The notes under the pieces are model-generated. The model did no database searches, was not told the origin of the DNA, and worked only from the letters and a program-made list of their open reading frames with translations. The position numbers and the translations under genes are program-made. DNA of 33,075 bases from a virus (lineage: Duplodnaviria > Caudoviricetes). The stretch is from positions 1 to 33,075 of the IMG/VR virus record IMGVR_UViG_3300025517_000005, one strand, 5' to 3'. This document shows positions 1 to 33,075 of the stretch, in pieces. How positions within the stretch are numbered: position 1 is the first letter of the stretch; every line of letters starts with the position of its first letter.

Positions 1-57
1 ATGTTCCGCACACAAGTCCACCAATGGGAACGCGACCAGTATATCGAAATGTATTGA
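1..57 (+). CDS. glnA: 3' end of type I glutamine synthetase (partial; gene presumably begins upstream of the window)
   Basis: Translates to MFRTQVHQWERDQYIEMY*, matching the Bacillus GlnA C-terminus (MFRTQVHxWERxQY). Confidence 0.88.
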   Translation: MFRTQVHQWERDQYIEMY

Positions 58-99
58 GCAAGAAACCCCTTGAAGCGTAAGGCTTTGAGGGGTTTCTGT
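1..99 (+). repeat. attL, left copy of 99-bp direct repeat
   Basis: Identical to 32977-33075 (ATGTTCCGCACA...GGGGTTTCTGT). Confidence 0.96.
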
Positions 100-104
100 A
101 TTTT
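61..104 (+). terminator. glnA intrinsic terminator
   Basis: AGAAACCCCT (61-70) / AGGGGTTTCT (88-97) stem just after the stop codon, followed by GTATTTT. Confidence 0.8.
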
Positions 105-160
105 GGTCAAATTGCTTTTTTGGGGTGGTGAATAATTAGTTGACCAAAATTTGACCAAAA
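101..160. promoter_or_regulatory. Putative integrase arm-type binding sites, left arm
   Basis: TGACCAAAA at 141 and 152, inverted copy TTTTGGTCA at 101; same 9-mer occurs three times beside attR. Confidence 0.7.
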
Positions 161-165
161 AAATT

Positions 166-1305
166 TCAGTTTTTGATCCGGCTGTAATAGTCATCAAACT
201 TTTCGATTTTCTCGCGTTCGATTTTTTTCGAGATATGGCTGTATACATCAGATGTAATTTGGATGCTGCCATGTCCAAGGCGCTCCTGGATGTATTTTAA
301 ATCAGCTCCGGCTTCCAGCAGAATAACCGCATGCGTATGGCGCAACGAATGAATCGGAAGGGGAGGAATGCCTGCTCTCTTAAGGATACGGGAAAAGGCA
401 TTAAACAGGCTGGACTTCGGCATAAAATTCCCATCATTACGGCACAAAACCAAATTTAAGTCGTGGTGATATATTTCGTTCAGGGCGAGCTTATTTTGAT
501 TTTGATATTTTTTATGGAAAGTCAGATCGTTAATCAGGCCCTTGCTAATTGTGATCACCCGTTTTGAATTGTAAGTTTTTGGATCGCCAAACAGCTCTTC
601 TTTTGATTTTGCCTGAAAGTCCAATGTTTTGGTGATGCTGATCGTACCGGCTTTTAAATCGATATCTGACCATTGCAGAGCGGCTGCTTCGCCTTTTCTC
701 ATGCCAGTTTCCAGCAATACATTGAAAAACATCCAATAAATATAATCATACTTGTAAGCTTCTTTCAAAAAATCGGCAATACGGTCGGTTTCAATATATT
801 TCAAATCTCTTTTTTTCTCCTGCCCCTTTACAATCGCCCCAATGCATGGATTTTTGGTAACTTTCCCCAAGATCACGGCCTTCTCAAATGCATTAAACAA
901 TGTGCTGTGTACAATTTCGACTGTGCGTTTGCTGTAACCTTGGTCAATTAACTGATTTAGAAATTTTTGATATAGAATCGGCTTGACGTTGGCCAGCTTA
1001 ATTTCCTTAAAATAGGGGAGAATATGCTTTTCGATATTCTGTTTATGAAGATTGAAAGTATTTTTTCGGATCGTATCTTTTTTAAACTCATAAAGCCAGG
1101 TGTTCAAAAAGTTTTTCAAAGAAATAGGGGACTGCTCAACACCTTCCAAAATTTCATTCTCCATTTTTTGAGCGGCTATCTGCGCTTCTTTTTTTGTTGA
1201 AAAACCGGATTTTGACTTTATTTTATACTTTTCAGTGACGGGGTCCTTATATGATATCCGGTATTCCCATTTGTCGCCGCGTTTTCTATAAGTGGCCATG
1301 TTCAT
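166..1305 (-). CDS. int: Phage tyrosine integrase with N-terminal arm-binding domain
   Basis: Catalytic motifs TGMRKGE, HSLRHTHA, LGH, DVYSH; N-terminal YRKRGDKWEYRISY...GFSTKKEA; adjacent to attL; start may be 1299. Confidence 0.96.
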   Translation of the reverse strand: MNMATYRKRGDKWEYRISYKDPVTEKYKIKSKSGFSTKKEAQIAAQKMENEILEGVEQSPISLKNFLNTWLYEFKKDTIRKNTFNLHKQNIEKHILPYFKEIKLANVKPILYQKFLNQLIDQGYSKRTVEIVHSTLFNAFEKAVILGKVTKNPCIGAIVKGQEKKRDLKYIETDRIADFLKEAYKYDYIYWMFFNVLLETGMRKGEAAALQWSDIDLKAGTISITKTLDFQAKSKEELFGDPKTYNSKRVITISKGLINDLTFHKKYQNQNKLALNEIYHHDLNLVLCRNDGNFMPKSSLFNAFSRILKRAGIPPLPIHSLRHTHAVILLEAGADLKYIQERLGHGSIQITSDVYSHISKKIEREKIEKFDDYYSRIKN

Positions 1306-1341
1306 TTCTCCTCTCTAAAATGACTTTACTCTATCAAAAAA

Positions 1342-1860
1342 TCAGTCCCAATGAAATGACTGGGTAGGTACAGATTGACGGAAATAACCGTTTCGCTGCA
1401 GCTGTAGCAGTCGTTCCAGGCATAGCTCCGGGCTTACCTTGAATATGTCTGTCATTTGCTCTACGACATGTGGATCGTCAAAATCGATGTATTGCAGCAT
1501 GTGAAAGGGGATAGCGGCATACTTTACGAAATGCCGTGCATCCCACTCTTGAAGCTCGCGGAAAGCCTTAGGCATCATCGACTGTACACCGGCATGCCGT
1601 AAAATGTGACAAAGCTCGTGGAAAAAGATCTCCCGGTGCTTCTCAGGCGGCTCCCGGCAATCAATAACAATTCCCTGGTAACGGCCAATCACTTCAAAAT
1701 ACGAATAAATCGGCTTATAATGGACATAAATGCGCAAATATCGGGAAATTGCCGTAATGTCGATTTGCTTCGGTTTGGTAATACCGATTCTTGAGTAAAA
1801 TTTTGTAACCCAATCTTCTAAAGAAGTTGTGCAGTAATCATGGAATTTCACTTTAATCAC
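1342..1860 (-). CDS. ImmA/IrrE family metalloprotease (antirepressor)
   Basis: HELCH HEXXH motif followed by ELQEWDARHF; lies between integrase and repressor. Confidence 0.9.
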   Translation of the reverse strand: MIKVKFHDYCTTSLEDWVTKFYSRIGITKPKQIDITAISRYLRIYVHYKPIYSYFEVIGRYQGIVIDCREPPEKHREIFFHELCHILRHAGVQSMMPKAFRELQEWDARHFVKYAAIPFHMLQYIDFDDPHVVEQMTDIFKVSPELCLERLLQLQRNGYFRQSVPTQSFHWD

Positions 1861-1866
1861 CTCTTA

Positions 1867-1894
1867 AAAACGTATGTTCCCTATTTAGATTATA
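1867..1894 (-). promoter_or_regulatory. LexA (Cheo)-like box and -10 element upstream of immA-int
   Basis: Minus strand GGAACATACGTTTT (1880-1867) resembles CGAACRNRYGTTYC; TATAAT at 1894-1889. Confidence 0.7.
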
Positions 1895-1929
1895 AAATAA
1901 ATCTCCTTCAATTAAAAGAAGGAGATTTA
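1891..1929 (-). terminator. Intrinsic terminator downstream of the exonuclease gene
   Basis: Perfect 12-bp stem TAAATCTCCTTC (1898-1909) / GAAGGAGATTTA (1918-1929), T-run on the minus strand. Confidence 0.75.
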
Positions 1930-2061
1930 AAAATAATTGAACAATCTTATCAAATATTAATATGATAACTCATCGTAAACGGTATTGTGAATGTTGGCTT
2001 GATTACTTTGAAATTTGTTCACATTCCCCTTGTATATTTTTTTAAAAATAATTCAATTATT

Positions 2062-3036
2062 TTATACATACGCCCTCTGCAGTTCCAAACAGTGCCGATA
2101 AAGTTCCCCTGTAACCAGACAGTCACTCAACGCTTCGTGGGAAGAGAAGGTGTCAAGGCCGAGGTATTGTTTTAGGGTCTCAAGTTTATGGTTATCCGTG
2201 TCTTTGATGTGCCTTCTTGCAAGGGTGAGAGTATCGACGACTCTAAATTTTTGATAAGGCAGATTTTCAGCATACATGTTATGTAGCAAGAATTTCATAT
2301 CGAATGGCGCGTTATGGGCGACGAGTGTATCAGATTCAATGAAAGAAAGCAACTCGGGCAATTTTTCTTTGATGGACGGTGCGCCGATTAAGTCATCATT
2401 TGTAATGCCGGTTATCCTGGTTATGTTCGTAGGGATGGGTATGCCAGGGTTGACTAAAGTGACGAATTCATCAATCTTTTGATGGTTTTCAAATTTGACG
2501 GCCCCGATCTGAATGATTTTGCTGTTTTCTGGTTTCAATCCGGTTGTTTCAAAATCAATAACAGTATAATTATTTGGATAAACTCTCGCTTTTGTGTATT
2601 TAAAATAATCGGCTTTGCTGACCTTTGTCATGTTCCTTTTGGCAGGCGTCGACACTATGTTTTCGACAGGTTTTTTATTCTCAGTTTTTGCGCTCTCGAT
2701 TTCTTTTTTCAGTGCAGTAATTTCAGTGTTTAACATGCTGATTTGCTTTTCGAGTGCATCTTTTTCTTGCTGCAGCTTGATCGTATCCTGGACAACATTT
2801 TCTTTTTTCAGTTCCAACTGTTGAATCTCTCCTTTGTTTGGATCTGGTTCGTGGGTGGCAGGCTTGGACTGCTGCATATGTTTTTTAAACCTTTTGATTG
2901 AAACAGATCGCGTGATTAGAAGAATGATAGCGATAAAAAGGAAGAAGACACTTGCTTTCCAAAGAACAGCCAACAGGCAGATCAGCCAGGGCGAATGATA
3001 CCATTTTTCTTTATAGATATTCATGTGAACCCCCAC
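2062..3036 (-). CDS. DEDDh (DnaQ/PolC-like) 3'-5' exonuclease with N-terminal transmembrane segment and coiled coil
   Basis: ExoI VIDFETTG, ExoII LVAHNAPFD, ExoIII HEALSD; hydrophobic WLICLLAVLWKASVFFLFIAIILLI; heptad-rich linker. Confidence 0.88.
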   Translation of the reverse strand: MGVHMNIYKEKWYHSPWLICLLAVLWKASVFFLFIAIILLITRSVSIKRFKKHMQQSKPATHEPDPNKGEIQQLELKKENVVQDTIKLQQEKDALEKQISMLNTEITALKKEIESAKTENKKPVENIVSTPAKRNMTKVSKADYFKYTKARVYPNNYTVIDFETTGLKPENSKIIQIGAVKFENHQKIDEFVTLVNPGIPIPTNITRITGITNDDLIGAPSIKEKLPELLSFIESDTLVAHNAPFDMKFLLHNMYAENLPYQKFRVVDTLTLARRHIKDTDNHKLETLKQYLGLDTFSSHEALSDCLVTGELYRHCLELQRAYV

Positions 3037-3053
3037 TTGTAAATTTATAAATT

Positions 3054-3971
3054 TTAATAAGTTTCATCCCAAAAGTCATTTTCATGGACAATCACGATAG
3101 GGGAGCCTGCTTTTCTCAGTTGAACGGCTTTTTCAACTTTCCGGCCATAGCAGGAGTAAGCCCAACATGGATTGCCATCAGCTCCGACAATCAGATAATT
3201 TGTCTTTTTATTGACGTTATTATTAAAGATTCCACCTTTGTTATTGATAATTTCGGCGATTTCATTTCTTGTTGCTCGAGCAGACGTGCCGGTAAAGGAA
3301 AAAATCTTATTTTCAAAAGTGATCTCTGGACAGACAGCACAAATACCATTAATTGAAAATTTTTCTTGCAGGGACCGAATCTCCGGTTCATGAATATTAT
3401 GAGAGAGTTTCGTGTCAATAAAGTTAGCAAAAAACGCGGTCAACATGCTTTTTTCTTCTTTTGTAACGACCCCGTCATGTTTTACTGCAGTTAGTAAGCT
3501 ATCGATTTCGTCAAATGGGTAGGTACCTTTCAGAAGAAAACTATGATTTTCCATCCATTCTTCCAACTGGTCAATTTCAGTATCATCCAATTTACGATCT
3601 GCCAGCATGCCATGTAGAATACCTTCCAGTTCTTGAATGGACACGGTGACTAGGTCATAAAATTCATCAAACTCGTCCTGATGGAGAATACGATTGCAAA
3701 GCCATTGGATATCCTGAATTTCTTCTTCGTCAAGCTGACCATCATCTAAAGCGCTATCAATCATAGGTATGATTTCATTAAACGGAGAATTGTTTTCCAA
3801 ATGCCGATGAAGATTGCACCAATGAAAAACTTCAGCCAGTTCTTCATTAGTAATAATGCCGTCATATTGAATACCTCTGATCAGTCCCATGAGAGAATTA
3901 ACAGCTTTATGTAATTCAGCTTTTGTTGTATACATGCGGTATTCATTGACTTCGGAATATTGTTTTCCCAT
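3054..3971 (-). CDS. BRCT-domain protein with tandem TerB-like acidic helical repeats
   Basis: C-terminal ligase-type BRCT (FSFTGT...GG...VNKKTNYLIVG...KVEKA...IVHENDFW); two N-terminal repeats with DGxxxxxE motifs. Confidence 0.8.
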   Translation of the reverse strand: MGKQYSEVNEYRMYTTKAELHKAVNSLMGLIRGIQYDGIITNEELAEVFHWCNLHRHLENNSPFNEIIPMIDSALDDGQLDEEEIQDIQWLCNRILHQDEFDEFYDLVTVSIQELEGILHGMLADRKLDDTEIDQLEEWMENHSFLLKGTYPFDEIDSLLTAVKHDGVVTKEEKSMLTAFFANFIDTKLSHNIHEPEIRSLQEKFSINGICAVCPEITFENKIFSFTGTSARATRNEIAEIINNKGGIFNNNVNKKTNYLIVGADGNPCWAYSCYGRKVEKAVQLRKAGSPIVIVHENDFWDETY

Positions 3972-4008
3972 TTTATCATTTCCCCCTGGTCAAAAAATTT
4001 GTGTTTCG

Positions 4009-4041
4009 AAAAAGCATCCAAAGCCAAAACTTTAGATGCTT
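4009..4041 (-). terminator. Possible intrinsic terminator after the small membrane protein gene
   Basis: AAGCATCTAAAG / CTTTGGATGCTT stem on the minus strand ending in a short T-run. Confidence 0.5.
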
Positions 4042-4068
4042 AATCATCCTCTTTTTATTTTTTCCCCT

Positions 4069-4425
4069 TTATTTTCTTACTAAGGCTAAAATGCCTGAGA
4101 TAGCGATTAGAATACCACTAAGAATACCAAAATAGCTAATAAACACGATATTCAAGATACCGCACACAATAATAAGGATTCCGAAAAGGACTCGCTTTTT
4201 GTTAATGATGCAGGAAAAAATAATTGCGAGAATCGAAACAAGAATACAAGCAATGCCAAGGCCAGTTACTCCATCTGAACCACTTGCTTCAAACGCTTTA
4301 GCTACAGCCCCAACGGTCATTGCCAAAATGCCGCCTATTATGCCGAAAACACCGCCAATTATTCCAAGGACCATTTCGGCTACCCGGCTTGTCGTACTTT
4401 TGCTTACAACTTTTTCTGTTTCCAT
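4069..4425 (-). CDS. Small multi-pass membrane protein (DUF4064-like)
   Basis: SRVAEMVLGIIGGVFG start, 3-4 Gly/Ile-rich hydrophobic helices; GGGGGGAG RBS. Confidence 0.7.
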   Translation of the reverse strand: METEKVVSKSTTSRVAEMVLGIIGGVFGIIGGILAMTVGAVAKAFEASGSDGVTGLGIACILVSILAIIFSCIINKKRVLFGILIIVCGILNIVFISYFGILSGILIAISGILALVRK

Positions 4426-4527
4426 AAGGCTCCCCCCAAAAAGTACTTTTTATAATTTATGTAAACTCTAAAAAAGAGCATACACCATTTTTAACTATAT
4501 ACGTTTTTTATATTTTTGTTTCTGGAA

Positions 4528-4923
4528 CTAATCGGAAGAATTTTCATCATTCCGTTCTTTTGCTTTCTGGGCAACCCATTCAAAATGCCGCCGAATTTCA
4601 TCAATATCATCTTTTGAAAGATTCTTCCATTTATCGATGTCAAAAAAACCAATTTTCTCAATGCCATATTCTTTAATCAGTTTGTTGATTTCAGCCAGTG
4701 AATCGTCTTCTTCGTTTAATGTGCGAATATCGGTGCGGCCAAGGAGATAGTCAGTTGTTACATCAAAAAAGTCGGCAATTTTTCGAAGAGTTTCATAATC
4801 AGGCTCACGCTTTCCTTGCTCATAATTGGCAATTTGCCCTCGAGAATAACCTAATCTATCTGCTAGTTCATACTGGCTTAAACCTTTTTGCTTTCTTAAA
4901 GCTGATAACCTTTTGCCAAACAT
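4528..4923 (-). CDS. CI-like XRE-family repressor (ImmR type, no autopeptidase domain)
   Basis: HTH_3 pattern LRKQKGLSQYELA...IANYEQGKREP...DVTTDYLLGR; start moved to ATG 4923 by GGGAGGA RBS. Confidence 0.93.
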   Translation of the reverse strand: MFGKRLSALRKQKGLSQYELADRLGYSRGQIANYEQGKREPDYETLRKIADFFDVTTDYLLGRTDIRTLNEEDDSLAEINKLIKEYGIEKIGFFDIDKWKNLSKDDIDEIRRHFEWVAQKAKERNDENSSD

Positions 4924-4954
4924 CCGATATTCCTCCCTATAGTTATCATTATAA

Positions 4955-5296
4955 GAAACAAACAGTTTCCGCGCCATGGTGAAAAGAAAAAAGACACAAA
5001 AAGTTTCCAAAAAATCGTTGACAGAAACAAAACGTGTCTATATACTGATGATATAGAAACGAAATGTTTCTGGAAGAGGTGATAATAAATGGCTAAGAAT
5101 ATTTACTTAATACAGCTCCGCGGCAAACAATCCAGAAGAAAAGTTGCAACAGAGCTTAATATTACACCGCAAATGCTAGGTGCGATTGAGAGGGGGGATA
5201 GGACACCGTCGTTACAATTAGCGAAACGAATAGCCGATTTTTATAATGTTTCAATTGAGGAAATTTTTTTTAACCAAAAAGGAAACAAAACGTGTC
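4955..5296. promoter_or_regulatory. Five 15-bp palindromic operators GA(A/C)AC-N5-GT(T/G)TC
   Basis: Copies at 4955, 4993, 5024, 5056 and 5282. Confidence 0.85.
5018..5046 (+). promoter_or_regulatory. Early lytic sigma-A promoter
   Basis: TTGACA (5018-5023), 17-bp spacer containing an operator, TATACT (5041-5046). Confidence 0.88.
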
Positions 5297-5313
5297 CAAT
5301 TTGGAGAAAATAA
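5089..5313 (+). CDS. Cro-like XRE HTH regulator
   Basis: VATELNITPQMLGAIERGDRTPSLQLAKRIADFY; divergent from repressor; GAGGTG RBS. Confidence 0.9.
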   Translation: MAKNIYLIQLRGKQSRRKVATELNITPQMLGAIERGDRTPSLQLAKRIADFYNVSIEEIFFNQKGNKTCPIWRK

Positions 5314-5502
5314 AGTAAATATTACTCTTGAAAAGAAAGACGCGGCAATGACCGCGGAGAATAAAACAGGCTATGTTTGTAACAGCAAGAAAGTGGCACT
5401 GCAAATGACAGTGATTTTAATCCAAATGCAACTGAATTTAACTTACTAAAAAATACTGTCACATTTCAATGAATCCATTGGTACAGAAGGGGGAAGTCAC
5501 TA

Positions 5503-6024
5503 ATGAAACTTGGAAAGGAAATGGCGAATGCCCGGAAGCGGAAAGGGATTACCCAGGAAGGCCTCGCATCAAATACGCCGGTTTCGCGGGAAAGCATTGC
5601 CAAATATGAAACAGGGGCCAGGACATTTCCAGATGATTTGCGTTCAGTGATGGCCAATGAGCTGGATGATGTGGAATTTTACTTTCTGGCCTGGTGCGAT
5701 GCTGCCGGAAAAGTCTCTATCCCGTATTTCAATGGCGAAAACATCGATCATCATCCGACAAGCATGGCTTTTCTGGTGCAGGCAGAAACGAACGAGGCGT
5801 TGGATAAACTGCAAGACATTCCCTGGGCAAAACCGGTACATACACGAACAGCACAAGAGCTCGAGGAAACGAAGAAACTCATTTTCGAATTACTGGATGC
5901 GGCAGCCAGCATGGTCAATCTTGTAGGGGTGATATGTAATGAGCACCAATTTTCCATGAAACAACTTTTTACGCAGTGGCGGCTGTCTCTCCGATCTCGT
6001 AATTACATTGATAAAGATTTTTAA
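5503..6024 (+). CDS. XRE-family HTH protein with C-terminal helical domain
   Basis: RKRKGITQEGLA...SIAKYETGAR; AAGGGG RBS. Confidence 0.82.
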   Translation: MKLGKEMANARKRKGITQEGLASNTPVSRESIAKYETGARTFPDDLRSVMANELDDVEFYFLAWCDAAGKVSIPYFNGENIDHHPTSMAFLVQAETNEALDKLQDIPWAKPVHTRTAQELEETKKLIFELLDAAASMVNLVGVICNEHQFSMKQLFTQWRLSLRSRNYIDKDF

Positions 6025-6042
6025 TGCAAGAGGTGATGCCAA

Positions 6043-6318
6043 ATGTCCATGTTAAAAGTTGAAATCGATGAACAGGAAGTACGGAATCTTTACCTGGAAA
6101 GAATCGAAGAAAAACTGAAACAAGTGGATGCAGAGCTTGTGTTTTGGGATTCAGCCGAGCTGAAGCGTCGCACTGGTATGAGCTGGAACACCATTCTAAA
6201 GGAATTTTTCTACGACGAACGCTTTCCAAAATACAAAGTTGGCCGAGATTGGCGCTTCCCGGCGGAAGAAACAAAACAGTTTCTATTAACTTGGCTAAAA
6301 GAGCAGCCGAGACATTGA
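6043..6318 (+). CDS. Putative excisionase-like winged-helix DNA-binding protein
   Basis: WDSAELKRRTGMSWNTI...FPKYKVGRDWRFP pattern; early-operon position. Confidence 0.6.
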   Translation: MSMLKVEIDEQEVRNLYLERIEEKLKQVDAELVFWDSAELKRRTGMSWNTILKEFFYDERFPKYKVGRDWRFPAEETKQFLLTWLKEQPRH

Positions 6319-6330
6319 GGAGGAAATGAA

Positions 6331-6612
6331 ATGTTGAAAGTTGACCAATTTTTGCGGCAGGATTTGGCCAAGGCAATCGTTGAGTACAAATGTGCATTTG
6401 AACTCAGCAAGGAGGCTACAGCATTGCTGATCCGTGAAAATGACTTTGAAAAGAGCATCCAGTATACGGAAGATCTGCTGAAATCGCTTAAAGCGTTGCA
6501 GAAGATGAAAGAGAAAAGGGAAATGCTGGAGCGGATCCATAAGGTGGCTATTGAGTTACAACAACAAAATGTTGATATCAAAACGATCGTTTTGAAGAAA
6601 GCAGGTATATGA
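6331..6612 (+). CDS. Hypothetical phage protein (helical)
   Basis: GAGGAGG RBS, operon position. Confidence 0.75.
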   Translation: MLKVDQFLRQDLAKAIVEYKCAFELSKEATALLIRENDFEKSIQYTEDLLKSLKALQKMKEKREMLERIHKVAIELQQQNVDIKTIVLKKAGI

Positions 6613-6613
6613 G

Positions 6614-6886
6614 ATGGGCGGCGTATTCTTTCTAATTTTGTTTCTGCCGGCGCTGCTGATCGGTTATGGCGTACTTTGCGCGTGGGTGATGGAGATGAAT
6701 GAAACGGATTTTGATACGCTGTGGGCAGATTTTTTGGATGTGCCAATTGATTTGGAACATCAAATAGCAGTTTTTCCTTTTTTCTTAGGCCGTATCAAGG
6801 CTATGTTAAAAAATAAAGAAACAATTTCGAAAGAAGAATTATGTGATGCGTTGAAAAAGTCAATTCAACACGCAACGTCCATATAA
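6614..6886 (+). CDS. Hypothetical protein with N-terminal transmembrane helix
   Basis: Starts 1 nt after the upstream stop; hydrophobic first 25 residues. Confidence 0.6.
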   Translation: MGGVFFLILFLPALLIGYGVLCAWVMEMNETDFDTLWADFLDVPIDLEHQIAVFPFFLGRIKAMLKNKETISKEELCDALKKSIQHATSI

Positions 6887-7017
6887 CCATATCGGCGAGA
6901 ATCCTTATTCTTGCCGTGAGAGGCTGAAATACCCGGAAAACATGCGTTTTCAGCGTCTCACGGTGCGAATAAGGCACTACTGATCTTTGACAACTGAATA
7001 AAGAGGAGGTGGAATGA

Positions 7018-7383
7018 TTGACGCTCACTAGGAAAGAAAAACGGGAGATCAGGCTTGAAATTTGCCATAATATGGACCTTTATTGCAAGTCTTGCCCAAT
7101 TCGTGGGAACAAAAAAGTCAATCATAACACGGTTTATTGCCGGAAAAACTGCCTGGTTGGTGCCCTTCTGCAAGAATTGGCATTCAAACTTATAGAGGAT
7201 GAAAAGCAACTGGATCACAGTTTGGCGAAAACCGGCACTTGGACGGAAGAAGAAGATTTTTACCTCATCCATCATGCAAGCTTATATGATGACGAGCATC
7301 TTGCAATGCGCTTGAACCGGACGCCGGTTTCGGTGCATAGGAGAATGATTCATTTGAACTTATTAGAAAAAGTACGCAATTAA
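7018..7383 (+). CDS. Zinc-finger protein with C-terminal Myb/HTH-like segment
   Basis: CKSC...CRKNC cysteine cluster; WTEEEDFYL...LAMRLNRTPVSVHRR; GAGGAGGT RBS, TTG start. Confidence 0.75.
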   Translation: MTLTRKEKREIRLEICHNMDLYCKSCPIRGNKKVNHNTVYCRKNCLVGALLQELAFKLIEDEKQLDHSLAKTGTWTEEEDFYLIHHASLYDDEHLAMRLNRTPVSVHRRMIHLNLLEKVRN

Positions 7384-7399
7384 AAAAAGGAGGGAAACC

Positions 7400-8392
7400 A
7401 TGGGTAATTTGCTTCTGGATGAAAGACCAATTATTGTTATTCCTTCACTTGCTGAAAAAATCGGCTTGAATGAGGCAATCATCTTGCAACAGTTAAATTA
7501 CTGGCTGCAAAAAAGCAACCACATCTATGAAGGGAAACCATGGGTCTACAACACCTATGAGGATTGGGAAGAGCAATTCCCGTTCTGGTCTATCAGCACC
7601 ATCCGCCGGGCCATTTCTAAACTTGAGAAAGAAGGATTCATCATTACAAACAATTTCAACCGTTCACAAATTGATAAAACAAAATGGTACACAATTGATT
7701 TTGAAAAGGTGGAGAGGTTGAACAGTCCATCTGTTCAAAATGAGCAGTCGACTGCTCAAAATGGGCAGACGATTGTTCAAAATGAGCAGTCGACAGGTCA
7801 AAATGAGCAGTCCAGCTGTTCAAAATGGACAGACGATCTGTTCAAAATGGACAGACCAATACCAGAGAGTACTACAGAGAGTACTTCAGAGATTACGACA
7901 GAGATTACTTCTTCTTCTTCGGAAGAGTGCATTCCCAAATTGGAAAAAGACGAAGAAGCAAAAAAGGCCATTGCGTTTTTTGAACAAAATGGCTTTGGTG
8001 TGGTCGGATCTTATGTCGCCGAAAAAATTTATTTCTGGTGTGAGGATCTGTCAGTGGATTTGGTTATCGAAGCAATGAAAAATGCAGTGGAGCGCGGCGC
8101 AACAGGCTGGAAGTATTGCGAAGCCATCCTAAAGGACTGGGCAAGCAAAGGCATACAGACCGTTGAGCAGGCTCGTGCATTGCAGCTGAAATACAAGGAA
8201 GAGCGATCGAGGCTAAAGCGTTATGGAAGCAGATCCGGGAGAACGGAGAGGGTGCCCGACTGGTTTAAGGAACCCGGAAATAGCCAAAGCAGTACTGCTG
8301 AGCAAGAAGCCCAAGAAGCCCAAGAAGACCTCGAGACAAAGCGGAAGCGGTTGGAGAAAATCCGGGAACAGTATCGAAAAAAAGAAAAATAG
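7400..8392 (+). CDS. Phage replication initiator with DnaD domain
   Basis: N-terminal wHTH (IGLNEAIILQQLNYW...FPFWSISTIRRAISKLEK), internal iterons, DnaD-like YCEAILKDWASKGIQT. Confidence 0.9.
   Translation: MGNLLLDERPIIVIPSLAEKIGLNEAIILQQLNYWLQKSNHIYEGKPWVYNTYEDWEEQFPFWSISTIRRAISKLEKEGFIITNNFNRSQIDKTKWYTIDFEKVERLNSPSVQNEQSTAQNGQTIVQNEQSTGQNEQSSCSKWTDDLFKMDRPIPESTTESTSEITTEITSSSSEECIPKLEKDEEAKKAIAFFEQNGFGVVGSYVAEKIYFWCEDLSVDLVIEAMKNAVERGATGWKYCEAILKDWASKGIQTVEQARALQLKYKEERSRLKRYGSRSGRTERVPDWFKEPGNSQSSTAEQEAQEAQEDLETKRKRLEKIREQYRKKEK
7731..7858 (+). repeat. Six iterons (21-22 bp period), putative phage replication origin
   Basis: CTGTTCAAAATGAGCAG-type quasi-palindromes at 7731, 7752, 7773, 7794, 7816, 7838. 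Confidence 0.88.
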
Positions 8393-8472
8393 GCTTGCAA
8401 ATGAACCATAAGGAAGTCAGGATCTGCCGCCGTTTAACGACGACAATTTGCCGTTTTAAGGGGTGAAAAAGC

Positions 8473-8574
8473 ATGCAGGACAAGCAAATTGAATGGCAAA
8501 AGCAGGTAATCCGTGAAGAAATGCATGATTACGGGAAAACGGATGAACAGCCTGTAAAAAAGGTTGAAAAATAA
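8473..8574 (+). CDS. 33-aa small protein, absent from the ORF track
   Basis: AAGGGGTG RBS then MQDKQIEWQKQVIREEMHDYGKTDEQPVKKVEK*. Confidence 0.5.
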   Translation: MQDKQIEWQKQVIREEMHDYGKTDEQPVKKVEK

Positions 8575-8653
8575 AAAAGCCAGGCATTTTCAGCCCGGAG
8601 AAAAACCATATCGACGCAATCATTATAGCATACACAGAAGGGGCGTGTCGATA

Positions 8654-8863
8654 TTGGCTGAAAAGCGAATTGGAGAAATAGAGCTTTTGGAAGACTTGAC
8701 GATTAAACAAGCCATTGAACCGGATAAAGTGATCATCGTTGTCCTGGATGGGAAGCGCGGAATTGCCCGCAAATGTGAAGCAGTTGAGCATGGTAGCACG
8801 ATCATCGAGACAGTGAATGGGAAATCGAAAAAAATTACGTTTATAGAGTCCTATCTTACCTAA
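8654..8863 (+). CDS. XtrA/YqaO-family small protein
   Basis: VIIVVLDGKRGIAR...EHGSTIIETVNGKSKKITF pattern; TTG 8654 follows AGAAGGGG RBS. Confidence 0.72.
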   Translation: MAEKRIGEIELLEDLTIKQAIEPDKVIIVVLDGKRGIARKCEAVEHGSTIIETVNGKSKKITFIESYLT

Positions 8864-8910
8864 TTCATAGCCGATTTAGCTTTTGTTTAAACCTATTATG
8901 ATATTTTGCA

Positions 8911-8976
8911 TGTACCAATAACAGAGAAATCGCGGTACAAAAATACGCTGCAGGGTCAGGACCGGGATCTTGCAGC
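8911..8976 (+). ncRNA. Candidate structured RNA, copy 1 (stem-loop plus a second hairpin)
   Basis: TGTACC-AATAACAGAGAAATCGC-GGTACA (8911-8939), then 11-bp hairpin 8947-8976; related to 11178-11206. Confidence 0.5.
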
Positions 8977-8995
8977 AAAGGGTTGGTGTTGAAAT

Positions 8996-9184
8996 TTGCT
9001 ACGGAAAAAACCTGTCGACAGAAAAATATTAAGCCAAAAAGAACGGCTTTTGCTGATTGAATGGCTATATGTAATCACCGGTTTCACCCGGTCGTTTTGG
9101 AAAGAAAAGAGCGATGCAGAAATTATCCGTTTATATGAGTCCAATCTTGAAATGAACCAGATGGAAGATGAGTTTGTAAGATGA
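8996..9184 (+). CDS. Small phage protein (BH0509/FbpA-like)
   Basis: ERLLLIEWL...SDAEIIRLYE pattern; operon position. Confidence 0.6.
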   Translation: MLRKKPVDRKILSQKERLLLIEWLYVITGFTRSFWKEKSDAEIIRLYESNLEMNQMEDEFVR

Positions 9185-9202
9185 ATTGGTTGGTGAAATG
9201 CT

Positions 9203-9370
9203 ATGGAGGCCAAAATTATCATCAAAGACAGCCGGAAGAAGTGGATGGTGGAGGAAGATAGAAAATACGTTTGTCAAACGTTCTGCAAGCAGCACAAACG
9301 ATGTTCAACCCGTTTAGGGTATGATTGCAAAAAATTTGGCGGTGACAGAATACCGAAATTTAAAAAATGA
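9203..9370 (+). CDS. 55-aa four-cysteine putative zinc-binding protein, absent from the ORF track
   Basis: GGTGA RBS; MEAKIIIKDSRKKWMVEEDRKYVCQTFCKQHKRCSTRLGYDCKKFGGDRIPKFKK*. Confidence 0.7.
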   Translation: MEAKIIIKDSRKKWMVEEDRKYVCQTFCKQHKRCSTRLGYDCKKFGGDRIPKFKK

Positions 9371-9635
9371 GGTGGAACATCTGGGGAAAACCGCAAGATT
9401 AAAAAGAGAACGGGACACTGATTCCGTTCTCTTAGGAAAGGGATGTTTTGACGTGAATGAATTGGAAAACAGTATTAATTTCCTTAAAGAACAGCTCATT
9501 GCTGCGGGAGAAAAGTGGAAAGGCGGCATGGATGTTGAACCAATGAGAGACTGTCTGGCAATTGTTGAAGCCATCAATGTCCTAGAAGAAAGGGCATTTG
9601 GCAGGATGATTACAACGATCGCTTACATTCTGTGA
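9321..9635 (+). CDS. Hypothetical phage protein (true start possibly CTG at 9381)
   Basis: Open frame overlapping the next gene; GAGGTG RBS precedes in-frame CTG 9381. Confidence 0.7.
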   Translation: MIAKNLAVTEYRNLKNEVEHLGKTARLKRERDTDSVLLGKGCFDVNELENSINFLKEQLIAAGEKWKGGMDVEPMRDCLAIVEAINVLEERAFGRMITTIAYIL

Positions 9636-9952
9636 GGAGGTGGGATAACATGCAAAATGTTTTGGAATTTGAAGAACTGATGATCAATATTTTAGACGAA
9701 CCTTCAAAGTTTAAATTTCATTTTTCCGAAAACGGGATTAAAATTAGCGCTTGGATTAAAGAAGCTGTGAATTTAGGAAACGGGCTGTGCATTGCATTTG
9801 ATGGCGGATCTCTGCTCGTTTGGAAAGATAACCGCGTTGTAAAGTGCAGACGACCGTCCGATTTAATTACGTATTGTGAGCTTTGCTTTTCGGTTTTTAA
9901 TGAATTTGATGAGAATATCGGTTATCTGTATGTGCCTGCGCGTAAAAGGTGA
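9632..9952 (+). CDS. Hypothetical phage protein (probable start ATG 9650)
   Basis: AGGAGGTG RBS upstream of 9650. Confidence 0.75.
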   Translation: MRRWDNMQNVLEFEELMINILDEPSKFKFHFSENGIKISAWIKEAVNLGNGLCIAFDGGSLLVWKDNRVVKCRRPSDLITYCELCFSVFNEFDENIGYLYVPARKR

Positions 9953-10158
9953 TCTATTTGAGACATCAAAGTCAACGGATACCAACGCATGATTATCTCG
10001 GCAGAAAAGTATGGATTGGCGAAAAGGCAACACTATTTAGTAGCAATGGGGTCCATTATGAAGGGACAATACAGCAGATCGGTGGCAAACGCTGGTTTGT
10101 GGTGAATGAAAGTATGCGAATTGGCGGTATAGGAAGCTTGTACTTGATGAAGGATTGA
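9949..10158 (+). CDS. Hypothetical phage protein
   Basis: GTGA start/stop overlap with the previous gene. Confidence 0.6.
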   Translation: MIYLRHQSQRIPTHDYLGRKVWIGEKATLFSSNGVHYEGTIQQIGGKRWFVVNESMRIGGIGSLYLMKD

Positions 10159-10415
10159 AAGGAGAAATGAATTTTATGAGTGAATCATTTAGGTTATATA
10201 AAGTCGTGGAAACGGACGGACAAAGTGCTGAAGAACTGCAGAAATTTTTAAATGCTGCAACGGATGGTTTTACAGAAATGCAAATTGATCATGTCGTTGG
10301 GACAAAAATAATTCTTGGCTACGATTCACCTTTAAATGCAAAAGGAAGAGCTGAAATGTCAGTAAAAAAAGCTATAGGCTCTCAAGCGAAAAGTAGTTTT
10401 AGACCAATATATTAA
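10155..10415 (+). CDS. Hypothetical phage protein (probable start ATG 10176)
   Basis: AAAGGAG RBS; operon position. Confidence 0.7.
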   Translation: MKGEMNFMSESFRLYKVVETDGQSAEELQKFLNAATDGFTEMQIDHVVGTKIILGYDSPLNAKGRAEMSVKKAIGSQAKSSFRPIY

Positions 10416-10477
10416 ACCATCATAGACTATGTCGTAGTACGGGTATATTGTGTGAAATGAAAACATGAGGTGATTAA

Positions 10478-11164
10478 ATGAACCAGATTCAGCAAGTATT
10501 TGGTTATGGAATGAGCCAACTACGAACTGTGTTAATAGATAGTGATGTTTGGTTTGTTGCCAAAGATGTATGCGATATTCTGGAAGTAAGAAACACTACA
10601 CAGGCAATCGCTAGACTTGAAGATGATGAACGGACTATGTTAAACATAGGTCGTCAGGGGGCAACCAATTTAGTGAATGAACCGGGTCTATATTCACTGA
10701 TCATGTCTAGCCGAAAACCAGAAGCGCGTGCATTTAAAAGATGGATTACACATGATGTTATTCCGCAAATCCGGAAGACGGGAAGTTACTCAACACAGGT
10801 TCCGCAAACATTCAGCGAAGCCTTGAGGCTGGCGGCAGATCTGCAGGAGGAAATTGAAAAGGCAAAACCTAAAATTGAGTCATTTGATCGCTTCATTTCC
10901 GGAAAAAACTATCAAAAAATGGGGGATGTTGCGAAAATATTAGGATATGGCCGAAATAACTTTTTCAAGCTGCTTCGGGAGATGAAGATTTTAATGAGAG
11001 ATAATACACCTTATCAGGAGTTTATCAACCGCGGGTATTTCGTTGTGAAAGAAAAGCCGATACAGATGGGCAGCCACGTCATTAATAAGCCCCAGACCTA
11101 TGTCACGGCAAAAGGTATCCATTATATTGACAAATTATTGAAAGAACGATCAATAATTGTATAA
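10478..11164 (+). CDS. Phage antirepressor, Bro-N plus ANT/KilA-C domains
   Basis: WFVAKDVCDIL, VNEPGLYSLIMSSRKPEARAFKRWITHDVIPQIRKTGSY, PQTFSEALRLAA, TYVTAKG. Confidence 0.93.
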   Translation: MNQIQQVFGYGMSQLRTVLIDSDVWFVAKDVCDILEVRNTTQAIARLEDDERTMLNIGRQGATNLVNEPGLYSLIMSSRKPEARAFKRWITHDVIPQIRKTGSYSTQVPQTFSEALRLAADLQEEIEKAKPKIESFDRFISGKNYQKMGDVAKILGYGRNNFFKLLREMKILMRDNTPYQEFINRGYFVVKEKPIQMGSHVINKPQTYVTAKGIHYIDKLLKERSIIV

Positions 11165-11165
11165 T
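11138..11165 (+). promoter_or_regulatory. Putative sigma-A promoter for the arpU leader
   Basis: TTGAAA (11138-11143), 16-bp spacer, TATAAT (11160-11165). Confidence 0.6.
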
Positions 11166-11177
11166 AGAAGTAGAATA

Positions 11178-11250
11178 TGTCCAAGTAACGGAGAAGCGTG
11201 CGGACACTGACTTTCAGCATTTGTTGCTGATGGTTGGTGTCCGTTTTTTT
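11178..11250 (+). ncRNA. Candidate structured leader RNA, copy 2, overlapping an intrinsic terminator (attenuator-like)
   Basis: TGTCC (11178-82) / GGACA (11202-06) stem competes with terminator CGGACAC...GTGTCCG (11201-11243) followed by T7. Confidence 0.62.
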
Positions 11251-11266
11251 ATTGGAAGGAGGAACA

Positions 11267-11722
11267 ATGATGGAACAATTGAGTTTTCAGCTGGCAGAGA
11301 TTGACCGGGAAGAGACAAGGAAGCGGGTGGAAGGTGCATTGGAAAAGTATAGGGTTTTGTTGCTAACGCAGGAACTGGACCAGGTGCCAAAAGTAACCTC
11401 AAGCTATTCATTGGTTCCACCAAGCAACACCAACCAGTTTCACTCCTCAACTGAAGAAGCTGCAGTAAAGAATGTGGACTATGAACGCGAGCGGAGCGAT
11501 TATATCCGTAAAGTTTCCATGTCCGTAAACCGTCTCGGGTTTAAGGAGCGGGCAATCCTCATCCGCCGGTATATGACGGAGGATGATGTATTTGATTATG
11601 AAGTGTACAACGAACTGAACATGAGCGAGCGGACTTATCACAGAATAAAATCTCGGGCATTTTATAAGCTGGCATTTGCGTTGAAAGTTGAAGTCTATAA
11701 AGAGAAGGAGATGAGTGTATGA
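11267..11722 (+). CDS. ArpU-family late transcriptional activator
   Basis: PKVTSSYSL...SSTEEAA...IRRYM...DYEVYNELNMSERTYHRIKSRAFYKLAFAL; AAGGAGG RBS. Confidence 0.9.
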   Translation: MMEQLSFQLAEIDREETRKRVEGALEKYRVLLLTQELDQVPKVTSSYSLVPPSNTNQFHSSTEEAAVKNVDYERERSDYIRKVSMSVNRLGFKERAILIRRYMTEDDVFDYEVYNELNMSERTYHRIKSRAFYKLAFALKVEVYKEKEMSV

Positions 11723-12261
11723 ATGTCGTCCAACCGATTCGCGATCCCGTTAAGATAGAGAAGATGAAGAACTATTTGAAATCAAAGAGTGAAAGGAATT
11801 ATATTCTTTTTATGTTGGGAATAAGCGTCGGACTTAGGATATCCGACATTTTAAAATTGAAGAAAGAAGATATATTAAGAAGCCATATTGATATTAAGGA
11901 AACGAAAACAAAGAAAAACAAAAGGGTAAAAATCCCCGGTTACATTAAAAAGGAGATCATACCTTACGCCAAAACACTTGCAGACGGCGATTACCTTATT
12001 AAAAGCCGGCAGGGAGCAAACAGGCCAATTGACCGTTCAACAGCTTATAGGATACTGCGTGATGCTGCTAAGCATGTTGGGCTGACAGACATCGGTACGC
12101 ATACATTAAGAAAAACATTTGGCTATCATTTTTACATGCAAACAAAGAATGTGGCCCTGCTGCAAGAACTACTAAATCATTCGAGACCGGATATTACGCT
12201 ACGGTATATCGGAATTAATCAGGATACGTTAGATAAGGCAATGGACAAATTCAGGATATAG
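11719..12261 (+). CDS. Short tyrosine recombinase (catalytic domain only)
   Basis: GLRISDIL, HTLRKTFGY, LNHS, LRYIG; ATGA overlap with arpU. Confidence 0.92.
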   Translation: MNVVQPIRDPVKIEKMKNYLKSKSERNYILFMLGISVGLRISDILKLKKEDILRSHIDIKETKTKKNKRVKIPGYIKKEIIPYAKTLADGDYLIKSRQGANRPIDRSTAYRILRDAAKHVGLTDIGTHTLRKTFGYHFYMQTKNVALLQELLNHSRPDITLRYIGINQDTLDKAMDKFRI

Positions 12262-12280
12262 TCCTTTTCTTTTTGGGCAT

Positions 12281-12396
12281 CACTACATCATAAAAATACG
12301 AGGCGTGCACTCATATTTATATATTGAATGAAGGCTGTTATTTCAAGGGTTTCAACGTTTGCCCGAGTGCAACAGTCTATGTATTATAGTGTACTC
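12281..12396. repeat. Pair of imperfect 32-bp sites in inverted orientation (candidate recombinase sites)
   Basis: Reverse complement of 12281-12312 matches 12365-12396 at 19/32, including GAGTGCA; the second site has GAGT..ACTC palindromic ends. Confidence 0.5.
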
Positions 12397-12422
12397 AATG
12401 CCATTATTTAGGAGGGATATGT

Positions 12423-12722
12423 ATGAGGATAGAGGAAGCAAGGGAAGAGATTAAAAGGATTGAAAGGTTTATCAGTTTAGTAGAAAGCTATCGACCGCAG
12501 TCATTTGAGCAGGAAGCGATCAAGACGTATGTGTTAATTGAAAGTGTTAATAAGACAGCGGCAGTATTGAATGAGAAAGGATTTAGAATAGGTAAAAGGA
12601 AAGTTTCAGGTAAGGACGTATCTGATATTATTCGTTCTAAACCTGATGATGAGCTGCATCAAATCGCTCACGATATGTTTAAATACAATAAGAAAAAAGC
12701 TGGAAAAAGGGGTTGGTGTTGA
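12423..12722 (+). CDS. Hypothetical basic protein, possibly DNA-binding
   Basis: AGGAGG RBS; TAAVLNEKGFRIGKRKVSGKDVSDII. Confidence 0.75.
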   Translation: MRIEEAREEIKRIERFISLVESYRPQSFEQEAIKTYVLIESVNKTAAVLNEKGFRIGKRKVSGKDVSDIIRSKPDDELHQIAHDMFKYNKKKAGKRGWC

Positions 12723-12730
12723 AAAAATAA

Positions 12731-12785
12731 TGGCAGGATTTTGGCAGGATAAAGGCAGAGCATTTTCTTTTGCCTGTGTTACATT
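12731..12785 (+). promoter_or_regulatory. Putative activator-dependent late promoter with GGCAG direct repeats
   Basis: TGGCAGGAT at 12731 and 12742, AGGCAG at 12753 (11-bp period); TGtTACATT extended -10 at 12777-12785; upstream of packaging genes. Confidence 0.62.
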
Positions 12786-12807
12786 AATACCATGACAAGT
12801 AAGCGAA

Positions 12808-12840
12808 GGAATCGACACACAGTCGGTTCCTTTTTATTTT
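12808..12840 (+). terminator. Intrinsic terminator just downstream of the putative late promoter
   Basis: GGAATCGAC-ACACA-GTCGGTTCC followed by TTTTTATTTT. Confidence 0.7.
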
Positions 12841-12860
12841 ATCGATTGAAGGTGTTGACC

Positions 12861-12980
12861 ATGAAATCTAAATCCAGAGAGAAGAAGCAAAAGAAACTGC
12901 GGCGTAAAGAATTAGAATACCTGATGGGGATCCATCGTGACAGGTATGGCCGACATCATGGTGCAGTTCGCAGGAAGTGA
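12861..12980 (+). CDS. 39-aa highly basic small protein
   Basis: GAAGGTG RBS; MKSKSREKKQKKLRRKELEYLMGIHRDRYGRHHGAVRRK. Confidence 0.65.
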   Translation: MKSKSREKKQKKLRRKELEYLMGIHRDRYGRHHGAVRRK

Positions 12981-13045
12981 CCTTCAATAACTAATAAAGA
13001 GACATATGGACACATATAAGAAGGTGGGGGAGCGATAAAAAAGAA

Positions 13046-13264
13046 ATGGCTGACTTTCCAAGTGCCAGGATTAGACCGGAAAGAATTTATGATATGAAGG
13101 CTAATATTAAAGATCTTGAACCAGAACGATACAACTATCTTTTTAATAATGGTTTATTGACAATAAATGAAGTACGAACATTTGAGGGACTTCCGAATAT
13201 TGGTGCTGAAGGCAATAAATTATTTAGGCCTTTAAAGAAAAGAAGAAAGATTCCTTTTGGGTGA
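13046..13264 (+). CDS. 72-aa protein containing an HK97 portal C-terminal-like motif
   Basis: NGLLTINEVRTFEGLPNIGAEGNKL versus this phage's portal NGLLTPNEARALEEREPMPGGDQL. Confidence 0.6.
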   Translation: MADFPSARIRPERIYDMKANIKDLEPERYNYLFNNGLLTINEVRTFEGLPNIGAEGNKLFRPLKKRRKIPFG

Positions 13265-13269
13265 TCAGC

Positions 13270-13641
13270 ATGCCAGGCAAACCACTGCGGCCATGTGCAA
13301 AGTCCGGCTGCCGCAATCTTACCACGAACGGCTACTGTGATGAGCATAGGAAAGATACTAATCGTGAATACAATCTGACACGAGACGAGCGGGTCACGCG
13401 CTTCTATAAGTCGAGGCAATGGGAAATGACAAGGAAGTTGGTGCTTGTTAGAGACCATGGTCTATGCCAGATGTGTCTCAAACATAGAAAAATCGTACCA
13501 GCATCGCTTGTTGACCATATCATTCCGGTACGGGTTAATTGGAGTTTGCGGCTTAATAAAAGCAATCTTCAGTCGCTTTGCGTTTCATGCCATAATGTCA
13601 AAACAGCGGAAGACAAACGAAAGTACGGAAACCTTGCATGA
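13270..13641 (+). CDS. Terminase-associated HNH endonuclease
   Basis: RDHGLCQMC, VDHIIP, NLQSLCVSCHNVKT; directly upstream of terS. Confidence 0.93.
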   Translation: MPGKPLRPCAKSGCRNLTTNGYCDEHRKDTNREYNLTRDERVTRFYKSRQWEMTRKLVLVRDHGLCQMCLKHRKIVPASLVDHIIPVRVNWSLRLNKSNLQSLCVSCHNVKTAEDKRKYGNLA

Positions 13642-13735
13642 GGGCCGGGGGCCCCTAAAAAAGTACGGGGTGGGCCGTCTGCCGAACGGCGTCCACTTTC
13701 GCGTGAATTTTTTTCGCAAAATGAAAATTTTTTAA
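13642..13735. other. Probable cos region (exact cut site not determinable)
   Basis: GC-rich non-coding tract between HNH and terS, including ACGGCGTCCAC; usual cos position in HNH/P27-terS phages. Confidence 0.55.
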
Positions 13736-13748
13736 GGGGGTGATTGGA

Positions 13749-14285
13749 ATGGCGGGCAGGCCGTCAAAACCAGTGCAGCTGATCAAAATGGAGGGGAACA
13801 AGGATCGCCGGACGAAAGCAGAACTTGAGCACCGAGAAAATTATGAAAAGTCCCTTTATACTGGAACAAAGATCAAAGAGTCGCCCGCCGTCAAATCTGA
13901 TCCTGTTGCCCACAAAGAATTTTTACGGCTGAAAAAACTTTATAAGAGCATCCAGTACATTGACGGCTTGGATGAGCAGATCGTCAACCGGTACTGCATG
14001 ATGATAAGTGAAGAGCGGGCACTTCAGGAGCAGGCCGATTCTTTGCATGCACTTCTTGAAGAGGAAGAAGATCCAAAAGAAAAGATTGAGATTTACAAAC
14101 TGCTCAACAGCTGCGATACCAAGCTAACCAAAAAGCGGGACTTGATCTTGAAGATTGAGGACCGTCTTTTTCTGAATCCGACTGCCCGCATCAGAGCCAT
14201 TCCAAAGAAACCTCCTGAAGAAGAGAAGCAATCTCCAATGGCTGAATTTTTAAAGAAACGCGCGGGTGGTAGCCGTGCGGATTGA
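13749..14285 (+). CDS. terS: Terminase small subunit (P27-like)
   Basis: MAGRPSKP start, D..IVNRYC, LFLNPTARIR; precedes terL. Confidence 0.88.
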   Translation: MAGRPSKPVQLIKMEGNKDRRTKAELEHRENYEKSLYTGTKIKESPAVKSDPVAHKEFLRLKKLYKSIQYIDGLDEQIVNRYCMMISEERALQEQADSLHALLEEEEDPKEKIEIYKLLNSCDTKLTKKRDLILKIEDRLFLNPTARIRAIPKKPPEEEKQSPMAEFLKKRAGGSRAD

Positions 14286-15843
14286 TAAAGCAAGAGCCAT
14301 GGAGCCCATTGAGTTCATTCAAATGCTGAAACTGGTTGACGACTTTTACGGTCAGCCTTTTGTTTTAATGGATTGGCAGTATGAAACGATCTGGGATGTT
14401 TATGGCACGGTGAATGATGAGGGATATAGGCAGTATCGGTACGCTTATTTGGAAATTCCAAAGAAGAATGCAAAAACGACGTTAATCGCCGGCCTCGGGG
14501 TTTATCACTTAACATGCGACGGTCCCCAAGGGCAAATTTATTGCTGTGCGGCCGACCGTTCCCAGGCCAGTCTGGTTTATAAAGCAGCTGTCAGCATGAT
14601 TGACCAGGATGACGAACTGAAAAAACTGCTGAAGGTGACAGAGAGCCGGAAAGAGATTGCGAATGTCGAGACAGGTACCATTTTAAAGGTTCTATCAGCG
14701 GAAGCATACACCAAGCACGGCATTAACCCAACGGTCGTCATTTTCGATGAGCTGCATGCACAGCCAAACCGTGATTTGTGGGATATCATGACTTTCGGCG
14801 CCGGTGCTGCCCGTAAAGAACCGTTATGGTGGGTCATCACAACGGCCGGCGACGATCCGGACCGGAAATCAATCGGCTGGGAAATCCATGAGCATGCCAG
14901 GAAAATCCGGGATGGAGAACTGTCGGATCCGACCTGGTATGTCAGAATGTATGGTGCTGATGAAGATGACGACATCTTTGATGAGAAGACTTGGTACAAA
15001 GCGAACCCTTCGCTTGGCCAAACGATCAGCATTGAATCTGTTCGCCAGGAAGCACTGGCAGCGCGCAACAGTGAAGCATCCGAGCGACTTTTCCGGTGGC
15101 TGCGGCTGAACCAATGGATATCCTTAAAGCGGACCGGATGGCAGCCGTTAAGCTTGTGGGACAAGACGGAAGGGAATTGGAACCTATCCGATCTTGTCGG
15201 CAAAAAATGTTATGTCGGACTTGATCTTTCCAGTACGACGGATATTACGGCAGCATGCTATTTGTTTCCGCCACAGGACGGGATCCCGGAATGGCGTACA
15301 CTTTATGATGCCTGGATACCGGAAGACAATATGAAAGAACGTGTTACCCGTGACCATGTACCTTATGACAGGTGGGTGAACCAGAAATATTTGACGGCCA
15401 CGCCCGGGAATGTTGTGGATTATGATTTTGTCCAAGCAAAAATTGTATACGCAAGCAAACAGTATGATCTTTCCGTCTTGGGCGCCGACCCATGGAACAG
15501 CCGGATGCTGACGCAAGGGCTGATGAGAGAAGACGTGAATGTTGTGGAAATCCAGCAAACCATGGCGCAGTTGAGCCCGGCCATGAAGATGATTGAACAG
15601 CTGATGAAAAAAGGCCTGTTGAGCCACGAAGTAAACCCATTGGCACGATGGTGCTGGGGAAATGTCGCTATTGCGGTTGACGGAAATGAGAATATCAAGC
15701 CAATGAAAAATAAATCACAGGACCGGATTGATGTCATTGTGGCCATGATCATCGCTATGGCGACAGCTATGCTGTTTGAAGAAGTCAGCCTGGACGTTTC
15801 AGAATTTGCAAATGAAGACTTTCTTGACAAACTGTGGAGCTAA
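14266..15843 (+). CDS. terL: Terminase large subunit (probable start GTG 14275)
   Basis: Walker A IPKKNAKTT, Walker B VIFDELH, ITTAG, nuclease GLDLSSTTD, RIDVIVA. Confidence 0.97.
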   Translation: MVAVRIDKARAMEPIEFIQMLKLVDDFYGQPFVLMDWQYETIWDVYGTVNDEGYRQYRYAYLEIPKKNAKTTLIAGLGVYHLTCDGPQGQIYCCAADRSQASLVYKAAVSMIDQDDELKKLLKVTESRKEIANVETGTILKVLSAEAYTKHGINPTVVIFDELHAQPNRDLWDIMTFGAGAARKEPLWWVITTAGDDPDRKSIGWEIHEHARKIRDGELSDPTWYVRMYGADEDDDIFDEKTWYKANPSLGQTISIESVRQEALAARNSEASERLFRWLRLNQWISLKRTGWQPLSLWDKTEGNWNLSDLVGKKCYVGLDLSSTTDITAACYLFPPQDGIPEWRTLYDAWIPEDNMKERVTRDHVPYDRWVNQKYLTATPGNVVDYDFVQAKIVYASKQYDLSVLGADPWNSRMLTQGLMREDVNVVEIQQTMAQLSPAMKMIEQLMKKGLLSHEVNPLARWCWGNVAIAVDGNENIKPMKNKSQDRIDVIVAMIIAMATAMLFEEVSLDVSEFANEDFLDKLWS

Positions 15844-15861
15844 GGAGGTGAGTGGGATTGA

Positions 15862-17148
15862 ATGAGTTTACTCAGCAGATTTAAAAGGCAAAGGGTCAAA
15901 AACTATCATATTGATGATCCGAATTGGTTATCAGAATGGCAGACACTGGCTGATTTTTTAGGGGTTAGCCTGGACCCGTCTGATGTGGACGTCCGGGGAA
16001 AACGGGCGCTGAAAGAAATTACGGTGTATGTATGTATCAAAATTTTATCTGAAAATATTTCAAAGCTGCCGGTCAAGATTTACCAGGACAACGGGGGAAT
16101 TAAGAAAGTGGCCGGGCATTACCTGAATCCGATTTTGCGGTTAAGGCCGAATCCGTACATGTCTGCATCAGATTTTTGGAAAGGTGTTGAGGTGCAGCGG
16201 AATATTTACGGAAACAGCTATGTTTGGATTGAGTATGTCACACGCGGCCGGAATGCCGGCAAGGTCCAGGCACTTTACTTGCTTGACGCTCAGCAAATGC
16301 AGGTATGGGTGGATGATTCCGGCTTAATTAGCTCAAAAAACTCCATCTGGTACGTCTATACAGACAATGCAGGGGTGCAGTACAAGCTTCAATCAACTGA
16401 TTTGCTGCATTTTAAAGCCATGACGACTGACGGGATCGTCGGTCTCAGCCCGATCTATACGCTCAGAAATATGGTTGAAAATGCTGCTTCAGCTGAAAAA
16501 TTTTTGAATAACAGCTATAAAAACGGAATGCAGACGACTGGGATCATACATTATACCGGAGATCTGAACGAAAATGCCAAGAAAAAGTTCAGGGAAAAAT
16601 TCGAGGAAATGTCAAGCGGGCTGAAAAATGCTAATCGTGTGAGCTTAATGCCTATTGGCTATACCTACCAACCTCTTTCACTTAAATTAACGGATGCTCA
16701 GTTTCTTGAAAACACGCAGCTGACTTACCGGCAGATTGCAAGTGCATTCGGCATTAAAGCACATCAGCTCAATGACCTTGTAAAAGCCAGCTATGCAAGC
16801 ACGAGTGAAGCGAACCGGGAATTTTACGTAGATACACTCATGCCGATTTTGACCATGTATGAACAGGAATTGACGTATAAGCTGTTTTTGGATAGTGAAC
16901 TGGTAAACGGGTTTTACGTTATGTTCAATGCGGATGCCATCCTACGTGGAGATTTCAAATCACGCATTGATGCGGCAGCAACCGGTGTACAAAACGGCCT
17001 GCTCACGCCAAATGAAGCAAGGGCACTTGAAGAAAGAGAGCCGATGCCAGGCGGTGATCAGCTGGTCATGAACGGGAATTATATTCCGTTGTCGATGGTG
17101 GGCGAGCAATATAAAAAAGGCGGTGATAATACAAATGGGCAAACATAA
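15862..17148 (+). CDS. HK97-family portal protein
   Basis: VYVCIKILSENISKLP, RPNPYMS, GNSYV, GLSPI, LTPNEAR. Confidence 0.96.
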   Translation: MSLLSRFKRQRVKNYHIDDPNWLSEWQTLADFLGVSLDPSDVDVRGKRALKEITVYVCIKILSENISKLPVKIYQDNGGIKKVAGHYLNPILRLRPNPYMSASDFWKGVEVQRNIYGNSYVWIEYVTRGRNAGKVQALYLLDAQQMQVWVDDSGLISSKNSIWYVYTDNAGVQYKLQSTDLLHFKAMTTDGIVGLSPIYTLRNMVENAASAEKFLNNSYKNGMQTTGIIHYTGDLNENAKKKFREKFEEMSSGLKNANRVSLMPIGYTYQPLSLKLTDAQFLENTQLTYRQIASAFGIKAHQLNDLVKASYASTSEANREFYVDTLMPILTMYEQELTYKLFLDSELVNGFYVMFNADAILRGDFKSRIDAAATGVQNGLLTPNEARALEEREPMPGGDQLVMNGNYIPLSMVGEQYKKGGDNTNGQT

Positions 17149-17854
17149 ATTTTGGAATTTTATAAAGAATGAAGCGGAAAATACAGGTGAACTGCAGCTG
17201 TATGGCGAAATTTCCGACACTTCATGGTGGGGTGATGAAATCACGCCGAAAGATTTTAAAGCAGATCTTGATGCGCTTGGCGATATCAGCACGTTAAACG
17301 TCTATATCAATTCCCCGGGGGGCGATGTATTTGCAGGACAGGCCATTCATTCGATGCTTAAACGGCATTCTGCTACAGTTCATGTTTATGTTGACGGTCT
17401 GGCGGCAAGCATTGCCTCCGTAATCGCAATGGCCGGTGACAAGATCATCATCCCCGAAAATGCGATGATCATGATTCATAATCCGTGGACTGTTACGGCC
17501 GGTAATGCGGCGGATTTGCGGGAAGTTGCCGACCGTCTGGATAAAATCAATGAAACCATCAAATCAATCTATTTATCAAAGGCAAAAAATATTAATGAAG
17601 TGAAATTGACGGAATTGATGGATGCTGAAACATGGCTGTCTGCACGGGAAGCAGTTGATTACGGATTTGCGGACGAAATTGAGGATGCAAAAGACTATGC
17701 GGCAAGTTTGAACAGCAGGTTTCTCAATTTCTATAAAAATATTCCTTTAGACTTGCCGAAGAAGGCAAAAAATGAGCGCGAAAAACAGAATAAGAACAAG
17801 GAATTGGAGCTGTCGAAAGCCAAACTGGCGCTTGAGATGGCTCTTTTAATTTGA
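17135..17854 (+). CDS. ClpP-type prohead protease
   Basis: INSPGGDVF, DGLAASIASVI, MIHNPW, ETWLSAREAVDYGFAD. Confidence 0.95.
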   Translation: MGKHKFWNFIKNEAENTGELQLYGEISDTSWWGDEITPKDFKADLDALGDISTLNVYINSPGGDVFAGQAIHSMLKRHSATVHVYVDGLAASIASVIAMAGDKIIIPENAMIMIHNPWTVTAGNAADLREVADRLDKINETIKSIYLSKAKNINEVKLTELMDAETWLSAREAVDYGFADEIEDAKDYAASLNSRFLNFYKNIPLDLPKKAKNEREKQNKNKELELSKAKLALEMALLI

Positions 17855-17868
17855 TGGGAGGCAGGAAA

Positions 17869-19017
17869 ATGAGTAAAGAACTCAGGGAATTGTTGAACAA
17901 ATTGAATCAGAAAAAGGCAGCAGCAAAGGTATTGATGGGAAAAGAAGATGCCACACCTGAAGAAATCCAGGTAGCGGCTGCTGAAATTAATGAGCTGAAA
18001 GCGAAAATTGAAGCACAGAAGCTAATCGATGAAGAAACAGCGATACCAGTAGGTGGTAAACCGGTCGTATCGGTAATTGAACCTGACAAAAACAGCAAGG
18101 AGTACCGCGAACTGCACACAAAAGCATTTCTGAATTACTTGCGGAAGAAGCCGTTGACCGAAGAAATGAAGAATACGTTGAGCTCCAACACCGGATCTGA
18201 CGGTGGATATTTGATTCCACAAGACATTAATACACAAATTAACAATTTGAAGCGGCAATATAAAAGCGCAAAAATGTGCTGCACGGAAGTTTACACGACT
18301 TCCACCAAAACCGGTTCGTTTGTGTGGGAAGACTTGTCAACACTAACGCCCCTTGTCAATATGACGGAAATGACAGACCTGGATAGCTCTTCACAGCCGA
18401 AATTCCGGTCTGTTCAGTACGCTGTAAAAGATATGGGCGCAATTCTTCCAATCCCAAATACGTTGCTGCAGGATGAGGATGCGAACTTAATTGCGTATAT
18501 TGCCGGCTGGTTTGCGAAAAAAGCTATCCGCACGGAAAATAATGATATTTTCAATGTGCTAAAAACCGGGAAAACGCCGGTTGCTCTTGCAGATTGGAAA
18601 GCATTGAAATCGAATTATAACACGAAGCTTGATCCATTAATTGCAACAAATGGATACTTCTGTACGAACCAGGATGGCTTTAATGTTTTGGACAGCGCGC
18701 TCGACGGTTTTGGCCGGCCTGTTTTGCAGCCGAACCCGCAAAATCCAACAGAACTGCTATTCTTGGGTAAAGTCGTCCATATGTTCTCAAACACGGAGCT
18801 TCCATCTGATACGGACAACAATGTTGCACCAATCTTTTTCGGCGATATGAAATCAGGATGCCGTTTTGTCGACCGTGGCGCATATGAATTAAGCATTTCC
18901 ACAGAAGCATATTTCGTAAAAAATGCGACTGCAGTCCGGGTTATCGAACGATATGATGTCATCAAAACCGATTCGGATGCGTATCAGTTTGGCCAGATTG
19001 CTTTACCTGAAAACTGA
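17869..19017 (+). CDS. HK97-fold major capsid protein with N-terminal delta domain
   Basis: Coiled-coil N-terminus, DGGYLIPQD, IFFGDM, RVIERYD. Confidence 0.95.
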   Translation: MSKELRELLNKLNQKKAAAKVLMGKEDATPEEIQVAAAEINELKAKIEAQKLIDEETAIPVGGKPVVSVIEPDKNSKEYRELHTKAFLNYLRKKPLTEEMKNTLSSNTGSDGGYLIPQDINTQINNLKRQYKSAKMCCTEVYTTSTKTGSFVWEDLSTLTPLVNMTEMTDLDSSSQPKFRSVQYAVKDMGAILPIPNTLLQDEDANLIAYIAGWFAKKAIRTENNDIFNVLKTGKTPVALADWKALKSNYNTKLDPLIATNGYFCTNQDGFNVLDSALDGFGRPVLQPNPQNPTELLFLGKVVHMFSNTELPSDTDNNVAPIFFGDMKSGCRFVDRGAYELSISTEAYFVKNATAVRVIERYDVIKTDSDAYQFGQIALPEN

Positions 19018-19030
19018 TCAGGTGATGTAA

Positions 19031-19312
19031 ATGATTATAGAACTAAATGAAGCGAAAGATTGGCTGAGAGTCGACACAGAAAATGACGATGCCAGGATCA
19101 GTTCATTGATGGCAGCGGCCGAACAATATTTAACCAATGCGACGGGGAAAACATTTGACAGCACAAATGAACTTGCCCGTCTTTTTTGCCTGACTCTACT
19201 GACGGATTGGTACGACAATACAGGTTTATCCGGTGAGCCGAGCCAGCAAATGCGGCCGATTATTCAGAGCATGCTGCTGCAGCTGACCTATTGCGAAGAC
19301 GAGGTGACATAA
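19031..19312 (+). CDS. Head-tail connector (HK97 gp6-like)
   Basis: LNEAKDWLRVD..DD..I..L..AAEQYL..ATG, DWYDN. Confidence 0.9.
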   Translation: MIIELNEAKDWLRVDTENDDARISSLMAAAEQYLTNATGKTFDSTNELARLFCLTLLTDWYDNTGLSGEPSQQMRPIIQSMLLQLTYCEDEVT

Positions 19313-19314
19313 AA

Positions 19315-19647
19315 ATGCCGATCACCAGTCCTGGAAAAATGAATGAAAGAATTACGTTTTATAAAGAAGTTGTCAAAAAGAATGATTACGGAGACAAAGT
19401 AAAAGATAAAGAAAAATATTTGGAATGCTGGGCCGCCGTGAAGACACAGTTTTTAAGTGACATCCAGGCAAGCATTGGCACTGTCCTGGAAGACACTCTT
19501 ACATTTGTGATCCGACATCAGCATGACAAAGAAATTACAAACGATTTATCTGTAAAATACAGGAACAGCGTTTATGAAATTATCAAAATTAACCCAGATG
19601 TCGAATATAAAAAATTTGACACGATCATCTGCAAAGAGGTGACATGA
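19315..19647 (+). CDS. Head closure / head-tail joining protein
   Basis: GKMNERITF, CWAAV, TFVIRH, YEIIKINPD; GAGGTG RBS. Confidence 0.88.
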   Translation: MPITSPGKMNERITFYKEVVKKNDYGDKVKDKEKYLECWAAVKTQFLSDIQASIGTVLEDTLTFVIRHQHDKEITNDLSVKYRNSVYEIIKINPDVEYKKFDTIICKEVT

Positions 19648-20078
19648 TGACAGTTGAAGTGGATATTTCCGGAATTGAAGCGGGTTTGAGGCGGCTAGCT
19701 GCGAAGGAAAAAAAGGTGCAGAGGGCTGGGTTAAAAAAGGCGGCAGAAGCAATTGCTGACCGATTGCGTGAAAACACGCCTTATTATGATGGCAAACGCG
19801 ACGGGAAATGGAAAGCACAGCGTCAATTCGAGAAAGAAACAGGGTCAAATAATGGCGACTTTGCGCATTTGCGGGATGACATCAAAATTTCAAATATGAA
19901 CCAATTTGGTGAAGTCTTTGTTGGATTTGGAAAAGAAACCTATTGGCGTGTCCATTTTACCGAAATGGGTACGATTAAACAGAAACCACAGGCGTTTATC
20001 CAGCGAACGGAAGAAGAAATGCGCCGGAAAGTTATGACCATCATGGTAAAGGAGTTTAAAAGGGGTCTGGGCTTATGA
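19644..20078 (+). CDS. HK97 gp10-family tail-associated protein
   Basis: HLRDDI, HFTEMGTIKQKPQAFI. Confidence 0.88.
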   Translation: MMTVEVDISGIEAGLRRLAAKEKKVQRAGLKKAAEAIADRLRENTPYYDGKRDGKWKAQRQFEKETGSNNGDFAHLRDDIKISNMNQFGEVFVGFGKETYWRVHFTEMGTIKQKPQAFIQRTEEEMRRKVMTIMVKEFKRGLGL

Positions 20079-20461
20079 CACTGCCTGCAAAAGCAGTCTA
20101 CGATATTCTTATGGGCAGTCCGGAGATTGCGAACATGATGAATCGGGACATGATTTTTATGATCGATGTTCCGGAAGATGATCAGCAAGTCCAGAACGCA
20201 CCGATCATTCGAATAAATGAAATCAACGACTATCAGGATGGATTTGCTTCAAACAAACCGTTTTCTGTTTCTTTTAGCGTCCAGATTGATGTCTGGGCCG
20301 CCACGATTGAACAGTTAGCTGTTTTTAGAGACGTGCTGGACAAGATCATGACAGAAAACGAGTGGGGTCAATATACAGGCGTGATTGACAAAGATCCGGA
20401 TATTGATCTGTATCGCATGGCTCGGAGGTATCGGGCTGTTCAGGTGATTCACTTTAATTAG
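20075..20461 (+). CDS. Putative tail terminator/completion protein
   Basis: PIIRINEI, VQIDVW, DPD..LYR..RRY; precedes the major tail gene. Confidence 0.78.
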   Translation: MTLPAKAVYDILMGSPEIANMMNRDMIFMIDVPEDDQQVQNAPIIRINEINDYQDGFASNKPFSVSFSVQIDVWAATIEQLAVFRDVLDKIMTENEWGQYTGVIDKDPDIDLYRMARRYRAVQVIHFN

Positions 20462-20473
20462 GGAGATGAGAAA

Positions 20474-21082
20474 ATGGCGACTTTAGGTTTTAAAAGTGTC
20501 GAATTTGGGATCCATGACGGGGACACGGAAATTGTTAAGAAAATTTATAAATTAGATGCCAATGAAGGTGGCACAATTGAAGCAAAATTAAGCGGTCTTG
20601 GTGCGCAAATCAATGCTTTATATGCGTCTAATGTACCGTTTTTTGTAGATGCAAGCGGTACGGGAACGCCACAATTGGAATTCACAGCAGCGGACTTGAG
20701 TGAGGAAATTGCTGCGTCCATTTCAGGCGCTGTATATGAAAATGGCATTTTGAAACTTGGAAAAGATGCGAAGGCACCATATGTTTCTGTACTGCTAGAA
20801 GCGGATGGCATTAAAAACGACAGCATCTATATCGCACTGCTTAAAGGAAAATTTGGGCATCCGGATGGTGTCGATTTGAAAACGGGTGATGACAAAGGCA
20901 AGGAAGCCGATACAACTGACAGTGCACTGACCGGACAATTTGTAAACCGGAAATTAGATGGCTTTACCTATTTCAAAACTCGTTCTTCGAATACAGACTT
21001 TGATTTGCAGACATTTCGGTCCCTCGTTTTTAATGGATACAATGAAAATACGCAAACGGCAACTCAACAAACTGCTGGCTGA
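20474..21082 (+). CDS. Major tail protein (phi13 family)
   Basis: MATLGFK, LYASNVPF, APYVSVLLE, IALLKGKF. Confidence 0.9.
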   Translation: MATLGFKSVEFGIHDGDTEIVKKIYKLDANEGGTIEAKLSGLGAQINALYASNVPFFVDASGTGTPQLEFTAADLSEEIAASISGAVYENGILKLGKDAKAPYVSVLLEADGIKNDSIYIALLKGKFGHPDGVDLKTGDDKGKEADTTDSALTGQFVNRKLDGFTYFKTRSSNTDFDLQTFRSLVFNGYNENTQTATQQTAG

Positions 21083-21083
21083 T

Positions 21084-21114
21084 AGCTGGGCTCTTAGGCC
21101 CGGCTTTTTATTTT
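21084..21114 (+). terminator. Intrinsic terminator after the major tail gene
   Basis: AGCTGGGCT-CTTA-GGCCCGGCT followed by TTTTATTTT. Confidence 0.8.
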
Positions 21115-21126
21115 GCATAAAAGGAG

Positions 21127-21462
21127 ATGCTGGAAATGTTAAAAATTGAACTTTATAATCCGGAAACCGAAAGAACTGAAACCTTTACTGAAGGATTCGT
21201 GCCAGCAAGAACATTGCGGAAAGTGCTGGAATTCGCGGATAAGCAGGAAAGAGAAAAACCCAGTGAGCTTGAGACGTTGGATGAAATGGTGTCCATGATT
21301 GCAAGCTTTTTTCGGGATGATCGGGTGACCTTTGATGCGATCTACGACGGAATCCCGGCAGACAAATTGAGTGATGAAATGGAACGCATTATGACCGACA
21401 TTATGGGCGGTGAAGCTAAAAAAAAGCTGGGGAAAAACCGACCACCATCAAAGAAAGCATAA
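21127..21462 (+). CDS. Tail assembly chaperone (gpG-like; probable start 21136)
   Basis: Between major tail and tape measure genes; slippery A-AAA-AAG near the 3' end. Confidence 0.88.
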   Translation: MLEMLKIELYNPETERTETFTEGFVPARTLRKVLEFADKQEREKPSELETLDEMVSMIASFFRDDRVTFDAIYDGIPADKLSDEMERIMTDIMGGEAKKKLGKNRPPSKKA

Positions 21463-21614
21463 ATAATCTGCACAAAATGTATTCGGAGTTAATGAAGAAT
21501 GGATGGACGTTCAGAGATATTGAAGAAATGGACATATATGGATTTCTGAATGTCATGAACGGGCCGGACAGCAAACAGTATGACGATATAGAAGCTTTCT
21601 ATAACTCAATTTGA
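21420..21614 (+). CDS. gpT extension reached by -1 programmed frameshift (gpGT fusion)
   Basis: A AAA AAG at 21420-21426; -1 frame open to TGA 21612-21614, encoding MYSELMKNGWTFRDIEEMDIYGFL. Confidence 0.82.
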   Translation, partial: KKAGEKPTTIKESINNLHKMYSELMKNGWTFRDIEEMDIYGFLNVMNGPDSKQYDDIEAFYNSI

Positions 21615-21630
21615 CGGGAGGTGAGGAAAC

Positions 21631-24600
21631 ATGGCAGGAGACCAACCCCTTGGCAATATGGTGATCGGTGTCAGCATGGAGGGTACTCAGTTCGCAAATA
21701 CCTTGAAAGAAATACGGGGGCAGGTGCGCCAAGCTCAGAGCGCAATGAAAGCCAATTTGACAGTAATTAGTGGCGCCGGCGATAAGTATGAAACTCTCCG
21801 TGCAAAAGTAAAGAGCCTGAATGAAGTAATGGCGGTTAACCAGCGCGAAATTGATATGCTCCGTAAAAAGCACCGGGAAGCCATTAAAACTTACGGCGAA
21901 GGCTCCGAGCAAGTTTCCAAATTAGCTTCCCAAGTGAATAATGCAGTTGCCAAGCAGTCAGCCTGGAGCAGACAGCTGGATCAAGCAAAATCTAAACTAT
22001 CGGGGATGGATAGCCCAATTAGCAAGTTTTCATCTCGGCTGAATGACATCTCTGAGCGGGCCAAAAGCGTTGGCGGAAAAGTAAAAGAAATGTCTGACGG
22101 GATTACACAAACTTTTGCACCGGCTACCATTGCAATTGGAGCCGGTCTTGGTGCTGCAGCGAAGCAGGCCATGGATTTCGAAAGTCAAATGAGCGCGGTA
22201 AAGTCTGTCATGGCGCCGGATGAGGTAAAAAAGTATGGCGGCGCGTTAGAGGATCTTGCTGTAACCATGGGCGCCAAGACAAAATACAGTGCCACTGAGG
22301 CCGCGCAGGGAATTGAAGAACTTGTCAAAGCCGGCGTGAAAACAACAGATATCATCCATGGCGGGCTCTCGGGGGCTTTAAATCTTGCGACTGCCGGTGA
22401 ACTGGACCTGAAAGATGCTGCCGAGATCGCGTCAACTGCGTTGAATGCTTTCCGGAAAGACAATATTTCCGTAACCCGCGCTGCAGATCTGCTGGCTGGT
22501 GCTGCCAACGCAAGCGCAACGGATGTTGAAGAATTAAAATATGGGTTATCTGCTGTTTCAGCTGTAGCCAGTGGAGTCGGTTTAAGCTTTGAAGATACGA
22601 CTACGGCGCTTGCGGCATTTGCGCAGAATGGTCTTAAAGGTCAGGACGCTGGAACATCTTTAAAAACTATGTTATTAAACCTTTCCCCTTCTACAAAATC
22701 TGCTGCCGATATGATGGATTCGCTCGGTCTGGCAGCGCGAAATACATCTTCTGCATACAATTGGTTAGTTGATAGGGGGATTAAACCAGCCTCACATTCT
22801 GCAAATGACATAGAAGCTTCTTTGCAACGTCTTGCGAAAATTCAGGCAGGTGCTGGAGCTTCTGCAAGTAAAGTAAAAAATGAATATCAGGAACTTGCGA
22901 AAAACTCCGGTTTTGCATCAAGCGCTTTTTACGACCAAAACGGAAAGCTAAAATCTCTTTCCAAAATTTCTGGTCTGCTTCATGACAGGCTCAAAAACCT
23001 TTCGGAAGAACAGCGGCAATATGCATTAAAAACAATGTTTGGAACGGATGCTATCAGGGCAGCCAATATTTTGTATAAAGAAGGCGCCAAGGGAATCGAA
23101 GACATGAACGGCGCCATGAATAAAATCAAAGCTGCTGATGTTGCCAAAAAGAAAATGGACAACCTAAAAGGCTCCATTGAACAATTAAAAGGAAGTTTGG
23201 AGACGGCCGGAATATCGGTTGGTCAGGCATTAACACCAGCCATTAAAAAAACAGCTGAAATTGTTCAAAATATCGTGGACAAGTTTAATGCCCTGCCGAA
23301 ACCGGTTCAGCATGCGGCCGCCATTTCAGCAGCGTTGTTAGCCGTTATTTTAACCCTTGTAACCGGGTTTGGGTTTTTGACATCTGGTATATCCAGCTTG
23401 GTTATTGCCTATGGCACTCTGGCCGGCGGCATGGCCGCAACGACAGGAGTTATCGCGGCAGAAGGGGCAGCTGCAACGGCTGCCGGGGCAAGCACCGGAA
23501 TATTGGCCGGTGCAATCAGTCTATTAACCTCTCCGGTCACGTTAACCATAGCAGCCATTGCAGCACTCGGAGTTGCGTTTGTTTTGGCCTATAACAAAAT
23601 AAAGCCGTTTCATGCTTTCATGAACAGTATCGGATCTGCGATCGGAAGAGCCGTAAATTTTGTCAGGCAGTTTACTACCGCAATAATGCAAATGCTCCAA
23701 GGCAATTGGGCAGGCGGCGCTGATTTGTTGAGTAAAATCGGATTAAGCGACAGTGCCGTACAGAAAACCATCAATATTGTTACGAAAATACAAAGCGCCT
23801 TTAATACATTAAAAGCATATTTGCAGCAGGCATTGTCAGCAATAGGCTCATTTGTAATGAGTAAAATATCGCAAATCAAATCGTTTTGGGATCAGAACGG
23901 CGCAACAATAATACAAGCAATAAAAAATGTCTTTAAAGTAATTACTGTCATTGTTAAGGTAGCATTAGCTATTTTAGGTCCGATTTTTAAGGCTGGTTTT
24001 GCAATAATTGTTGCGGTTGTTAAATCTGTATGGGGAAATATTAAAGGGATTATTTCCGGTGCTCTAAAAATCATTGAAGGGGTCGTTTTAGTTTTTTCTG
24101 GTTTATTTACTGGGCATTGGAAGACCATGTGGAGCGGCATCAAGAGCATTTTTAGCGGTGCCATTCAGTACGTTTGGAATCTGGTCCAGTTGATCTGGAT
24201 CGGCAAGATGCTCAAGACTGCCAAGGCGTTTGTCGGACCGTTTAAGAGTCTGTTTAAAACATTATGGACAGCACTCAAAACAATTTTTAGTTCACCAGTA
24301 AAATGGATTGTCAATCTGGTGAAAAATGGATTCGGCTCCATGAATAAGTTTGCATCCAGTTTTAGTGGCGGATTAAAAACGGTCATGACGAAAATGTGGA
24401 CTGCTTTGAAAGGCATTTTTTCACTACCAATCGGAACCATTAAAAGTTTACTAAAAACCGGTTTTACATCCATGAAAAACAGTTCCGTAAACATTTTTAA
24501 CTCGATGAAACACGGCGCCAGCAAAATTTGGAATAGCATGATCTCTACTATTAAAAGCTTGCCAGGGCGAATGGCAACTGGACTTAAAAATGGCGCAAGC

Positions 24601-25938
24601 AAGTTAAAGAGTGCCATGAAGTCTATTGGTAATGCAATGATTGAAGGCTTAGCTGCAGGTGTTAATGGAGTACGTAAAGGAATTAACTGGATTTTAGATA
24701 AGGTTCATGCGCCAAAAAAATTGCACATCCCAAAATGGGATCCTCCACACTATGCGAAGGGTACTGATAATCATCCTGGTGGACCGGCGGTTGTGTCAGA
24801 TGGAAAAGGCAAAAATGTTCAGGAATTGATCACGCTCCCTGATGGCCAAGCATTTTTATCTCCACTGCGTGAAACAGTCATGAACTTGCCAAAAGGTGCA
24901 AGCGTACTGAATGCCGATGCGACTGCTCAACTATTGTCGATGATGCCGCGCTATGCTAGCGGAACCGGGTGGATGCAAAATCTATGGGATGGAACAAAAA
25001 ACGTTACGTCAAAAGTATGGAATAGTGCAAAAAGATTCAGCAAAAACATCGTAGACGGTGCAAAAACCATCTGGGATTATGCTAGTAATCCAAGCAAATT
25101 GGTCGATAAAGCGATTGACACTTTTTCTAACTTTTCGGATCTTAGCCAGCCAACACTTGGGATAGTGAAAGGTGCAGTATCGACAGCAAAAAGAGGCGCA
25201 GTCAATTGGATTAAAAGCCTAATGCTTGCTGGAAACCCGTCCGGATCCGGCGTGGAAAGATGGCGCTCATATGTCATACGTGCATTAGAGATGAACGGTT
25301 TGTCAACTGCAAAATCCATGGTTGAAAAGGTTCTGCGACAAATCAAGACGGAGTCCGGTGGTGATCCGAAAGCCATACAACACGGTTATACGGATATCAA
25401 CACAAGGACCGGGGACCTGGCTAAGGGCTTAATGCAGACGATTTCTGCAACGTTTAACGCATATAAATTTCCAGGGCACTCCAATATTTTTAATGGCTTT
25501 GACAACCTACTGGCTGCACTTAACTATGCAAAGCATCGTTATGGCAAAAATTTATCCGGCCTTGGCGAAGGGCACGGATATGCAAATGGCGGGTTTGTCT
25601 TTACAGAGCAGCTTGCCCGGGTTGCGGAGGGAAACAAACCGGAAGCAATCATACCACTTGATAGACTTAAAAGAACTAGAGCATTACAGCTATTATCACA
25701 AACTCAAAAAGCTTTGGGAGTTGGTTCGCAAAGCCAAAGCAACTCATCAGCCGCGGATTTATCTGCTTTAATCCAGCGTCAGGACCAGCAAATATCTTTG
25801 ATGCAGCAAACGATTGATTTACTTATGAAAATATTACAGAAAAATAATGTGATTAAAATTGATGCAGATGCCCTTGAAAAAAATGTAAGCAAGCGGCAAG
25901 CTGCAAATTACAATAATGCTGCCTATATGATGGGGTGA
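21631..25938 (+). CDS. Tape measure protein with C-terminal lytic transglycosylase domain
   Basis: 1435 aa; TP901-type core (TKYSATEAAQGIEELVKAG, AGTSLKTML); W/F-periodic repeats; TESGG...KGLMQT. Confidence 0.96.
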   Translation: MAGDQPLGNMVIGVSMEGTQFANTLKEIRGQVRQAQSAMKANLTVISGAGDKYETLRAKVKSLNEVMAVNQREIDMLRKKHREAIKTYGEGSEQVSKLASQVNNAVAKQSAWSRQLDQAKSKLSGMDSPISKFSSRLNDISERAKSVGGKVKEMSDGITQTFAPATIAIGAGLGAAAKQAMDFESQMSAVKSVMAPDEVKKYGGALEDLAVTMGAKTKYSATEAAQGIEELVKAGVKTTDIIHGGLSGALNLATAGELDLKDAAEIASTALNAFRKDNISVTRAADLLAGAANASATDVEELKYGLSAVSAVASGVGLSFEDTTTALAAFAQNGLKGQDAGTSLKTMLLNLSPSTKSAADMMDSLGLAARNTSSAYNWLVDRGIKPASHSANDIEASLQRLAKIQAGAGASASKVKNEYQELAKNSGFASSAFYDQNGKLKSLSKISGLLHDRLKNLSEEQRQYALKTMFGTDAIRAANILYKEGAKGIEDMNGAMNKIKAADVAKKKMDNLKGSIEQLKGSLETAGISVGQALTPAIKKTAEIVQNIVDKFNALPKPVQHAAAISAALLAVILTLVTGFGFLTSGISSLVIAYGTLAGGMAATTGVIAAEGAAATAAGASTGILAGAISLLTSPVTLTIAAIAALGVAFVLAYNKIKPFHAFMNSIGSAIGRAVNFVRQFTTAIMQMLQGNWAGGADLLSKIGLSDSAVQKTINIVTKIQSAFNTLKAYLQQALSAIGSFVMSKISQIKSFWDQNGATIIQAIKNVFKVITVIVKVALAILGPIFKAGFAIIVAVVKSVWGNIKGIISGALKIIEGVVLVFSGLFTGHWKTMWSGIKSIFSGAIQYVWNLVQLIWIGKMLKTAKAFVGPFKSLFKTLWTALKTIFSSPVKWIVNLVKNGFGSMNKFASSFSGGLKTVMTKMWTALKGIFSLPIGTIKSLLKTGFTSMKNSSVNIFNSMKHGASKIWNSMISTIKSLPGRMATGLKNGASKLKSAMKSIGNAMIEGLAAGVNGVRKGINWILDKVHAPKKLHIPKWDPPHYAKGTDNHPGGPAVVSDGKGKNVQELITLPDGQAFLSPLRETVMNLPKGASVLNADATAQLLSMMPRYASGTGWMQNLWDGTKNVTSKVWNSAKRFSKNIVDGAKTIWDYASNPSKLVDKAIDTFSNFSDLSQPTLGIVKGAVSTAKRGAVNWIKSLMLAGNPSGSGVERWRSYVIRALEMNGLSTAKSMVEKVLRQIKTESGGDPKAIQHGYTDINTRTGDLAKGLMQTISATFNAYKFPGHSNIFNGFDNLLAALNYAKHRYGKNLSGLGEGHGYANGGFVFTEQLARVAEGNKPEAIIPLDRLKRTRALQLLSQTQKALGVGSQSQSNSSAADLSALIQRQDQQISLMQQTIDLLMKILQKNNVIKIDADALEKNVSKRQAANYNNAAYMMG

Positions 25939-26771
25939 TTGATTGCATGGAAGAATTAACAATCACAAAACTGGATGGAACAAAACAAACTGTAAGCGAA
26001 ATAAATGGTGCATATTTGCTTGATGTAATTGATAGTGGGCCGCAACCGTCAACCACGTATGAACAAATCGCTGGATCCGATGGAAATATAGATAACGGAA
26101 CTACATTTGGGACAAGAAACATCACTGCAAAATTTTATTTAGATGCGAAAGACTATATCGACTATACGCTTGCCCAGAAGGAAACTTGGCAAGCGTTATT
26201 TGATTATGATCCATATTACATTACCTGGTCGCGAATGCCTGGAATAAGGTTTTTAGTCCATATCAAGCCGTTTGAATTTTCCAGTATAAGCCAAATGTCA
26301 GGAACCTTTGATATTGATTTTGAAGCTTTCAAAGGATTTGGAGAGAGCGTTGGCAGAACGGATGAAGATTCAATTGATATGGATAGTGAAGTGTGGCAAA
26401 TGGTCGGACAAGGGTTTGTTCTCGACAAGGATTTGGTTTATACCAATATCCCTGGGAATAGTTTTAAAATATTTAATGCTGGAGATATTACAATTGATCC
26501 ACGTAAGCACGACTTGACTATCAGCATTCAAGGGATTGGCACTCCGACTTTGAAAAATCTTACGACCGGTGACTTATTTACTTACAATAAATCCCTTTCT
26601 GCGGGGGATGTGTTAACGATTGACGGCGTCTACCCTTTACTTAACGGCGCCCACTGCGGTCGCGACACAAACCATGGCTTACTTACTCTATTACCAGGAT
26701 GGAATCAAATCAGTTTAACCGGGCTTAATAATCCGGTTTCTACTTTTGGATTTAGATTCCTATATAAGTAG
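25935..26771 (+). CDS. Distal tail protein (Dit)
   Basis: Follows tape measure; GSDG, IFNAGDITIDPR, LTLLPGWNQI, FRFLYK. Confidence 0.88.
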   Translation: MIDCMEELTITKLDGTKQTVSEINGAYLLDVIDSGPQPSTTYEQIAGSDGNIDNGTTFGTRNITAKFYLDAKDYIDYTLAQKETWQALFDYDPYYITWSRMPGIRFLVHIKPFEFSSISQMSGTFDIDFEAFKGFGESVGRTDEDSIDMDSEVWQMVGQGFVLDKDLVYTNIPGNSFKIFNAGDITIDPRKHDLTISIQGIGTPTLKNLTTGDLFTYNKSLSAGDVLTIDGVYPLLNGAHCGRDTNHGLLTLLPGWNQISLTGLNNPVSTFGFRFLYK

Positions 26772-26779
26772 GTGATAGC

Positions 26780-28189
26780 ATGGACTTAATTGTAAATAAC
26801 GGCATAGACGAGGAAATCCTGGTTGATTTTAATGTGGATGACTTTGCAGAGGATTGGGAGAAAAATAGTGCTTGGTCAGTTAGCTTTAGCGTGACAAAGA
26901 CAAACAAAAATGCCTACACGTTTAACATGCTGCAACAAGAAGCAATGATTAAACTAGAGGGCCAGTGGTTTGTTATTAAGCAGCTGGAGCCAACAGCAAG
27001 CGGTAAGGTGCTATCAAAATCCATTACGGCCAACCATATTTATTTTACATGCCAAGATCATCGGCAGTACAATCAAAAATCACAGACATGGAGCATTGAG
27101 GATGCACTCCACTGGACTTTTGACGGGAATAAACTCGGTTTTACGTGGGAAGCAGTTGGCAATTTTGAAAAGGTTCAAATGGACAATTTTGGGGATGCTA
27201 ACGCTCTTAGCATGGTCGAAACTATCCTAAGTAGTTTTAACGCGGTTTTAGATGCTGATAACAAGCATCTTATTTTTTATGCTCCGGACAGTTGGGGGCA
27301 AGTTACCAATAATCAATTTCGGTATCTGTACAACACCGACACGGTTAACTGCCAAATTGATACAACCAACCTAAAAACAGTCATTCGCGGATATGGAAAA
27401 CAGAATGATGATGGAACCTATGTTTTTCCCTTTGTGACTTATAAAAGCCCATATGTAGCGCAATGGGGAGAGCGCCATGCCGACCCTATTCGGGATGATC
27501 GGTTTACAAGTGCAAGCTCCATGCTTGCTTATTTGCCAAGCCAGTTGCAGGACACGCCAGCCGTCACATTGTCTATAACAGTAAAACGTAAGGAAGAAAT
27601 CAATAAGGGCGATCATTGGTTATTAATTTACGAACCTATGAATTTTGACACCGATGTCGAAGTGATCGGATATAAAAAATATCCTTTCTCTAAATACAAA
27701 CCACCGGAAGTGACATTTAGCAACGATGCAAAGGATATGACGGGCATTTTGTCCAGTTTTAACCGTGTGGGGAAAATCGTTAACACAGCAATCGATAAAA
27801 GTGGCAACGTAAAAACGTCTGCCATCAGCCGGCTTCCGGATAATAAAGTATCCGTTGGACCCAGTACGGCATTTGCCCCAGGGTATGATCCCACACAGCT
27901 GGATATCCCGCATTATTCGCTGGCCACACCTACATCAGATGGGTTGATGGCCGCGGCGGATAAGCAAAAGCTAAATTTGATTGTTGTGGATGATAACGGG
28001 AACGTAGTAGTAGACATCCCACTTGCAGCAGCTAATCAAGATGGATTGATGAGCAAAGAGGATTTTGCCAAACTGGGAAGGATCCTTTTTTCGGGTTCGG
28101 GAACGGTGGATTTGCAAACGGTTTTGCAAACATTGCAGGACCATGAAAACAGAATCGCTGCTTTAGAAAATGGAGGTGGTACAGGATGA
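26780..28189 (+). CDS. Tail-associated Tal / prophage endopeptidase-family protein with C-terminal extension
   Basis: QFRYLYNTD..IDTTNLKTVIRGYGK, PIRDDRF; two DGLM repeats. Confidence 0.85.
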   Translation: MDLIVNNGIDEEILVDFNVDDFAEDWEKNSAWSVSFSVTKTNKNAYTFNMLQQEAMIKLEGQWFVIKQLEPTASGKVLSKSITANHIYFTCQDHRQYNQKSQTWSIEDALHWTFDGNKLGFTWEAVGNFEKVQMDNFGDANALSMVETILSSFNAVLDADNKHLIFYAPDSWGQVTNNQFRYLYNTDTVNCQIDTTNLKTVIRGYGKQNDDGTYVFPFVTYKSPYVAQWGERHADPIRDDRFTSASSMLAYLPSQLQDTPAVTLSITVKRKEEINKGDHWLLIYEPMNFDTDVEVIGYKKYPFSKYKPPEVTFSNDAKDMTGILSSFNRVGKIVNTAIDKSGNVKTSAISRLPDNKVSVGPSTAFAPGYDPTQLDIPHYSLATPTSDGLMAAADKQKLNLIVVDDNGNVVVDIPLAAANQDGLMSKEDFAKLGRILFSGSGTVDLQTVLQTLQDHENRIAALENGGGTG

Positions 28190-29874
28190 GATGGCCATAT
28201 GAAAAGATTGGGGTTACTACGACAAGAGCATTTCGTAATTTGCTCAACAAGATCCACGGTGATATTGCAGACGATATGCAAGAGCATAAAGACCGAGCAG
28301 ATAACATCCAGGCGCAGGTAGACAACCTTGTCGCGGACGGCGACAGCAGCCCGGAAGCAGCCCAGGCAAGAGTTGGCGTGGACGGGACAAATTACACAAC
28401 GTTAAAGCAAAGGTTGGACACAGAACATGCGGACGTTACCGCGCAGTTGGCGGAGAAAGTTAAGAAAGATGATTATTTAAGCTTTAAAACACTTCCATAC
28501 AATCCTATTCCTCCAAAACAAGGAATAAAGACTAATACACCTAAAATTATAAAAAAAACAAATACTAATCAATTAGTTTTGGTGCAAAGAGCAAATAAAG
28601 GGTACTTAGTTTACAACTTACAAAGTGGGGATGGAGATACTTCCTCGACAAGTGTTGGCACAACTTGGGATTTATTAAGACTTAGAAAGGTAGAGTATTC
28701 CCCATTATCATATGTTTGGTGGGATAAAGCGCCAACTGCTGGTACATTATCCACTTATTTGGAAGGAGGAATTAATAGTGGTCAGGAGCAAGGTTATTTT
28801 GGTGCAAGGTTAACGACAAACTCAGGGATATCCGATGACGGAACTGGAAATGGGTTTAGCGTAAAATCACTTGCTCCAGGTAAAAGTGTAACATTCGACA
28901 TTGAAGCAAGCTACGAATCTTTAATGAATATGTTATTTTTAGGTAGTAGTGGGTCGAGTTCGAGTGTTGACATCTTGGTTAACGGATCTGTTATAAAAAA
29001 CATCAATCCGCAACTTTATCGACTCCCGACACAAGGGAATTATGCAGTAGTTGATTTTGATGTTCCAAGAGCAAACTTCGTTGACCAAAAAACAATATCA
29101 ATTCAGGTGAGAAATAATGACGGTTCAAACCCTTTTTACTTTTGCTGCTTTAACTTTTTTGAGTTAAAACATTATAAAGGCGGAACCGTCAATAAGTTCA
29201 AATCTTTTTTATCCGGAAAATTATTTATGGATTCTAATGGAGCAAGTGATTACGCCATTTTTGACCATGACTTACAAAAATGGTGTGGGAGTTTTCACGG
29301 AGGAGAAACAAGCGAATATTTAAGAGTAATGTGGAAGAATTTAATTGACGGGTTAGAGGAAACGGAAACGATGGTTAATTTTAGCGATGTAGCTGCTAAT
29401 AGTTGGTATATAGCTAATCAGTTTCGAATTTGGCAAAAGACAAATATTAATAATAAAGCTAAGATGACATCCATATTTGACTTTAATACTGACGGAAGCG
29501 TGGAAATGAAGTTCGGGTTATCTAACTGCTCAATTGTTATGGAGAATTTCTATACTGCCTTAACTTGTACACATACGGGATTTCAACATATTAGTTATCC
29601 AGATATTGTACAACTAACTTCAAATGTTGATAATTACTTTGATTATGCTATGGGAGAAATTACACAATATAATGCAGCAGATTCACTGGATTTAAACATT
29701 CGTTATACAACATTCCCTCGTTATCTGGGAGATAGTCGGATAAATCCATATATTACACTCAATTCATCATATGCTAAATTTTACTATGGTGTAATTGCTG
29801 GCTCAGTTAATGCCCCGTTTAATATTAAAAATCTAACTTTTGCAAAGGGATTAGATTTCTCGATTAGAAAATAG
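28186..29874 (+). CDS. Putative receptor-binding / tail-fibre protein with a conserved-type N-terminal anchor and AT-rich variable C-terminus
   Basis: EAAQARVGVDGTNYTTLKQRLD...TAQLAE N-terminus; last tail gene before lysis; composition shift after about 28450. Confidence 0.75.
   Translation: MRWPYEKIGVTTTRAFRNLLNKIHGDIADDMQEHKDRADNIQAQVDNLVADGDSSPEAAQARVGVDGTNYTTLKQRLDTEHADVTAQLAEKVKKDDYLSFKTLPYNPIPPKQGIKTNTPKIIKKTNTNQLVLVQRANKGYLVYNLQSGDGDTSSTSVGTTWDLLRLRKVEYSPLSYVWWDKAPTAGTLSTYLEGGINSGQEQGYFGARLTTNSGISDDGTGNGFSVKSLAPGKSVTFDIEASYESLMNMLFLGSSGSSSSVDILVNGSVIKNINPQLYRLPTQGNYAVVDFDVPRANFVDQKTISIQVRNNDGSNPFYFCCFNFFELKHYKGGTVNKFKSFLSGKLFMDSNGASDYAIFDHDLQKWCGSFHGGETSEYLRVMWKNLIDGLEETETMVNFSDVAANSWYIANQFRIWQKTNINNKAKMTSIFDFNTDGSVEMKFGLSNCSIVMENFYTALTCTHTGFQHISYPDIVQLTSNVDNYFDYAMGEITQYNAADSLDLNIRYTTFPRYLGDSRINPYITLNSSYAKFYYGVIAGSVNAPFNIKNLTFAKGLDFSIRK
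28433..28450 (+). repeat. Left arm of 18-bp imperfect inverted repeat
   Basis: ACGTTACCGCGCAGTTGG; 15/18 to the reverse complement of 29881-29898. Confidence 0.75.
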
Positions 29875-29880
29875 TCGGAT

Positions 29881-29898
29881 CAAACTACGCGGTAACAT
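29881..29898 (-). repeat. Right arm of 18-bp imperfect inverted repeat
   Basis: Minus strand ATGTTACCGCGTAGTTTG, 6 bp after the gene's stop codon. Confidence 0.75.
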
Positions 29899-29911
29899 GA
29901 CGAATTAAATT

Positions 29912-29939
29912 AAGCACTCCCAATGGGGTGCTTTTTATT
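29912..29939 (+). terminator. Intrinsic terminator between tail and lysis genes
   Basis: AAGCACTCC-CAAT-GGGGTGCTT followed by TTTATT. Confidence 0.8.
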
Positions 29940-29995
29940 ATGCTCAAATAAGGAGGCGGATCAAAAATTGCATTAAACATAGACAGATTGGGGGT

Positions 29996-30280
29996 GTGGA
30001 TCCATTGGAGGCGGATCAGCAGGTGGATATCTGGCGGGAGACACTGCAGAAAGACCTAGAAGCCATAAAGACCGAGCAGGTAAATATGAAAAGCGACATT
30101 CGGCGCCTGCAAGACAAAGAACTTATGCAGGATCAGCAGATTGACAGCATAAAAGAGGATTTGAAAGAGATTAAAGAGGACACAAAATGGTTACGGCATG
30201 CCATTACAAATGCGCTTATTGTTGCGCTTATTGGCGGGGCCGTAGCCATTTTCTTTGCTGCCATTCAAAATTTTAATTGA
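29996..30280 (+). CDS. XhlA-like holin-associated protein
   Basis: Coiled coil, then IKEDTKWLR and one C-terminal transmembrane helix; lysis-module position. Confidence 0.75.
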   Translation: MDPLEADQQVDIWRETLQKDLEAIKTEQVNMKSDIRRLQDKELMQDQQIDSIKEDLKEIKEDTKWLRHAITNALIVALIGGAVAIFFAAIQNFN

Positions 30281-30293
30281 GGAGATGTTTGGA

Positions 30294-30683
30294 ATGAAGT
30301 ACTTATCTGATTTATCTTGGTGGAAACAAACAGCAACATTGGTTGGTGGTGTTTTAACCGCACTGATTGCCTTTTTTGGCGCACTAAACGTACATTTCCA
30401 GTGGCTTACAGCTGACTCGGTAAACGCGTTTGTATCGCTAATTGTGGCAATAGGTGCGCTGTTTGCTGGATCAATTGCAACAATCTTAAACACCTATCTG
30501 ACGAATAAAAAGAAAGAAGAGGCAACTCAGGTGGCGATCTCTTACGCACAGAACCCTACAACAGAAGATGCAGAAAGGGAAAGGATTAAAGCAATTGTGG
30601 AACAAGTATTGGCGGCACAAAATGCGGCTACTACACCGTCCAAAGAAAAAAATACAGCCACCACTGATACACCATCTAAATAA
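30294..30683 (+). CDS. Holin, two transmembrane helices
   Basis: Two hydrophobic helices, NTYL, charged C-terminus; GAGGAG RBS; upstream of lysin. Confidence 0.75.
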   Translation: MKYLSDLSWWKQTATLVGGVLTALIAFFGALNVHFQWLTADSVNAFVSLIVAIGALFAGSIATILNTYLTNKKKEEATQVAISYAQNPTTEDAERERIKAIVEQVLAAQNAATTPSKEKNTATTDTPSK

Positions 30684-30698
30684 GGAGGAGTGATCGAA

Positions 30699-31985
30699 TT
30701 GAATAGATTAACCAAAACCATCGGAGCGCTGGCCCTGGCAACAGGGTTGGCGTTTTCTTTTGCGCCAATTTCGCATGCCGCTATGCCAGACGTTGATTTT
30801 ATCGATGTGAGCCACTGGAACAATGATGATGGCCTACCTCTCTCTTTCTATCAGACTATGAAAGCAGGCGGTATTAATGCGGTAGTCGTAAAGGTTAGTG
30901 ATGGGCAATCTTATGTTGATCCTGCCGCATCCGTAAATATTGCAAATGCTAAGCAGGCCGGCATGGCGGTTCATGCTTATCATTACGCCCGGTTTAAAAG
31001 TACAGCACAGGCAAAGGCCGAAGCAAAGTGGTTTGATAAAAAGCTAAAGCTTGTTGGCTTTGATAAAAATAAAGATGGCCAAGTGGTAGTTGATGTAGAG
31101 GACAAGGCATTAGCAAGTCTTTCTGCAGCTACCCTTACAAAGATTACAAATGCGTTTGTAGCACAAATAAAGTCCCTAGGCTACAGCAAGATTGACTTGT
31201 ATACTGGTCACTCATTTTTTAACACTGAACTGCAGCCAAGCAAACTAACAATCTCTAAACCTTGGCTTGCCAGGTACCCTCTCTACCCGTCCACAGGACA
31301 GCCGACACCAGCCTGGTACAATGGGCAAAAAGGGGCTTGGCAGTGGTCAAGCACTTACAAGTTTACTGGCATTCCCGGCTACTTTGACGTGAGCCAGGAC
31401 TATGCCGGTAAGTACACAAACGTTGCTAAAGTCGACAACGCAACAAGCACAGGTGTGGTTAAAAAGATCGGATCCTTAAGCCTGGTCGATTATCTAAAAT
31501 CCAAGGGAAAAAGTGCAACGTTCAGCGCCCGCACCAAGTTGGCCAAGCAGTACGGCATTACAAACTACACTGGGACAGCCGCCCAAAACCTGGCATTGTT
31601 GAGCAAACTGAAATCCGGTGTTAAACCGGCCAAAACAAATATTGTCAATAGCAAACTGACAACATCCAGCAAGGTGCCGGCTAAAACATACACGGTTAAG
31701 CGTGGAGATACGCTGTCTGGCGTTGCTAAAAAATACGGTACCACAGTTGCCAGGTTAAAAAGCCTTAACGGCATCAAAAACGCTAATCTAATTTATGCTG
31801 GGCAAAAGCTAAAAATTTCCGGATCCGTGGCTGCCGAAAACACGAAATATGTAACCGTAAGAAGCGGGGATACTGTTTCGGAGTTGGCCGCAAAATATGG
31901 GTCTATGATCGCCAAAATCAAATCGTGGAACCACCTGGACAGCAGATATACGATTTACGTTGGCCAAAATCTGCGTGTAAAATAA
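30699..31985 (+). CDS. Endolysin: signal peptide, GH25 muramidase, DUF3597-like domain, two LysM domains
   Basis: [38 protein letters not shown]; SLVDYLK...YTGTAAQN; [10 protein letters not shown] and [10 protein letters not shown]; TTG start after AAGGAGG. Confidence 0.93.
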
Positions 31986-32041
31986 GGTGTCACGGGTAAA
32001 TTACTTTTACATCCTGGAGTCTGCTGGAGTCTGCTGCAAAG

Positions 32042-32072
32042 ATAAAGCCCTCGCATTTGCGGGGGCAAGTTT
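32042..32072. terminator. Probable bidirectional terminator between lysin and lipoprotein genes
   Basis: GCCCTCGCA / TGCGGGGGC stem at 32047-32066 between convergent genes. Confidence 0.7.
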
Positions 32073-32085
32073 GTGTGCTGCTTAT

Positions 32086-32802
32086 TTAATTTAATTTAGA
32101 TAGTTTAAGTGTTACATGCTCGTTTTTTCCTAATCTTTGTGTTCCGGTATCGCTATCGCCAGGAACTGTTTCAAATTCCCTATTATCATTTTTCTGTAAT
32201 AAATCAGGGGCTTCAAAATCGATGTTCAATTTTTGCGGCGTTTTATCCTGGTTTTCGAATTTGATAAAAATGAATCCTTTGTTAATGACCGGGCCACCAT
32301 AAGTAACTCCTGCTTCATTTTCCCCATTTGTCATATGGTCGATATCATCCCCGATTTCTTCAGCTGTATCAGTTATGATATCAATTTTTGTTCCCGAATA
32401 GTCAATGAATTTACCACTTTTGGTATTATCTCCTTCTTCGAGAAAAAGAAGCCCTTTTTCACCATCCGTATTTGTTGCAAGCTTTACTGCGTAATTAAGA
32501 ATGAAAGCTTCATCCTTGTTCTCCCCAAAAATAATCTGATACATGCCGTCATTAGTGGGCCCATTTAAATACTCTCCTGTAATCTCATATTTCCCTGTGT
32601 TTTCATCAACAAAAGTAGTGTTCTTTTTAGCTGCAACCAATATGTCGGATGTCGTTTTAGCTACCGGCCTTTTTTCTGTTTCTTCAGTCCTGGCTTTTGA
32701 TTCTCCTTTAGATGTTGAATTTGATTGTGTTGCGTTTCCCCCGCAGGCACTCAAACCAAATGTTAACAACCCTGTAATTCCAAAGATTATTGCTTTCTTC
32801 AT
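32086..32802 (-). CDS. Lipoprotein moron (238 aa), function unknown
   Basis: GAGGAGG RBS; MKKAIIFGITGLLTFG-LSAC lipobox; start reassigned from 32946 to 32802. Confidence 0.88.
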   Translation of the reverse strand: MKKAIIFGITGLLTFGLSACGGNATQSNSTSKGESKARTEETEKRPVAKTTSDILVAAKKNTTFVDENTGKYEITGEYLNGPTNDGMYQIIFGENKDEAFILNYAVKLATNTDGEKGLLFLEEGDNTKSGKFIDYSGTKIDIITDTAEEIGDDIDHMTNGENEAGVTYGGPVINKGFIFIKFENQDKTPQKLNIDFEAPDLLQKNDNREFETVPGDSDTGTQRLGKNEHVTLKLSKLN

Positions 32803-32845
32803 TCTTCTTCCTCCTCGTGTTTTTCTCTTTGAATTTTCAAGTTCA

Positions 32846-32877
32846 TGACCAAAATCATGACCAAAAAATGACCAAAA
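32846..32877 (+). promoter_or_regulatory. Putative integrase arm-type binding sites, right arm
   Basis: TGACCAAAA at 32846, 32858 and 32869. Confidence 0.72.
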
Positions 32878-32976
32878 ACATTTGAAAAGTAATGATAAAT
32901 TTTGAAAGTGAAATCTAGAAACTTCCTTATATATAGGCATTATCAAAAATCATGAAAGTAAAAAAATGTAAAACAC

Positions 32977-33075
32977 ATGTTCCGCACACAAGTCCACCAA
33001 TGGGAACGCGACCAGTATATCGAAATGTATTGAGCAAGAAACCCCTTGAAGCGTAAGGCTTTGAGGGGTTTCTGT
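32977..33075 (+). repeat. attR, right copy of 99-bp direct repeat (duplicated glnA 3' end and terminator)
   Basis: Identical to 1-99. Confidence 0.96.

Follow-up and report, generated by a model that had tools for sequence, protein, structure and literature searches.

What is a second piece of portal sequence doing in a phage that already has a portal? The window analysed here is the whole 33,075-bp virus record, which ends in terminal repeats and holds the genome of a temperate siphovirus-like phage with integrase, HNH, terS, terL, HK97-type portal, Clp-type protease, capsid and tail genes. An earlier note on this DNA had drawn attention to a free-standing 72-aa open reading frame (ORF) carrying the C-terminal motif of portals. 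This ORF, hereafter the mini-gene, is indeed intact at 13046–13264 on the + strand; an intact portal gene lies 2.8 kb downstream, and the same ORF is also present in a Heyndrickxia faecalis prophage (locus L012). The features discussed below are these, with their evidence in brackets:

13046–13264, +: mini-gene, encoding the 72-aa stand-alone portal-crown protein P0001 (ORF, GC3, PHROG and profile matches)
13121–13225, +: crown-like core, residues 26–60 (AlphaFold2, alignment, HHalign)
12981–13264, equivalently 12977–13260, +: optional 284-bp cassette with the mini-gene (absence from L004, joint in X7)
12977–12980, +: left GTGA repeat, containing the stop codon of the 39-aa ORF (sequence; junction in L004 and X7)
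13261–13264, +: right GTGA repeat, containing the mini-gene stop and the GTG start of HNH or part of the HNH ribosome-binding site (RBS) (sequence)
13021–13032, +: putative mini-gene RBS, 13 nt from the ATG (sequence, duplex energy)
12861–12980, +: 39-aa basic ORF upstream of the mini-gene, shared with the cassette-less L004 (phrog_3928 and phrog_23181, E 2e-6 to 8e-6)
13261–13641, +: packaging-type HNH endonuclease (Pfam HNH, E 1.9e-11; phrog_144)
13740–14285, +: terminase small subunit, terS (phrog_83, E 5e-22)
15862–17148, +: full HK97-type portal, 428 aa (Pfam PF04860, E 1e-98; closest solved chain HK97 portal 8CEZ)
16969–17085, +: crown segment of the full portal, residues 370–408 (HHalign against the mini-gene family profile)

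Homology of the mini-gene to the portal crown

The segment quoted earlier does align with the real portal at 16993 (BLASTP, 9 of 13 residues identical, pairwise E 0.003), a match that is weak but consistent with the other comparisons. Against a crown profile of 35 portals fetched with a portal query only, the mini-ORF scores 17.9 bits, a value that none of 20,000 shuffled sequences reaches (best 15.0). Against a broader 48-portal profile, in which seven rows were chosen by motif and which is hence biased toward the mini-ORF, it scores 36.5 bits and is the only scoring non-portal frame among the 941 in the window. PHROG portal families also match it (E 4e-4 to 3e-3), and tblastn of a phage collection gave 31 records, 22 of which are non-Lactococcus matches inside portal genes or their synonyms. 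HHalign aligns the mini-gene family profile with the 48-portal profile at 97.3% (E 2.5e-11) over 39 columns, pairing residues 27–66 with portal residues 370–408. The profile match being limited to this portal segment, the mini-protein retains the crown only, with wing, stem and clip missing. The C-terminal crown sequence motif of HK97-family portals is present, and Pfam PF04860 itself covers the protein at profile positions 300–321 only, with 11.2 bits, below its gathering cut-off of 39.1. These sequence comparisons show that the mini-gene derives from a portal, its homology being to the C-terminal crown in portals of the HK97 type.

The mini-gene is no piece of the portal of its own phage. 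Over the 17-codon motif, the DNA of the two genes is identical at 27 of 51 positions and the same codon is used for only two of the nine shared residues, so that, as the earlier note had held, the mini-gene is not a recent internal duplication. It lies before HNH and terS and not between terL and the prohead protease, a slot filled by the full portal, and a check for decaying fragments near the mini-gene found neither a second portal-like frame nor a broken frame.

AlphaFold2, run on a two-sequence alignment, predicts helices at residues 26–34 and 40–47 with a pLDDT of 79–87 over residues 21–60. In the predicted layout of the core, the first helix is followed by a G-L-L-T-I-N-E-V-R cap with the second helix and by a G-L-P-x-I-x-x-G loop. 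Columns L38, T39, N41, E42, R44, G48 and L49 are invariant in alignment A5, and surface residues of the crown core differ between subfamilies. We take the invariant residues to resemble helix-capping and core-packing positions (a T-x-x-E capping box), and their role may be no more than to hold so small a domain in its fold; the need to fold might by itself keep a free mini-domain closer to the canonical sequence. The top five rows of a Foldseek PDB search are all portals, matched at their C-termini with weak E-values of 0.04–0.3. VIA-align places the model on portal residues 338–378 and 361–410 (Z 2.6–2.9, rmsd 3.9–5.8 over 41–49 residues), scores tied with those of unrelated chains, and model residues 23–63 align with residues 338–378 of the DT57C portal. 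The family profile also aligns, weakly (E 0.33), with residues 320–369 of T5 pb7, in which the crown spans residues 337–377 according to the text covered of PMC11313276. The structure comparison of the model agrees with the sequence evidence and adds little by itself.

The mini-gene lies in an optional 284-bp cassette

A near-identical phage, at locus L004, has an HNH protein with 98% identity; exactly 284 bp are missing from it between the two GTGA copies, and its 39-aa gene runs straight into HNH. In the DNA run X7, one of four, a metagenome contig joins 12976 to 13261 with a 4-nt microhomology and another contig covers the ORF. The mini-gene is an optional gene, with clean presence or absence among close relatives. 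The GC content of the cassette is 0.34 compared with 0.42 for the window, and the GC3 of the mini-ORF is 0.24 compared with 0.49–0.54 for HNH, terS, terL and the portal. This composition suggests that the cassette was inserted from another gene pool, a direction that we infer, and the locus combines presence and absence between close relatives with atypical composition, as moron-type genes do. Compared with two other genomes, in which HNH is identical too, the window copy has 0 differences in 284 positions.

Judged from gene order, the mini-gene probably belongs to the late operon. The earlier note had put it at the head of that operon; it is the second gene after a putative late control region, behind the 39-aa ORF at 12861–12980. 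A promoter and terminator scan gave no + strand site inside the cassette (sites found compared with chance: promoters 3 and 3.8, terminators 1 and 1.3), and the cassette appears wired into the late operon. The mini-gene stop overlaps the HNH start region (GTGA); for the HNH start, the RBS duplex is stronger for the ATG at 13270 than for the GTG at the right GTGA repeat. The poor RBS spacing remarked on earlier is borne out: a spacer of 13 nt separates the GGGGGAG core from the mini-gene ATG, compared with about 7–9 nt in relatives, and the duplex of this site with what we take to be the anti-SD motif has an energy of -10.7 kcal/mol. RNA-library contigs of one study cover the mini-ORF at a flat contig depth and hence cannot be told from DNA, and two other RNA runs have no contig there.

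Several other features of the window deserve mention. A 10-codon ORF at 13007–13039, within the cassette, overlaps the mini-gene RBS and is perhaps the end of a gene that lay upstream in the donor. The block at 12731–12833 contains a hairpin, three GGCAG repeats and what may be an extended -10; homology between the window and L004 begins exactly at this block, which is likely the late control region and presumably of an activator type. A 180-aa tyrosine-recombinase catalytic-domain gene (11719–12261) lies just ahead of the late region, and similar genes precede the late region in L145 and L146. At 2062–3971 on the minus strand, within the immunity region, a BRCT-domain protein adjoins a membrane-anchored DEDDh-type exonuclease (RNase_T, E 4e-37); the two are possibly an accessory or defence pair.

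A family of short crown proteins beside HNH

A single-sequence search with P0001 among 5.8 billion clusters found only the protein itself and no close relative, and an exact-pattern scan gave only the window phage and three full portals. A search of 1.84 billion sequences gave nine matches, one of which is a real relative (P0007, from Neobacillus), and three inspected among the other seven are unrelated or repetitive proteins. The family was built by iteration from P0007 through genome searches to a profile search, in which 82 of 1,442 candidate proteins matched at E ≤ 10. Of these 82, the 24 top-scoring protein clusters are 59–78 aa long (E ≤ 1.4e-10), and all 20 named ones are called ‘hypothetical’; three further rows were counted as fusions, and the other 55, many of them portal fragments on short contigs, were left uncounted. 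Forty-nine viral loci contain the motif, comprising 17 short frames (one in the window phage), one fusion, 29 long portal-sized frames and two that run off the contig. In 18 of 18 loci among those listed (22 in total), a count that includes some prophages twice, the mini-gene is found upstream of terS and no further than two genes from HNH, and a full portal is present in 13 of the 14 mini-gene loci tested. One carrier prophage (L175) has no portal detected in its 12-kb locus, and its head module may be deleted.

Carriers are rare in genome samples. A class-wide sample contains one in 400, and the same one, besides the own prophage, was found in the order sample; the family of G294 has four carriers in 91 genomes and that of G004 none in 43. 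G702, with internal stops, and non-phage matches were dropped from these counts. Five queries against a 50,697-record phage collection found no named phage with a stand-alone copy among the matches listed (40 of 203 for one query); PHBA67-J, considered as a carrier, shares only the Zn-ribbon part. A query with P0057 found no viral locus, and Pfam contains no family describing the short form.

Members of the family, located next to packaging genes in many Bacillus-group phages, have unrelated N-termini and only the core in common, and in some proteins the crown core is fused to a Zn-ribbon or other small phage domains. Many have Lys/Arg/Pro-rich tails, which are not conserved and are acidic in the pumilus type. 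The two subfamilies follow host groups by source names, the pumilus group and the subtilis group, which may only reflect gene pools. The HNH neighbourhood also gathers many unrelated small genes.

Some short crown-bearing frames stand apart. On a 2-kb metagenome contig (L229, one of 46 loci), a 67-aa crown-only ORF at 1233–1436 directly follows a 407-aa major capsid gene; together with P0043 and P0053 it retains slightly more portal-like sequence than the Bacillus family, and these ORFs are possibly of separate origin. A hydrolase-like frame ending in the crown motif just before a capsid-like gene (L230:105–719, 1-kb contig) is possibly a crown-tagged fusion or an assembly artefact. Three modules, namely a Zn-ribbon, a phrog_9442-type domain and the crown motif, recur in varying order in the small genes near HNH (P0033, P0035, P0007, L159:442–945, L095, L015 and L197:3995–4408). 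In the short non-Bacillus proteins P0057, P0058, P0078, P0084, P0085 and P0086, the crown motif is joined to non-portal sequence, some with a C-terminal Zn-ribbon. The gene after the L192 mini-gene (6098–6586) has a faint second crown-like segment of only 4–6 bits, which was not counted.

The crown core is under purifying selection

A dN/dS comparison of the kind proposed in the earlier note gives, at the family level and for the gene up to the motif end, an omega below 1 in 34 of 34 pairs (range 0–0.85), with p < 0.05 in eight, although the pairs are not independent. The significant pairs are four of the six pumilus-type and four of the 28 subtilis-type ones; the 24 more distant subtilis-type pairs give an omega of 0.36–0.85. 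Between the pumilus-type L168 and L187, the 27-codon core shows 15 synonymous changes and 1 non-synonymous change. If the 9-residue search pattern is left out, the pumilus-type pairs give an omega of 0.27–0.55 with p < 0.05 in one of six. Synonymous sites are saturated between the subfamilies. The crown core is under purifying selection, which is strong in the pumilus-type subfamily and modest outside the search motif. The sequences combine a constrained core with flanks that turn over.

These data also bear on the condition under which the earlier reading would have had to be given up, namely that homologues occur only as decaying pieces of full portals. The relatives found are intact and short, with well-spaced RBSs and an omega below 1, and lie beside HNH in phages that also have a full portal. 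Truly broken portals, frameshifted in L241, L244 and L249–L251, look different: they retain wing sequence and are located in the portal slot.

The mini-gene does not follow the portal of its carrier

Mini-proteins score higher against each other (median BLOSUM score 51–69) than against their own crowns (8–45). Among 61 portal crowns, the window mini core ranks that of its own phage 49th and three pumilus-type minis rank theirs 55th to 57th; the minis of L105 and L186 rank theirs 2nd and 5th, and over 13 loci the ranks run from 2 to 58. An identical 27-aa core accompanies two unrelated portals (L147/L187 and L192). In loci with a subtilis-type portal and HNH in view, the mini-gene is present in 12 of 29 and absent from 17, and one degenerate own crown is shared by carriers and non-carriers; in window-type loci it is present in one of 40, the window phage itself. 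These ranks, the shared core and the presence in 12 of 29 loci with the same crown argue that the mini-gene is dispensable and does not co-vary with the own portal. Self-immunity by crown divergence was considered and dropped, since carriers and non-carriers share their crown and no sign of a crown change is seen. The suggestion in the earlier note that the mini-protein modulates assembly of the own portal is likewise weakened, because the minis do not track its crown.

A tentative crown mimic and the alternatives

A patchy, selected, late-region gene that ignores the portal of its own phage is best fitted by a mimic directed at an outside crown-binding partner. We tentatively propose that the mini-protein is a late-made crown mimic that competes for a crown-binding partner of the host or of a rival phage. 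An optional phage gene would encode a free copy of the portal crown, probably produced late in infection, as the gene order suggests. The free crown would fold independently, as predicted by AlphaFold2, and might bind in trans, soaking up or blocking a crown-binding partner from outside the carrier phage. The partner may be a sensor encoded by the host or by a prophage, or it may be among the proteins with which a rival phage assembles its portal.

Portals are frequent triggers of defence, in Bacillus as elsewhere, as far as the sources covered go. In the parts of these sources that were covered, the Avs4 epitope comprises stem, clip and a portion of the wing (PMC12847820), the portal interface of SpbK lies in clip, stem or wing and not in the crown, and Swarozyc (DUF4062) engages stem/stalk and clip in a structure where the crown is unresolved (10.64898/2026.05.01.722283). 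The covered text of PMC10275583 has no passage on the crown. An Avs4 decoy, as envisaged in the earlier note, thus fails, as the Avs4 epitope lies outside the crown and is missing from the mini-protein; what stands of that reading is a portal-derived, free-standing gene that is no recent duplicate. The three mapped sensors speak against a crown mimic in general. In its favour, the text covered gives no confident complex model and no mapped epitope for Avs11 (10.64898/2026.01.04.697583) and no mapped epitope for Rip1 and RAZR, which sense portal rings (review PMC13434031), and the 80alpha crown is a docking site needed to load the gp44 ejection protein (PMC12889711).

The data on the family itself also cut both ways. 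The mimic reading is favoured by the retention of the crown only, by accessory behaviour typical of conflict genes (the clean presence or absence of 284 bp; 12 of 29 and 1 of 40 loci), by a constrained core with variable flanks, unrelated N-termini and fusions, by disregard for the own portal, and by subfamilies that follow host groups. It is disfavoured by the occasional high rank of the own crown, the degenerate crown shared by subtilis-type carriers and non-carriers, the modest selection outside the 9-aa motif, and the long RBS spacer and lack of variation of the window copy. The invariant residues, which presumably serve as helix caps and core packing, may also do no more than maintain the fold.

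A bolder form of the mimic reading, to which we give a little less credence, is that Bacillus-group phages have repeatedly cut out the portal crown as a free mini-protein, shuffled beside the cos/HNH locus as a weapon. If true, this would be the first portal-derived decoy and would point toward an immune system, so far undescribed, that senses crowns, or toward sabotage of rival phage heads at the level of the crown; the fusions would be crown-tagged cargo.

It is rather unlikely that the free crown serves the head of its own phage, using a surface tolerant of sequence changes to dock on the own portal or its crown partners, whereby it would adjust ring closure or, as a tag, direct fused passengers into the head. 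Such a role would suit the constant position beside packaging genes in the 18 loci listed, the crown-only ORF after the L229 capsid gene and the fusions to Zn-ribbon and other small domains. It would also suit the YonE model, in which, in the text covered, all four portal subdomains contribute to subunit contacts, and, by analogy only with an SPP1-type portal, the loading of gp44 by the 80alpha crown. However, the gene is dispensable in close relatives with the same portal, identical cores accompany unrelated portals, and the HNH neighbourhood gathers unrelated small genes as well.

Still less probable is a co-opted fold, in which the crown hairpin would be a small module in its own right whose work has nothing to do with portals; the most plausible task would be to bind DNA or self-associate near cos, along with HNH and the terminase. 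Portal crowns contact packaged DNA (text covered of 10.1101/2023.02.24.529869), Lys/Arg/Pro-rich tails occur in many members, the conserved residues look like those that maintain a fold, and the module is shuffled with other small domains; yet the basic tails are not conserved, and no non-portal fold stands out in the structure searches.

A relic or silent passenger, the window copy or the whole family being a functionless portal tail left by recombination, is improbable: the 13-nt spacer, the ambiguous RNA-library contigs, the few significant subtilis-type pairs, the omega of 0.36–0.85 in the more distant of these and the want of a close relative of the window copy among 5.8 billion clusters would suit it, but family members are intact with textbook RBSs and an omega below 1 throughout, their synonymous sites are saturated between subfamilies, true broken portals differ, and the cassette preserves the stop/start overlap with HNH.

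Comparison with known systems

Of the portal domains, the crown is the least understood, and it is difficult to probe since portals are essential; a dispensable free crown of 60–70 aa under selection would be a direct handle on crown-binding partners. A host sensor as partner would mean that portals are sensed at more than clip, stem and wing and that phages turn structural genes of their own into decoys. Should the partner be a portal or head protein, the mini-gene would encode a naturally occurring modulator of portal assembly, or else a cargo tag.

Like the crowns of HK97-family portals (PF04860, phrog_12; HK97 gp3 8CEZ, T5 pb7 9ILP, phiXacJX1 gp1 9LBN, GBSV1 9I8C, DT57C 8HQO), the mini-protein has a predicted two-helix hairpin with G-x-x-T-x-N-E-x-R and G-L-x-x-I-x-x-G. 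Unlike these portals, it has 72 and not about 420 residues, lacks wing, stem and clip, and is encoded by a separate optional gene. Moron-like accessory genes of temperate phages are low in GC, cleanly inserted and patchy, and lie between conserved neighbours. The cassette shares these properties but differs in being derived from a core structural gene and, as far as a scan that gave no more sites than chance can show, in having no promoter or terminator of its own.

Two collections hold similar short sequences. One, phrog_25202 (53 positions, function unknown), matches the same motif in several members and gave one long-frame match in 301 genomes. ESM Atlas clusters of 58–87 aa contain look-alikes that score 0.92–0.95; a minority PF04860 label is attached to some of these, and portal fragments may be among them.

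Portals are immune triggers for Avs4, SpbK, Swarozyc, Avs11, Rip1 and RAZR, also in Bacillus; in the text covered, the mapped epitopes are clip, stem and wing, and neither a crown-binding sensor nor a portal-derived decoy appears. A survey of the literature on truncated, decoy, dominant-negative and crown-deleted portals, covering mostly openly available papers, likewise gave no free crown protein. The counter-defence protein Nip shows, in the text covered, that phages carry small counter-defence genes; unlike the mini-protein, it is SH3/HU-like and binds a TIR domain. The 80alpha crown is a docking site for another protein, gp44, but it belongs to the SPP1-type portal itself, with no free crown protein in the covered text of PMC12889711. 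For annotation, short motif-bearing proteins in the HNH–terS region should not be discarded as portal fragments. The mini-gene family is built from a part of the portal though it is no portal itself; it is well defined though unannotated, and would be of the accessory-mimic kind.
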